Origin: Methanomassiliicoccaceae archaeon
Lineage (GTDB): Archaea; Thermoplasmatota; Thermoplasmata; Methanomassiliicoccales; Methanomassiliicoccaceae
Assembly (NCBI GenBank): GCA_963728405.1
Contig: CAVSJV010000007.1
Coordinates: forward strand, 1 to 64,000
Direction: 5' to 3'
Length of the DNA: 64,000 bases
Part shown: in pieces, positions 1-64,000 of the stretch
How positions within the stretch are numbered: position 1 is the stretch's first letter
Layout: the number at the start of each line of letters is the position of its first letter
Position numbers and translations under genes: made by a program
The notes under the pieces: generated by a model
The model's database searches: none
Told to the model about the DNA's origin: nothing
What the model saw: the letters and a program-made list of their open reading frames with translations, nothing else

Positions 1-7
1 TATCCAA

Positions 8-521
8 ATGAGTAAACTATTAATCAATGAAAATCCGATTATGATTCAACCCACTCTTGTGATGAAATTAGGGCTCAATCAAGCAATCATTATTCAGCAG
101 GTTCATTATTGGTTGCTGAAAAGTCCACACATCAAAGACGGGAAACGTTGGATTTATAATACTTACAAGGATTGGAAGCAACAGTTTCCGTTTTGGTCGG
201 AGAAAACAATTATGCGGACCTTTCTTGCCTTGGAGGAGCAGGGGTATGTAATATCCGCAAACTATAATCGTATGAAAATTGATAAAACAAAATGGTATTC
301 GATCGACTATGATAAATTGGCAGAAATTGAAGAGGCTTCGTGACCGTATCAGTTGGACCGTTTGTTAGTCTACAAGGGACAAGTGAGCCCCTGATGGAGG
401 ACGAGCTGGCGGAACGGAATACCAGAGATTAACACAGAGACTAACACAGAGAATCCTGTGTACTACACCTCTGCCGATTGCCGAAATCATTACATATTTG
501 AACAATGAAACAAATGCCAGT
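8..521 (+). CDS. Bacillota phage/prophage-type replication initiator, interrupted and truncated at ~521
   Basis: ORF 8..343 MSKLLINENP..GLNQAIIIQQVHYWL..DGKRWIYNTY..W..QFPFWSEKTI..N..KIDKTKWY is the typical N-terminus of this family. Downstream frames give IPEINTETNTEN (taacacagaga x2) and LPIAEIITYLNNETNAS, resembling the start of the conserved phage C-terminal domain. AT-rich, unlike the rest of the window. Confidence 0.75.
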
Positions 522-1463
522 ATTTGCGGCGTCGCACATGGGCGGCACCCCGGAAAGGTTCGTAGGGCGCAACGTTACCGACCTGTTCGACCAAGGCTCG
601 GCCGAGCTCTATCTGTCACGCATCGCCGAGGCGGCGTCATCGAACACCCTACGGGAGTACGAGGATCACATCACCCTGCCGAGCGGCATAACCTGGTTCC
701 TGTCGATCTACACCCGCGTTCTGGACCCATCGGGGAACATGTGGTAGGGGTGCAGATCCTCTCCCACGACATCACCTCAAGGAAGGTGATGGAGAGAACG
801 CTTCACAACACGAACCAGAAGCTGAACCTCCTGTCCGGGGTGACCCGGCACGACATTGGCAACCAGCTGTTCGTGATGAACGGGTTGCTGCACCTGGCCA
901 AGGAGCAGAAGGATCGTGACGTGGCCGCCAGCTATATCGAGAAGGCCAGCATGGCGGGCGACCGCATCGGGGCAATGATCCGCTTCACCAAGGATTACGA
1001 GGGGATCGGGGTCCTGGCACCGTCGTGGCAGAACCTGCGCTACGTGGTCAACGATGCCTGGACCGGCGTGCAGCGCGGCGAGATACAGCTCCAGAACGAC
1101 ATCGACCCGGCCGTGGAGTTCTATGCCGACAACCTCGTGAGCAAGGTCTTCTACAACCTGATGGAGAATGCCGCCAACCACGGCCGGACGGTCATCTTCA
1201 TCCGGTGCTGGAGCGAGGAGGCCGAGGATGGACTGACGGTCTTCGTGGAGGACGACGGGATGGGGGTCATGCATTACGACAAGGAACAGATCTTCGAGCG
1301 CGGTTACGGCAAGAACCACGGTCTCGGGCTGTTCCTGGCGCGGGAGATATTGGACATCACCAACATTGGCATCAAAGAGACCGGCGTGCCGTTCAAGGGG
1401 GCGCGGTTCGAGATGACCGTGCCGAAGGGCGCGTTCCGTCGCAGCAACGCGCTGAGGCCGTAA
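522..1463 (+). CDS. PAS-domain sensor histidine kinase, 5'-truncated, frameshift at ~737
   Basis: PAS segment in ORF 505..747 (FAASHMGGTPERFVGRNVTDLF). ORF 498..1463 has the H-box KLNLLSGVTRHDIGNQ, N-box VFYNLMENAANHG and G-boxes EDDGMG and GLGLFLAREI. Confidence 0.85.
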   Translation: MCGVAHGRHPGKVRRAQRYRPVRPRLGRALSVTHRRGGVIEHPTGVRGSHHPAERHNLVPVDLHPRSGPIGEHVVGVQILSHDITSRKVMERTLHNTNQKLNLLSGVTRHDIGNQLFVMNGLLHLAKEQKDRDVAASYIEKASMAGDRIGAMIRFTKDYEGIGVLAPSWQNLRYVVNDAWTGVQRGEIQLQNDIDPAVEFYADNLVSKVFYNLMENAANHGRTVIFIRCWSEEAEDGLTVFVEDDGMGVMHYDKEQIFERGYGKNHGLGLFLAREILDITNIGIKETGVPFKGARFEMTVPKGAFRRSNALRP

Positions 1464-1517
1464 GCGGCAACAAGCACAGACTAGTTCTATTATCGTCGGG
1501 CTCGAATCGATGTTGGT

Positions 1518-3215
1518 ATGGCCAATGAGGTCCTGTTCTTCGCCCCCCTCGCCGTCGCCATCGGCCTGTCCGTAGCATTGGCCGTCTACGTGGGGCTGAG
1601 GAGCAGGCTCCGGGTCAGGAACCTCTTTGTGCTAATGAGCCTGGGAGTGGCCTTCCTGGCCGGGACCTACTGGATGGAGCTGCTGAGCCCCACCTTGTCG
1701 AGCAAGTTGTTCTGGAACGACCTCGAATATATCGTTAACGTGACCGTTCCGCCGCTCTTCTTGCTGTTCACCGTGACCTTCCTGGGCCGGGAGGTGGTCA
1801 ACGGCAAATGGCGTTCGCTCCTTTTCATCATCCCCCTGATCTCGCTCCTGCTGGTGTGGACGAACGACCTGCACCATCTGTTCTACAGTTTTGTGGGTCT
1901 GGACGGCAGCGGCAATTACTCCTCGTTCGAACACACCTATAGTTACGGTTTCGCCCTTCACTCTGGCTATTCCCTGGGGCTGCTGTTGGTCAGCGTGGCG
2001 CTGTTGACCAGCGCTTACCTGCGATCATCCCAGATGCATCGCCGGCAGGTCCGGTTGGTCCTGGTCGCCTCGCTCATTCCGATGTTCAGCTTGCTCCTTG
2101 GCCTTCAGGACTGGGTGTCCCTGTCCCTGACCTACTTGGTCGTCATCGGTTTCACCGCTTCAGGTTTCTTGATCTTCCTGGGGACGTTCATGTACGAGCT
2201 GTTCGACGTCGTGCCCCTGGCTATGGAAAAGATACTGGAGACGATGGACGACGGCATCATCGTGACCGATACGTCCGGTCGGGTGGTGTTCGCCAACTGC
2301 ACCGTTCTCGAGAGGACCCATTCGACCGAGAAGAGCAGCTACGCCCGTCCTATTTCCTCGCTCTCGGCGGAGCTGTCCGAGGACAAGGTTGTGAGCGCAA
2401 GGCAGGGCGAGCGGATCGAGGTGGACCTGGGAGAGGGGACGAACAGGCGCATCTACTCGCTCAAAGTGACCCCGATCGTGAACAAGGAGGGGACGATCAC
2501 TTCCCTGCTCCTGACGCTCCGCGACATCACTGAGGAGAAGCAGATCAGCCGGTCCCTGGAAGCGGCCAACGTCAAGCTGAACTTGCTGTCCAGCGTGACC
2601 AGGCACGATATCCTGAACCAGGTTACGGTGGTCCGAGGAGCGGGGGAACGGCTGCGGGACGCCCCGCTCGATGAGGTCGGGGTCAAGAAGTACGGCCGCA
2701 TGATCACCGAGGCGGCCGGGTCCATCGAACGGCAGTTCAACTTTGCCACGGACTACCAGAGCCTAGGGGTCCGCCCCCCGGAGTGGCAGAGCGCTGCCCA
2801 GGTCTTCAAGCGGGCCATGGCTCTAGGACTAGCAGGCGACATCGAGCTCGATGTGGAGCTGGACGATGTGGAGCTGCTGGCCGATCCCCTGATCGAGCGT
2901 GTGTTCAGCATCCTCCTGGACAACACCCAGCGTCACGGTGAGCGGGCCACCCGGGTCCGGGTCTGGTGCAGGAGCAGGGACGGCTCGCTGGCGATCATAT
3001 ATGAGGACAACGGCGCAGGGGTGGCGGACCAGGACAAGGAACGCATCTTTGAGCGGGGGTTCGGTCGCAGTGGAGGGCTCGGACTGTTCCTTGCCCGACA
3101 GATCCTCGATGTGAATGAGGCCAGCATCAAGGAGACTGGGTCGCTCGGGACTGGGGTGAGGTTCGAGCTGGTGTTCCCACCGGGCCGGTGGCGCCTAGGG
3201 TCGCGTTCCGGGTAA
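1518..3215 (+). CDS. Histidine kinase with N-terminal 7TM (HisKA_7TM-like) and PAS domain
   Basis: About seven hydrophobic helices, PAS (MDDGIIVTDTSGRVVFAN..LRDIT), H-box SSVTRHDILNQ, EDNGAG, GLGLFLARQI. Confidence 0.9.
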   Translation: MANEVLFFAPLAVAIGLSVALAVYVGLRSRLRVRNLFVLMSLGVAFLAGTYWMELLSPTLSSKLFWNDLEYIVNVTVPPLFLLFTVTFLGREVVNGKWRSLLFIIPLISLLLVWTNDLHHLFYSFVGLDGSGNYSSFEHTYSYGFALHSGYSLGLLLVSVALLTSAYLRSSQMHRRQVRLVLVASLIPMFSLLLGLQDWVSLSLTYLVVIGFTASGFLIFLGTFMYELFDVVPLAMEKILETMDDGIIVTDTSGRVVFANCTVLERTHSTEKSSYARPISSLSAELSEDKVVSARQGERIEVDLGEGTNRRIYSLKVTPIVNKEGTITSLLLTLRDITEEKQISRSLEAANVKLNLLSSVTRHDILNQVTVVRGAGERLRDAPLDEVGVKKYGRMITEAAGSIERQFNFATDYQSLGVRPPEWQSAAQVFKRAMALGLAGDIELDVELDDVELLADPLIERVFSILLDNTQRHGERATRVRVWCRSRDGSLAIIYEDNGAGVADQDKERIFERGFGRSGGLGLFLARQILDVNEASIKETGSLGTGVRFELVFPPGRWRLGSRSG

Positions 3216-3303
3216 CGCGAGCTGATGGGAATGCCGAAGCGGGTCCTTGAGGGCCCCAAGGGGCCGATCGAGCATTGTCCAAATAGAGAAAGGTATTTGA
3301 CAG

Positions 3304-4188
3304 GTGCGTAGCCAAGTGGGGGCCGTGGCGCCGGAACGAACGATCAGGCATCGCCTTAACGAAGTGATCACTGGCAAGCCCTTTGAGACGCCGGTGAGGA
3401 ACACCTACAGCCTGGTGTACGGCTTTTACAAGCACGATCCAAATCTCATTTACGACAAGCAGACCAGGAAGGTGATGACCCGGGTGCTGAGGAAGGACTC
3501 GAACTGCCTGGACGTGGGCGCCAATGAGGGTATGTTCGTCCGGGAGATGCTCAAGTTCGCGCCCCAGGGGGAGCACATGGCCTTCGAGCCCATTCCCGAG
3601 CTGGCGGCCAAGGTCGAGGCGAAGTATCCGCAGGTGGAGGTGCATAACTGCGCCCTGGCGGACGTCAGCGGCTGGTCCACCTTCCAGCTGGTGACCAACA
3701 ATCCTGGTTACAGTGGGTTGCGTCGCCGGAGCTACGAGTTCGGGGAGCCGATCATCAGGGAAATCACGGTGAGGACGCGGACGCTGGACGAGCTCTATCC
3801 CCCGGACCGGCCGCTGCGCTTCATCAAGATCGACGTCGAAGGGGCGGAATATCTGGTGCTTCAGGGCGGTAAGCGGACGTTGATGAAGTATCGCCCCTAT
3901 ATCGTGTTCGAGCACGGGCGGGGCGCGGCCACCTTCTACGACATACGGCCCGAGCAGCTCTACGATCTGCTGAGCAAGGAGGTGGACATGGACATCTCGG
4001 TCATGGCCGATTGGCTGGAGGGCGGCGATCCCCTCTCCCGGGACGAGTTCATCGACCAGTTCGACAACAACACCAACTATTACTTCCTGGCCCATCCGCG
4101 GAGAGTTCCGGAACGGCCATCCGACGTTGAGCGCCTGCCAGACGTCCAGCCCGCCCCCCCGGGCCCATGTGCTATGGGCCCTCAGTAA
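3304..4188 (+). CDS. FkbM family methyltransferase
   Basis: LDVGANEG, AFEP, TLDEL and FIKIDVEGAE motifs. Confidence 0.9.
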   Translation: MRSQVGAVAPERTIRHRLNEVITGKPFETPVRNTYSLVYGFYKHDPNLIYDKQTRKVMTRVLRKDSNCLDVGANEGMFVREMLKFAPQGEHMAFEPIPELAAKVEAKYPQVEVHNCALADVSGWSTFQLVTNNPGYSGLRRRSYEFGEPIIREITVRTRTLDELYPPDRPLRFIKIDVEGAEYLVLQGGKRTLMKYRPYIVFEHGRGAATFYDIRPEQLYDLLSKEVDMDISVMADWLEGGDPLSRDEFIDQFDNNTNYYFLAHPRRVPERPSDVERLPDVQPAPPGPCAMGPQ

Positions 4189-4279
4189 AGATGTGACAAA
4201 CGATGGGCGGCTACCGGACCATGGTCCACGAGGCGCACGACTAGCCTGGCGGGCGTGCACGGGGTGGAAGCGCAAGCTG

Positions 4280-4515
4280 CATGCTCGACCGTGGCATCCA
4301 TAACCTGGCCGTTTCCGACGCGGGTTTGGAGCCGAGGGTGATGGGGGACGAGCTCGGTGCCCTCAATGCTCGAAGATCCTAGACCCCGATGAGTTCGTTC
4401 GCGTCGTGCGGGGTGAGGAGGCGTTCAGGGGCTTGTCCGACCACATGGGAAGGTCTGTTGTCCGGTCTGGTCTGAGCACGATGGCAAAGTGATCAGTGTG
4501 CTATCGAAGGACTAA
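4280..4515 (+). pseudogene. Possible decayed CBS-domain gene
   Basis: Short frames read LDRGIHNLAV and EHDGKVISVLSKD, both CBS-like; there is no continuous ORF. Confidence 0.25.
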
Positions 4516-4999
4516 TGGGCCATGAATTAGAAAAAAGGTATCTGGCTTCTTGCTCCTCTTCCCCCGATTCCGGACTACATCTAAACAATATTTTAATAAC
4601 TCTGAAAAATTCTTAACAATAGTAGGGACGAGCGGTTATAGGAGAATTGAAGTGCGAGCAACAAATCATCGGAGGCCGCCCGTCCCAAACTTATATGGAT
4701 GTCCTATATAGAATCTGTTCTCAATAACCCTTCATTTTATGAGGTGTTAATTGTGATCTTCCAAAAGATGCCTATTCAAAAGGTATTAAAAATCAAGAAG
4801 AGTGGAGCGGGAAGGAAAGAACAATGGTTGGATGGGGTTCTGTTCAGGGCGATCGTCGCTCCTGATGAACTATTTATAATAATAATTTCATAATAAGAGC
4901 ACGTCAACTAAATCCCTTTTGTTTATTTATGGATGGGCGATGGGAGGCTTTTATATCGCCCCAGGCCATGGGCTCATGTCATTCAGATCAGGTGAAATA

Positions 5000-5272
5000 G
5001 TGCCCATATGTTGGAATTGCAGTACTGAGGTTCCTGAGCAAGCAGCGTTTTGCCCTCACTGTGGAAAGAGCTTTGCAGTAGCGTCCTCTGCAACTCAACA
5101 ACCAGCCCCGCCCAACAATCAGGCCCAGCCGAACCAGTATCAACCGTATCCTGCTAAATATTACCCATATGGGTCTGAGAGCCAGCTAGAACGAAAGGTC
5201 GATGGCCTTCAAAGATTGGTCATGTGGGTATTGGTCCTGCAGATCGTTTTGCTCATCCTCATCTTCGCCTAA
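5000..5272 (+). CDS. Zinc-ribbon protein with C-terminal TM helix
   Basis: GGTGA SD then GTG at 5000; CWNC..FCPHCG, Q/P/Y-rich linker, hydrophobic C-terminus. Confidence 0.75.
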   Translation: MPICWNCSTEVPEQAAFCPHCGKSFAVASSATQQPAPPNNQAQPNQYQPYPAKYYPYGSESQLERKVDGLQRLVMWVLVLQIVLLILIFA

Positions 5273-5276
5273 GATC

Positions 5277-5889
5277 ATGAGCGCTCTGATCGATGGGATG
5301 GTGGCCGGCCATGGCATCTCCATACCGTTGGGAGCAATATCGGTGCTCATCGTCGGCCGGTCGATCGACGGTGGCTTCCGCAGCGGGTTCAGCGCCGGGG
5401 CGGGCACGGCCACCGTTGACGCGCTCTGCGCGGCGTTGGTGGTGTTCGCCGGCCTGTTGGTCTCGTCGATGCTCTCGCCGATCGCGGGTCCCCTCAACCT
5501 GCTCGGCGGGGCCCTGCTCGTCCTGATGGGTTCCTACGGGATCTGGAAGGTCCGGAAGGCTAGAGAGGACGAAGCGGTTCGGTCCGTCCGGAGCAAAAGC
5601 AGCGCCTGGAGGACGTACTTCCAGTTCATCAGGCTGACCGTCGTCATCCGTTCGCCGCCATCTACTTCCTCGCCCGCATCATGGGCGGGAACGCCGAGTG
5701 GATACTTCGACCGTGGACTGCGCGATGTTCGGCGTGGGAGTGACCATCGCGTCACTGTCCTGGCAGACATTCCTAGCCGCTACGGGTGCTCTAGCGCAGA
5801 AGCGCCTGAGCGATAGGCTAAAAAGGGCCACAATGCTGGTCGGTAACGCGATCGTGGTGCTGCTGGGCGTGAACCTGCTGCTGTCCTGA
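5277..5889 (+). CDS. LysE/RhtB family translocator (frameshifted at ~5650-5700)
   Basis: GMVAG.GISIPLGAISVLIV..GFRSGFSAGAGTATVDA; C-terminal half continues in ORF 5698..5889 (GVTIASLSWQ). Confidence 0.8.
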
Positions 5890-6066
5890 TGGACTGAAGC
5901 CCAGAAAAAGTGAGCATTCAGCTTGCTGTTTGTTCGAATCCCCTACCATCTGTTCTTATGAGGGTTTTAAATAAGTGCGCTTCATCGCCCAAGGTATCGC
6001 GTCTTCTGGACCAATATTAAATTTATTGGGCTCTCCTAAACCGGATCAGCTTGGAAGGGATGCACT

Positions 6067-6717
6067 ATGAAACAAGAAAAGACCTGTCACAAATGTAATA
6101 AGCAGTATCCGCCGAGCACCATATTCTGCCCGGACTGCGGAAGCCTCACCAAATCCCCAGAAGCACCAGAAGTCACTCCTTCGGCGAACCCCGTTCGCGC
6201 GAAAAGATCAACCACCAGAAGTCTGCCCTCCAGGTATCTGCCATCAACAAGTCCGCCCCCCAAGGTCCGAACGGAATATTCCAGAACAGATTTTTTTGAG
6301 GCCCTTGTTAAGAACAATGTTCCTGAGCAGGACATCGAGGCCATAAGAAGCTTGATCGAATGGTCCGATAGGATATCAGAGTCTGTCTCCTACGGTGACA
6401 GCATCGCGGAGAGCGGCCGAGTGGGGTTCAGACCCAGGATCAGCGTACAGGACAAGGACGTAAGCTTGTTCTGGATCAGCACGGACGGAAGGATAGAGAT
6501 CTATTTCGAGGAATGGATACACACATCCCCGTTCGATTCTAGAGAGAAAAGGATGGAGATGGTAAAGAAACTGAACGCCATAAATGGGGTGAAGATATCG
6601 GGGGACAAGATCGCCGCCCGCCCGCCCGTCCCAGTTAAGGCGCTAAGGGAGAAGGCTGAAATGGATCAGTTCATCGAGATCTATGAATGGTTCATCGGGC
6701 TGGTCAGGGGCCAGTGA
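6067..6717 (+). CDS. Zinc-ribbon domain hypothetical protein
   Basis: CHKC..FCPDCG N-terminus, P/S/T linker, globular C-terminal domain. Confidence 0.75.
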   Translation: MKQEKTCHKCNKQYPPSTIFCPDCGSLTKSPEAPEVTPSANPVRAKRSTTRSLPSRYLPSTSPPPKVRTEYSRTDFFEALVKNNVPEQDIEAIRSLIEWSDRISESVSYGDSIAESGRVGFRPRISVQDKDVSLFWISTDGRIEIYFEEWIHTSPFDSREKRMEMVKKLNAINGVKISGDKIAARPPVPVKALREKAEMDQFIEIYEWFIGLVRGQ

Positions 6718-6798
6718 CTCTTTTTCGGAGACTTCCCTTAAGACGTGCGGTTACAGGGCTGAACGGTGCAGGGATCTGCGCTTGGGTTGTAATCAGTA

Positions 6799-6830
6799 AT
6801 CGGGAAAACCCCGATCAATTTACTTTTTTT
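6799..6830 (+). terminator. Putative terminator
   Basis: atcggg-aaaac-cccgat hairpin followed by a T7 run, downstream of 6067..6717. Confidence 0.35.
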
Positions 6831-7060
6831 ATGCATCTAAGGAACAAGTTCTGAAAACCCGAGAGTAAACCGAGCACATCAGAACGCGCATAATTCTAGA
6901 CCTCATTATGGCCAATGATGAATTTGCCAAGTCCATAAAAGGAGCATACGAACGAGCGTCTTGAAGGGTGGCGAACAAAGTTCCCTTATCGGCCCCCTCA
7001 AAAAGCCGCGCGACAAATCCTAATAGTCTTCGACATCACTGCACAAACTGAGGAGTTACG

Positions 7061-7624
7061 ATGAAGAACAAACTTGGCCCAGTGAACTGCATGTACCCGA
7101 TGCCGGTGACGCTGGTGGGAGCGAACATCGGGGACAGGCCGAACTACCTTCCGATCGCCCATGTCGGCATACTGAACTTCGCCACCCCCCAGTACATATC
7201 GATCGGGCTGAGCAAGTCGCACCGGACCAATGAGGGCATAAGGGAGCACGGGACGTTCAGCGTGAACATCCCGTCCCAGGACCAGGTGGTCGAGACCGAT
7301 TATGCTGGCATGGTATCGGCCAAGACCACCGACAAGTCGAAGCTCTTCGAGACCTTCTACGGCGAGCTGAGGACGGCGCCGATGGTCTCGGAGTGCCCGG
7401 TGAACATGGAGTGCCGGCTGTACCAGACCGTCGATTTTCCGACCCATGATGTCTTCATCGGGGAGATCGTCGCCTCCTATTGCGATGATGATATGATGAT
7501 GGACGGCGCGGTGGACCTGAGCAAGGTCCGGCCGATGCTCTTCGACATGCATTCGAAGCAGTACTGGAAACTGGGGGAGCCGTTCGCGAAGTGCTGGAAC
7601 ATCGGAAAGCAGCTCAAGAAGTGA
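7061..7624 (+). CDS. Flavin reductase family protein (flavoredoxin-like)
   Basis: YPMPVTLVG, FSVNIP, APMVSECPVNMEC and HDVFIGEIV motifs; GAGGAG SD. Confidence 0.9.
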   Translation: MKNKLGPVNCMYPMPVTLVGANIGDRPNYLPIAHVGILNFATPQYISIGLSKSHRTNEGIREHGTFSVNIPSQDQVVETDYAGMVSAKTTDKSKLFETFYGELRTAPMVSECPVNMECRLYQTVDFPTHDVFIGEIVASYCDDDMMMDGAVDLSKVRPMLFDMHSKQYWKLGEPFAKCWNIGKQLKK

Positions 7625-7682
7625 ATTAATGAGCCACGAGAGACGTATAATCGTCGTTCAACAGTCAATGCGGTGATGGAAG

Positions 7683-8540
7683 ATGGCCGACATGACCGGT
7701 AAGGTCTGCATCGTGACCGGTAGCAACTCGGGGATAGGCCGAGAGACGGCCTACACCCTGGCGAAAATGAACGCTTCCCTGGTCATGGTGGTGCGCGATC
7801 CAATGCGGGGCGAGGAGGCACGAAAAGAGATCGTCAATCAAACCGGGAACGGAAACGTCGACCTGATGCTCTGCGACCTGTCCTCGACGAGCTCGATACG
7901 CAACTTCGCCACGGAGTTCAGGAAGAAGTACGATCGACTGGACGTGCTGGTGAACAATGCCGGAGCGGTCTTCAACCGGCGCGAGGTGACCGCTGACGGT
8001 TTCGAACGGACCCTGGCCGTCGATTATCTGGGGCCGGTCCTGCTCACCCACGAGCTGCTGGACCTGCTGAAGAAGAGCGCGCCATCTCGGGTGATCAACG
8101 TGACCTCCGGGCTCGCCAACAGAGGGACGGTCGACCTCTCGGACATGCAGAGCGAGAAGGGCTATTCGGGAATGAAGGTCTACTCTAATGTCAAGCTGAT
8201 GCTGACCATGTACACCTACGAGCTGGCCAGGCGGCTCAAGGACACCGGGGTGACGGTCAACGCGGTGATGCCCGGCTTCGTCGCTACTGATCTGGGCAAG
8301 AACAGCGGCAGCCGTCTCTCGGCCTTCATGTTCTCGCTGGTACGTCCGATGCAGATCAGCGCGTCAAAGGGAGCGGAAACGCCCGTGTACCTGGCATTCT
8401 CGGACGAGGTCAGGACCGTGACGGGGAAGTGCTTCGAGAAGAAGGCGGAAGCAACGACCTGCCCGGTGTCCTACGACGAGCCGCTGCAGGGGCAGCTGTG
8501 GGACCGGACGGTGGAGATGCTGGGACTGCCGAAGAAATGA
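7683..8540 (+). CDS. Short-chain dehydrogenase/reductase (retinol-dehydrogenase-like), copy 1
   Basis: TGSNSGIG, LDVLVNNAG, and YSNVK catalytic YxxxK. Confidence 0.92.
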   Translation: MADMTGKVCIVTGSNSGIGRETAYTLAKMNASLVMVVRDPMRGEEARKEIVNQTGNGNVDLMLCDLSSTSSIRNFATEFRKKYDRLDVLVNNAGAVFNRREVTADGFERTLAVDYLGPVLLTHELLDLLKKSAPSRVINVTSGLANRGTVDLSDMQSEKGYSGMKVYSNVKLMLTMYTYELARRLKDTGVTVNAVMPGFVATDLGKNSGSRLSAFMFSLVRPMQISASKGAETPVYLAFSDEVRTVTGKCFEKKAEATTCPVSYDEPLQGQLWDRTVEMLGLPKK

Positions 8541-8542
8541 GC

Positions 8543-10078
8543 TCAATTCCCGGCCCTAATGGACCTGATCAGATCCATTGTCGGTCGTTCTACGGTCCCT
8601 GAACATCGAAGCTTTCTCCGGCCCAGCTTTGCCCATTGACGTGGGACATGAGGGAATCGGTCGCCCCATCGACGACCCAATAGTGCCCCATCGACCAGGG
8701 ATAAGGACCGCCATCGGGTGTGCCCAATTGCACCTGAAGGTGGGCTTCGTGGACCGATGACCCTCCGGCATATTGCCAGGAGAAACTGTGTAGTATCCAT
8801 TGCTGTCGCGTGCAAGCTCGGTCCTCGCACCGTCGTCCCCAACGAGCCACACCTTCTCAGCGTACGGGCAGGTGAACATGTGGACCTCACGGTACCACTG
8901 TAGGATGGGTACCTGCACGAGTCCTCGAAGGTGAAGTTGTAGACCTGCCCGGGGACGAACGGGTACGGAAAGTCGGTGGACATCTTCGTGTCGAACATGT
9001 AGTACGGGTTGAACTTCCCCCCTGAGCCATATACGGTGAAGGAAGAGACCTCAACATCGCTTATGGGCTTCCCCGTATCCTGATCGTAAGCGTAGAAACG
9101 GACCTCGTGGGTTCCCAGGGCGTACGTGGTAACAGACAGGGTGGTGTTGTGGTACTCCGCCCTTCCGCTGCCACTGTACATCCAGGTCCAGCCCATGTCC
9201 CCGCTGATCGTGGCCGGGTCGTCCAGCAGCAGGCCGTAGCACCCCTTCTCGCCGTCGTTGTATATATTGGCCCAGACCGGCGGCCCCCCGGCGTACGACG
9301 AGTTCACGAACACCTGATCGGCGTGGAGGCCAACGAAGTAAATCACAATGCCGATGTGGCTGGCATCGGCCTGCTGTGATACCCACGTGTCGACCTCGCC
9401 CGTGCTGGGTTCGCCGTAGAACGGTGGACTGTACGGGTGGTAGGCGGGGCGGAACGGCCAGCTCTCGGATAGAGAGCACACCACCTTGGGTTCCTTTTTC
9501 AATGCCGTTGCCGGCGTCGGTGCAGGGGTCGGTGTTGGTAGGGGGAGGGTCGAAGGATCGACACTCGGTGAGGAGGTCGGGTTCGTGATCGGTGACGGCC
9601 CGATGGTCGAAGAAGGACCTGGAGATACTATGGGCGATGAGGGGTCGTTCGATGGAACGGCACAGTTCGCGTAGTGATTCCCCATTACTAGGTTGATAAT
9701 CGTGACATTGATGGCCCCCTGGACATTGGCCACGATCAGGAACTCTTTGGTCTGATGAGCTGCTACAATGTCGGGTCCGTTGCAGTAGGCTTCAATGGTC
9801 GACCCATCGGCCAGGGTAACGGTGAAATTTACCTCCCTCATGTTGAGCTGCACCGATTTTCCGTTGGTCACATTCACGGGTATGGCCATGTAGCCGTAGG
9901 TCGTCAGATTGGCTGGTCCAATGGCGATCACCCTTACGCCATCCAGGTTGGGCGGGTCCGAAGAAGGTGATGGGTTTGGGGTTACGGTCGTATCAAAAAA
10001 TCCCGAGACCAGTACGGCCATTATCATGGCAGAGGCGATAAGGACGATCGCACAAACGGCCCATATTTCTCTCTTCAC
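8543..10078 (-). CDS. Secreted/membrane-anchored protein with Pro/Thr-rich linker (frameshift near the C-terminus)
   Basis: N-terminal hydrophobic helix, beta-rich domain, PTPTPAPTP linker. The sequence becomes nonsensical after ~8880, where ORF 8556..8918 looks like the true frame. Confidence 0.7.
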   Translation of the reverse strand: MKREIWAVCAIVLIASAMIMAVLVSGFFDTTVTPNPSPSSDPPNLDGVRVIAIGPANLTTYGYMAIPVNVTNGKSVQLNMREVNFTVTLADGSTIEAYCNGPDIVAAHQTKEFLIVANVQGAINVTIINLVMGNHYANCAVPSNDPSSPIVSPGPSSTIGPSPITNPTSSPSVDPSTLPLPTPTPAPTPATALKKEPKVVCSLSESWPFRPAYHPYSPPFYGEPSTGEVDTWVSQQADASHIGIVIYFVGLHADQVFVNSSYAGGPPVWANIYNDGEKGCYGLLLDDPATISGDMGWTWMYSGSGRAEYHNTTLSVTTYALGTHEVRFYAYDQDTGKPISDVEVSSFTVYGSGGKFNPYYMFDTKMSTDFPYPFVPGQVYNFTFEDSCRYPSYSGTVRSTCSPARTLRRCGSLGTTVRGPSLHATAMDTTQFLLAICRRVIGPRSPPSGAIGHTRWRSLSLVDGALLGRRWGDRFPHVPRQWAKLGRRKLRCSGTVERPTMDLIRSIRAGN

Positions 10079-10582
10079 GGTTACCCTGCCGACCTCTTAA
10101 ATGTATTGAGGTCGTGAATTAAATGAATGCCAGATGTATTTCTATCTTTTTAGATAACAGTCCTTATCTTTGCTCATGCTGGGCGGTTAGAGAAATAACA
10201 TTATTACAAGGCCAATTTACCGGGGGACAGGCGGTAGATCTGCATGGGCTTCACTATAATTGGGCGAGGCATGGACTAGACCGTCTGACCCCAACTGTAC
10301 TCAGCTTAGGCACATGCAGGGCAGATGGATATACTGGCTCGATCCGATTCTTTACTAAATCATGAGCCGCTTAGGCTCCTCTTCGTCTCATCCTGGAACT
10401 TCCAGTTCGATCCCCTATCTGGCACCCTCTACCAGGTGTTCTCATTGTTGGACGAGTCGCTATGGGCAGGCGTTCCTCGCTTGAACTTAATAGCGAATTT
10501 ATTTACTATTTTTATTAAAAAGAAACATTATTATCAATAATCTGATGATTAATGATATATCGACATTATCCCATGTGGCCGC

Positions 10583-11452
10583 GTGAATTATTGCAATCAG
10601 TGCGGTTCACAATTGGTTGATGATCACTGTGAAGACTGTGGTCTTTCCTTCATAGATCCAACAGAGAATAAAGATTCGATCTCGCCAGAGCAAGAGAATA
10701 TCATTATTGAAGAAGAATTTGAGAAGAAGAGAAAGAATCAAAAAAGGGAAAAAATCTCAATTTCGCTAATAATTATTGGCATCTTGCTCGCATCCAGTGG
10801 TTCTGTCCTAATGGACATGAGAATCTCCTTTTGGATCACTGGCGCATTGATCATGTCCGCAGGACTTTACTCACTGCTCAAGAACTACTCTAGGATCGCT
10901 GAGGCTGAGCTGCAGATAAAAACAATCGAAGCACAAAAAAACCTGAGGGCGCGAAGGTCAGACACACGCTCAAAAGGAGATCTTTTCGAGGCTTATTCTG
11001 CCGACCTCTTTCCTAATAGTGATTTTACATTTCTAGAAGTTACACCCCGAAGGCCCGATCTAAACGGCAGATGGGTCGAGTCGTTGCTGAACCCAGACTT
11101 CAAAATAAGGTATGAACCAAACGGGCACATCATTTGGGTCGAGTGCAAGTACCGTTCAAAACTACACAACGGGATGCTAGATTGGTGTAATGACCAGCAA
11201 TTGGAGAGGTATAGGAGGTTCCAAAAAGTGCATCGGCCCGAAATGGTGTATGTCGTTGTCGGATTAGGGGGTCGTCCGGATAGCCCGGACTCCATATTCT
11301 GCATGCCATTGGTCGAAGTTCCATCTACCACCCTGGAACCAGGTTTCTATGAACGATATAGCATGCTTCCGGTAGGTCGCCCTTTTGAGTATTATGGCGG
11401 CCGGCTCAGATGGCAGGCTCCGATTGGCACCCCAATTAACCTAACGCCCTAG
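10583..11452 (+). CDS. Zinc ribbon + 2 TM + PD-(D/E)XK nuclease-like protein
   Basis: CNQC..CEDC, two hydrophobic helices, then KGDLFEAY..NPDF..IWVECKYR (E..PD..ExK restriction fold). Confidence 0.7.
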   Translation: MNYCNQCGSQLVDDHCEDCGLSFIDPTENKDSISPEQENIIIEEEFEKKRKNQKREKISISLIIIGILLASSGSVLMDMRISFWITGALIMSAGLYSLLKNYSRIAEAELQIKTIEAQKNLRARRSDTRSKGDLFEAYSADLFPNSDFTFLEVTPRRPDLNGRWVESLLNPDFKIRYEPNGHIIWVECKYRSKLHNGMLDWCNDQQLERYRRFQKVHRPEMVYVVVGLGGRPDSPDSIFCMPLVEVPSTTLEPGFYERYSMLPVGRPFEYYGGRLRWQAPIGTPINLTP

Positions 11453-11599
11453 GCTGAGCGAAATACAGGTCCCGGCCTGTATCGGCTCTATGCAATGGAG
11501 GTTCATGGTGCGGAAGGAGCCCTCTGCGCCCATCAATGATGATCCAATTACCAGATTACTTCGAATTCAGTATTTCGATATAAATAATTCTATTTTATT

Positions 11600-14500
11600 A
11601 TGACCATTTCAAAAGAAACAGATATGTCCTGGCTCTGCGTACAGGACGTTCGCCAAGAAGGGGGAAGGGATATAGCAACGCCTTTAAAGATCGAGATCGA
11701 GGCCGATGGCACTATCAATTACGCCATGCAGCAAAACGATGTGCCCATAATCAAGTTACTAAGAATCACGAACCAGGCCGACGTCACTCTAAATGATCTC
11801 ACAATCACCATCTCAACGGAACCCTGCTTTGCGGAAGAAATGGTGCTCAAGCTGTCATCACTGAGCCCACAAGGATCGCACAACTTCGGCCCAATCGACC
11901 TCCATCCCTCCCACAATTACCTGGCTCATCTTACGGAAAAGGTAACCGGGTCTTTGGACATTAGTGTAAAAAAAGGAGACGAGCTGCTTCTCAGTCACAA
12001 GGCCCGGATCGATGTCCTAGCCTACGACGAGTGGAGCGGGCTCAACTCCCCACCAGAGATACTTGCCGCATTCGTGACCCCCAATAGCATGGCAGTCGAA
12101 TCGATTTTGCGAGAAGCCGCAGACATTCTCTGCGAATGGTTGGGATGTTCATCCATTGATGGGTATCAAAGCAAGAGTCCTCAAAGGGCCTTCCAGATTA
12201 CGGGTGCCATATTCTCTGCCATACAGAAACATCGGATCGCGTACGTCTCCCCACCAGCGAGCTACGAGGCAACCGGACAAAAAATCAGGACGCCGGACCG
12301 TGTCCTGGGGAATGGCCTTGGGACCTGCCTAGACCTGACCGTCTTGATTGCAGCATGCTTGGAGCAGGCAGGTCTCAATCCATTGCTTGTAGTTCATGAG
12401 GGCCACGCTTACGCGGGAGTCTGGCTCGAAGAGGATTGCTTCGCTGATGCGATCCTCTACGACCCCCTCCAACTGCGAAAGAGGATCGACTTGAGAGAGA
12501 TCTGTGTCTTCGAGACGACCCTGCTGACCTCTGATCAGCCAGTTTCATTCCAGCAAGCGGTGGATGCCGGACGGAGGAAGCTTGGCGAGGAGGGTGCCTT
12601 CCGTTTTGCGGTTGATGTGCGCAGGGCACGGTAAGGGACAGGTTCGCCCACTTCCATCGCGTTCAGACGAGGGGACCATCGACACAACTAACCAGAACAC
12701 AGATGTTGATCCAAACAATGTAGTGCTGTCAGATAAGCCCATGTTAGAGGCCGTTGTTCTAGCAGAGAAGGAGAGGGAGGAGGAGAGCTCCAGCACCAGG
12801 GTTGAACGGTGGAAGCGTAAGCTTCTCGACCTCTCCATGCGCAACCGTCTGCTCAACTTCAAGGAGTGTAAATCGAACATACATGTCCTTTACCCAAACA
12901 TCTCTGAGCTGGAGAATTCAATCGCCGAAGGGAGACCATTCAAAGTACATCCCCGCCCAAAGGAGATGGATGGGGTTGATGTCCGCGACCCCGAGGTCCA
13001 CATCAAGCGCACCGGTCAGGATGCTATCAACGAGCTTTTGAAAGAAGAACTGAAATCGCATAGGCTTAGGGTCGATCTTCCAGAGGTGGAGCTGTCTAAG
13101 AGGTTGACAGAGATCTTTAGGAAGTCCAAGCTGAGCATAGAAGAAAGCGGGGTGAACACGCTTTACCTGGCTCTGGGTTTCCTATCTTGGTATGAAGCGA
13201 AGACTTCCGAGGTAAGGCACCTCTCACCGCTAATAATGGTCCCATTGACGATCACCAGAACCTCGATCCAGGAGGGCTATTCCATCTCGCTGGGCGACGA
13301 GGAGCCCATGATAAACGTTACTCTCCTCGAGCAACTGGCTAACGACTTCGACATCGTCATCCCGGAGATAGAGTTGATCCAGGGGGACGAGAGTGGTCTG
13401 AACGTAAACGGAATTCTGAACACGTTCCGAAAGGCCGTCAAACAGGTGGATAGGTGGGAGATCGTTGAGGACGCCTACATCGGGCACTTCTCTTTCGCCA
13501 AGTTCCTTATGTGGCGGGATCTCCAAGTCCGATCAGAAGACCTTCAGCGCAATAAAGTGGTGGCGCACCTGATGAACACACCCAACCTTCAGTTTGAGGG
13601 CCAGGGTGAGTTTCCGAGCGTCGACACGCTGGACCGTGAATATCCTCCTCATGAGACTTTCTGCCCCATAAGTGCCGACTCATCCCAGCTCGCGGCCGTG
13701 TGCGCGTCTGGGGAGGGGAGGAGCTTCGTGCTCCACGGCCCCCCTGGGACGGGCAAGTCTCAGACCATCACCAATATTATCGCCCATAATCTGGCTATGG
13801 GCAAGACTGTACTATTCGTTTCCGAGAAGAAGGCGGCACTCGAGGTAGTTTACGATCGGCTAAAAAAGTGTGACCTGGGCCCATTTTGCCTAGTCCTCCA
13901 CTCAAACAAGAGCAACAAGGTCGAGTTCTTGAGCCAACTCCGGCAGTCACTTTTGGTCGAAGAGCAGATGACTGGCTCGGGGTGGATGGGAGGCACCTCA
14001 CAGATACAGAAGCTTAGAATCGAGCTCAACTCGTACGTCACTTCGCTCCACAAGGTCAGGAGTACGGGGGAGAGCGTGTTCAACGGCATCTCCCATCTCA
14101 TAAAGCTGCACGGGTACCCCCACATCGACCTCAAGCTGCTAGGCTCCGGTCCGCTGGACAAGGAGAGGAAGGACAGGCTGAGCGACCTGGCCACGTTGCT
14201 CCAATTGGCCGCCACTTGCATCACTCATCCCAAGGACAACGTTTGGGCCACCACCGACTATCCTGACTGGTCCAACACCCTAACGAACAAGATTGTAGAG
14301 AGCTTGAACGTGGGGGCGAGGTGCTGCACACAGCTTGAGGGTGCTTCCCTCGAGGTTAGCGGGCACCTGGGCCTACCCACGCGAGGGTGGAGCTGGGACA
14401 CCCACTGCGCCGCGAGTGGCGTTGCTGCCGACCTTATTGAGCTTCTGCCCGGAGTGCCGTCGTCAACGATGATGGTAGGCCTGAATGAAGCGATGGAATC

Positions 14501-17500
14501 AGAAATCGCAACATGGGTCACCGCCGGTCGATGCAGGGATGCGCTTAGAAGCAAGGTGTTCTCAGCCTTCGCGCCGGAGCTGCTATCGATGGACCTCCCG
14601 TCGCTTCAATTGTCCGTCACCGCCGCCTACTCTAGCTGGATAACGCCAGAGTTGGTCTCCAGACTACCGAAGGACGGAAGAAGCGATTGGACTGCCGACC
14701 TAGGGAGTGAGGTAATCGAGCCCTTGGGAAGCCTAGAGAAGGCTTGTCTATCTGCGAAAAGGGCTGTGAGCGAAGTCTCGGAGCCCTTGAAGATACGGAT
14801 CGAATCACTTAAATTGGCTCACATGGCACTTTTAGCCGAGCTATTTGATAATCTTCAGGGTCCGCCATCCATTCCGGTAGGTGCGCTGCTCTCTGCCCAG
14901 GACTGGGACGCTTACCGTATCGCGACCGCCGACCTGGTAAAGCACGGGAGGGAAAGGGACAACTTGAGGAAAGCCCTCCTTTCCAATTACACTGGGGGCA
15001 TCGTTAAGCTAGAGCTTGAAGAGATCAGGAGGGACCTGGTCGCCTGCAAGGACAGCTGGTTCCTCCCCCGCGCCCTCGGCTACGGAAAAGCCAAGAAGAA
15101 AGTACGCGAAGCGTGCCGTGGCCGAATACCTGAGATTGACAGGCTGCTCAGCGACCTAGACATGGCCATCCAGCTTCGTGAAGAGGAGGCCAAGGTGGCT
15201 AAGTACGGCACCATGGCCAAAGAGCTGTTTGGAGCCCACTGGAAGGAGGGGGAGGCAGACTGGGACGCATTCGAGAGCGCTGCTGTCTATTGCGATAAGC
15301 TGAAGGCCTCGATAAACAAAATCTGCAGAACCATCGGTCAGGAACCCTCATCCATTCGTTCCCGTGTACTTGACATCCTCACCAACGACCGAGACCGCTT
15401 GGCTAAAGATGGAGATATTGGACAGAAGCTCCGCTCCGCATCCATCTCACTGAAGGAGCTGAGCTCGGAACTTGAAGAAGAGATGACGGTTCTCAGCGAA
15501 GTCAGCACCGCCAAGTGGAAGGTGGGGACGATCGATGATGTCATCGCAGATGTCCGATCATGGAGAGGGCAATTCTCGACCATCCTTTCACTTAGGAAAG
15601 TGGCTAAGAAACGTTCAGATGCCAGGGTACACCGAGTTGCCTGGCATTATTGAGCAAGCGATCGAGTTGAAGGGACAAGAGGCTCGGGTGACATCGATGA
15701 CACCATTGGCCGTCCCGGTCCTTGGAAAGTACTGGCGCAACGGAGAGGCGGATTGGGGACAGATCGAGAAGGCTTCGGCACAGTGCCGTAAACTGAGGGA
15801 GGACGCTAGAGCGATCACGTTAAGCCAGGAGGCCATGGACAAGCTACTATTCCACTGGGCGACCTTCCTAGGTACAATCGAGGGCGACGCAAACCCCATT
15901 GCCCAGCTTCTAACGCGCCTAAACGCCCTCATCAAAGCGCACGACGAGGAACAAAGGTCCCTCAATGTAATCGAGGAAATAACTCATAAGAACCCCTCCT
16001 CAGCCTGGGGCTCGCCAGATCGCCCAGATTTCACCCAGAAATCCCTCGGAGACATTCAGCTATGGCAAGAAAAAATCCCCGAGTTCAAGGCTTGGTGTCA
16101 CTGGCGCTCAGTACGGCGCGACGCCCTCTCTTCGGGGCTGGGGCCACTCGTTGAGGCATTCGAACGCGACCAGGTAACGGGCTCAGACCTTGGCATCGTG
16201 TTCGCCCATAGTTACTATTTCGAATGGGTAGAGAGCGAGGTCGGATCTGATAATGTGCTTAATAAATTCTTCAGCCCCGAGTTCGAGCAGAAGATCCAGA
16301 CCTTCCGCGACCTAGACACCAGGCTGGAGGACTTGACAAAGAAAGAGATATGTGCCCGATTGGCGGAAAGACTGCCATCCACAACCGGCAACGAGAACGG
16401 CAACTCTGAGCTGGGCATTCTTCGTAGAGAGATGCAGAAGCAGCGCGGGCACATGTCGGTGCGCTCCCTCATCCACAGGATCCCTAACCTGCTGCCTCGT
16501 CTAAAACCGTGCTTGCTGATGAGCCCGATCTCTGTGACGCAATACCTAGATGCGTCCTACCCGTCCTTCGACCTGGTCGTGTTCGACGAAGCGTCACAGA
16601 TGCCCGTGTGGGACGCCGTCGGAGCCATAGCGCGTGGCACCGACGTCATCATCGTTGGGGACCCGAAGCAACTCCCGCCGACCAACTTCTTCGGCAGGAC
16701 GGATAACGACGAGCTGAGCGACCAGGACGACACCGTAGAGGACATGGAGAGCATACTGGACGACTGCATTGCAGCGAGACTGCCAGAGCAGTACCTGAGG
16801 TGGCATTACCGCAGTCGGCATGAGAGCCTCATCGCTTTCAGCAACCACCGATACTACGACAACAGGCTATTCACTTTCCCGTCGCCCCAGGAGCGCATGG
16901 CTGTGACGCTCCGCCCCATACTCGGCACATACGACATGGGAGGTTCTAGGACCAACCGCAAGGAGGCGGAGGCTATCGTGGAGGAGATTATTCGCCGCCT
17001 GAGGAACCCGTCCCTATCGAGGTATTCCATCGGCGTCGTCACATTCAGCATCCCCCAGCAGACGCTGATAGAGGACATGCTGGACTCCACCCTTGGTAAG
17101 GACCACGAACTCGAGGCCATCTGCGACAGCGCATCGGACCCGATATTTGTCAAGAACTTGGAGAATGTCCAGGGCGACGAGAGGGATGTGATCCTATTCT
17201 CCATTTGCTACGGCCCCGACAAGAGCGGGAAAATCTCGATGAACTTCGGGCCATTGAATAAGATTGGTGGGGAGAGACGCCTCAACAATGTGGCCATCAC
17301 CAGGGCTAGGAGGGAGGTCGTTGTCTTTTCATCAATAAGCGCGGACAGGATCAACCTGTCGAGAACTAGCGCCAAGGGGGTGGCCGACCTCAAGAGCTTC
17401 CTGGACTATGCCGAGAGAGGCATGGTGGCCATTACCGAGAACGTAACAACCAACCCCGATGGCCAATGCGAGTCGTTCTTTGAGGAAGAGGTAAGCAAGG

Positions 17501-18456
17501 CCCTTAAGGCCAAGGGTTACGAGATCCATCACCAGGTTGGTTGCTCAGGTTACCGCATCGACCTCGGTGTGGTTGACCCAGAGAAGCCTGGCAACTACCT
17601 AATCGGAATTGAGTGTGATGGAGCTAATTACCATCGGGCCAAGACGGCGAGGGACCGCGACAAGCTCCGAGAGAGCGTGCTCAACGATCTCGGCTGGACC
17701 CTCCACCGCGTTTGGTCCACTGATTGGTGGCATAGCCCGAGCGGGGAGCTCGCAAAGATGGAACGGGCAATAGAGGGAGCAAAACTGGCCAAAAAGGCTG
17801 CCCATATGGACACTACAGAGAGCGCTAAGCCGAGCCCTCCGAAGGCAACAAACGTCGAGGAGGCTCCTGGCGAGATCGCATTCCCCATCATCAGCAGAAA
17901 TGGATCGTTGGAATTGAACACATACCGGGCGTACCGCCCGGGCCACCTACGTGAAGACGCCGACATCCACGCTTACAACTCTATGAGGGAGATGGCCAGA
18001 GAGCTGGAGGATGTCGTTGATCTCGAGGGGCCAATCCTGCTTAATGTTGCAGCTAAGCGGATCGCGCCTTGCTGGGGCGTCAAGAGGTGCACAGAGAGCT
18101 TCGTCCATCAAGTGCGATCGGTCATTTCGCACACATCGGTGAAAATGACGAGGTCCAGTGGCGACAATGTCCTATGGCCAACGCGTCTCTCTCCAAAGGG
18201 CTACTGCGGGTTCAGGGTTCCCGGCATCGGCGAAGACTGCAAGAGGAAAGTTGATGAGATACCTCTGGTGGAGATCGCCAACGGCTCGGCCCACACGCTG
18301 AGGCAGCAGATCGCCCTGCCGATGGACGACCTCGTAAAGGAGACGGCTAGGCTGTTCGGGTTCCAAAGGATGGGTCCCGCCGTGGAGAGCAGAATTCGAG
18401 AGGCCGTTGTAGTGCTAATTGAAGAGGGCAGGTTAGAGGAAAAGAGGGGACCATGA
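11600..18456 (+). CDS. DUF4011 / SF1 helicase / very-short-patch-type nuclease / DUF3320 protein (Hhe-like defence protein), split by two frameshifts
   Basis: Three consecutive ORFs: 11600..12634 (GTCLD..GHAYAGVW), 12564..15653 (WKRKLLDLSMRNRLLNF, TLYLALGFL, Walker A HGPPGTGKSQT) and 15535..18456 (FDEASQ, GDPKQLPP, HYRS, ENVQGDERD, AITRAR, IECDG..H..RDRD..GW..RVWSTDWW). Confidence 0.9.
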
Positions 18457-18571
18457 CCCTGGCGAAGTTGCTGAAGGAATGAGGTAGCTAAAAAAAGTTG
18501 CTTTTTACATTATCTTTCTAGATAAATGGTAAATAGGGACCATTGGTAATGGCATAAAAGGAGGATTTGAT

Positions 18572-19483
18572 TTGAATTGCCCCAGATGCGGGGCACCTAA
18601 TCAGGAAGGTGCCTCCTTTTGCATATCCTGCGGGGCGTCGTTGGCGACCTCGCAGCCGTATGCTCCGCCTCCTCCGAGGAGAGCGGGGTCGAAGAAAAAG
18701 ATCTTGGCAGTCGCGGTCATGATCATCATCGTCATGCTCGTTGTGGCTGTAGCCGCGGCTGGAACATCGAACAACAGCAAGGACTCCAGCGGGGGCCAAT
18801 CGAGCGCCGGGACGAATGCTCCACCCGTAGTAGAGAACAACACCACCACGAACGGTGCCACGCCTTCATCCATTACACCAGCACAAGACCAGATCGCCAA
18901 TGTGACATTGAGTGGCAGTGGTGATAGCGTCACCGACAAGTTCGACCTGAGATCGGGCGTTGCCATCTTTCACATGAGCTACAGTGGCGCATCGAACTTC
19001 GCTGTGACCCTCTATACATCCGCCGGAGAATACGTTGATCTTCTGGCCAACGAGATCGGCTCCTATTCAGGCAGCTCGCTCGTGGGTGTTTCCGGCGAGG
19101 CCGTGGGAACCTCAGCGGGACAACACTATCTAGAGGTCACGGCGAGCGGGCCCTGGACCGTCGTCGTGGAACAGCCGAGGGTATCCACAGCGTCGCCGAT
19201 ACCGGTGACGCTGAGTGGAAAAGGTGCGGATGTGCCCGCCCCATTCGCGCTACAGAGCGGTTCGGTGAAGGTCACCATGACCCATGACGGATCGTCCAAC
19301 TTCGCCGTCACCCTGTACGATGGGCAGGGTGGTTATGTCGACCTGCTCGCTAACGAGATCGGCCCCTACAGCGGCAGCAAGTCGGTCAGCGTCGATAGCA
19401 GTGTCTTCGGTGCATCCCCCGGCATTCACTATCTTAAGGTGGAGGCCGACGGCAACTGGATGATCCAGATCACCAAGATCTAG
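18572..19483 (+). CDS. Zinc ribbon + TM + two tandem beta-rich extracellular repeats
   Basis: GGAGG SD with TTG start; CPRCG..FCISCG, TM helix, and the repeat VTLSG.G....F.L.SG...SNFAVTLY...G.YVDLLANEIG.YSGS twice. Confidence 0.85.
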   Translation: MNCPRCGAPNQEGASFCISCGASLATSQPYAPPPPRRAGSKKKILAVAVMIIIVMLVVAVAAAGTSNNSKDSSGGQSSAGTNAPPVVENNTTTNGATPSSITPAQDQIANVTLSGSGDSVTDKFDLRSGVAIFHMSYSGASNFAVTLYTSAGEYVDLLANEIGSYSGSSLVGVSGEAVGTSAGQHYLEVTASGPWTVVVEQPRVSTASPIPVTLSGKGADVPAPFALQSGSVKVTMTHDGSSNFAVTLYDGQGGYVDLLANEIGPYSGSKSVSVDSSVFGASPGIHYLKVEADGNWMIQITKI

Positions 19484-19550
19484 ATCGGCCAGCAAACCCT
19501 TTCCCTGTTTTCTTGATCGGATCTGTTCTCATAAATTCATATGCTCGCCC

Positions 19551-21425
19551 TCAGCGCTCCATCCTAGATCGGAAGAACCTCTCGGTCTCCTTATCCTCGA
19601 AATGGACGTAGCAGCCTTTCATCCCCCTGGTGAGGAGGACACGATAGGTATTCTTGACCAGGTCGGCGAATCGATCCTTAGATCTCTTGACGGCACCATC
19701 GAAGGAGTGCTCCTTATCCCCGATCCACATTTGGTTGTCTGGATCATATCGAAGGTCTTTGCCAAAGATGACTCCGACATAGTCAAACTCGAATCCTTGG
19801 GCTGTATAAACACAGCCGACCTGTTCGATTCCATTAGGATCATGGGCCCATAGTACGGCTTTTGGAATTCCCTTGGCTAGCTTGGTAGCTTCCGGTTTCG
19901 CGTTCCACGGTCTCTGATAGTTGCCGACCTTGACATCGAGAATCAAAGACCCATCATTGTTGGCTTCGGACCAGGGCCAGCAGAATCCGGCAGTCATTCG
20001 TCCAGTGTTACCTTGGCTTACTTTTTCTCTAATAGCATTTTCCATATTTTCGGCCGAATCAAATATTTTGAAGTCAAAGCCCTCGTTGTTCTGCCATAGA
20101 ATATTGGCTGTTCTCTTGACGCCGAGGGTGTTATTGATCCAATTGACAAAAGCGTCCGAGCCAGCACAACGGAACTGGGCCTCTAATTGATACTCGAATA
20201 GGGAACAACCACCCCTGGCTGCAGCGTCTCTTATGTATTGTACCGATCCGATCTCATCTGGACGCACTATCTGGTCATCATCGATGAAAAAGACCGTTAC
20301 TTTTGACGCTTTAATGAGCTCATCAATCTGTGGTTTATCGCTCCTCTGTTCTTTGGGCGTGAACCGGTTGCTGCTCAATTTCCTTATCCTATGGGCCTCA
20401 TCAGCGACTAGGACATCGATTGCATTGAGCTCGGCGTTGGTGTAACTGTTAAAGTAATTGAATTGCACGCTTCCCCTTGAGCCGATGACCGCCCTTAGGG
20501 TTTGAGTGAATGCCCTTGAGCCAGTGGCGTACTGGACGTTGAATCCTTTGAGTAATAGGTCGGCCATGAGATTGATGGCGATCACAGACTTGCCCGTTCC
20601 CGGCCCACCCTTGACGATGATAACTGCTTTCTTACGGTCGTGGAAGCCCTGTCCGGCCCAGGCAAGCACCTTATCATAAATGACCAATTGATCATCCAGT
20701 AGGACGTACTCACTCCTCCCTCGGATCACGCCGCTAACATGTGGTCCATGAGTTTCTTGCTGGGGCGGTACTTGCTTTGTTCGATCTTTTGCAAGACCTC
20801 TAGGCCTTGTCCGGTTTCGAGTCTTTTTACTAGGAAGTCGGTTAGTTTGAGCAGGTCATCTTTGGTAAAGAGTGGACAGAGGTCCAGGACCCCTCGGAAT
20901 CGGTCTGTGAAGATTGGATCTTGAACTGTCGAATGGATAGTTGTGGAGGTACGAGCAAGCGTTCAGTGCAATAGGATCGTGACCGTCGTAGAATGCAGTG
21001 TGCGTGTCCTGCAAGTACATTCGGTACTGATTGACCTGGGCAGATGGATGGAGGACCTCCCTCTCCGCCCCACCTGTATAGGCGAGGACCTCGTTCTCAC
21101 CTTCTGCTAGCTTGCATTTTTCCCACTGTTTCAGCTCGACAATGACCGCATTATCCCTCTTTGAATTGTCCTTGCCACAGATCAGGAAGTCCAATCTCCT
21201 GGAGGTCATAGGGAGTTGGTATTCGAGAATGATCCCATGGTCGTTCAGCTTTGACCGCATTAGGAGTAGGGACATTGCTCTTAGAGAGTTCTGCCACGAC
21301 TGCACTTCGGATGGGGATGGATTGAAGCGGAAATGCTCGAAGAAGGAGATTTTGAGTTTGTCAGCAATCTGGTTTTGGACCGTGTCTTCAATGAACTGTT
21401 CGGAGGACCCGGAGTACAGCTTCAT
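19551..21425 (-). CDS. DUF2075 (Schlafen-group-3-like) helicase with N-terminal nuclease-like domain, frameshifted
   Basis: ORF 20856..21425 has RRLDFLICG..VIVELKQW..HPSAQ. ORF 19551..20729 has KGGPGTGKS, ADEAHR, QFRC, GCVYTAQGFEFDY and NTYRVLLTRG. Confidence 0.88.
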
Positions 21426-21588
21426 GAGTTAAGTGGGTATCACTGGATGAGGTGTTGATCTTATCGGTCTTTAGTACGGAGAAAGGATGCAGAGGGATAG
21501 TTAGATGAGTCATACCTACTCCTTTGATAATAAATCTAATTTTAGAATTTTAATGTTAATAGACGAATACTGGCCTAACCTTCTTTCT

Positions 21589-21622
21589 TGGGTGCGAGGG
21601 GAGGGATTTGAACCCATGAACC
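21589..21622 (-). repeat. tRNA-Leu-like 3'-end fragment (att-like scar 1)
   Basis: Minus strand reads ggttcatgGGTTCAAATCCctcccctcgcaccca: T-arm plus acceptor 3' strand, with no 5' half. Near-copy at 63495..63529. Confidence 0.7.
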
Positions 21623-21631
21623 ACTGTTGCA

Positions 21632-24600
21632 TCACCCGACAATCATTTGATTCGTCTTTTTAAGGTATCTTGCGGGTATGGGCTGGTGCAACTTCCAGGT
21701 TATGCTCATCGGGTGACTTCCTTCATGTTGAGTATAATCGGCGGTGCCGAGGAAGGTATATCCCTCGGTATTACCAAAAACATCTTTTCTTCTCTCTCGA
21801 ACGAATAGCAATATTTGGTGCCCCATCTTTTGATGATTGATGTACCGTTGACCCGTTGGGGAGTCAGTAGAGGTGGTACTCTGGCTCTGCCAGTGGAAGA
21901 GCAACTCGTTAATGGAGTAATCGTTGTACATTGTCGTCGGTGAGTAGTCCTTATCGGACTTGTTCAGTGTCACAAAAAGGACATCAGCTTTCTTGTCTGG
22001 CAGATACTTGACACCCTCACGCACTGTCGATGGCTTTAGGAAATCCATCGACACCATGATTTGGTCCCTGGAGTAGGTACAATACAGATCTAGTGGGCAA
22101 TCGAAGTTGAGATCGTTTCTTCCATCAATAAAATCGATGCGGCCGAGCTGATGGCGCAAGAAGTCTTGAAACTCGCCATACAGGTGGGTGTTGCGTTTTA
22201 ACTGTTGCAAACCGTCGACCGTGCTCGTAAATCCACACTCTGCGGTGGATTTCTGCCATATGGTGAACTGCAACATCTGCAGCATTCTTCGCTCTGTTGC
22301 ATTGAGGGCTTCCTCGTGGACATTGTCGATGGCTGGGAGTAAACGAAGTAGGAAGCTGATCCACCGTCGCGAATCAATGAAACTGAGGCGTTGGAATGCC
22401 TTTGTCAATAGATCCTCATCCGGCTCTGAGAACTCAGATCTAACCTTGGCCTGGGCGCAGAGTCTCGAAAAGCTACTGTAGGCATAGATGCTACGAATGT
22501 CTAGGTGATAGTGGGTCAGGAAGTTGGACAGAGTAAGGGGCAACCCGCTATCGTCTTCAAATGACGCTATCCTTGAGATAACTCCAGATCGGATACCGAG
22601 TGCATTGCGTATGTTCTCGTAAATGATCTCTTTTGTTTTACGTTCTAGCTGGATGTAGCAGCCCTTGGGGAGTGACACAAAGCCATTCTTGATCTCTCCC
22701 TCCACACTCTTCGCCGAACTGTTCAGTAGTGCTGCAAATTTCTCCTCAAATCGATATCGCTTATTGACCTGACCGATAAAGTCGAGCACGGTTAGGCATT
22801 CCTTCCCATCGGCCAGCCTCAATCCTCTTCCGAGCTGCTGTAAAAATATCGTTAAACTCTCCGTTGGGCGAAGGAATAGGACTGTATTGACCTCTGGTAT
22901 ATCCACGCCCTCGTTGTAGATGTCCACGACAAAAATAAATTTGACATCCCCACTCAACAGTCGCCGTTTCGCAGTATCTCGTTCCTCATCGGTTGAATCG
23001 GACGTCAAGCTGATGGATGGGGTGCCCCAGACGTTGAAGTGCTCAGCCATGAATTTTGCGTGCTCGACAGATACACAGAACCCTAGCCCTCTGATGTCAT
23101 TGATATCTGTGACATACTTATCAATGGACCTAATGATCATGTCGGCACGTCGCTCCGCCACGAGGCGGTTCAACATATAGACATTAGATAGCTCCGTTTT
23201 ATCATAGCCACCTCGAGTCCACTTGACCTCCGATAGGTCAACGGTGTCCGTGACTCCAAAATATTGAAAAGGACACAGCAACTTCCGGTCAATCGCCTCA
23301 GGTAACCGCACATCGGCAGCAATACGATCATCGAAGTAAGGCAAAATACTCTTGCCATCCATACATTCGGGCGTAGCGGTCAAGCCGAGCATTATTTTAG
23401 GTTTGTAATGTTCTAGCAATCTTTGATATGTAGGCGCCGCCGCATGATGAAACTCGTCCACGATGATGAAATCGAAATAATCGGAAGAGGTCTTCTCATC
23501 GAAACACTGGGACTGGAATGTCTGAATCGATACGAATAAATGGTCCAACTTATTGGGGCGGAAATTGCCGACAAATAGGTCGCCGAAGTTTTGGTCTTTG
23601 AGCACCCCCCGAAAACAGGCAATGCTCTGTTTTAGAATCTCTTCCCGATGAGCAACGAAGAGTAGTCTATTCGGCTTGCCAACATTGGCTCGGCAGAAGC
23701 GCTTGTAGTCAAAGGCGGAGACAACTGTTTTCCCCGTCCCAGTCGCCGCCACAACTAGATTTTTATAAGATCCCTGTATGGCGCGTTCCGCCAAAAGCTT
23801 ATCCAGTATCTCCTGCTGGAAGGGATATGGAGTGATGTCAAACAGCATTGGCGATAACTTCCCACCACTCAAGCGCTCGGCTTTCAGTGCACAACCCAAC
23901 CGGTCGATTCCCATATCATCGAGCTTTTCAAATTCGCTGGAATTCCAATAGCTCTCGAATGTTGCGTTGACTTTGCGCATCGTATCGGGCAAATCCTGCG
24001 CCGTGACCTTCACATTCCACTCCAAGCCGCTAGAGATGGCTGCATTCGATAGATTAGACGATCCGATATATGCCGTACTAAAACCTGTTTCTCGGGAAAA
24101 CACGTATGTCTTTGCATGCAACCTGGTGCGTTTGGTATCATATGATACCTTGATTTCAGTATTAGTAAGGCGAAATAACCACTCGACGGCTTTCACATCC
24201 GTCGCGCCCATGTAAGAAGTTGTAATAACTCGCAAATGACCGCCACGCTGGGTGAACTCCGTCAGCTCATCCATGAGGAGCCGCAAACCACTCCATTTAA
24301 TGAAAGAGACGAGCATATCGATTCGGTCGGATGATGCGATCTCTTTTCTCAATTCCGTTACCATACTCGGCTCGTGCACCGCACCCGTGAACAACGAACT
24401 CTGCGATATCGACGTTTCTGGTCGTGGGACCCCAGCCTTCTCGTTGAACTGGTAAATGATGTTTTTCTTTTCGATTAGTGCCAACAACTGCTCCGCTTTT
24501 GGATCTATGGACAAACCCTCAAAATGGACTTCACAGGTTGCTTTCACGATAGTGTTGACAATATCATTAACGAGCCTAACCTGTTCGCCTAGGTCCCCTT

Positions 24601-24775
24601 CGAAACCGTTGGATGAAAGCCCTTTCTCCAATACTGATGCAAGGTAGCTGGAAAGTATCTTGGGTGCTTCAGTGTGGTCAATTGCGCTGGTAAACGGCTG
24701 CAAGTCTGGTTCGTTAGCAATCGCGTCCGCAAGGTCCTTGTTAATGACCTGTTCATAAATGCCGGCCTTTACCAT
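21632..24775 (-). CDS. PLD nuclease - SF2 helicase - DUF3427 protein (SauUSI-like type IV restriction enzyme)
   Basis: RLHAKTY..YIGSSNLS..GLEWN (PLD), ATGTGKT, VDEFHH, GLTATPE, EGVDIP, QQLGRGLR, and C-terminal YSPTTMYNDY..FHWQSQS. The ORF is intact at 1047 aa. Confidence 0.9.
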   Translation of the reverse strand: MVKAGIYEQVINKDLADAIANEPDLQPFTSAIDHTEAPKILSSYLASVLEKGLSSNGFEGDLGEQVRLVNDIVNTIVKATCEVHFEGLSIDPKAEQLLALIEKKNIIYQFNEKAGVPRPETSISQSSLFTGAVHEPSMVTELRKEIASSDRIDMLVSFIKWSGLRLLMDELTEFTQRGGHLRVITTSYMGATDVKAVEWLFRLTNTEIKVSYDTKRTRLHAKTYVFSRETGFSTAYIGSSNLSNAAISSGLEWNVKVTAQDLPDTMRKVNATFESYWNSSEFEKLDDMGIDRLGCALKAERLSGGKLSPMLFDITPYPFQQEILDKLLAERAIQGSYKNLVVAATGTGKTVVSAFDYKRFCRANVGKPNRLLFVAHREEILKQSIACFRGVLKDQNFGDLFVGNFRPNKLDHLFVSIQTFQSQCFDEKTSSDYFDFIIVDEFHHAAAPTYQRLLEHYKPKIMLGLTATPECMDGKSILPYFDDRIAADVRLPEAIDRKLLCPFQYFGVTDTVDLSEVKWTRGGYDKTELSNVYMLNRLVAERRADMIIRSIDKYVTDINDIRGLGFCVSVEHAKFMAEHFNVWGTPSISLTSDSTDEERDTAKRRLLSGDVKFIFVVDIYNEGVDIPEVNTVLFLRPTESLTIFLQQLGRGLRLADGKECLTVLDFIGQVNKRYRFEEKFAALLNSSAKSVEGEIKNGFVSLPKGCYIQLERKTKEIIYENIRNALGIRSGVISRIASFEDDSGLPLTLSNFLTHYHLDIRSIYAYSSFSRLCAQAKVRSEFSEPDEDLLTKAFQRLSFIDSRRWISFLLRLLPAIDNVHEEALNATERRMLQMLQFTIWQKSTAECGFTSTVDGLQQLKRNTHLYGEFQDFLRHQLGRIDFIDGRNDLNFDCPLDLYCTYSRDQIMVSMDFLKPSTVREGVKYLPDKKADVLFVTLNKSDKDYSPTTMYNDYSINELLFHWQSQSTTSTDSPTGQRYINHQKMGHQILLFVRERRKDVFGNTEGYTFLGTADYTQHEGSHPMSITWKLHQPIPARYLKKTNQMIVG

Positions 24776-24990
24776 TCTAAGCAGCTTCCAGCAGTATGCT
24801 TTCTTTTGTATTGATAACTGCGTGCCAAATCCGAATCCACGAACAATTAAAATGAGGATTCAGCCCATTCCATCCATGACGAAATTCCCTCATGCCAAGT
24901 CGAAGATCTTCGTACTAATCTTTCCCCATATCGTCTATTACCATTCGCTCCGACATTATTTTATCGTAATGGCCTCATTAAAAAATCGAA

Positions 24991-25575
24991 ATGTCGTTGT
25001 TCGGCTCAAAAATAAAGGGTACTTGCGCTCTTTGTAACGCACCCATCCACGAAAAAGAGATGATTACGGGGTGCTCCCTTTGCGGGACGACGGTCCACTA
25101 CAGTTGCGCCGCCAAGACCTGCACGGGATACAATCCGACCCAGCTAAGCTGGTTCATGAAGACCTATCGGCTGAACACGATTCTTATTCAGGGACACCAT
25201 CATTATTCGTTCTGTCCGCGATGTCAGCACATTACTGAGGGATCAGTTCCTTCCACCTATGATCCAGAGATTGGAGCTGACCGCCCGATATGATGAACTA
25301 GCCCAGCTGAACGAGGATTTCGGCTATCTGGCCGAAGCAGGGGACGTAAGGAACCGCAAGAACCGGCAGGTTGTGAAGAACGTCAATGTAGATATGAACA
25401 CATTGATCGACCAGATGAAGAGCGGAAATCTGAGCATACCTTACAAATGCTCCAACTGTGGGGCAGCGTTAACGGTCTCCAGTGGCCTGGACGAGAATGG
25501 GGTGAAGTATTCTATTGTGGCACTGCTATCAACACTGAGGCTATATTGGCCGTCATCCAGCAAGCATTGAGGTGA
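24991..25575 (+). CDS. Cys/His-rich zinc-binding protein (frameshifted)
   Basis: CALC..CSLC..HYSC..FCPRC in ORF 24991..25293, then YKCSNCGA in ORF 25259..25570 and a final YCGT; the joined frame ends at TGA 25575. Confidence 0.7.
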
Positions 25576-25623
25576 GTCGGTCTGCTCAACATATCCTCAT
25601 TATAATTTGCCCGAGATACTCTC

Positions 25624-28600
25624 TCACCGTCCCGCCCCCTCCGGCATGGCCACCACCGGCAGCATGACCACGAACTTCGCTCCCTTGGTGGGATCGCCGG
25701 CCACCCGGTCCTCCACCCACACCCGGCCCTGGAAATCCTCCACCAGGCTCCTGACCAGGTACAGCCCCAACCCGGAACCGCTGGCGCGGGTCTTCCCCCG
25801 CTGCAGCCGCGAGAAGATCTTCTTCTTCATCTCGTCCGGCACCCCCGGCCCGTCGTCCTCCACCGCTACCAGGTAGTACTCGCGACCCTCCTCGAAGATC
25901 TTGCCGATGCCGACGTCGATCGTCACCGGCCCGCCGGAGTGCTTGATGGCGTTGCCGATCAGGTTGGTGAACACATCGGACAACAGCTCCGATGCCAGCA
26001 CCATGCGCTGCAGCTGCGGCCGGTAGTTGATCTTCACATCCTTCCCCGGGTACTCCTTGAACGACTGCACCACGTCCTCGATGGTCCACCCCAGGTCGAC
26101 CAGCCCCCGCCGCGAGTCGGCCGCCTCCACGATCTGGATCTTCTTCACCTTCTCGATCAGGTCGGAGATATCGTCCAGCGCGCTCTGGCTCTTCGCCAGC
26201 CGCGACCGGCCCTTCTCGCCCAATCCGGCCTCGTCCACCACCAGCTGCAGGAAGCCCTGGGCCGCCGTGTTCATGTTGTTGATGTCGTGCGTCAATAGGT
26301 CGATGTACAGCTCTGCCCGCTCCTTGGCGGCGATGGCCTCGTGCTCCAGCTCCCGCTGCTTGGTGATGTCCTCGGTGACCACCACCCCGCCGATGACCCT
26401 GCCCCGGCTCCTGCAGCGGCGCCGCCGAGTTGATCACCGTGCCCCGGCTGCCGTCCACCCGCTGGATGTCGATGAGATCGCCGACGATGGTCCGGTTCTC
26501 CCGCATCGCACGGGCCACGGTCCAATCCTCCGCCTTCAGCGGCAGGCCCGTATCCGCCCACCAGCCGGTCAGCGTGCCGTACTCTTTGACGCTCTCGGGC
26601 ATGTGCTTGACCACCGGGCCCCCATATCATATGCGCTCTGGCGTTGTTCTCCATCACCTGGCCAGACTCATCGACGATCACCACACCGACCGGTAGAGTG
26701 TCCAGGATCGTGCGCAGCCGTTGCCGTTCGTCCTCCTTGCGCGCCGCCAGCTCCTCGATTTGCCTGCGGGCCTCCACCCGCTCGGTGACGTCCATGAACG
26801 TGGTCACATAGGCCCGCTGCCCGTTGTAGTCCATGGCCCGGGCCTGGATCTGCACCGTCCGCACCTCTCCGCTCTTGGTGATGAGGCGGGCCTCGTAGGC
26901 TTCCACCCGCGATCGCCGGAAGACCTCCTTTATCACCTCTTGGGAATCGGGGGTGAAGAACTCCAGTATCGGCCGCCCGATCGCCTCCTCGCGGGTGTAC
27001 CCGGTCTGCTCCAGGGCCGCCAGGTTCACATCAAAGATGACACCGTCGGCATGGACCACTATTCCCTCGAAGGTCGCCTCCGATAGGGTGCGGTATCGTT
27101 CTTCGCTGGCTCGCAGCTCCTCCTCCACCCGCTTGCGCTCGGTGATATCTTCGTAGGTGCCCAAGATGCCGAAGATCTGGCCCTCCGGATCGCGCAATGG
27201 CACCTTGGAGGTCTGCAGCCACCGCGTGCTGCCATCGCTCTGGACCTGTATCTCCTCGAAGTTGATCTTCGGTCTGCCGCTCTCGATGACCTGACGATCG
27301 TCCCTCTGGTAGCAGGCGGCCGACTCCCGCCAGGCCAGCTCGTGGTCGTTCTTGCCGATGATCTCCTTGGGATCGGAGAGCCCGGCGTCCCGGGCGGCGG
27401 TCCGGTTCGCACCCAGGAAGTTCAGCTCCCGGTCCTTCCAGAACACCCGGTCCGGCACATTGTCCAGGACCAGCTGGAGCATTTGTTGGGAGCTCTGCAA
27501 TGCCATCTCGGCCCTCTTGCGCTCGGTGATGTCGGTGAAGAAGCCGAGGAGGGCCGGACCATCAGCGAGGAGGACCCGAGTCACCGCGGCGATAAAGGGG
27601 AATTCGGTCCCGTCCTTGCGCAGCCCCATCGTCTCCAGCTCCGCCTTCATCGCCTCGCCTCGATCGTGTGCCAGCGCGAACTCCAGGGTCCGCTCGCGAT
27701 GGCTGGGGGCGATCCTATCGGTCAGTAGATGCCCGATCATCTCATCCATTCGCTCGTAACCGAACATCTTCACGTAGCCAGGGTTCCCATAGATCTCCAG
27801 CCCGTTCCTGGACATGGCTATGGCCACTGGGGCTTCCTCGATGAGGGAGCGGAATCGCTCCTCGCTCCGGCGCAGCTCATCCACATAGCACTTGCTCTCG
27901 GTGATGTCCGTCAAGAACACCACCGTGGCCGGTCCGTCCACCAAGTTGATGCGGACGGCGCTGCCATGAACATGGAACTGTGACCCATCCTTCCGCAGGC
28001 CTACGGTCTCAAACTCGGTCTCCGCCGGTAAGCCTTGTTCACGGTGGAATGCCCGCCCCTCAACCTCTTCTCGGCATGATGGTGCGACCGTTTCAATTAT
28101 GGAGCGACCCTTCATTTCTTGAGCATCATCATAACCGAACATCTTCGCGTAGGCAGGATTGACGTACTCCAATCGGACATCGTGGTTCATCCCTATCGCT
28201 ACCGGTGCCTGCTCGATCAGTGAACGGAAGCGCTCCTCGCTCTGCCGGAGGGCTTCCTCCGCCCTTCTGCGGGCGGTGACATCGCTGACCAGGGCCAGGG
28301 CGCCGGCGGAATGGTTTTGGTCATCCAAGAACGGCGACGTGGAAAGGCGGGTGTAGATCTTCGTTCCGTCCTTCCGCAGGAACTCGAAATCGTGGACCTC
28401 GTTCAATCCCGATTCTCGTCGAGCGATGAGCTGGTTGAGCGCCGCTCTACCGATCTCGTCCATGAATGAAACGAGGGGTCGCCCCATCATCTCCTCGGGG
28501 GAATAGCCGAGCATCTTGGCCATGCTCTGGTTAACGAAGCTAGTGTTCCACCCTTGGTCGACCGCCCATATCCCTTCCAGGGCGCTATCGACCAGCTGGC

Positions 28601-29138
28601 GGTACTTGGTCTCGCTCGCCCGGAGGTCGTCCTCCATCCCGATCCGTTCCGTGATGTCCTCTATGGCCCCGTCGATAAACTCGATCGTTCCCTCCGGACC
28701 GCGGACCGCGGTGAACGTCAGAGAGCATACGATGGTGGTGCCGTCCCGACGCCGCATTCTCACCGTCCGACCCTTGACCCTGTACCCTTCCCGTAGCGCT
28801 ACGATCAAAGGCTCCCTTTCCCCCGGGTCGGCGTAAAGGGCCGCCGGGGGCAACGCCAAGATCTCCGAAACGTCATCATAGCCGAAGATACGGGCCATCG
28901 CCGGGTTGGCCCGTACTATCGAGCTGCTACAATCGAAAGGTGTTCGGTATATCCCGATGTCGATGTTGTTCACCAGGGTGTGGTACTTCTCCTCGCTGGC
29001 CTGCAGTTCAGCATTAGCCCTCTCTAAGTTGGCGACCTGTTCCTGCAGTATGAGGCATTCATCGCTCTTTCGGGACACCTCCTCGTCCCTATGCCAAGCT
29101 CTCATGCAAGCCTCCGAAGCAATTCCAGGTCCTCGCAT
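25624..29138 (-). CDS. Multi-PAS sensor histidine kinase (frameshifts at ~26400-26640)
   Basis: About seven PAS/PAC repeats (SEERFRSLIE..DITERKR) in ORF 26292..29138; kinase core THDINN, FTNLIGNAIKH, EDDGPG and GSGLGL in ORF 25624..26385. Confidence 0.92.
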
Positions 29139-29261
29139 TCAGGTTCATGCACCGAACCGAATGCCATCGGTTCCCGTTCTGTCGGCTTTCCTTGACCGCT
29201 CGGGTCGGTACTTCCATCGAAAATATGGGATCCGAGAGCGGGCCAGGGGCGCTCCGTTCGA

Positions 29262-29322
29262 CCGGATCGATAGCTTCAGCTCCGAAGACGATCTCGGGTA
29301 CGGCGAACTTCCGTATCGGCAT
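29262..29322 (-). pseudogene. N-terminal remnant of an iron-containing alcohol dehydrogenase (ErcA-like)
   Basis: MPIRKFAVPEIVFGAEAI matches the RKF.xPE.xFG.G start of this family; the similarity then stops. Confidence 0.45.
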
Positions 29323-29529
29323 TCCGCCATTGGGTTCGACCAACCCTGTTCCCCCGGAGGCAATATGTGCGCCGGACCTTTTTATAAGCTTTTTAGGAAA
29401 TTATATGGGCACGAGGTAATTTTTCTCGACCTGGGGGCATTATGCTCCGTGATCCATGGGTCGCCCCTGATCTGCGTGAAATGGTCCTCGTACTATGATT
29501 TTTAAGCACATGGTATCAATAATCAATCG

Positions 29530-29874
29530 ATGGTCTATTGTCCTAAATGCGGCCGGCAGAACCCAGATGATGCATTATATTGCAACAACTGTGGCGCTAG
29601 CCTGGCGACGGGCCGAAGAGATGCCAATAAGGAGTGGGAGGACCGCTGTGGTCAGGAATGTTCTGGGCGCGGCCGATCAGGGGCCATATTCTGGGGCATC
29701 ATTGTCGTCCTGATCGGGCTCTGGATCATTTTCGAGTTCGGCATCCGCAACATCTCTGGCCTTCCGTCCTGGGTTTACGACATCAGCTGGGGATGGATAT
29801 TTGGCGTGGTCATCGGGCTGGCGGTGCTGGTGGTGGGGCTGAGAATAATCTTCAGACAATCTAGGCGTCAATAG
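29530..29874 (+). CDS. Zinc-ribbon membrane protein
   Basis: YCPKCG.QNPDDALYCNNCG followed by two TM helices. Confidence 0.85.
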   Translation: MVYCPKCGRQNPDDALYCNNCGASLATGRRDANKEWEDRCGQECSGRGRSGAIFWGIIVVLIGLWIIFEFGIRNISGLPSWVYDISWGWIFGVVIGLAVLVVGLRIIFRQSRRQ

Positions 29875-30574
29875 GACCTGCATGACTGGCCACAGTTGCG
29901 ACAATCTCCGCATGCGTCATGTCCGATATCTGTATCCGTGTATTCAGCCAGAGGAATGATGCCAGGACGGCCAAAAGACCATATGGCGCGCTACCGGTAG
30001 CTTCCGACACTCCGATAGTCACCAGGAGGAAACCGATCACCAGGAGGATGTTCACCAGGATGTGTATCGCCCCTCTCCTGGAGCGGTAGGCCGTCTCGAA
30101 CAGGTCCAGCGCCACCAAGACGAGGCCAGCGAGGATTAGCAGGACCCCGAAGCTAGGAGGGATTCGGTCGGACAGCTTGTGTGAAGAGAGGATATGTCGC
30201 CGGTATGAGCAAGGAAATACCCGAACCAAATGCGAGGCCGAGGCAGCCGCTGCAATACCTCTTGCTTCCAATCAACACGATATGGTCCTGGAACTGGCAG
30301 CAATCTGGATGGTGCCCTACCCGCCGCATCCGTTCACTGCTTCGGGGCCAGGGAGAACATCCGTTATCTATTTCCTCCCCCCTGAGCCTGTTCGGGGTGG
30401 TGCTCTGCACCAGGCCAAAGACACAGCTAGCTATGAACCCGGATGCTCTGATCGGTTGGTCTGTGGAGGACAGTTCGCGTCCCTGCGGCAAGGTGAGCCA
30501 GGAGATGAGGACAAGCATCCCCGCTGTGGCCAGTGAAAGGACGATGTGTGATGCGACGACTTTCTCTGGTTCAA
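29861..30574 (-). CDS. Membrane protein with a His/Cys motif (frameshifted)
   Basis: GHHPDC..F..H......RYCSGCLG in ORF 30153..30518; TM helices in ORF 29861..30271. Confidence 0.55.
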
Positions 30575-31992
30575 ACCATCCGCCTCAGTTTGCCGAGCAC
30601 TCGCTTCCCCGCCAGATGACGATAGCAACGTTTCTTATGCTCATTGCTGGAGAACAATCCGTTCATGATCCTCGTTGGCAAGCCGAAGAAGGACCGGTAG
30701 CAGCGCGAGCTCCTCCTGCGCTTCACCACGGGACAGCGTCTCGGTAGGCATTATGGCACGGGCCATGTCGTAGTGCGCATAGTTCCGGTCCTCGATCCAG
30801 CCGTGGCGCTTCGCCTCCTCGTAGATGTCCGTTCCAGGGTATGGGGTGAGCGCGGTGAAGATGGCCATGTCGGGGTGAAGATCGAGGATGAACTCCGCAG
30901 ATGGTGGATCGATTCGAATGTGTCCCTCCTGGAACCGATGACCATCATGGCCTGGGACAGTATGCTGTTCTGACGAAGGATGTTCATCGCCTGGGCCGCC
31001 TGCTCGACCCCCTCTCCCTTACGGAAATCGCTGAGCACCTGGGGAGAGCCGCTCTCCACGCCGATGAGCTGCCAGTTATTGCCCCGAGCCTGCAACTGCT
31101 CCACGACATCTGGATTTTTGACGATATCATCGCTCCTGGACTGAAAGAACCAGGGCACTGAATCGCTGAAGTCCTGCCGTCTCAGCTCCTGTGCCAGTTC
31201 CATACCTCTCTTCTGTAGCTCGAAGTTATCGTCAGTGAACCAGATGAACTCCGCTCCGAAATTGTCCCTCAGTCCTGCCATCTCCTCGGCGATGCGCCTT
31301 GCCGATTTCGTTCTCCATCTACTATTCCAATGCCGCCATTGCGTGCAGAACGAGCATTTATGCCGGCACCCTCGAGAACCCTCCAGGATAAGGTATCTGG
31401 AGTTACCGGCCATCATCTAAAATGGTACTTGCGGAGGTTCTTTTCCACCAGGTGATAGGCGGGAATGGGGAGACCGTCCAGATCCCCTAGTGGCTCTCGG
31501 GGGGGATTATGGATCACTTTTTCATCGTTCCGGAATGATAGCCCTTTGATGTCCGTAAGACTGCTACCAGACCTTGTCGTCTTGATAAACTCCAATAGTG
31601 TCTGCTCGCCCTCTCCCCTGATCACATGATCGATCTCGGGAAAGGCAAGGAGGGATTCCTCGGCGGTGAAGGAGAAGTGCTGCCCACCCACCACCGTGGC
31701 GATGGTGGGATCGACGGTCTTGGCGATCTCCGCCACCTTGGCGCACACGTAGGCATTGCAGGTGAAACCAGAAGAGGCGACGACGCTCGGAGCGAACGTC
31801 TCGATGCGTTCCTTGACCCCGGTCCAGTCCTTGCCCTCCGCCTGACAGTCCAGGATCTTCGATCTCCACATCCTCTAGCTCCCTCTCCACATAGGCGGCC
31901 AAAGCCAGAAGGCCGGTCGGGGGAGGAAGATATTCTCCCATGAGGAACCAGTAGTCCTTAGGCGGTTCCACGAAGAGCAACTTAGTATCCAT
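30571..31992 (-). CDS. Cobalamin-binding radical SAM protein (several frameshifts)
   Basis: LPPPTGLLALAA, VVGGQHFS..RGEGE, GSRGCRHKCSFC (CxxxCxxC), FTDDNF, GVESG and LTPYPGT spread over four ORFs. Confidence 0.9.
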
Positions 31993-32212
31993 GGTCTTCG
32001 ATCGAAGTGGGAGTCAGAAAGATTAAACCATGACGGCGAAGGATGAGAGAACCGATTTTCAGTTTTCGATCATTAACAGAACGGCCCGGAGTGGTAGTAA
32101 GGGGCCCCGGTCTGTCTCGCACAAGTACGCCCTATCGATCACCATCGATGTGAAAGAGGCCATCTTTGGCCGATCGCAACACATGTCACCCCAGAGGGGG
32201 TCGGTTTGGGTT

Positions 32213-32705
32213 TCAGAGCGGCCAGATATGGTTCTCGTTCAGAACGAGCACGGTGAAGCTGAGCATCAGGGCCACGTAGAAGATGGTGAGGAAGGAGGAC
32301 CGCACCAGGTAGCTCATCTGGCCGGCCCTCCTCGTGCATGTAGTTGTAGCCATGCAGGATGCCCGCCTGAAGGAGATATACCGCGTAGCCAAAGGTGATC
32401 AGGGCGATGGCCTGGATGTTCCAGTTTCCTGCCACGGCGACGAGCGCTGCCACCCCAAATGCCAGGTTGGCGAACCCGACCTCGAACTGCCAGTTGGCGT
32501 TCTCCCCTTTCCATCCCAGGCGTTCGGCGTCAGACTTGTGAAAGATCACATGGCCGATGAAACTTAGAACGCCGACCGCCCCTACCATCACCGTTGCAAT
32601 GACCCGCAACGAAGAATCCACGTTCGGAAGCAAATATATCGCCAAGAATACGGCAACGGCTCCCAGTATCATCCTTCCGATACCGATCGTCCTCGCAACG
32701 TTCAT
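32213..32705 (-). CDS. Small multi-TM membrane protein (DUF6790-like), frameshift at ~32320
   Basis: HVIF..A..LGW....WQFEVGFANLAFG; the shifted frame ends at TGA 32213. Confidence 0.65.
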
Positions 32706-32865
32706 GTGGAAAAATAATGGTTCTTATGTTATAATTGTTTAGATATAGAAATTTAGAAATGATATTCAAACCTTGCCAGATGGTGGATGGATCGGTCCAT
32801 CTGTAGGCCTCTCGCCTCACCGGAGCTTACGAGGGCCCTGTGCCCTGGCCCAAGATAGCGATGGT

Positions 32866-33228
32866 CTAAGGCTTGAGCCCCCTCGCGAACTCCCTCGCGC
32901 GGCCCAGGTCCTTCGCTTTCGGCCTCCCCTTGTTTATCCCGCCGAACAGTTTGGAGGGGCCGTAGGTGTCCCAGCCCTTGCAGGCAAAATCGTCCACCAC
33001 TTGGTATCCCTTCTCCTCTATGACCTTCCTCAGCTCAGCGCGATATCTGGCATTTCCGAACCCACTGGTGGAAATGATGAAGAGTTCTTTCTCGATCAGA
33101 CCATCGCCGACGGTGGGGAGTCGCACCGCTGATGTGATAATCATGGAGGGTGGCTCATCAGCCGCACCGTGTGTTATCCCCACGCGCCCGCCTCCAATCG
33201 CATCAGGATGTTCGTCCTGAAAACCCAT
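32866..33228 (-). pseudogene. Flavodoxin family protein, N-terminus missing or garbled
   Basis: FIISTSG..F.CKGWDTYGP.KLFGGINKGRP..DL..A.EFA C-terminal signature; no FMN phosphate-binding loop upstream. Confidence 0.7.
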
Positions 33229-33235
33229 CGGATCT

Positions 33236-34021
33236 CTAGTACACCGCCCGGCGAAACAGGGCCAGGCTGGCGGAGAGGGTGATCAGCCCGATCACCACGA
33301 TGATCAGCAGCGCTTGACCGATGGCGTCCCATTCGAACCCTCGGATGATCAGGCCCTGCAACGCATTGGCGATGTAGGTGATGGGATTGACCGTCGCGAC
33401 AGCCTGCACCCACGTTGGTAGCAGCTGCTTGGGCATCACCGCGGTGGAGAGGAACAGCAGGGGGAAGGTGGTCAGCAGCCCTATGGACAAAGTGGTCTCC
33501 GTTTTCTTGGTGGCCAGTCCCACATAGAGCGAGATGCCCGACCAGGCGACGCCGAACGCCATCGCCAGGAAGAGTATAAGGAGGATGCCCAAGAACCCCG
33601 TGGCGATGTTCACCCCTACCAGCAGGGCCAACGCTATGATGATGGCCACCTGGAGCACGATGCTGACTCCATCGCTCAGCACCTTGCCCAACAAGATGGA
33701 CGATTTTTTAATGGGAGCTACCTTCATCTTGTCCAGATAGCCGCTCTCAATATCATTGACCATGCCTATGCCAGACTGTAATGCCGCCGATGCTACGGTC
33801 TGGATGATCACCGCGGCGGTGAAGAAGGTGATGTAGGACGAGGTCCCGGTGAGCTGGGCGAACCCGGGGAAACTGCCGATGGCCGAGAATGCCTGGGTGA
33901 ACAGGAGGAACCAGACCAATGGTTGAATCAGGGAGAAGAACAGGAAGATGGGCTGCCGCCGCAGCTTGATGATCCATCGTCGGAAGACGGTGTCGATCTC
34001 CGAGAACCGTTCCATGTTCAT
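33236..34021 (-). CDS. ABC-2 type exporter permease (DrrB-like)
   Basis: SLIQPLVWFLLF, DIESGYLDKM..AP, FPLLFLS..P...LP.W...A..NPITY. Confidence 0.92.
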   Translation of the reverse strand: MNMERFSEIDTVFRRWIIKLRRQPIFLFFSLIQPLVWFLLFTQAFSAIGSFPGFAQLTGTSSYITFFTAAVIIQTVASAALQSGIGMVNDIESGYLDKMKVAPIKKSSILLGKVLSDGVSIVLQVAIIIALALLVGVNIATGFLGILLILFLAMAFGVAWSGISLYVGLATKKTETTLSIGLLTTFPLLFLSTAVMPKQLLPTWVQAVATVNPITYIANALQGLIIRGFEWDAIGQALLIIVVIGLITLSASLALFRRAVY

Positions 34022-35043
34022 TGGTCTCGCCTCCTGCGACCCCAGCCCGTTCCTTTTTGGCCATCCTTCCTCTCGACCACCTTTAGGGTCTTTCCGGTCA
34101 GCTTGAGGAACACATCGTCCAGGGTGGGCGTGGCCAGGGTGAGCTTTTCCACCGCGATCCCCTGGTTATCCAGGCCTCTCACCACCTGGGGCATGGCCCG
34201 GGAACCATTGGGCACCACCAATACGAGGCCGTTCTCGCATAGATCGTCCGTGAGGCAATCCCTTACCTCCTTTACCTCGGGGATCTGACCGAGGATCTCC
34301 TTGGCCCGGGAGAGCACGGCGGGGTCCTCGCTCTTGAGATTGATCAGGATGGTGTCCGCGCCGATCTGCGATTTGAGCTCTTCAGCGACCCCCTCGGCGA
34401 CGATCTTCCCCTGATCGATGATGCACAGCCGGTCGGCCAAGCGGTCCGCCTCTTCCATATACTGGGTGGTCAGAAAGATGGTGGTCCCCTGGCGGTTCAA
34501 CAAACGGATGTAGTCCCATAGCTCATTGCGGCTCTTGGGGTCCAGCCCGGTGGTCGGTTCATCGAGAAAGAGCACCCTGGGGTCGGACACCAGCGCGGTG
34601 GCGAGGTCCAGGCGCTTTCTCATGCCGCCCGAGAAGGTGGAAAGCCTCCGGTCACCGGCGGCGACCAGGTCCACGGTCTTCAGCAGGTCCTCCGTTCTTT
34701 GGGTGGCCTGATCCTTCGACAGGTGATAATAGCGGGCCTGGATCCATAGATTCTCACGGGCGGTGAGGTCGTTATCGACCCCCACTTCCTGGGAGGCGTA
34801 GCCAATGATCCGCCTGATTGCCTCCGCATCATGATCGACATCGATGCCATCGATGGTGACGGTTCCAGCGGTCTTTTTTATCAGGGTCGTGAGTATCTTG
34901 ATGGTGGTGCACTTCCCCGCCCCGTTCGGTCCCAAGAAACCAAAGATCTCGCCTCTTCGGACGTTGAAGGCGATATCATCGACGGCGACGATGTCCGAGC
35001 CAAAGGTCTTTTGAAGGCCGGTGACCTTGATGATGTCGTCCAT
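34018..35043 (-). CDS. ABC exporter ATP-binding protein (DrrA-like)
   Basis: GPNGAGK, FSGGMRKRL, FLDEPTTGLDP, TTQYMEEAD, PTLDDVF. Confidence 0.95.
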   Translation of the reverse strand: MDDIIKVTGLQKTFGSDIVAVDDIAFNVRRGEIFGFLGPNGAGKCTTIKILTTLIKKTAGTVTIDGIDVDHDAEAIRRIIGYASQEVGVDNDLTARENLWIQARYYHLSKDQATQRTEDLLKTVDLVAAGDRRLSTFSGGMRKRLDLATALVSDPRVLFLDEPTTGLDPKSRNELWDYIRLLNRQGTTIFLTTQYMEEADRLADRLCIIDQGKIVAEGVAEELKSQIGADTILINLKSEDPAVLSRAKEILGQIPEVKEVRDCLTDDLCENGLVLVVPNGSRAMPQVVRGLDNQGIAVEKLTLATPTLDDVFLKLTGKTLKVVERKDGQKGTGWGRRRRDQ

Positions 35044-35322
35044 GGTCTCATCCCGTTCTAATGCATCGACTCAAGCGCTGAGGTTTCACGCCTGGCCGAG
35101 GAGCAGTGATATCGCTGGTCGATGATCCGGGGGCGTTCTCTCTGGCCGGGAGCATACTATCGACAATCGATGCATGCTATGGATATTAAAGAGTTAGCCT
35201 TTTTCATCATTCGGTCTCCTCCATCGCCGCCCTTCACGTATTCCTCACGGATCGAGACCCACCAGCCCCGATGCGGGAAGGAATAAATAGCGCCAGCCAG
35301 CCCAGTATATTGGTTGGTAAAA

Positions 35323-35709
35323 ATGGCCATGCACGAGCATCCCCACGAGGAGCTGGTGCTGGGATTGGAGGACCAATTCTCCCAGATCATGAGCGAATCA
35401 CCACAGGCCATCATCATCTACCTCGATGACCTCCATAAGATGTGCAACAGGAATTTCGCGGAAATGCTCGGGTATGGGTCTCCCGAAGAATGAGCGGAGA
35501 TGAATACCCCGGTCACCGACACCACCGCGGACACCAGGAACAACCCGATCACGGCGGTCATGGGGGCGTTGCAGGACAAGATCGCTTCGAGCACCCAGGT
35601 CTCGTGGAGAAGAAAGACCGGCGAGGTGGTCAGGACGAACCGCATCACCGTGCCTAGGTCCATCCGGGGACAGTCCTACGCCGTGCACTTCTTTACGGTC
35701 ATCGAGTGA
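35323..35709 (+). pseudogene. Small stand-alone PAS-like protein with an in-frame TGA at 35491
   Basis: A single frame from ATG 35323 reads MAMHEHPHEE..SPQAIIIYLDDLHKMCNRNFAEMLGYGSPEE*AEM..HFFTVIE. Confidence 0.65.
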
Positions 35710-35946
35710 TCCACCGGCCGTTGGCAGGAAAAGAAGAACGACCCTGGGGTCGGAATGTTCGATGTTACGAACAGGGCCGCTTAATAACGAAAGTATATAT
35801 TAGGATGGAATAAAAGGTAGTGATGCCTAGGTGTACAAAGGGGATAGGCTCGCCGCATGGCGAGGGCAGTGAGAGGTCCCGGACCAAGAGAACCGGTCGA
35901 ACGCGGCCCCCATGCCGCGGCGATCCTCGAGGTGTTCCGCAGCGGG

Positions 35947-37027
35947 ATGAACAAAGCGATGGCGAACGGACAGGACCGATCTCTCCTCACAGTAGTTCTG
36001 GTGGTGGCCGGCCATGGTCGTGGTGCTGGCGGGACTCAAGTTCGGCTCTATCGTCCTGGGCCCCATCTTCCTCTCGGTGTTCTTTGCCATGATATTGGCC
36101 CCGGTGCTGAAGTGGTTCACTCGCCGGGGGATGCCCACCGGCGGGCCCTGGTGCTCACGATGTTCATCGTCGTCGTCCTGGGAGTGGCGGTGATCGCATT
36201 TCTCGTCCTTACCCTGATCGGACTGAAGGACCAATATCCAGCTACGAGAGCGCTTCGCCCAGACCGCTGACCAGTATCGCTCTCTCTTCCAGATCATTAG
36301 CTTCCAATGTCCGGCTAACCCAGGTCACCACGATCCTCATCGACGGCGTGTTCGTCCTCTTCGCCACGCTCTTCCTGCTGATGGAGCTTCCACGGATTCC
36401 ATGCGAGCATGGTGGCCCGGCTGGGCGTCGACCATGTGGTGGTCGGGGCACGGAGGAACTGTACCACGATATCATCGATTACTTCATAGTCCGGATAAAG
36501 ATCAATTTCTATATCAGCATAGGGGCCGTCGCGGTGCTTTTGGTGCTGGGGATAGCCCTATGCGCTCCTATGGGGACTGATGGCCTTCGCGCTGAGCTTC
36601 GTACCTTACATAGGCTATCTGATGGCGGCCATCCCGCCGATCCTCTAGCGTGGGTCCAGTATGGCTGATGGGAGCGGTGGCGGTCCTCTTGCTCTATGGC
36701 CTCATCAATGTCATCGCCGAGAACCTTATCTTCCCACAGCTGGCGGGTAAGGTGCTGGCCGTCCCCATATATGTGGTGTTCGTCTCTGTCTTCTTCTGGG
36801 GGTGGGTCCTGGGTTTGTCCGGCGTCCTCATGGCCGTTCCGTTGACCATGGCCGCGATGATATTCTTCGGCAGTTCGAGGAAACGGCATGGCTGGTCCCC
36901 TTCTTCAGGGGGGGGCGGACAAAGAGGAGAAGAAAAGCCTGCTCTGGAGGAGGGCCCCCTAGATGCCACCCCACCCTATGGTCCTGGCGTGGGTTCTACT
37001 GGGGCCTTTCTATATATTTCCGGATGA
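35947..37027 (+). pseudogene. AI-2E family transporter, heavily disrupted
   Basis: Fragments GPIFLSVFFAMILAPV.KW..RRG, FIVRIKINF, LSFVPYIG, EN.IFPQL.G, VFVSVFFWGWVLG.SGVLMAVPLT fall in different frames; an internal deletion is likely. Confidence 0.75.
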
Positions 37028-37030
37028 GAA

Positions 37031-37221
37031 GATGTGCAATTGACATCCAATTCGAGAGTTTTGCGCGATCGTTTCACTTATGCGTGAGAGTTGACATTGA
37101 AATTGACCAAATTACTTGATATAATTAGATATATGTCTAGAAAAGCGATGGAGCTTGTCAATTTTTAACTAGATGATGGAGTTTGGTAATGGTATTAGAC
37201 AATTGCACAATAATATATAAG
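37031..37221 (+). promoter_or_regulatory. Archaeal promoter with palindromic operator-like sites
   Basis: AT-rich region with BRE/TATA-like aataaTATATAAG (37209-37221), near-palindrome gatgtgcaattgacatc (37031-37047) and an inverted copy tagacaattgcacaa (37196-37210). Confidence 0.55.
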
Positions 37222-37243
37222 TTCCAATTCGACAATGCGGGCT

Positions 37244-37516
37244 ACCAAACCGACCCACGGTACTGAAGGTTGAAGCCCGCCTCGGGGGTCTCGCGGGCAA
37301 CACGAAGGCCGTGCCGGAATGAGCGATCCGTCGCAGGAGGGGGCCCGTAAAGGCTCTCGTGAACGTTCTGGAAACCGATCGCTTTCATTTCTGGCATGTC
37401 TTCTGCAATCTGGAAAGTCGCGCATGACATGTACGACTTCCTCGGTATCGTTCACTGTTCGAGGGGACCGCTAGAACAGAGCAGTACGCATGTACATTTA
37501 CAAGGAGGATGTCAGT
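37244..37516 (+). ncRNA. Candidate structured 5' leader / cis-regulatory RNA of the glutamate synthase operon
   Basis: Lies between the TATA box and the AAGGAGG SD. Helices found by eye: 37249-53/37442-46, 37269-80/37293-301, 37304-28/37377-403, 37339-45/37352-58, 37412-20/37434-41 and 37455-60/37474-79. Confidence 0.5.
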
Positions 37517-39515
37517 ATGAACGCCGCTTCATCTGACCAGGTCAACACCCCTGAGAATGCAAGATCGCCCGATCCGTGGAAGGTCCATCAGAACGCCAAG
37601 GACCTATTCCCTGAGCACGATGAGGCGCTTCAAGGCAAGCTCGCCAAAGAGATCGCCTCATTGAATATTCCTGACCTAAGGATCCTTTCAGCCATAGGGG
37701 CGAAGTCCCTTTATGCGCGCGACCAGGCGGACGTGCCGGAAATGATGAAGTCGGTATTGTTCGATTCCATGCCCGACGTCGTCGTTCAGCCATTCTCGAT
37801 CGATGCCATCCAGAAAGTTATGGGATATGCAACGGCGAACAAGGTCCCCGTGATCGTTCGAGGGGCCGGTTCTTCACCCTTCGGTGGCTCCATGCCCGTG
37901 ACGGGCGGCATCGTCCTGGACATGAACACACTGGACCAGATATTGGAATTTGATGCGGCCAGCGCTACGGTCAAAGTGCAGGCGGGCATGCGCTGGGCAG
38001 ATCTCGAGTGGTTCCTCGAGAAGGAAGATCTGAGCGTACGTTCATCGCCGTCGAGCAGGTTCTCCACCGTCGGTGGCTGGGTCGCCGCGGGAGGTATCGG
38101 TATAGGCAGCGTTTCCGCTGGAAGACTGATCGCATCGGTGACCTCCCTAGATATCGTGACCGCACCAGGCGATGTAAGGACCATAGCCCCCGGAGACCCG
38201 CTGTTCAAGCCGCTGTTCGGAAGCGAAGGGCAGGTCGCGGTCATCGCAGCCGTCACTCTAAAGCTCAAGCAGAGACCGTCCCTGACAGTTCCCCAAGCTG
38301 GTCTTCTTCACCGATCATGCCTCGGCCATGGATTATGCTATCAGCCTGGCCACGGCGGAAAAGAAGCCACTAGACCTGACCTACTACAGCCCGGCCAAGT
38401 TCAAGAGGTTCAATCAGGTGCTCCATCGCGAGGACTATCCAGAGGCCCACGGCCTCCTGATCACCTATGAGGGCGAGAAGGACCCCGCGATCGGTGCGGT
38501 CCCTCTGCCGAAGTCGGCGAAGGTCGCCCAACCTTATCTCTCCCACCTGATGTGCAACGAGCGGTACTTCCCCATGAAGTTCAGGAAGCTCGGTCCGGGC
38601 CTCATGGGCTCGGAGGTCCTGGCCCCGAAGGCCAACATGTCCAAGATCGTTGGTAAGGCGTTAGAGATCTGCGAAAGGCACCAGATCGAGCCGATGCTGG
38701 AGATACATTTCCTGGACAACGGGGATGGGATGCTCCTGTGCTACTACATCACCGACCAGGCTCGGCAGCTGAAGTATATGATGGACTCGTTCCGGGGGCT
38801 CCTGATCAGCAAGGCCCTGTACGACGAGGGGGCCAAACCTTACTCGTTCGGCGTGTGGAACCATTCCTTCATAGATCAGGGCGACCCTCAAGAGATGGCG
38901 GAGCTGGCCCATGCCAAGAAGGAACTCGATCCTAAGAACATCATGAACCGCGGCAAGTATCCTCGCCTGGGTGGTAAGCTGGGCGGCCTGCCGGCGGCAT
39001 TGTTCAGCCCCGGGGTCCTCGGTTCGGCATTGAGGGCGGTCAACACCTTGGGCTCGATCTCTGCTGTCGGGATCAAGGCCATCGCCTCAGGGGAACTGAT
39101 GGTCAGGAAGAACGATGACATCCTCCTCTCCGCTGCGGACGAGTGCGCCATGTGCGGGGCTTGTGTAGGGGTCTGCCCGGCCTACTTGATAACCAAGGAC
39201 GAGCGCGTCACGGCGAGAGGCAAGCTCCTCACCGCCCGACAGATGGCCAAGGGCGAAGGAGTGAGCAAGGAGCACGCCCACATCACTTTCCTGTGCATGC
39301 GCTGCAAGGCCTGCGAGCAGGTATGCCAATCGAAGCTGTCCCTGGTGCCATTATATGATGAGCTGGAGAAGAGGCTGGCCGCGAAGTATGGCAAGGACGA
39401 CGAACAGGTCAAGCGCTTCATCGAACTGGCCGAGAACTCCGCTCAATACGACGCCCTGGTGGACCGGGGATTGGTGCTCGGCGCTGCCGGCAAGAACGTG
39501 GAAGGAGGCGAATAA
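37517..39515 (+). CDS. FAD-linked oxidoreductase (GlcD/type 4 fold) with C-terminal 2x[4Fe-4S] domain, frameshift at ~38295
   Basis: PDVVVQP, RGAGSS..GG, STVGGWVA.GG.G, GSEG, DPKNIMNRGK, CAMCGACVGVCP and CMRCKACEQVC. Confidence 0.88.
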
Positions 39516-39516
39516 G

Positions 39517-40878
39517 ATGTACCATCACTATCACATTCCCAAGAAGGAGCTCCCCCAGCCCCCAAAGCCGTTCGGCAAGATGGCGGTGGTCCGGAGCGAC
39601 CGATGCATGAACTGCGGGCGTTGCGTTGATGCCTGTGTCTACACCGTGCACGAGCGGTCGCCGACCGACCCGCGCCTGATGGCCGAACCGAAGAACCACC
39701 TGTGCAAGAACTGCCTGAGATGCGTGGAGACCTGCCCCCAGAGGGCGCTGACGGTAAAGCTCTCACCAGAATACCAGGCGCTCGGGGAAGGGATCTGGAC
39801 GCCGACCCGCGTGTCGACCATCTGGAACGAATCCCAGACCGGAAAGCTGCCCGTGTTCGGTGCCGGGTACCGCGGCATGTTCGCCGGTCCTGGCTACGAT
39901 TCGATGTGGACGGACATGTCCGAGATCGTACGGCCGACCAGGGATGGCATTCACGGCAGGGAGTACATATCGACCACCGTGGACCTGGGGCCTCGGGTCG
40001 ATCATCTGGAGTTCGATCCTTCCGGCAAACTGCTCACCAAGATGCCCAAGTTCGTCGAGGTGCCGTTGCCTATGCTCATGGACGTCAGTCGGCTCCCCGA
40101 CCTGGTCTCCGCCCCCTTCGAGGGACTTATCAAGGCGGCTAGCACCCTGGGAACCGTCCTTTTCTTCCCCGCGGAAGCAAAGATCCCGGAAGGCATCGGC
40201 GAGGCCAGCCAATGCCTGGCCCCGGTGTTCTCGCCCCGAAATACGGCGGCCCCCACGGTCCGGTCCCCGAAGATCGTGGAGTTGGAGCTGTCCTTGGATT
40301 GGAAGAACGACCTGGCGTCCCTGAGGTCCCGGTTCCCCGACTCCATCATCGGCGTCCGGGTCGAGGTCACGGAACGGATCGAGGAGATGGCAATAGATCT
40401 CGTCACCGCGGGGGTGGACATATTGCATCTACTGTACGATGAACAGGGTCGGGAGAAAGGGACCGGGCGTCTTGCCAAGGACTCCCTGCTCTCGATCAAC
40501 AAGGCACTGGCCCAGAGATCACTGCGTGAGTCCGTCAGCATACTATCGGCAGGAGGCCTCGCGGCGGCCGAGCATGTGCCCAAGAGCGTCATCTGTGGGG
40601 CCGACGCCGTGGTCCTGGAACAGGCGTTAAAGGTAGCTCTGGGCTGCCATGCCGGACCCACCTGCACAGTATGCCCCATGAACAACGGGAACATCACCAC
40701 CGATTTCGCCTACTGGAGGGTTGTTAACATGATCGGCGCGTGGAGGGACCAGCTGTTAGAGGTCATGGGCGCGATGGGAATTAGGGAAGCGAGGCGCCTG
40801 CGCGGGGAGACCGGCCGGGCGATATTCTACGAGGACGCGGAGAAGGATGCCTTTGCCAACATTCAGGGAGGTGCCTGA
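39517..40878 (+). CDS. Ferredoxin + degenerate glutamate-synthase FMN-barrel (GltB2-like) protein
   Basis: CMNCGRCVDAC, CKNCLRCVETCP, GAGYRG, AGGL...H..K...CGAD, LLEVMGAMG..LRGE; the canonical FMN-domain motifs are missing. Confidence 0.8.
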   Translation: MYHHYHIPKKELPQPPKPFGKMAVVRSDRCMNCGRCVDACVYTVHERSPTDPRLMAEPKNHLCKNCLRCVETCPQRALTVKLSPEYQALGEGIWTPTRVSTIWNESQTGKLPVFGAGYRGMFAGPGYDSMWTDMSEIVRPTRDGIHGREYISTTVDLGPRVDHLEFDPSGKLLTKMPKFVEVPLPMLMDVSRLPDLVSAPFEGLIKAASTLGTVLFFPAEAKIPEGIGEASQCLAPVFSPRNTAAPTVRSPKIVELELSLDWKNDLASLRSRFPDSIIGVRVEVTERIEEMAIDLVTAGVDILHLLYDEQGREKGTGRLAKDSLLSINKALAQRSLRESVSILSAGGLAAAEHVPKSVICGADAVVLEQALKVALGCHAGPTCTVCPMNNGNITTDFAYWRVVNMIGAWRDQLLEVMGAMGIREARRLRGETGRAIFYEDAEKDAFANIQGGA

Positions 40879-40879
40879 G

Positions 40880-42379
40880 ATGTGCGCTGTGTCAACGCCG
40901 ATCGTGGACGAGGGTTTCGACCAGGTGCCGTCCCGCCTGCTGCAGAGGATGAGCCGGTACAGCGTTACCAGGGCCGAGAGCTGCATCAACTGCGGCCTCT
41001 GTGCATCCCTATGTCCATATGGTGTGCACAAGCGGATCGAGGGCCACATCAAAATGCTCATACCGGCCGAAGCCCGTTGCATCGGTGCGAGCTGCTCGTC
41101 GAACGCTTTCTACTGTGTCAAGAATTGTCCGACCCAATCGCTGCAGCTCGCACCTAACCCCATCTTCGCCAGCATGGGCGATCCCAGATGGACCCCCGAC
41201 ATGATACTGGCGACCTGGGGACAGGCGGAGACCGGTCAGCCCATATCGCTGGACCATTTCACCCAGACGGGCAATTGCGGAGGCGGGTTCGATCGGATCA
41301 AGTTCCCGCTGCCGCCGATGAGGGGCAACTTCGAACCTGAAGAGATCTCCACGGCCATCGATCTCAACCACCGGAAGACTGGCCAGAAGATCAAGATCGA
41401 CATACCTGTCTACGGTGGGGGTATGTCGTTCGGTTCGATCAGCAAGCGGACCATGATCGCCCGGGCCATGACCGCCAAGGAATGGAACACCTTCACCTGC
41501 ACCGGGGAGGGCGGTTATCCGGACATCCTGGTCCCGTACAAGGAGCATGTCATCACCCAGATCGCCACCGGCCTTTTCGGTGTCCGGGAGGAGACCATCA
41601 AGCGCGCCCCGATAGTCGAGTTCAAATACGCTCAAGGGGCCAAGCCCGGTCTGGGGGGCCATCTACTTTATGAGAAGAACACCCCCGAGGTGGCCAAGAT
41701 GAGGGAGGCGGTGCCATACACCAGCCTGTTCTCTCCCTTCCCGTTCCACAGCGTCTACTCGGTCGAGGACCACAAGAAGCACCTCGACTGGATACACTCG
41801 ATAAATCCGAGAGCGTTATTGTCGGTCAAGGTGTCCACGCCCAACGACGTGGAGATGGTAGTGGTAGGGAGCTACTATGCGGGCGCCAACATCGTCCACC
41901 TGGACGGAGGCTACGGCGGCACCGGGGCCGCTCCGGAGATCGCCAAGAAGAACATCGCCCAGCCGATAGAGTACGCCATCCCCAAGGTGCACCGCTTCCT
42001 GGAGAAGGAGGGGATCAGAGAGGAGGTGACGCTTATTGCCAGCGGCGGCATGCGGACCGCCATGGACATCGCCAAGGCGATCGCCCTGGGCGCGGACGGC
42101 GTCGTCATCGGCACCGCCGAGATGGTGGCGATGGGCTGCGTCCGGTGCGCGAACTGTGAGAGCGGCCGCGGCTGCCCCCGCGGGATCGCCACCACTGACA
42201 AGGAGCTCGAACTGCAGAACGAGATACCGACCCAGGCAAGGAGGCTCTCTAACCTCTACCGCTCCTGGCAGATGCAGTGGAAGGAACTGCTCCACCGGCT
42301 GGAGATGAAGGACATAAGGGAGCTGAGGGGCCGCATGGACCTGCTCCGTTACGATGGTGTCCCCGGGAGGCTGAAGTAA
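40880..42379 (+). CDS. Archaeal-type glutamate synthase FMN-binding subunit with N-terminal ferredoxin (GltB2)
   Basis: GGMSFGSIS, TGEGG, QIATGLFGV, KYAQGAKPGLGGHL, DGGYGGTGAA, SGGMR, ALGAD, CVRCANCESGRGCPRGI. Confidence 0.93.
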   Translation: MCAVSTPIVDEGFDQVPSRLLQRMSRYSVTRAESCINCGLCASLCPYGVHKRIEGHIKMLIPAEARCIGASCSSNAFYCVKNCPTQSLQLAPNPIFASMGDPRWTPDMILATWGQAETGQPISLDHFTQTGNCGGGFDRIKFPLPPMRGNFEPEEISTAIDLNHRKTGQKIKIDIPVYGGGMSFGSISKRTMIARAMTAKEWNTFTCTGEGGYPDILVPYKEHVITQIATGLFGVREETIKRAPIVEFKYAQGAKPGLGGHLLYEKNTPEVAKMREAVPYTSLFSPFPFHSVYSVEDHKKHLDWIHSINPRALLSVKVSTPNDVEMVVVGSYYAGANIVHLDGGYGGTGAAPEIAKKNIAQPIEYAIPKVHRFLEKEGIREEVTLIASGGMRTAMDIAKAIALGADGVVIGTAEMVAMGCVRCANCESGRGCPRGIATTDKELELQNEIPTQARRLSNLYRSWQMQWKELLHRLEMKDIRELRGRMDLLRYDGVPGRLK

Positions 42380-44994
42380 TGAACCGCTCTGATGCAATTC
42401 TAGGATCGAGGAAGAAGCTAGACCCCAGGGATTTCGAGATCGTGCCCCAGGCGGCCGAAGGAGGCTGCGGCGTCGTCGGGCTCGCCGCCTCGAAGCCGGT
42501 CGAAGGGAAGCATATTCTCCAGCCGCTGCAGCAGATGCACAACCGCGGCAATGGCAAGGGCGGTGGCATATCCGCGGTCGGCCTGATCCCGGAGCAGCTG
42601 GGCGTCGACCGGAAGACCCTGGAAGAGCACTATCTCATCCAGGTGGCCTATCTCCAGGACTCGGTCCGAAAGGAGCTGGAGGAGTTCATCCACGAGCGGT
42701 ACGATGTCGCCTCGAGCCACCAGGTGTCGACCAGCTCGGACCCGGTGCTGTTGGCGCGCCTAGAGGTACGCCCACCGACGGTGGTCAGGTATTTCTGCCG
42801 GGCCAAGAAGGCCAGACTGGACTCTTTCATCGCCGAGAACAATCTCCAGGACCTCGATGAGGGGCAGGCCGAGGACGAGTACGTCTACCAGACCAGTTAT
42901 CTGATCAACCTGAAGTACTACGCGAACTCGACCATGACCGCGTTCGTCATGTCCCAGGGACGGAACATGCTGATCATGAAGATCGTTGGCTACGCCGAGG
43001 ACGTCATCCTGTACTACAACATGGAGGACTTCAAGGCGAACATCTGGATCGGGCACCAGAGATTCCCCACCAAGGGTCGGGTATGGCATCCCGGCGGGGC
43101 CCACCCCTTCATGGGGCTGGATGAGGCGCTCGTCCACAACGGGGACTTCGCCAACTACCATTCCGTATCGGAATACCTGGGCCAGAAGGGGATCAAGCCG
43201 CTGTTCCTCACCGATACCGAGGTATCTATCCTGCTGTTCGACCTGCTCAACCGGGTCTATGGCTATCCCCTGGAGTACATCCTGGAAGCCTTGGCACCGA
43301 CCACCGAAAGGGACTTCTTCCAATTGCCGGCGGAGAAGCAGAGCATCTATCGGGCGATCCAGTCGACCCATCTGCACCGCTCCCCCGACGGCCCCTGGTT
43401 CTTCATCATAAGCCGGAACGACCACTACAACGATCGCCTACAGCTGATCGGCATCACCGACACTTCGATGCTCCGGCCCCAGGTGTTCGCCCTGGTCGAA
43501 GGGGAACTGCAGATCGGGCTGATCGCATCGGAGAAACAGGCCATCGACTCCGCCTTGGAGAGCCTGGCCAAGATGTACAAGACGCTGCCGCTGCAGGCGG
43601 ACGTGTATTGGAACGCCAGGGGCGGAAGCCACACCGACGGCGGGTCGTTCATCTTCACCCTGGGCAAGGATGTGCCCGGAAAGGGGAGACCGCTGACCTG
43701 CACCAACAAGTTCGGCGCGAAGGTCGCCGTCCCGGGCAACGATTTCGACATGGCCAAGGACGCCGTCATGGCCGGGGCCCTGTCCAAAGCGGCTACCTCC
43801 GCGCTAGCCGACAAGATGCTGGCCGGAAGCCTCGAGGAAGGTTTCAAGGCCTGGACCGAGGCGGTCGCCCGCGGCTCTCCACAGGAATTGATGGACGCCA
43901 TGTCGGCGTTGTCCACGCAGGCCGAGAGCGCCGCCGGTTGCGAGAAGCGGCTGGCCCTGTTATCCCTGGCGCTGGACCGCCGATACCCGACCGGAACACT
44001 GCGCCGGAGCCGCATACTGACCCAGCTCAACAACGCCATCGCGCATATGGTGAGGTCCTCGCCCCGCATTGAGTCAGGCAAGGCATCCAGTATCGCCTTG
44101 CTCGACCTGCAGAACTACCGCTCGATCGTCGCTCCTCGGCCCGGTCAATGGGCCCTGGCGATCGATTGCGATCGTTTCCCCATGGAGGGCGAAGAGGGAG
44201 TTTCGCACGTCATCTGCCGCGCCGCCGAACTGGGATGGCAGAAGGTCATCACCGTCGGCACGCAGGGGCAGCGCTTCTTCGGTTGTGGTCTGGGCCCCCG
44301 TTCGAACGGTCTCGAGATCGATGTCTACGGCAGCTCCGGGGACTACCTGGCCTCGGGGCTGGACGGAGCCTCGATCACCATCCACGGCAACGGGCAGGAC
44401 CAGCTCGGTCAGATATTGGCCTCGGGAAAACTGGTCGTCCACGGCGATGTGGGTCAGACCTTCATGTACGGCGCCAAGGGCGGCAACATCTTCATCCGCG
44501 GCAACGCCGCGGGAAGGCCGCTGATCAACGCAGTAGGGAAGCCCCGCGTTATCATCAATGGCACTTGCCTAGACTATCTGGCCGAATCCATAATGGCCGG
44601 TGACCCGCTCAACGGCGGGGGATTCGTCGTGCTCAACGCCCTGAGCTTCGATGCAGAAGGCCGCGCCCATGATCTGGCCGAGCCGTATCCGGGCGGCAAT
44701 CTGTTCTCCCTCGCTTCCGGCGGTGCGATCTATGTCCGCGACCCGATGGACAAGGTAGGCGAGGACCAGCTCAACGGCGGTCGTATCGTCCGGATGGGGG
44801 AGAAGGATTGGGAGATGCTCCTTCCCTATCTCAGGGAGAACGAGGCGCTCTTCGGCATATCTATCGAGAACGACCTTCTCATGAAGAACGGCTCCCCGGT
44901 CCGCCCGGAGGAGATGTATAAAAAGGTCGAGGTGGTGCCGATCGCCAAGGCCGCCCCCCAGGTGGCCGAGGTGGCTGACGACGACGCGAACTGA
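42379..44994 (+). CDS. Glutamate synthase class II glutamine amidotransferase domain fused to the GXGXG beta-helix (GltB1+GltB3)
   Basis: EGGCGVVG (Ntn Cys), RGN, HQRFPT, GAHPF, VHNGD, TDTEV, DGP, LRP, ASE, and C-terminal G-rich repeats (GSSGDYLASG, GDVGQTFMYGAKGG). TAATG overlap with the upstream gene. Confidence 0.92.
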   Translation: MNRSDAILGSRKKLDPRDFEIVPQAAEGGCGVVGLAASKPVEGKHILQPLQQMHNRGNGKGGGISAVGLIPEQLGVDRKTLEEHYLIQVAYLQDSVRKELEEFIHERYDVASSHQVSTSSDPVLLARLEVRPPTVVRYFCRAKKARLDSFIAENNLQDLDEGQAEDEYVYQTSYLINLKYYANSTMTAFVMSQGRNMLIMKIVGYAEDVILYYNMEDFKANIWIGHQRFPTKGRVWHPGGAHPFMGLDEALVHNGDFANYHSVSEYLGQKGIKPLFLTDTEVSILLFDLLNRVYGYPLEYILEALAPTTERDFFQLPAEKQSIYRAIQSTHLHRSPDGPWFFIISRNDHYNDRLQLIGITDTSMLRPQVFALVEGELQIGLIASEKQAIDSALESLAKMYKTLPLQADVYWNARGGSHTDGGSFIFTLGKDVPGKGRPLTCTNKFGAKVAVPGNDFDMAKDAVMAGALSKAATSALADKMLAGSLEEGFKAWTEAVARGSPQELMDAMSALSTQAESAAGCEKRLALLSLALDRRYPTGTLRRSRILTQLNNAIAHMVRSSPRIESGKASSIALLDLQNYRSIVAPRPGQWALAIDCDRFPMEGEEGVSHVICRAAELGWQKVITVGTQGQRFFGCGLGPRSNGLEIDVYGSSGDYLASGLDGASITIHGNGQDQLGQILASGKLVVHGDVGQTFMYGAKGGNIFIRGNAAGRPLINAVGKPRVIINGTCLDYLAESIMAGDPLNGGGFVVLNALSFDAEGRAHDLAEPYPGGNLFSLASGGAIYVRDPMDKVGEDQLNGGRIVRMGEKDWEMLLPYLRENEALFGISIENDLLMKNGSPVRPEEMYKKVEVVPIAKAAPQVAEVADDDAN

Positions 44995-45143
44995 TCGCCC
45001 GCCTTCTTACTGAAACCTCTTATCCATATTCTTTATTCAAGACCGTTATTGGTCCGTGATGTCGATCCCATCGGCCCTAGGCCCATATTGGCCGTCCCAA
45101 CCGCCATCATAGATCGGGCAGTGCCACTGAGGAACATTTATGG

Positions 45144-46706
45144 GTGGCTTTGTGCCATAGATGTCGTTCTGTGCGTAGAAAATTCATTCCCTTATTCCTT
45201 GTGATGTTGTTGGCTGCGTCACTGGTCCTGACCGTTCTGCCTATGGCATCACTCGCCGCCGATCCTCCTGCAACTCACGTCTTCATCTCCGAGGGAGCCG
45301 AGGAATCGACATACGACCAGTGGGATGCACAGTGGGAACGGTACGACGCCAACAACAACTCGGATAGCGATTACTGGTGCCGGACCACCCATAACGTCCA
45401 TGGTGGGGACCGCGCCATCTATTGCGCCAGGGTCGGTTACAACAGTCACTATATGATGCCGGTAAAAATGGGGGATGGCTCCACGGCCAACACGCAGCCA
45501 TGGAACGTGAACATCACCGGTCTCCCGGCCAATGCCACGCCCTCCAGCTTCGTTTATCGCTACGATACCGGCCAGGACTCCATCATGCGGAAGAACTTGG
45601 TCGGCGCCTCCTACTATGGCCAGCTGACAATGACCTTCTGGTTCTGGTCGCAGACCGGTGCTTCCGACGCAGTACAGCCCGGTTCCAACCTCTCCGTGGG
45701 TTACGATTTCCTCAATGCTGTTTATTACACTGGCAGCGGGGATGGTCTGGTGAAGCATGTACTATGGACCGATTCCTACGCCCAGGCGACCGCCCGATCA
45801 TGGACCTCGGTGACCATCAGCGTGCCCAGAAATGCGACCATGGTGGCCTTCGAGTTCGTATCCGGAACCAAGGCCCCGGCGGGAGGGGACGGCCTTGACC
45901 GTTGGTCCGCCGATCGGGTCAAGGTAGTTAACGACGGCATGCTCGAGGGCGTCTATCTGGATGACATAACGCTCAGCGGCACGGACCCGCTGCCGGTCAT
46001 CCCCCTGGCTACCGCCGTGGAGGCCCTGGGGCCCCTGCAGAACGACCATTACTTCCCGGTCAGCTATTCCATCAACGAGCCGACGGCGCCCATGGCCTAC
46101 ACCTACTTGTTTTACCGCCAGAGCGATAGCGGGCCCTGGACCCAGTACACATCAGCGTCCAATCCCGACGGCAGGTTCTATGACGGCCCCATCATGTTCC
46201 TCGCTCCTAGCGATGGCCATTATGAGTTCTTTACTCAGGGCTTCGACCAGACCGGTACTTCGGAGGACCTGCGCAACACCCCCGACACCACCACGACCGT
46301 AGATACGCTGGCTCCGATCACCTCCCTGGCCGTCAACGGGGCCATTCTGTCCTCTGGAGACTACAGTGCACCCATATCGTTCACTCTCGATCCCATCGAT
46401 GAGGGTTCGGGGGTGAACGCCACCTCCTACCGGATCGACAATGGCCCTTGGACCCGCTACAATGGTTCGGCGGTGGTCCTGAGCAGCGTGGGCTCTCATG
46501 TGGTCCAGTACTACTCTACCGACCTGGCCGGGAGCGCCGAGGCGGTCGAGACCAAGGAGCTCCGGATCAGCTCCTCGGGGGCCGTGGCCGGGACCGGCCT
46601 GTTCGGCCCCATTGGTAACAACGAGTTCCTCCTGATCGGGATCGCGGCCATGGGCGTTGTGGCCGTAGGTATCGTTGTCGCGGCGAAGCGCCGCAAGGGC
46701 TCTTAG
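45144..46706 (+). CDS. Secreted cell-surface protein with an Ig-like domain and C-terminal TM anchor
   Basis: Signal peptide, DTLAP.T..DEGSGV..T.YRIDNG.W..Y..G.H.VQYYSTD.AG..E Ig-like motif, and a TM helix followed by KRRK. Confidence 0.8.
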   Translation: MALCHRCRSVRRKFIPLFLVMLLAASLVLTVLPMASLAADPPATHVFISEGAEESTYDQWDAQWERYDANNNSDSDYWCRTTHNVHGGDRAIYCARVGYNSHYMMPVKMGDGSTANTQPWNVNITGLPANATPSSFVYRYDTGQDSIMRKNLVGASYYGQLTMTFWFWSQTGASDAVQPGSNLSVGYDFLNAVYYTGSGDGLVKHVLWTDSYAQATARSWTSVTISVPRNATMVAFEFVSGTKAPAGGDGLDRWSADRVKVVNDGMLEGVYLDDITLSGTDPLPVIPLATAVEALGPLQNDHYFPVSYSINEPTAPMAYTYLFYRQSDSGPWTQYTSASNPDGRFYDGPIMFLAPSDGHYEFFTQGFDQTGTSEDLRNTPDTTTTVDTLAPITSLAVNGAILSSGDYSAPISFTLDPIDEGSGVNATSYRIDNGPWTRYNGSAVVLSSVGSHVVQYYSTDLAGSAEAVETKELRISSSGAVAGTGLFGPIGNNEFLLIGIAAMGVVAVGIVVAAKRRKGS

Positions 46707-47113
46707 GATGGCATTATGTAAAAAACGACTGGCCCGGAGGGCCTAAAAAGTTTCCTGACTATGCCGACATGCCTCTCCTTTGTAAGAAGACGTAAGATAG
46801 CAACAGCGCTACGATCGTAGAGGCAAACCTCACCACACGGACACACCAACATCGGGGACGCAGGTGCCCATTATGATCATCCTATCCCCGCCCCCCCCAT
46901 CGTGATCGTACCACCCACTGGATACGGGACCGGGGTGATGTCCGCGATCACACCGCCGGCGAACGATATGATGAACCAGGGGGCACATCCCTCACGCTCA
47001 ATACCCCAGTGACGATGCTGAAGATGAACAGGAACAGATCCTATCGGATTCAAACGCCTGGATCTGGGGGTGGCCGGGGTCGGATGGGCTTGGAGGCCCA
47101 ACCCATGCGTTCC

Positions 47114-48033
47114 TCAGCCGAGCCACTGGGGGTTGTGGTAGGTGCTGTCGTGGATCCGGGTCGTTTTGTAGCGTTCATACGCCCCCTTCGACGCAGCCTG
47201 GGCGGTCCGAGCGAGGATGGCCGCGGTCTCCTCCGTCGTCATCGGGTGGAAGGTACGGGCTGCTGTGAGCGCCTGCTCGAGCACCTCCATTGAGTCGCAG
47301 CCGGTGATCACGACGCTGGTCGGAAGGTTCATCGCATAGTGCAGGCACTCGATAGGCGTCACCGTCCCGCTTTCCAGAATGACCCGGTCGCCCATTGCCT
47401 TCATCCCGAGGACGCCGATCTCGTCCCTTACGAGGGTCGGCAAGATCCTCTCTTCGAAGCTCTCGAAATGGGCGTCCATCACGTTCAGCGGCATCTGGAC
47501 CGTATCGAAGCGGAAGTGGTGCTCGTCCGCTGTGCCAAGCATCTTTGGTGGACATCGGGTCCTTGTGCCCGGTGAACCCGATAAAGCGGACCTTGCCCCC
47601 ACCCGGGCCTCCAGACGCGCCTCCAATGCGCCGCCTTCGGCAAAGATCCGTTCTGGATCTTCGGCCTGGATACCTCGTGGAACTGGAGCAGGTCTAGACG
47701 TCGGTCTGCAGCCTTTTCAGCGATTCGTCGAGCTGGCTCGCCGCCGACCTCTTGTTCCGGCCGTCGATCTTGGTCATGAGGAACGACACGCTCGCGGTAC
47801 CCGTCACGGAGCGCCTTGCCCATGCGGATCTCGCTCTGCCCAGCGTTATAGTCCCAGCTATTGTCAAGGAACGTGATCCCAATGTCGATCGCCGTGCGGA
47901 CGATGCGGATGCTCTCCGCCTCCCCGATGTCCGGTTTTCCGATATGGTGTCCTCCCAGGCCGATCGCCGAGACCTTCTCCCTGGTCCGTCCGAGCATCCG
48001 GCGCGGAACACCACCTTCTTTTGAATTAGCCAT
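47114..48033 (-). CDS. Aldo/keto reductase (multiple frameshifts)
   Basis: RRMLGRT..VSAIGLGG, GITFLDNSWDY..G.SE..MGKAL, FLMTK, LDESLKRLQTD, FDTVQMPLN, MKAMG. Confidence 0.9.
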
Positions 48034-48239
48034 ACTGTTCACTCTCCTCTCTGTTTATGAGCGATTGATGGAGGGATGCGATGTATTTTTCGTCCAGGTC
48101 ACCGAAGTTGCCCAGTCGCACGGAAGGTCGACCATAATCCTTCCGGCCCAGGACCACTTTGTTGGTCCGACGAGGGCATTCTTGACGAGTAACTGTATGG
48201 CAGTGTGGTAAGGGACGCTTGCCCCACGGTCTGACCCCT

Positions 48240-49057
48240 GCGGGTTCCAGTCGTTCAGCCTAACGATGACGTCACCCAATTTCAGCCCGGCCGCCTCTGC
48301 CGGCCCCTGCCTGGTGACCTAGGAAATGAAGGCACCACAGGTGTCCGGAAACCGGAAGTGATAGGTCATGCGCATGTCCACATCGTGAGCGGTGATGCTA
48401 AGCCAGGCCCACCGGACCTTGCCGTGCTAGATCAGCTGCTGAGCGATGGACTGGGCCAGTTTGATAGGGATGGCGAAGCCCATGCCTTCCGCGTAGGGGA
48501 TCTGTGTTACGGTGATGACCATTAAATCTCCATCCAGGTCCACTAGCGGACCGCCGCTGCTTCCTGGGTTTACAGGAGCATCGGTCTGTATCACCGGGAA
48601 TCCATCTCTTCGCCCCATAATCAGGTTCCGGCACAGGCAGCTGACGATGCCAGAGGTGACCGAAGGCCCCCCCCGAAAGACCTAGGGGATTGCCGATGCA
48701 CAGGATGGGCTGCCCGACCCGGAGCTCATCGGAGTCACCCATCTCGGCCTGCGGCATTGATGAACCATCTATTCTTACCACGGCGATGTCCACGGTGGGG
48801 TCGCTTCCGACAACTTCGCCAGTATGCGCCGTGCCATCATTCGCCAGGACCATGATCCGATCCGCCTGGGCCACCACGTGGGCATTGGTGAGGATGTGCC
48901 CCTTTTCATCCAGGACAATGCCCGAGCCGCCCCATCTCCTTGAGTGGGGCCCGCAAGGATGTCCGCAGGAGCCTGCCGCCCTCACACTGACGGCGCTCTT
49001 ACTGGCCTTGGCCACCGCTTGGATGTACTTCTGCTTATATTCCGAAAGCAGTTTCAT
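48240..49057 (-). pseudogene. HtrA/DegP serine protease with PDZ domain, disrupted
   Basis: GSGIV..ILTNAHVV, DIAVV, IGNPLGL, IQTDAPVNPGSSGGPL, GFAIP, GPAEAAGLKLGDVI; frameshifts plus in-frame TAG at 48427-29 and 48319-21. Confidence 0.85.
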
Positions 49058-49196
49058 CGGCTTTTGATGACCCTTGGAGGATATGTCGACCAGTTGGCCG
49101 CCTAGCCGGTCACAATCGGTGCCTGGCCCCTTTAATTTACCAATATATCATGCTCAACCTCAACCACCGAGCGAGCAATTTGAAGATAGAGCTAGT

Positions 49197-50321
49197 TCAG
49201 TCCTCTCTCCACTTAAACAGTTTCACTGCGGCCACCAAAACTATGACCGTGATCACTGCGACGACGGCCAGGTCGATCAAGGCTGCTGTGTTGTTATCAT
49301 ACACCATGACGTTGTTCAATCCTTCGATCACGTAGAAAGCGGCAGTACTGTGGGCGAGGGTCTGCAGGTACTGGGGCATGATGCTTATCGGGAAGAAAGT
49401 GCCCGAAAGGAACATCATCGGGAACGTCACGATGTTCCCCACCACGCCCGCGGTCTCGGGGTCCTTAGACACCGTTCCGACCAGCATGCCCATCGCTGCG
49501 AAGAGCATGGGACCTAATATCAAAAAGGGTAGGATCCACCATGTCAGGGTTATGTGCGCTCCGAAGGCCAGCACGCCTACGGTGACCATGAGGACAAAGG
49601 AGATCGCCGAGAGGACGATGTACCAGAGCACCTTGGATACCAACCACTCCATCTTGGTCAGCGGGGTCAAGCTTAGTTGCTTGAACAGCTTGGTCTTCTT
49701 GTAATTGGAGGAAATGTTCACCAGTGAGAACATTGGACTGACCAGTATCGAGAACCCGATGAGCCCCGGGATCAGGAAGTCGATGTATTTGGTCTGCTGG
49801 GTGTTGACCGTGGTCTGCTCCGTGCCTATAATGACGGTCCCGTTGAAGCGTTCCAGGTTAAACAGGTTCGCTACGCCAGTGACCGTTCCCGACACAATGC
49901 TACTGCTACTGGATGCGGGGTTGCCGTAGACGGTGACATTGACCTGATGTGCGGCGATGTAATCCCTGGAGAAATTGGCGGGAATGACGATCCCGTCCGA
50001 GGCCGAATGGTCCGAGAGGTACTTCGCGAAATTCTCCGAGGGGTCCACCATTACGACGTTGAGCGTACCCGAGCTGTTAAGCGCGCTCACGAATTGGCTG
50101 GCCACATCCATCTGCGGTGAAAGGAATGGGCCGGTGTCCTCGTTCTGGACGTAAACCGTGGTCGTCCCAGTAGAGTTACCGGAGAAGATCGCGCCGAATA
50201 TCAGGATAAGGATGATCGGAAACACTAGACCGAAGAACAGCCCCACCCGGTTCCTCAGATATCCCCGGCTGTACACCTTGAAGTCCGCGATGGTTCTCTT
50301 GCCGCTAACTCTGCTAGCCAT
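49197..50321 (-). CDS. ABC-2 type exporter permease
   Basis: FFGLVFPII, YIDFLIPGLIG, FPMMFLSGTFFP..MP. Confidence 0.92.
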   Translation of the reverse strand: MASRVSGKRTIADFKVYSRGYLRNRVGLFFGLVFPIILILIFGAIFSGNSTGTTTVYVQNEDTGPFLSPQMDVASQFVSALNSSGTLNVVMVDPSENFAKYLSDHSASDGIVIPANFSRDYIAAHQVNVTVYGNPASSSSSIVSGTVTGVANLFNLERFNGTVIIGTEQTTVNTQQTKYIDFLIPGLIGFSILVSPMFSLVNISSNYKKTKLFKQLSLTPLTKMEWLVSKVLWYIVLSAISFVLMVTVGVLAFGAHITLTWWILPFLILGPMLFAAMGMLVGTVSKDPETAGVVGNIVTFPMMFLSGTFFPISIMPQYLQTLAHSTAAFYVIEGLNNVMVYDNNTAALIDLAVVAVITVIVLVAAVKLFKWRED

Positions 50322-51285
50322 GCTCAGCGCTCCGATCGGTTTCCGGATCGGCCGTCATCGGGGCCGATGTGATCTCTCCCTTTTCGTTCACAGCTCCGCT
50401 TACGAGCTTGACGAACACATCGTCGAGGCTGTCCACCCGAGTACGGATCTCGCCCCACGCCATCTTCGAACGCTGAGCCGCATCCAGCGCCACCAAGGCG
50501 TCGGTCTTCTGCTCGAGCAGAACGCTGATCACACCATTACTGAACTCCACATTGAGCTTGGTGTTCGTTTTGATATAGTTGGCCAGCTCCTCGCTTCCGC
50601 CAATTTCCAACCGCTCCCCTGAGCCGTGTTGCTTGATGATCTCCTCCGAGGTCCCCCGGGCCACGATGCGCCCGTGATTCATGATGGCCACCCGGTCGGA
50701 GAGCTGTTGTGCTTCGTCCAGGTAGTGGGTGGTCAGGACTATCGTCTTGCCTTGGGCCCTCAATCCCCTGATCACTTCCCATATCGCCCTTCTCGCGTTC
50801 GGGTCAAGACCGGTGGTGGGCTCATCGAGGAACAGCAGGTCGGGAGAATTCACGAGTGAAAGGGCCAGGCCGGTCTTCTGTTTCTGCCCTCCCGACAAGT
50901 TCTCAAAAAGTGTGTTTGCGGAATCTTCCAGCAGGACCGCTCTAAGGATCTCATCCGGATCCGTTTTTCTTCCGAAGAGACGTGCATAGTAAATTATGGC
51001 CTCCCGCGGACTGGTCTTATCGAAGAACGTGAACTCCTGCGGGATGACGCCTATCTTCCCATGCAGTTCGTAACCGTGGTCCCAGGGGTCCAAACCCAGG
51101 ACTTGGGCATCTCCACCATCTTTTTTCCGTAGGCCCTCCAGGATCTCTATGGTGGTGGTCTTGCCTGCCCCGTTGGGGCCGAGGAGCCCGAAGACCTCGC
51201 CTTCGTTAATCGTGAAGGAGATATCGTCTACTGCTTTTACATCGCCGTAGTACTTCTTTAGGTTGGTAACTTCAATGGGCTTCAT
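50314..51285 (-). CDS. ABC transporter ATP-binding protein
   Basis: GPNGAGKTT, LSGGQKQK, FLDEPTTGLDP, TTHYLDEA. Confidence 0.95.
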   Translation of the reverse strand: MKPIEVTNLKKYYGDVKAVDDISFTINEGEVFGLLGPNGAGKTTTIEILEGLRKKDGGDAQVLGLDPWDHGYELHGKIGVIPQEFTFFDKTSPREAIIYYARLFGRKTDPDEILRAVLLEDSANTLFENLSGGQKQKTGLALSLVNSPDLLFLDEPTTGLDPNARRAIWEVIRGLRAQGKTIVLTTHYLDEAQQLSDRVAIMNHGRIVARGTSEEIIKQHGSGERLEIGGSEELANYIKTNTKLNVEFSNGVISVLLEQKTDALVALDAAQRSKMAWGEIRTRVDSLDDVFVKLVSGAVNEKGEITSAPMTADPETDRSAEHG

Positions 51286-51489
51286 CGGCGGTCACTGCGG
51301 GTTTTTGGCATATCCATTTCTAGGCGCACACAATTGACTTGGCCAAGATTGACACAAGTAGGGAGATATACTTTTGGACTCTAGATTCTTCAATATTGTT
51401 GCTCATAAATAATGGGTTGAAGCGAATAAGGATGGGCCCGATGGCAGAACATGTGAATTGTTTTCAAAGATGGAATTGTAGGAAATAGT

Positions 51490-51600
51490 TAATGGTGGGC
51501 CCGTCCAGATTGCCCATCTTGGCTGGCAAGTAAGTTGATTGCTTTGGTCAATAGCGGCCTTCCGAGCAATTTGAGCCTGTTACCGTAAATCCTCTCACAC
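51490..51600. repeat. ~105-bp dispersed element, copy 1: tRNA-Val/Ile-like 3' end plus conserved tail
   Basis: taatggtgggcccgtccagatt (reverse complement aatctggacgggcccACCA), 35 nt, then gtcaatagcggccttccgagcaatttgagcctgttaccgtaaatcctct. Homologous to 63611..63716. Confidence 0.75.
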
Positions 51601-51747
51601 TATTCTTATTTAGCTTTAGAAAGAAGTGGTGGCCAGGAATGGCCAGGGCCAAGGCTTGTAAGATGATTGGTGCCAAGTGACGTGGAAGGGGTCTAGGCGC
51701 TAGATCCCATCCTTTCATGGAGAAGAACGAATGGCCCGTCGATGACA

Positions 51748-52308
51748 TTACCTGCTGCGTCGGAGCGCGTTACCGTTATGTCGCGTTCGTCCCATTTGTT
51801 GAAGGCGGCGTTGACGTCCCTTCGGGTCTGTGGTGGGCGTTGGCGTGCTGTTAGAGGGTGGCGATGAGTTGTCCGGTGTCGGAACCGACGGAGCCGTGAC
51901 CGGCACTGTGGTATTGTCCAGTGTTGTTGTTGGGGGTGTTGTTACCGACGAATTTACTGGAGAGGTTGTGTCATTGCTGGGTGATGATCGGGGAATGTTG
52001 CTCGGTGTCGAAGCCGATGGAGTTGTGACCGGCGCTGTGGTGTTGCTAGCTGACGATTGAGAATTATCATTCGGGGTTGTTATCGAAGGCGTCGTTATCG
52101 GGGCCGTTGGGACGTTGCCAGATGACGGTTGTGAACTATTGCCCGTATCCGCTTGGGTGGGGTCCGGACCATTCGGTGCCACGTTCACATCCGGGTTCGA
52201 ATGGTCCGATACCAGCGCCCATCCGATACCAGCGGCCGTTACCGCTCCTATCATAGCGATGATGGTGATGGCAAGCCAAGGGCTGTTCAATCGTATTGGC
52301 ATCCTCAA
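51748..52308 (-). CDS. Membrane-anchored Thr/Pro/Ser/Asn-rich protein (probably truncated or frameshifted)
   Basis: N-terminal TM helix and imperfect repeats (N.TAPVTTPS..TP.N); the frame shifts near 51820. Confidence 0.65.
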   Translation of the reverse strand: MRMPIRLNSPWLAITIIAMIGAVTAAGIGWALVSDHSNPDVNVAPNGPDPTQADTGNSSQPSSGNVPTAPITTPSITTPNDNSQSSASNTTAPVTTPSASTPSNIPRSSPSNDTTSPVNSSVTTPPTTTLDNTTVPVTAPSVPTPDNSSPPSNSTPTPTTDPKGRQRRLQQMGRTRHNGNALRRSR

Positions 52309-52872
52309 TGCCCTCCTTCCGACGTTGGCCAGGGTACCTCATCTTAGTTATAGCTAACCCTCCGCCCCTTCCCCATCGTCGCCCTGTAAAGATGGTCGAG
52401 TTGATCTAAACCCCTGCAGTCATGGAAAGTTCAGTGTTGGTCGAGGTGTTAGGACCAATACTGGCATGATCGAGGTAGCAACCATAACATAAACCTTCAC
52501 GAGAGGTCGGTCATGGTACTTCGTTGACCTCAGAAGCCTCGTCCTTTGTTAGGTGCCGGTTGAGGCCGAGGGGCCCTCTGGGAGTTTGTTGTAGGACTGT
52601 TCAAATTATCTTTGCAAAGGATGCCTGAGCTGCCTTTGTCCAATGGAGTAAAAAAGGCCGAAGACCGAGGCCGAGGAAAGGGCGGATATTAAAAAAGAGA
52701 TAGCATACCCCGAGGCGCGGTCCAACGCGGTCTTTGAGGGCAGGATCACAAGAAAGCCCACGAAATGATCGAACAGTACGGATCGTCCACTTTCGGAGAG
52801 CTCTAAGGGGAATCGGTTCTTGATAGCTCGGTCCTCGCTTTCATTATTCCCGTCCTCCCATGCTATATTAAA

Positions 52873-53834
52873 ATGGTCGTCTTAGCGCGTTCGTATGTTT
52901 TCGAGCTGAACCCGGCTCCACCCTATGACTTTGAGCTTACCATCCGAAAACCGGCGGGGTGGTCCTTGTTCACCCCGTTTGAGGTGTTCGAGAATGGGAC
53001 AATGTGGACGGCCACGCATCTGCATGGTGCCCTGGCAGGGGTCAAGCTCACCTCTGCGGGGACCACCATGCACCCCCGAATTATCGCCGAGCTCTTCCTG
53101 GAGGACGGGCTCGGACCGGAGCAGCTGCGCATGCTGAAGAGGGCCCTGGTCCACGACCTGGCAGCGGACGAGGACCTTTATGACTTCTATGAGTTCGCCA
53201 AAGGTGACCACCTTCTGAACCGTGCGGTGAATGACCACTACGGCATGCACGATACCTCCCCCAGTACGGTCTTCCCACTGGCCGCTCTGGCCATATCGTT
53301 GCAGATGACCTCCTTCAAGCGGAGCGACGAGATGATGCGTTGCCTCATCACCAGTTATGGGGAGGTCGCTGAGTTCGAAGGAAAGAAGGTAGGCACCTGG
53401 CCTTTGCCAAAAAGGATTGCGGGGCTGGAGGCCGCTGAGCTGGCCAGGACATGCAAGTTCGGCTACCGGGCCAGGCTCATCGTGGACCTGGCGAGAGAAG
53501 ATCGACCGCGAGGGGTTCCCGACGATGGAGAAGCTAAAGGGCTCGACCCCCGAAGAAGCCAAAGCATCGCTCCTGGAGCTGCCTGGGATAGGGGACTATT
53601 CTGCCGACATCATCAACCCGCACGGCGGGTTCCCCATCGACGTATGGTCGGTCGACAGTCTTCGGTAAGCTGTTCTTCGGGGAGGTCCCTGTGAATAAGA
53701 GGGAGGGCGTGAAGACGATCAAGAAGGAGGGCCTGGCCAGATGGGGGAGGTGGTCGTGGATGGCCTTCTTCTACATCGTCCAGGACCTTGAGAACCTGTC
53801 AAAGGCGTTGGGAACGGAGCTTAGGTTAGTTTGA
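52873..53834 (+). CDS. HhH-GPD DNA glycosylase (AlkA/Ogg-like), frameshifted
   Basis: PYDFELT, YGE...WP.P..IA, GYRA, the HhH motif LLELPGIGDYSADII, FPIDVW, and RWGRW at the C-terminus. Confidence 0.85.
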
Positions 53835-54164
53835 CCTCGTCCTTAGGCCCCATGGGACCATTTGGGGCTTTGATGCGAGTAAGGATCGGCAAATTATATG
53901 GATATATGATGGGTCCGGTCAGGACCCCTCGGGCGATGATCTATGTGATTCGTTCGATCGAGGTCTACCATCCTATGGCATGATCGGGCGGACATATCAA
54001 ATGAATTTTTAACCCAACCACTGAGCGAAGGTGGGAAGGAGTGAGGCTAAGCTCATCTCCGGAGATGTGACCAGGGAGTGGTCACAAGTGCTCGCTTTGA
54101 CCAAATAAAGTGACCACGCTGAAGTGGAGAACAAGGGCGAGATGCCCGAAAGGGAGATGCAAGA

Positions 54165-54452
54165 ATGGACAACGAACATAACCGCAATATGCCGACCGAG
54201 GAAGAGCTGAGGGGCATATTCAAGGTCCTGGGCGAAGAGGTACCGGGCCTGTTGGAGAAGCTCACCAAGATACTGTATGGCATCAAGGAGGGCGAGGACC
54301 TGGGCAAGGCCGTGGGCAACTTCCTGAAGGAGCTGGTCCAGAGGGGCATGCCCCCAACCAGGCTCGGATCCTGGCCGACCAGTACGCGTCGTTGGCCAGC
54401 ATCAGAAATGTCATGGGCATGGCCAAGACATGGGAGGGGCGGGGCAGCCTGA
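54165..54452 (+). CDS. Small helical hypothetical protein (frameshift near the end)
   Basis: GGGAG SD; MPTEEELRGIFKVLGEEVPGLLEKLTKILYG..LGKAVGNFLKEL..GM with host-like codon usage. Confidence 0.6.
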   Translation: MDNEHNRNMPTEEELRGIFKVLGEEVPGLLEKLTKILYGIKEGEDLGKAVGNFLKELVQRGMPPTRLGSWPTSTRRWPASEMSWAWPRHGRGGAA

Positions 54453-54662
54453 TAAAACGTGGGGCTGCAGAGATCCAACGGCATTAATGAGGATATTGTG
54501 GAAGGCCTACCCTATTGATCCAGATCGACAAATGGCGTCTCCTGGTGGCCGTGCCCCGTCTCATCCAGAAGAGGAGAGAGGCGAAGGGGAGGTCATCGGT
54601 AAGATGGTCAGACCCCCATGTTCTTCCTCTAATGTTCCTAGTATGCTTTATTCTATGGGCGT

Positions 54663-55316
54663 TCAAAGCCATCTCGTCACATCGCCCAATGGGGGTCTTT
54701 TCGATGGTGTCGGGGAAGCATCTGGATATCCTATCAGGCAGCCATCCAGGGCATACTCCCCGAAAGGAATATCGATGAGCTCACAAAACTCCCTGTCTTC
54801 GGCCATCTCTTCGGTGATGGAGAGAAGCTGAAAGCCAAGGCCGAGGGCGGTCGCTTTCAGCCACATGTTCTCCAGGCAATGGGCGATCGCGAGACCTGCT
54901 ACCTCTGGAACCCCTTTTTGATCGGCTACAACAATGTAATAAGGGGCCTTTCCAAGGATGGGCAACCCCTGTGGACCTACCATCTCGAGTCGACCCAAGT
55001 AGGGGTTCCCGCGACTTCTCAGGGAGTCATCTTGCTGCATCTTCTTTTCCAGATCGCCATACAAGGTGGAGGCCCTACGTTTTATCAGCGAGGCCGCTCG
55101 GGAAGTGACCTCGCTATCCCGAGGGATCACCACGAACCGGCGAAAATCCTCTCGGGTCGCGACCAGCTGGGTATAGGGGGCAAGCAGCCCTGCTTTGAGG
55201 ACCCTCTCTATCATTGGTCTTGGAGGCACATCGGGTTTGAACTTTCGGACCGTATGTCTCGATTCGATCAGGTGGTCGAGCATCTGGTTCTGTGCTTCGA
55301 TGGTGAATGTGGTCAT
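54663..55316 (-). CDS. Nitroreductase family protein, copy 1
   Basis: IESRHTVRKF, AGLLAP, ENMWLKATALGLG, IGYP, KRPPL. Confidence 0.9.
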   Translation of the reverse strand: MTTFTIEAQNQMLDHLIESRHTVRKFKPDVPPRPMIERVLKAGLLAPYTQLVATREDFRRFVVIPRDSEVTSRAASLIKRRASTLYGDLEKKMQQDDSLRSRGNPYLGRLEMVGPQGLPILGKAPYYIVVADQKGVPEVAGLAIAHCLENMWLKATALGLGFQLLSITEEMAEDREFCELIDIPFGEYALDGCLIGYPDASPTPSKRPPLGDVTRWL

Positions 55317-55372
55317 AGCGGTATCCTCTAGAGCCTATATGTTCCACAGCTTAGTGCTACACCAATGAATTC

Positions 55373-55922
55373 TTATCGCATCTGACCAGCAGCTCGCAAT
55401 TCGGCCGAGATCTTCTCCACCGCAGCCTCAATGTCCTGAGGTTTCTTCCCACCAGTGCAAACAACCTTCCCAGAACCGAATATTAAAAGCACTACCTTCG
55501 GTTGGTCCAAGCGGTACACCAGCCCGGGGAATTGTTCCGGTTCGTACTCTACCCTTTCCAGACCCAATGATATGGCGATGGCGTTAAGGTTCAGTTTCTG
55601 CTTTAGGTCTGCTGAGGCAACGATGTTCTGGACCACGATCTCCGGTTCCTTGATAACGGTGACACCGGTCTTCTCGATGAGTTTTATTACTTTCTCAATT
55701 GCCGTCCTGACCTGATCTGAGCTCTTTGATCCAGTACAAACGACCTTTCCGCTCCTGAACAGGAGGAGTGCCGCCTTGGGATCCTTGACACGATAAATGA
55801 GGCCAGGGAATTGTTCCGGTTCGTATTCAGACCCGTCCAACGCCAGGGCGAGCGCTTGCAGATCAAGCTCAAATCCCAATGAGGTGGAGGCTACTACAGT
55901 TCTCGATCTTGTAGGTGGAAAT
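55373..55922 (-). CDS. tbp: TATA-box-binding protein (extra base at 55898; apparent ATT start)
   Basis: Two repeats YEPEQFPGL.YR..PK...L.F.SGKVVCTG. The N-terminus STYKIEN/VVASTSLG is recovered by removing one base. TATA box ttatatat and GAGG lie upstream. Confidence 0.95.
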
Positions 55923-56095
55923 AATAATGCCTCTTATGACTGAGCTACCATCCCATATATAACCAAGCTACCTCCCATGGGATGATAAGGATATAAAACG
56001 GGGTTAAGCATTGCTGTTCTGTTGGGCCCAATTGAATTTTGACCCTAATGTCGCCGGCCGGGTTCGATACTTTCTTCTTCCCGGGCCTTGCTGCA

Positions 56096-56758
56096 TTATC
56101 TGTGCCAATTCAGGATCGTTTCCAGGCAGACCCTCAGATCGTTCCCCTCGTGCACGACCTCGCTTGCGATCGAGACCCGGTCGTCCATGGGATCGAAGGC
56201 GATCGAATGGCCAGACTGCTGGAACATGCAGATATCGATGAGGCCGTCCCCCACGGACACGATCTCCTCTTTCCGGAGGCCGTACTGTTCCCTCCATCGT
56301 TTGATCCATTCGTCCTTTTCCAGGAAGGTCACATTGCGCACGTAGGTCGGAAGAAGCAGATCGTTATCGTCGGTGAGGAACCAATTGGCCTTCCACAGGT
56401 GAAGATCGGCCCTGGTTCCGATGACCCGGGCGATGGGTTCCATCCCACTCGATATGATGGCGCATCGAATGTCCCGTTTGCGAAGCTCAGCGACCAGCTC
56501 GGGAAAGCCCTCTCGGAAGTGGGTACCTTTGACGATGGCCTCTCCCGCTTCGCTGGATCTTAGTCCTGGTCGGGAGTCGAGGATGGCCCGCATGTTGGCA
56601 GAAGCCCAACCATCCTCGTCCAGCTCTCCGGAGACATACCTTTGATGGAAGGGCCTGGAGTCATGATCGAATGCCTTGAACAGGGTCTCCCAAGAGCTTC
56701 TCTCGCGAGTGAGGGTCCCATCCATGTCGAAGACGACCAGCTTGATCAGTGTTCTCAC
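56096..56758 (-). CDS. HAD-superfamily hydrolase (phosphoserine-phosphatase-like)
   Basis: LVVFDMDGTL, IISSG, K, and SVGDGLIDICMF motifs. Confidence 0.88.
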   Translation of the reverse strand: MRTLIKLVVFDMDGTLTRERSSWETLFKAFDHDSRPFHQRYVSGELDEDGWASANMRAILDSRPGLRSSEAGEAIVKGTHFREGFPELVAELRKRDIRCAIISSGMEPIARVIGTRADLHLWKANWFLTDDNDLLLPTYVRNVTFLEKDEWIKRWREQYGLRKEEIVSVGDGLIDICMFQQSGHSIAFDPMDDRVSIASEVVHEGNDLRVCLETILNWHR

Positions 56759-57065
56759 GCCCCTGATGACAATATGATCTTGGATGAAATAGATGCTCCC
56801 GGATGGGAGAGCACGCTTCTGTTCGGACCGACGATGTGGCCCTCTACCCGGCCCCTTTCCAATCATTCTTTTTACTATCGCAACGACCCGAACAGGACCG
56901 TAATGATCGCAAGGGTTCGGAACGGTGGAGGTCTGGGCGTTCTCGGGCCTTATCCTTCGTTCATAGGGAGGGTCGCGCGACGGTAGGGAAATGAAACGCA
57001 TGGAAAGAATGACGCATACCTCGACCCATGTATCATCATCGATCAATCACTGGGGATGATGGAAG

Positions 57066-57939
57066 ATGGCTGACATGGCGGGCAAGGTCTGCATCGTGAC
57101 CGGCAGCAACTCGGGCATAGGCAAGGAGACGGCTCTAGCCCTAGCAGAGATGAACGCCACCCTGGTCATGGTCGTGCGTGATCCAAAGCGGGGCGAGGAG
57201 GCTCGAGAGGCGATCGTCGGCCAGACCGGGAATGGGTCCACAAGATCTCATGATCTGCGATCTGGGGTCGTTCGATTCGATCCGGCATTTCGCCATGGAG
57301 TTCAGGAAGAAGTACGGCCGGTTGGATGTGCTGGTGAACAATGCCGGAGCGGTCTTCGATAGGCGAGAGGTCACCGTCGACGGCTTCGAGCGGACACTGG
57401 CGGTCGATTACCTGGGGCCGATCCTGCTCACCCTAGAGCTGCTGGACCTGCTGAAGAGGAGCGCGCCCTCCCGGGTCATCAACGTGACCTCCGGGCTGGC
57501 CAATCGGGGAAAGGTCGACCTTACTGATCTGCAGAGCGAGAAGAGCTATTCAGGAATGAAGGTCTACTCCAACGTCAAACTGATGCTGGTCATGCACACT
57601 TACGAGCTGGCAGAACGGCTGAAGGGCTCCGGAGTAACGGTGAACGCCGTGATGCCTGGGTTCGTCGCCACCAACCTGGGGAAGAACAGCGGCAGCCGCC
57701 GCTCGGCCATCATGTTCGCGCTGGTCCGTCCGATGCAGATCAGCGCCCGGAAGGGGGCGGAGACGTCCGTTCACCTTGCTTCCTCGAACAAGGTCAAGGG
57801 TGTGACGGGGAAGTGCTTCGCCAAGAGAACGGAGACATCGACCTGTTCGACTTCCCATGACCGGGAGCTTCGGAAGCGCTTATGGGACAGGACGATGGAG
57901 CTGCTCGGCCGGCCTACGGGACCGGCCGGGGGCGCCTAG
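57066..57939 (+). CDS. Short-chain dehydrogenase/reductase, copy 2 (frameshift at ~57240)
   Basis: Closely similar in DNA and protein to 7683..8540. Confidence 0.9.
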
Positions 57940-58423
57940 GGGCCCTGGGCGGTCGCTTTCAGCCATTTGTTCTGCAGGCAGTGGGCTAGAAAAAGCTGCG
58001 TCACATCGGGAACCCCTTTCTGCTCGGCCACGACAATATAGTACGGCGCCCTCCCAGGGTGGGTGGCCCCTGCTGGCCGGTCATCTTCATAACGCCCAGG
58101 TACCGTTCTCCGCGTCCCCTCGGAAGATCATCGTGTAGCATCCGTTCTCTCAGCTCCTCGGACTGAGCGGTGCCTTGGTGCTTCATCAACGCGGCTACCC
58201 GGGAAGTGACCTCGCTTTCCCAGGGGATGACCACGAACCGTCGAAAGTCCTTGCGGGTCACGCTGATCTGGGCGAAAGGGGCGAACAGACTGGCCTGAAG
58301 GACCTTCTTCACCATCGGCCTCGGAAGTATCTCGTCCTTGAACTTGCGGACCGTGCGTCTCGTTTCGATGGGACGGTCCAGCATCTGGTCCTGCTCTTCA
58401 ACGGTGAACGAGGTCATGACCAC
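57940..58423 (-). pseudogene. Nitroreductase, copy 2, 3'-truncated
   Basis: Paralog of 54663..55316; similarity ends at WLKATA.G, where the SDR copy 2 stop codon lies. Confidence 0.8.
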
Positions 58424-58695
58424 GTCCTCCCGAGCTAAACTTGGAATTCAGTGAACCGATGGGCTACAAGGGCACCGACGAAGGACGGCCAGATGAGAGG
58501 CGGTCTCCGGGAGCACGCCCTCCTCGCATCAGGGGGTGGAGGTCGGGGGTGGCCGGACCTTGCAAAAACTGACCGCTTCAAGAATATGGAGCAAATGAGG
58601 GCGCGTTGGCGACGTTGTTTATATACGGCGACCAGCCAAGTTATCTAGCTCGAACATTGCTGGAGCAATGGCGAGCGATACGTGGAGGAGAATAG

Positions 58696-59262
58696 ATGGC
58701 TAAGAAAGATGAACCAATGACGATCGTAGTGGCAAGGTACAATGATCTCACGGGAGCCACCCGTTCGCTCGAAGGCCTAAAGATGGTTAGAAAGGAACAG
58801 AGCAGAGGCGAAAGGATGGAGATTCGGGACGCCGCCGTTCTCACCAAGAACGCCGAAGGGGAACTTAAGGTCAAGGAAACGAAGGACTTCGGGGCAGGCA
58901 AGGGATTCGTCGCCGGAGCAATCGTTGGCGGGGTCATCGGGATCGCCGCGGGCCCAGTGGGCTGGGCGGCCTTGGGCGTCGGCATCCTGGGGGCCCTGGG
59001 CGCTGAACTGAGGAACAAGGGCTTCGACGAGCAGCGCATCAAGACCATGGCCTCCGAGATGAAGCCCAACACCTCGGCCATAATTGTGCTGGTGGCAGAC
59101 CAGTGGGCATCGGAGGTAAAGGAAGAGATCGGCAAGCAGGCCGCCGATGTTTGGACCCAGGGGCTGTCCGGGGAGATCGTCCAGCACATGGAGAGCAAGG
59201 GAGAGGTGACCCTTCCGCCCGAAGCGACCGCTGAACCAATGAAGGTGGCCCCCAAGGCCTAG
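58696..59262 (+). CDS. DUF1269-like glycine-zipper membrane protein
   Basis: IRDAAVLTK...G..KV, G..AGAIVGGVIG..AGPVG, MKPNTSAI; GGAGG SD. Confidence 0.8.
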   Translation: MAKKDEPMTIVVARYNDLTGATRSLEGLKMVRKEQSRGERMEIRDAAVLTKNAEGELKVKETKDFGAGKGFVAGAIVGGVIGIAAGPVGWAALGVGILGALGAELRNKGFDEQRIKTMASEMKPNTSAIIVLVADQWASEVKEEIGKQAADVWTQGLSGEIVQHMESKGEVTLPPEATAEPMKVAPKA

Positions 59263-59575
59263 GGTGGGTGGACATCCAAATAATGGCGAACAGGGGCTGG
59301 ACCTATGCTCGATGTAATGATCGGGACGGGGGCCGGCCCCTCCTTTACCGTCTTTATACATTTTTAAAGGGAATACTTCGAACCCGCCGCAATGCAAGAT
59401 CGAGAAGAACCTATGGCACACTTGACCCCGCTTTACCCCTTCGAACCTGGCAAGCGATGGCTTTGGAATGGATCGAGCGGCTGAGCAAATGCCCAGGATG
59501 CTGGTAAATCGCCATATCCCGGGATGACCTGGCTCCAGGAGAACCTGTGCTCGCTGTCCGGTCGCCCTTGGGCCC

Positions 59576-60400
59576 ATGATGATGATGGCCGCTCTGGCCA
59601 CTTTCGGTCCGGACATCCCGCTGTTCCTGTTGTTCGATCTGCTGCTGGTGCTGATGGCGTTCTCGGTGGCCAGGGAGCTGGGGGACTATCAGGACTACTG
59701 TCGGGAATGGCTGTATCGCCGGGACCAGCCCAAGGGGACGGAGCTCCCGCCCCTGCCTCCCCTGCACTCTGAGGATGCGGAAAAGCATCGCTTCTACCAT
59801 GACTTCCGTCCGCGGTACGGGCGGCTGTCGGAAGGCATCCGGACCTCCCGGAAGGCGGTGTTACGGTTCGTGGTGGTCCCCATGGCCGTGTTCATCATCT
59901 TGGGGGCTGCGCTCACCGATGTCTCTGAAGCCGGACTGGGTGACCTCCAGAACGTATTCAACGTCATCGCCGGTAGCCTGCTGGTGGTGGGCATCGCGAT
60001 CACCGCGCTGAGCTTCTTCAAGGGGTTCTATCCCAAGGGCTCATGCTCGCGCATGGCGTTCGCCGTCCTGGTGGCGGTGGGGAGCGCGGTCTGGGTGTGG
60101 ACCATTGCCCTGGGAGGGAACATCGATGTACAGATCTCCCAGATCTCCATCCATCTGAACTACCAACCGCCGGTGTTACTCTTCGTGTTCGCCGCCCTGC
60201 TCTGGGCGGTGTTCGCGGTGGTGGAATTGCTGTCCTATCGTAAGGACTGGATCGCGGCGGGGCTCGTCCCGGTGAACGATAGGCTCATCCGCCAGCGGAA
60301 GAGGGATGAAAGGGAGCGCCGCAAGCTGGACCGGAAGGCGCAACGGGAGGCGGAAAAGGCTCAGAGCAGGGCAGCTCGATCAAAAGAGCAGGCCAAGTAA
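59576..60400 (+). CDS. Multi-TM membrane protein (5' end probably frameshifted)
   Basis: Several TM helices, a repeated ELxxYxxxW-like motif, and a charged C-terminal tail. Confidence 0.65.
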   Translation: MMMMAALATFGPDIPLFLLFDLLLVLMAFSVARELGDYQDYCREWLYRRDQPKGTELPPLPPLHSEDAEKHRFYHDFRPRYGRLSEGIRTSRKAVLRFVVVPMAVFIILGAALTDVSEAGLGDLQNVFNVIAGSLLVVGIAITALSFFKGFYPKGSCSRMAFAVLVAVGSAVWVWTIALGGNIDVQISQISIHLNYQPPVLLFVFAALLWAVFAVVELLSYRKDWIAAGLVPVNDRLIRQRKRDERERRKLDRKAQREAEKAQSRAARSKEQAK

Positions 60401-60884
60401 GTGGCTCAAGCACTGCTACGGTAGATGAGCAAAAGCCTTGGCCGGCGCGCATGATCGAACTAAAATGGCAGAGGCAGAGGTGGCAACGGAAGAACAAGGT
60501 TCGATCTGATCTGCCAATGCCTCACCCTGTACCGTTCGGTGGTCTGATTGGAAGGCCGTGGGGCAGTTGAGTTCCCTCGGCCCTGGAAGATCGGAAAGAA
60601 TGGGGAAATAGGGCCGCGACAGGTGGTCTTCCCTTATTACAGCGAGGATTAAAATGAGCTCACGGCCGATCGGCCGGGTCAGTGGATGGACGTCCATCTG
60701 AGGTCATCGATAAGCTGACAAGCCATTGAACAAAGAACAGCATCGAAGAAGGAGCTGGCGGCATATCGTCTCGATTTTATGATATGCGCTCATTGGGATG
60801 CCCTCTTTGAATGGGAATCACTATCAAATACCAGGATTGTTCTTGCACTTCCTCAATAATAATCTCGGTAAGGTGATACTAGGC

Positions 60885-61307
60885 ATGTACAGCATGAGTC
60901 CACGGACGGGTAAGTGTTTGAGCGATGCAGAGTGCATAGCCAAGTTCAAGACAGGCGAAGAGTGGGGTCTCCTGACCTCCATCGACCTGCATGACTGCGA
61001 CCCCGAAAGGATCGCCAGCAAGGAAGTGATCACGCAGTTCTCTATCGACCTCTGTAACTACATCGATATGAAGAGATTCGGCGACCCCATCGTGGTTCGG
61101 TTCGGCGCCGACCCTCGGGTGCAGGGCTATTCCCTCGCTCAACTGATCGAGACGTCGCTGATCTCCGGGCACTTTGCCGAGAACACCGATCGAGCGTTCA
61201 TCGACGTCTTCTCCTGCAAGGAATACCCGCCCCAAAAGACCGCAGAGTTCTGCAAGAAGTACTTCGGCTCTAAGAGCATGGAGTACTCGGTGGCCTTCCG
61301 GACCTGA
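60885..61307 (+). CDS. Pyruvoyl-dependent SpeD/AdoMetDC-fold decarboxylase proenzyme
   Basis: IDLHDCD..I, IDMKRFG.P, GYSLAQLIETSLISGHF and FIDVFSCK; AGGTGA SD. Confidence 0.85.
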   Translation: MYSMSPRTGKCLSDAECIAKFKTGEEWGLLTSIDLHDCDPERIASKEVITQFSIDLCNYIDMKRFGDPIVVRFGADPRVQGYSLAQLIETSLISGHFAENTDRAFIDVFSCKEYPPQKTAEFCKKYFGSKSMEYSVAFRT

Positions 61308-61384
61308 GATCCTACATCGGGGCATCACCTTACGTGAAGCGGACCTAGGCTCGATCTCAGGGTAAGCGCCGGACCCTGGGTCAT

Positions 61385-61580
61385 TTATTTATGGTCCTTC
61401 TTGAGGAAGGCGGAGAGGGGCGTCCGGTAGCGGTCGTGCCACCCCTGGGCGTAGTCCTCGACCTGCTCCGCCGGTACGCTGGCCTGCACCAAGCTTAGCT
61501 CCGTACCCTCCCCCTCCCCGCGCAGGGTGATCTCCAACCGGGATGGAGGCGCTCCCCGTGGCCACTCCGAGGTGGGCCGC
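61385..61580 (-). pseudogene. SRPBCC/AHSA1-like C-terminal fragment
   Basis: SEWP.G..S.LEITL....GTELSLVQ..VP......Y.QGW...Y..PL; the N-terminal half is absent. Confidence 0.65.
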
Positions 61581-61782
61581 TCTTGCACGATACGCTCACA
61601 CTTGTTACGGGGGAGGAACATTACCTTCCCTTGGTCAGCAAAATCCTTAACGACGTCGATCAGCAGGGGATCGAGCGAAATCCATTCCGACTTTATTATT
61701 ACTATCCGTTGAAGCCAAAAATCACTTATCCGAGTGGGGTATTCGTCTCCTAGTTCGTCAAGCTCAAAGAGGATCATTACCG

Positions 61783-63231
61783 ATGATGAAGTTCGATGGC
61801 AAGGTACTGCTAATTGGCTATGGCTCTGTAGCGCGATGCACGCTTCCCATCCTGTTGAAGCATGTAGAGATACCCTATGGTAACATCACCATAATTGACT
61901 TCGAGAACAAGGCCTCTGCCCTGAAGGAATGGACCAGCAAGGGCGTCGGATATCGCCAGCAGAGAATAACCCCCGATAACATCGATTCCGTCCTGTCGGA
62001 GCACCTGTCGCCCGGCGGGCTCCTCATCGACCTGGCCTGGAACCTGGACACCTGCACCTTCATCCGATGGTGCCACGAACACGAGGTGCTGTTCGTCAAC
62101 ACATCGCTGGAGGTCTGGGACTCCATCCACGAGATAGAGTCCAAGAACCCGGTCGAGAAGTCGCTCTACCACAGGCAGATGCGCCTGAGGGAACTGACCA
62201 AGGGCTGGGATGATGGGGTGACCGCGGTCATAGACCACGGTGCCAATCCCGGTCTGATCTCCCATTTCGTGAAGCAAGCTCTGGTCGACATATCCGAGCG
62301 GTTGATGGCCGACCAGAAGGTGAGCAGGGACGAGGCCGAGCACTTCAGGGCCCTAGTGAGAGCGCATAACTACGCCGAGCTGTCCATGGTCCTGGGCGTT
62401 AAGATCATCCACTGTTCGGAGAGGGACACCCAGATCACGAACAATCCCAAGACGGTCGACGAGTTCGTGGGGACCTGGAGCATCGAAGGCCTGAGGGAGG
62501 AGGGGACCGCCCCGGCAGAGATAGGCTGGGGGACGCACGAGACCACCTTGCCGCCGATGGCCTACGTGCCATCCACCGGGCCAAGGAACCAGATCATGCT
62601 CGCCCAGATGGGCATGAACACCTGGGTGAGGTCCTGGGTTCCCGATTGCGAGATCGTCGGGATGGTCATCAGGCACGGGGAGGCCTTCGGGCTATCGGAC
62701 AAGTTCACCGTGTTGAAGGAGGGGGAGGTCGTCTACCGGCCGACGGTCTGCTATGCCTACATGCCGTGCAATGACACCATGGCCTCCCTGCACGAGCTGA
62801 GGTGCAGGAACTACGAGATGCAACCGAAGCTCCGGATCCTGCGGGAGAAGGAGATCGTCTCTGGAGCGGACACGCTCGGCGCCCTGCTGATGGGGCACGA
62901 GTACGGCTCCTGGTGGTGCGGGAGCATCCTCACCATCGAGGAGGCCAGAAATCTTGCTCCGGGACAGAACGCCACCACCGTGCAGGTGGCCTTGGGAGTG
63001 GTGTCCGCGGTCATGTGGATGATCGAGCACCCCCGCGAGGGGCTGTGCACCCCCGAGGACCTCCCTCACGACTACGTGCTCAAGATCGCCAGGCCGTACC
63101 TGGGAAAGCTTGTGTCCGTGCCGTCGGACTGGACCCCGCTCAGGAACAGGAAGGTCTACTTCAAGGAAAACCTCGCCACCCGCCCAGACGATGACATGTG
63201 GCAATTCAAGAATTTCGTCTTTGTCCCTTGA
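61783..63231 (+). CDS. hss: Homospermidine synthase
   Basis: LIGYGSVA, NTSLEVW, HGANPGLISHFVKQAL, IHCSERDTQ, FVGTWSIEG..EG.APAEIGWGTHE, IRHGEA, YRPTV.YAY, NATTVQV, DWTPL, WQF.NF. Confidence 0.93.
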   Translation: MMKFDGKVLLIGYGSVARCTLPILLKHVEIPYGNITIIDFENKASALKEWTSKGVGYRQQRITPDNIDSVLSEHLSPGGLLIDLAWNLDTCTFIRWCHEHEVLFVNTSLEVWDSIHEIESKNPVEKSLYHRQMRLRELTKGWDDGVTAVIDHGANPGLISHFVKQALVDISERLMADQKVSRDEAEHFRALVRAHNYAELSMVLGVKIIHCSERDTQITNNPKTVDEFVGTWSIEGLREEGTAPAEIGWGTHETTLPPMAYVPSTGPRNQIMLAQMGMNTWVRSWVPDCEIVGMVIRHGEAFGLSDKFTVLKEGEVVYRPTVCYAYMPCNDTMASLHELRCRNYEMQPKLRILREKEIVSGADTLGALLMGHEYGSWWCGSILTIEEARNLAPGQNATTVQVALGVVSAVMWMIEHPREGLCTPEDLPHDYVLKIARPYLGKLVSVPSDWTPLRNRKVYFKENLATRPDDDMWQFKNFVFVP

Positions 63232-63254
63232 TCGTTAATTCTCTCATGCCTGAA

Positions 63255-63494
63255 CAATTGGCTATGTGGCCGAGTGGCGGGTCATCAACGCTGCTGACTA
63301 TGGCTATCATCAAAAGAGGAGGCGGACGTTCATCTTCGCCACACTGGTGAGGGGACCGTCGAGCAGCTCTATGAGAACAAGACGGACGCGAAGATCATCA
63401 CCAAGCATGGTTTCTTCGCGCCTGAGTTCCCATGCAAGCCACACGGTAAGACGACAGGGGCCTCAGTGTGCTTGTGGTCGGACCTGGTCAAGAA
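63255..63494 (+). pseudogene. Internal fragment of a C5 DNA cytosine methyltransferase
   Basis: GYVAEWRVINAADYGYHQKRRRTFIFA is motif VIII; motifs I-VI and IX-X are absent. Confidence 0.75.
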
Positions 63495-63529
63495 TCTTGG
63501 GTGTGCGAGGGAAGGATTTGAACCCACGA
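63495..63529 (-). repeat. tRNA-Leu-like 3'-end fragment (att-like scar 2)
   Basis: tcttgggtgtgcgagggaaggatttgaacccacga here versus tcttgggtgcgaggggagggatttgaacccatga at ~21586-21619. Confidence 0.68.
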
Positions 63530-63610
63530 GAATATCGTCTAGGAAAAGGTTCGACTCTTGATAATCGCATAATTCATAATCGAATCAAATTTTTTGACAT
63601 AAATATAGAA

Positions 63611-63723
63611 TAATGGTGGGTCTGTCCAGATTCACCAAAGTAACTATCCAGTATATCAGTTATTTTCGTCAATAACGACCTTCCGTGCAATTTGAGCCTT
63701 TACCATAAAACCTCTTTCTTTTT
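63611..63723. repeat. ~105-bp dispersed element, copy 2
   Basis: taatggtgggtctgtccagatt, 35 nt, then gtcaataacgaccttccgtgcaatttgagcctttaccataaaacctct and a T-rich run. Confidence 0.75.
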
Positions 63724-63836
63724 TGATGAAGAAAGAAAAAAGAAAGGTCCCCCGTTCTCCCGTTCTTGGCCAATGGCTGGCTTATAGAACAGGTCGAGGC
63801 GCAGGAGAAAAATTACTTTTGGCAATCTGGAGTGAA

Positions 63837-63870
63837 GGGGGTCCCGAGGGCCCCCCAATTTATTCTATTA
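63837..63870. terminator. GC-rich hairpin with AT-rich tail
   Basis: gggggtcc-cga-gggccccc followed by aatttattctatt. Confidence 0.3.
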
Positions 63871-64000
63871 TAATCTATTTGACACGTCTCATATATCAGG
63901 CCCGAGCCGGCCGTTAGGCAACCATTGGTGCAGGGAAGTCCCAGGCCGAAAGTCCCTTGCCTGCGCTTCTATCAGATGGTCGACCGATCATCATGAATCA

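Follow-up and report, generated by a model that had tools for sequence, protein, structure and literature searches.

A conserved non-coding leader upstream of a split glutamate synthase operon in Methanomassiliicoccales: a candidate cis-regulatory RNA

Background

The glutamate synthase operon of a Methanomassiliicoccaceae archaeon is preceded by a leader at 37244-37516 on the plus strand of the window (the whole stretch of 64,000 nucleotides of archaeal DNA analysed here), which is conserved and non-coding, carries a helix designated P1, is restricted to this operon and is absent from Rfam. The leader is read here as an operon-specific cis-regulatory RNA, with the effector left unspecified, and a probability of about 0.5 is assigned to this reading. 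A metabolite-sensing riboswitch has weak support, and at present the leader is a candidate regulatory element. Few cis-regulatory RNAs have been described in archaea, and in the literature searched none came up for nitrogen assimilation in this order.

Methods

Orthologues of the first protein of the operon were found in 37 of 201 sampled genomes of the order, the genome of the window counted in, and a metagenome scan for the same protein returned 20 loci, 18 of which were carried forward (L038-L055). The comparison set consists of 18 leaders measuring 265-337 nt from TATA box to ATG, four of them from genus g1, 11 g22-type and three type C. They were obtained from four of the ten g1 genomes searched, all eight g22 genomes, one g29 genome and five metagenome contigs, the type C leaders being three metagenome contigs. 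Alignment A5 holds 13 of the 18 leaders, with L010 and L011 (of genomes G001 and G010) and the three type C leaders left out, while the distribution model R2 was built from all 18.

Results

Gene content of the operon

The operon occupies 37517-44994 on the plus strand and encodes GlcD-like, Fer4, Glu_synthase, GATase and GXGXG domains. The reading frames at 37517-38470 and 38328-39515 represent a GlcD-like FAD-binding oxidase followed by a FAD-oxidase C-terminal and 4Fe-4S dicluster domain, this GlcD-like/Fe-S gene being interrupted by a frameshift near 38289-38296 of the window assembly. They are followed by two proteins that each combine a ferredoxin domain (Fer4) with a Glu_synthase (FMN) domain, at 39355-40878 and 40847-42379, and by a fusion of glutamine amidotransferase (GATase) and GXGXG domains of 905 aa at 42277-44994. 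The operon combines an archaeal split glutamate synthase and an additional redox module (GlcD/FeS), and this content makes the label of nitrogen-assimilation operon, which the initial annotation had given to the genes downstream of the leader, a fair one.

The first gene begins at ATG 37517-37519 and is preceded by a Shine-Dalgarno (SD) sequence, GGAGG, at 37504-37508, both on the plus strand. The neighbouring gene upstream, at 36509-36889 on the minus strand, points away from the operon, with ~630 nt of intergenic DNA between the two. The part of this DNA at 37000-37240 is AT-rich (36-41% G+C), and the leader after it has a coding-like G+C content of 54-56%.

Promoter and operator-like sites

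A TATA-like box, TATAAG, at 37216-37221 on the plus strand is conserved in the sister species G003 and in all 18 compared leaders, and sits ~25 nt upstream of 37244. Given the usual archaeal distance between TATA box and start, this promoter geometry predicts that transcription begins at about 37244-37247. Upstream of the box lie a palindromic operator-like site, TAGATA-TA-TGTCTA (TAGATATATGTCTA; 37126-37139, not assigned to a strand), and a half-site, TTAGACA, at 37195-37201. The TAGACA-N2-TGTCTA form recurs upstream of the orthologous operons in relatives, and in the same genome three sites resembling it are present within 130 nt upstream of amtB-glnK and one just upstream of a gene of the Lrp/AsnC family; an Lrp/AsnC-family protein is encoded at contig C7:217674-218147 of this genome. 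Since such sites are common to amtB-glnK and the Lrp/AsnC gene, the operon is probably also under nitrogen control at the level of the promoter. The N2-spaced operator is not enriched genome-wide (25 occurrences against 71 for a reversed-pattern control), so the case for a regulon is based on the three-site cluster at amtB-glnK and not on enrichment. An operator with a 4-nt spacer was dropped, being unenriched as well (34 against 66 for the control).

Sequence conservation of the leader

Comparison with G003 divides the leader into a core (37244-37470) and a poorly conserved linker (37471-37516). The core is identical at 187 of 227 positions (82%; 49/57, 50/60, 49/60 and 39/50 over four consecutive segments), and is thus as well conserved as the coding sequence, for which the first bases give 36/44 (82%), whereas both flanks drift. 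Identity amounts to 59/118 (50%) upstream of the TATA box, 17/28 (61%) from the TATA box to the predicted start and 19/46 (41%), with indels, in the linker. Judged from this alignment, purifying selection acts on the sequence of the first ~227 nt.

In other genera of Methanomassiliicoccales the orthologous operons are preceded by leaders of 190-300 nt, in which exact words of the window recur at an equal distance from the TATA box, and a comparable leader length is kept in three lineages. Further genera have leaders of 110-190 nt and of different build, and those of genus g8 are short and AT-rich. The features common to the 18 leaders of the comparison set are the word CCCACGG, a GGRAUGA junction, a purine-rich block and a GGUAUYGUUCAY block. 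CCCACGG is found ~38 nt from TATAAG, at exactly 38 nt in nine of the 18 and within 2 nt of this in three more, the offset in the remaining leaders not being comparable because of another anchor word or another choice of TATA box. In the window, the best conserved word, CGACCCACGGTACT, immediately follows the predicted start, its spacing from the TATA box being constant, and a word of 13-14 nt, CGACCCACGGTAC(T), has the same offset of 35 nt from TATAAG both in the window and in six g22-type leaders.

The other shared blocks, all on the plus strand, lie further downstream. The junction motif reads GGAAUGA in the window (37316-37322) and GGGAUGA in most relatives. The purine-rich, SD-like block GCAGGAGGGGG is located at 37333-37343, and the block aligned to it elsewhere is an SD sequence followed by the AUG of an upstream open reading frame (uORF). 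The 3' block CGGUAUCGUUCAC at 37443-37455 aligns across g22, and its 12-mer CGGTATCGTTCA recurs identically in leader L019.

Profile methods did not recover this relationship. The window leader went undetected by an nhmmer profile of the 11 g22-type leaders, and a covariance model (CM) of the 11 g22-type 5' domains left it unmatched at E<=10 under default filtering; once the filters were switched off, the model scored it at 7.3 bits (E 0.69), the fifth-ranking score in 15 kb. Cross-genus homology of the leaders is consequently founded on short exact words and their position, to which the alignment adds the P1 columns common to both groups, and homology across families is likely, though not established statistically by the profile methods.

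Coding potential

In G003, the only sizeable plus-strand ORF in the leader (37319-37474, 51 codons) is interrupted by one indel of 2 nt and two of 1 nt, none of them divisible by three. From the same AUG, the ORF of G010 has 10 codons, and G001 has AAG in place of the AUG. Within genus g1 (window, G003, G010 and G001) no ORF is shared, and in the window no AUG follows the SD-like block; the conservation seen in the window is therefore one of nucleotide sequence and not of a peptide. One frame, counted by hand between window and G003, shows ~8 non-synonymous and 2 synonymous changes. A small protein gene or a coding N-terminal extension in the window was rejected because the frames are not kept within the genus, and read-through of the UAG at 37472-37474, which would join the ORF at 37319 to the main frame, because the G003 indels break that frame. 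The description of a non-coding plus-strand leader with comparably long leaders in relatives stands on these results.

The sister lineages have a different arrangement at the aligned position. The third block of the g22-type leaders consists of AAGGUGG, 6-7 nt and an AUG, which opens an ORF of at least 48 codons in 11 of 11 leaders. Seven of these share one frame, with a terminal UAG overlapping the main SD sequence, while two are frameshifted by 4-nt indels and two are without the stop. In all three type C leaders the frame beginning at the aligned AUG is open, and L021-type leaders (L021 and the identical L052, L023, and the identical pair L025 and L048) have ORFs of 25-26 codons that overlap the main start through AUGA or GUGA. 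L024 is a further leader of this type. Overlap of an ORF with the next start, of the AUGA type, is the pattern behind the concept of translational coupling, and by analogy the g22-type and L021-type arrangement looks like such coupling. The g22 peptide itself is unconstrained, with a pN/pS of 0.78 compared with 0.86 and 0.83 off-frame and 0.19 for the main gene (36 pairs among nine of the 11 sequences, the frameshifted L017 and L040 being left out).

Predicted fold of the leader

All the helices named in the initial annotation were found in the sequence, with coordinates exact or off by 1-2 nt, all on the plus strand. The closing helix P0 pairs ACCGA (37249-37253) with UCGGU (37442-37446). Arm 1, or the distal hairpin, is formed by GTT (37269-37271), a GAA bulge and GCCCGC (37275-37280) on one side and GCGGGC (37293-37298) and AAC (37299-37301) on the other. 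The long arm pairs 37301-37328 with 37377-37405 and is capped by an inner hairpin, and arm 3 (37412-37441) is a hairpin of ggaaagtcg (37412-37420) and cgacttcc (37434-37441) whose 3' strand holds an anti-SD-like run, CUUCCUC. A last hairpin, CTGTTC (37455-37460) with GAACAG (37474-37479), precedes the SD sequence.

The minimum free energy (MFE) fold of 37244-37516 has -98.4 kcal/mol and holds the distal hairpin, the long arm, the inner hairpin and arm 3; the three-arm architecture, when forced to close, has -92.4 kcal/mol, 6 above the MFE. The fold of the full 273-nt leader is not exceptional for its composition (z -1.32; dinucleotide shuffles -91.9 +/- 4.9 on average, 15 of 200 as stable). 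The 212-nt conserved core of the window folds better (z -2.37, 2 of 60 shuffles as stable). The window and G003, taken together, have a consensus fold that beats column shuffles (z -2.56, 4 of 300), beside single-sequence z values of -2.37 and -2.30 for the core, and over 18 leaders the core z averages -0.57. The initial view of the leader as highly structured is weakly borne out by these values, the core faring better than the leader as a whole. On the minus strand the same region folds at -83.9 kcal/mol with z +0.20, as compared with -1.32 on the plus strand, so the preference expressed for the plus strand was right; an RNA of the minus strand was rejected.

The comparison with G003 does not bear out the three-arm fold. 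Of its 91 pairs, 59 are the same, seven are kept by one-sided changes, one is compensatory, 20 are broken and four fall in gaps; the 28 changed pairs, eight kept and 20 broken, correspond to about the neutral expectation. Two of the five pairs of P0 are broken and three are the same, arm 1 has eight of nine the same and one broken, and the long arm has 21 of 26 the same, one kept by a one-sided change and four broken, that is, four of its five changed pairs. The inner hairpin (14 pairs) has ten the same, one one-sided change, one compensatory change (37344/37353, C-G to U-A) and two broken, and arm 3 (eight pairs) five the same, one kept by a one-sided change, one broken and one in a gap. At least three of the six pairs of the CTGTTC/GAACAG hairpin are lost. 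Arm 3 is without a counterpart in the g22 leaders, and the distal hairpin varies in sequence by lineage (GCCCGC/GCGGGC, GCGCCCC/GGGGCG and GCCCC/GGGGC).

Neither of the two usual forms of an expression platform, a conserved pairing that hides the SD sequence or a terminator, was found in the leader. The linker to the SD sequence is 41% identical in G003, so that no conserved SD-sequestering helix is visible. Archaeal terminators are oligo-T runs, and as T runs longer than three are absent from the leader sequence of the window, no such terminator is visible either.

The P1 helix

The P1 domain (37254-37317, plus strand; +11 to +74 if transcription starts at 37244) has at its base CGGUAC (37258-37263) paired with GUGCCG (37311-37316) and encloses the distal hairpin. 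A second register, CACGGU (37256-37261) with GCCGUG (37308-37313), is the helix that had been described as an alternative state to the long arm. Its exclusion of the long arm was confirmed, since the long arm present in the MFE fold takes up the 3' strand of P1; the helix belongs, however, to P1, the best-supported helix of the leader. With P1 enforced, the window folds 9-13 kcal/mol above the MFE. In these models the RNA may adopt P1 or, as a genuine alternative, the long arm, a statement that concerns folding and not the cell's use of both states.

P1 is, as far as the alignments indicate, the only helix with cross-genus support. The duplex between its two anchored segments forms in 18 of 18 leaders, with -7.3 to -18.1 kcal/mol, and when isolated, the domain takes the shape of one hairpin in all 18 (mean z -1.52; the window itself +0.83). 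Its six pairs, in both registers, are unchanged between window and G003. On the sequence-only MAFFT alignment A3, 77.6% of 192 cells are paired, compared with 22-44% when the 3' strand is slid and 71.4 +/- 1.5% in shuffles, none of 500 of which reach the observed value. Changes on both sides that keep pairing occupy 12 cells against 5.7 expected (1 of 500). The covariation score is 0.259 against 0.186 in shuffles and is reached by 1 of 500, a test in which related sequences can exceed shuffles even without structure. An alignment fitted with the CM gives a similar picture.

Outside P1, no significant covariation was found. RNAalifold returned no consensus pairs for the 5' domain of the 18 sequences, the covariation of P0 and P4 is marginal (36 of 500), and the consensus energy of the alignment of 11 g22 sequences is no better than that of column shuffles (z +0.76 plain, -0.8 with ribosum). 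The closing-type and block-3 helices of g22 are compatible with the alignment (81.8% paired) and vary almost only on one side. Several further candidates were rejected: a helix P2 right after the junction, whose duplex does not outperform shuffles in most leaders (p 0.12 for the window); a long-range GCAUN/N'AUGC helix in g22 with apparently four Watson-Crick types, which had been picked by eye and has its partners in different alignment columns; a local hairpin GCGCAU/AUGGC of the truncated alignment, in which changes are mostly disruptive; and a K-turn or box C/D reading of GGAUGA, for which the needed strands are, by eye, not contiguous.

Distribution and RNA family searches

Rfam 15 gave no matches at the gathering thresholds on the whole window and none at E<=10 with permissive filters on 36900-37600. 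A known RNA family is ruled out by these searches, in agreement with the initial annotation, which had recognised none. BLAST found a single copy of the leader in the window's own genome, where model R2 recovered the seed locus only, plus one weak match (E 0.137), with no second locus at E<=0.01. Across the order, R2 matched 13 of 151 genomes, with one copy each, all at this operon and all of them seeds, and it found nothing in 12 other loci, which included other leader types and the amtB locus. The leader does not recur before several related operons in these searches, and its occurrence at one operon agrees no less well with a gene-specific leader than with a class of metabolite riboswitches.

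Discussion

The preferred reading is that of a transcribed, non-coding leader which would serve the nitrogen-regulated, archaeal-type glutamate synthase operon behind it, and whose conserved features are the 5'-proximal P1, the GGRAUGA junction, the SD-like purine block and the CGGUAUCGUUCAC block. The RNA would act after transcription has started, most likely on translation or mRNA stability. It may do so as a binding platform for a protein, the ribosome or a small RNA, or by a refolding in which P1 and the long arm replace each other, and this action would be layered on promoter control by a factor at the TAGACA-N2-TGTCTA sites. In the sister lineages, the same position is taken by a uORF with SD and AUG, apparently coupled to the first gene. 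Since this uORF is not conserved in the genus of the window, the effector is likely to be the RNA and not a peptide.

The leader might instead be a true metabolite riboswitch of a new class, responding to glutamine, 2-oxoglutarate, glutamate or a cofactor, with P1 and the long arm as its two conformers. P1 would then form first and be locked by a metabolite such as glutamine or 2-oxoglutarate, or be displaced by the long arm, thereby setting translation, and in the sister genera the same sensor would gate the uORF with SD and AUG that is coupled to the first gene. Such a reading would account for two helices that can both form and exclude one another, the cross-genus support for P1, the alternation of conserved single-stranded blocks with variable hairpins, the nitrogen-assimilation context and the lack of an Rfam match. 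It is nevertheless unlikely, given the occurrence at one operon only, in one copy in each of 13 of 151 genomes, the absence of significant covariation outside P1, the loss in G003 of four of the five changed pairs of the long arm, the unconserved SD linker and the lack of a visible oligo-T terminator. Its more specific form, an archaeal riboswitch class confined to Methanomassiliicoccales in which the leader comprises both aptamer and platform, is quite unlikely. None of the observations points to a ligand, be it glutamine, 2-oxoglutarate or flavin.

It is improbable, too, that the leader is a translated first cistron whose frame is obscured in the window by decay or indel errors. The ORFs opening at the aligned AUG in 11 of 11 g22-type and three of three type C leaders, or overlapping the main start in L021-type leaders, would agree with a uORF system, and the window assembly does carry at least one frameshift in the adjacent gene. 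Genus g1, however, shares no ORF, the window is without an AUG after the SD-like block, and even in g22 the peptide evolves at a pN/pS of 0.78, with two of 11 frames shifted and two of 11 without a stop.

A long 5' untranslated region without a specific role, its helices typical of 55% G+C and its similarity to G003 residual or due to variation in mutation rate, would explain the full-leader z of -1.32, the eight kept as against 20 broken pairs, near the neutral expectation, and the g22 alignment without structural signal. It is decidedly improbable in view of the 82% identity of the core to G003 as against 41-61% in the flanks, the 13-14-nt word at an identical promoter offset in another family, the leader length kept in three lineages and the P1 pair counts above their controls. 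That the conserved blocks act as DNA, as downstream sites for a nitrogen regulator or an elongation-blocking factor, would suit the position of CGACCCACGGTACT, immediately behind the predicted start and at constant spacing from the TATA box, and the operator-like palindromes that flank the promoter, but is very unlikely, as the leader blocks are G+C-rich, unlike the AT-rich palindrome, the conservation spans ~227 nt and the two-sided changes in P1 keep its pairing (12 against 5.7 expected).

For H2-dependent methylotrophic methanogens, the conserved leader, together with the operators shared with amtB-glnK, points to two layers of nitrogen control. Should the leader bind a metabolite, it would define a new riboswitch class; should it act through a coupled uORF or a protein, it would still offer an accessible case of archaeal post-transcriptional control.

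As an operon-specific leader, the element invites comparison with several known systems. The glutamine riboswitch (glnA RNA and Downstream-peptide motif) is likewise a cis-acting RNA before nitrogen-assimilation genes, and its logic would be the same if the window leader senses a ligand. That class is ~60 nt long and occurs in cyanobacteria and marine bacteria, whereas the window leader has ~230 nt, occurs among the genomes searched only in Methanomassiliicoccales and at one operon, and has no Rfam match at E<=10. Coupled uORFs and leader peptides are approached by the sister lineages, in which the purine block serves as SD with AUG and the ORF stops at the main start or beside it; they differ in that the g1 leaders have no conserved ORF and the peptide is unconstrained even where the frame is open. 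The long 5' untranslated regions and the nitrogen-responsive small RNAs and small proteins (sP26) of Methanosarcina share with the element a host among archaeal methanogens or their relatives, a context of nitrogen metabolism and an unusually long leader; a relation in sequence is not expected, and those small RNAs act in trans, or the factors are proteins, whereas the window element is a leader in cis. Finally, NrpR or Lrp/AsnC-type repressors bind palindromic operators in archaea, and this promoter-level nitrogen control resembles the TAGACA-N2-TGTCTA-like palindromes of the operon. Control of that kind is exerted on DNA, upstream of the TATA box, whereas the element described here is a transcribed leader downstream of it.

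Upstream open reading frames and operon genes

Among the leaders preceding orthologous glutamate synthase operons, an SD followed by an AUG opens an upstream ORF within the leader in L021, L023, L025, L048 and L052, in the 11 g22-type leaders (L012-L020, L038 and L040) and in the three type C metagenome leaders (L043, L050 and L055). In the first five of these, the upstream ORF comprises 25-26 codons and overlaps the main start through AUGA or GUGA, while those of the g22-type leaders are about 49 codons long, terminate (in 7 of the 11) at a UAG within the main SD and encode a peptide that is unconstrained (pN/pS 0.78). Similar upstream ORFs are also present in L024, L022 and L045, those of the latter two having 31 codons and extending beyond the main start. 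The window carries a mini-ORF of three codons at 37509-37520 (AUG UCA GUA UGA), with an AUGA-type overlap with the main start, and an equivalent (AUG UCC CCA UGA) is found at the main start of the congeneric genome G001; the arrangement is absent from G003, the sister species, and from G010, another relative of the same genus. The mini-ORF of the window is probably incidental, since its AUG directly adjoins the SD.

The first gene of the operon (37517-39515) is interrupted by a +1 frameshift at 38289-38296. The G001 orthologue matches 37517-38296 in one frame with its residues 1-260 and 38289-39506 in the next frame with its residues 258-662, and the open frame of the window has 331 aa as against 456-800 aa in the orthologues. 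The split gene is either a real pseudogene or the product of an assembly indel. In the second ferredoxin-domain protein of the operon (39355-40878), the Glu_synthase domain match is confined to the C-terminal ~100 residues (E-value 1.7e-8), and that of the next gene, 40847-42379, has an E-value of 1.5e-90; the former appears to be a diverged paralogue of the latter.

Candidate nitrogen regulon

Palindromes resembling TAGACA-N2-TGTCTA occur upstream of the glutamate synthase operon (37126-37139, with a half-site at 37195-37201) and, in the same genome, in three copies upstream of the ammonium transporter and P-II pair (L095 2206-2333; G000:C4:136705-136832) and in one copy directly upstream of an Lrp/AsnC-family regulator gene (L096 1646-1659; G000:C7:217645-217658). 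The genome-wide count of the motif shows no excess over a reversed-pattern control. The palindrome is a candidate operator of a nitrogen regulon and the Lrp/AsnC-family protein its candidate regulator.

The amtB gene of this genome also has a leader of ~100 nt (L095 2340-2455), which gives no match to R2, the covariance model built from 18 leaders. Within this leader, GGGAUAAUGAGGUGA comes after the hairpin CCGAG-GAU-CUCGG, an arrangement reminiscent of the hairpin and GGRAUGA junction in the leader of the glutamate synthase operon.
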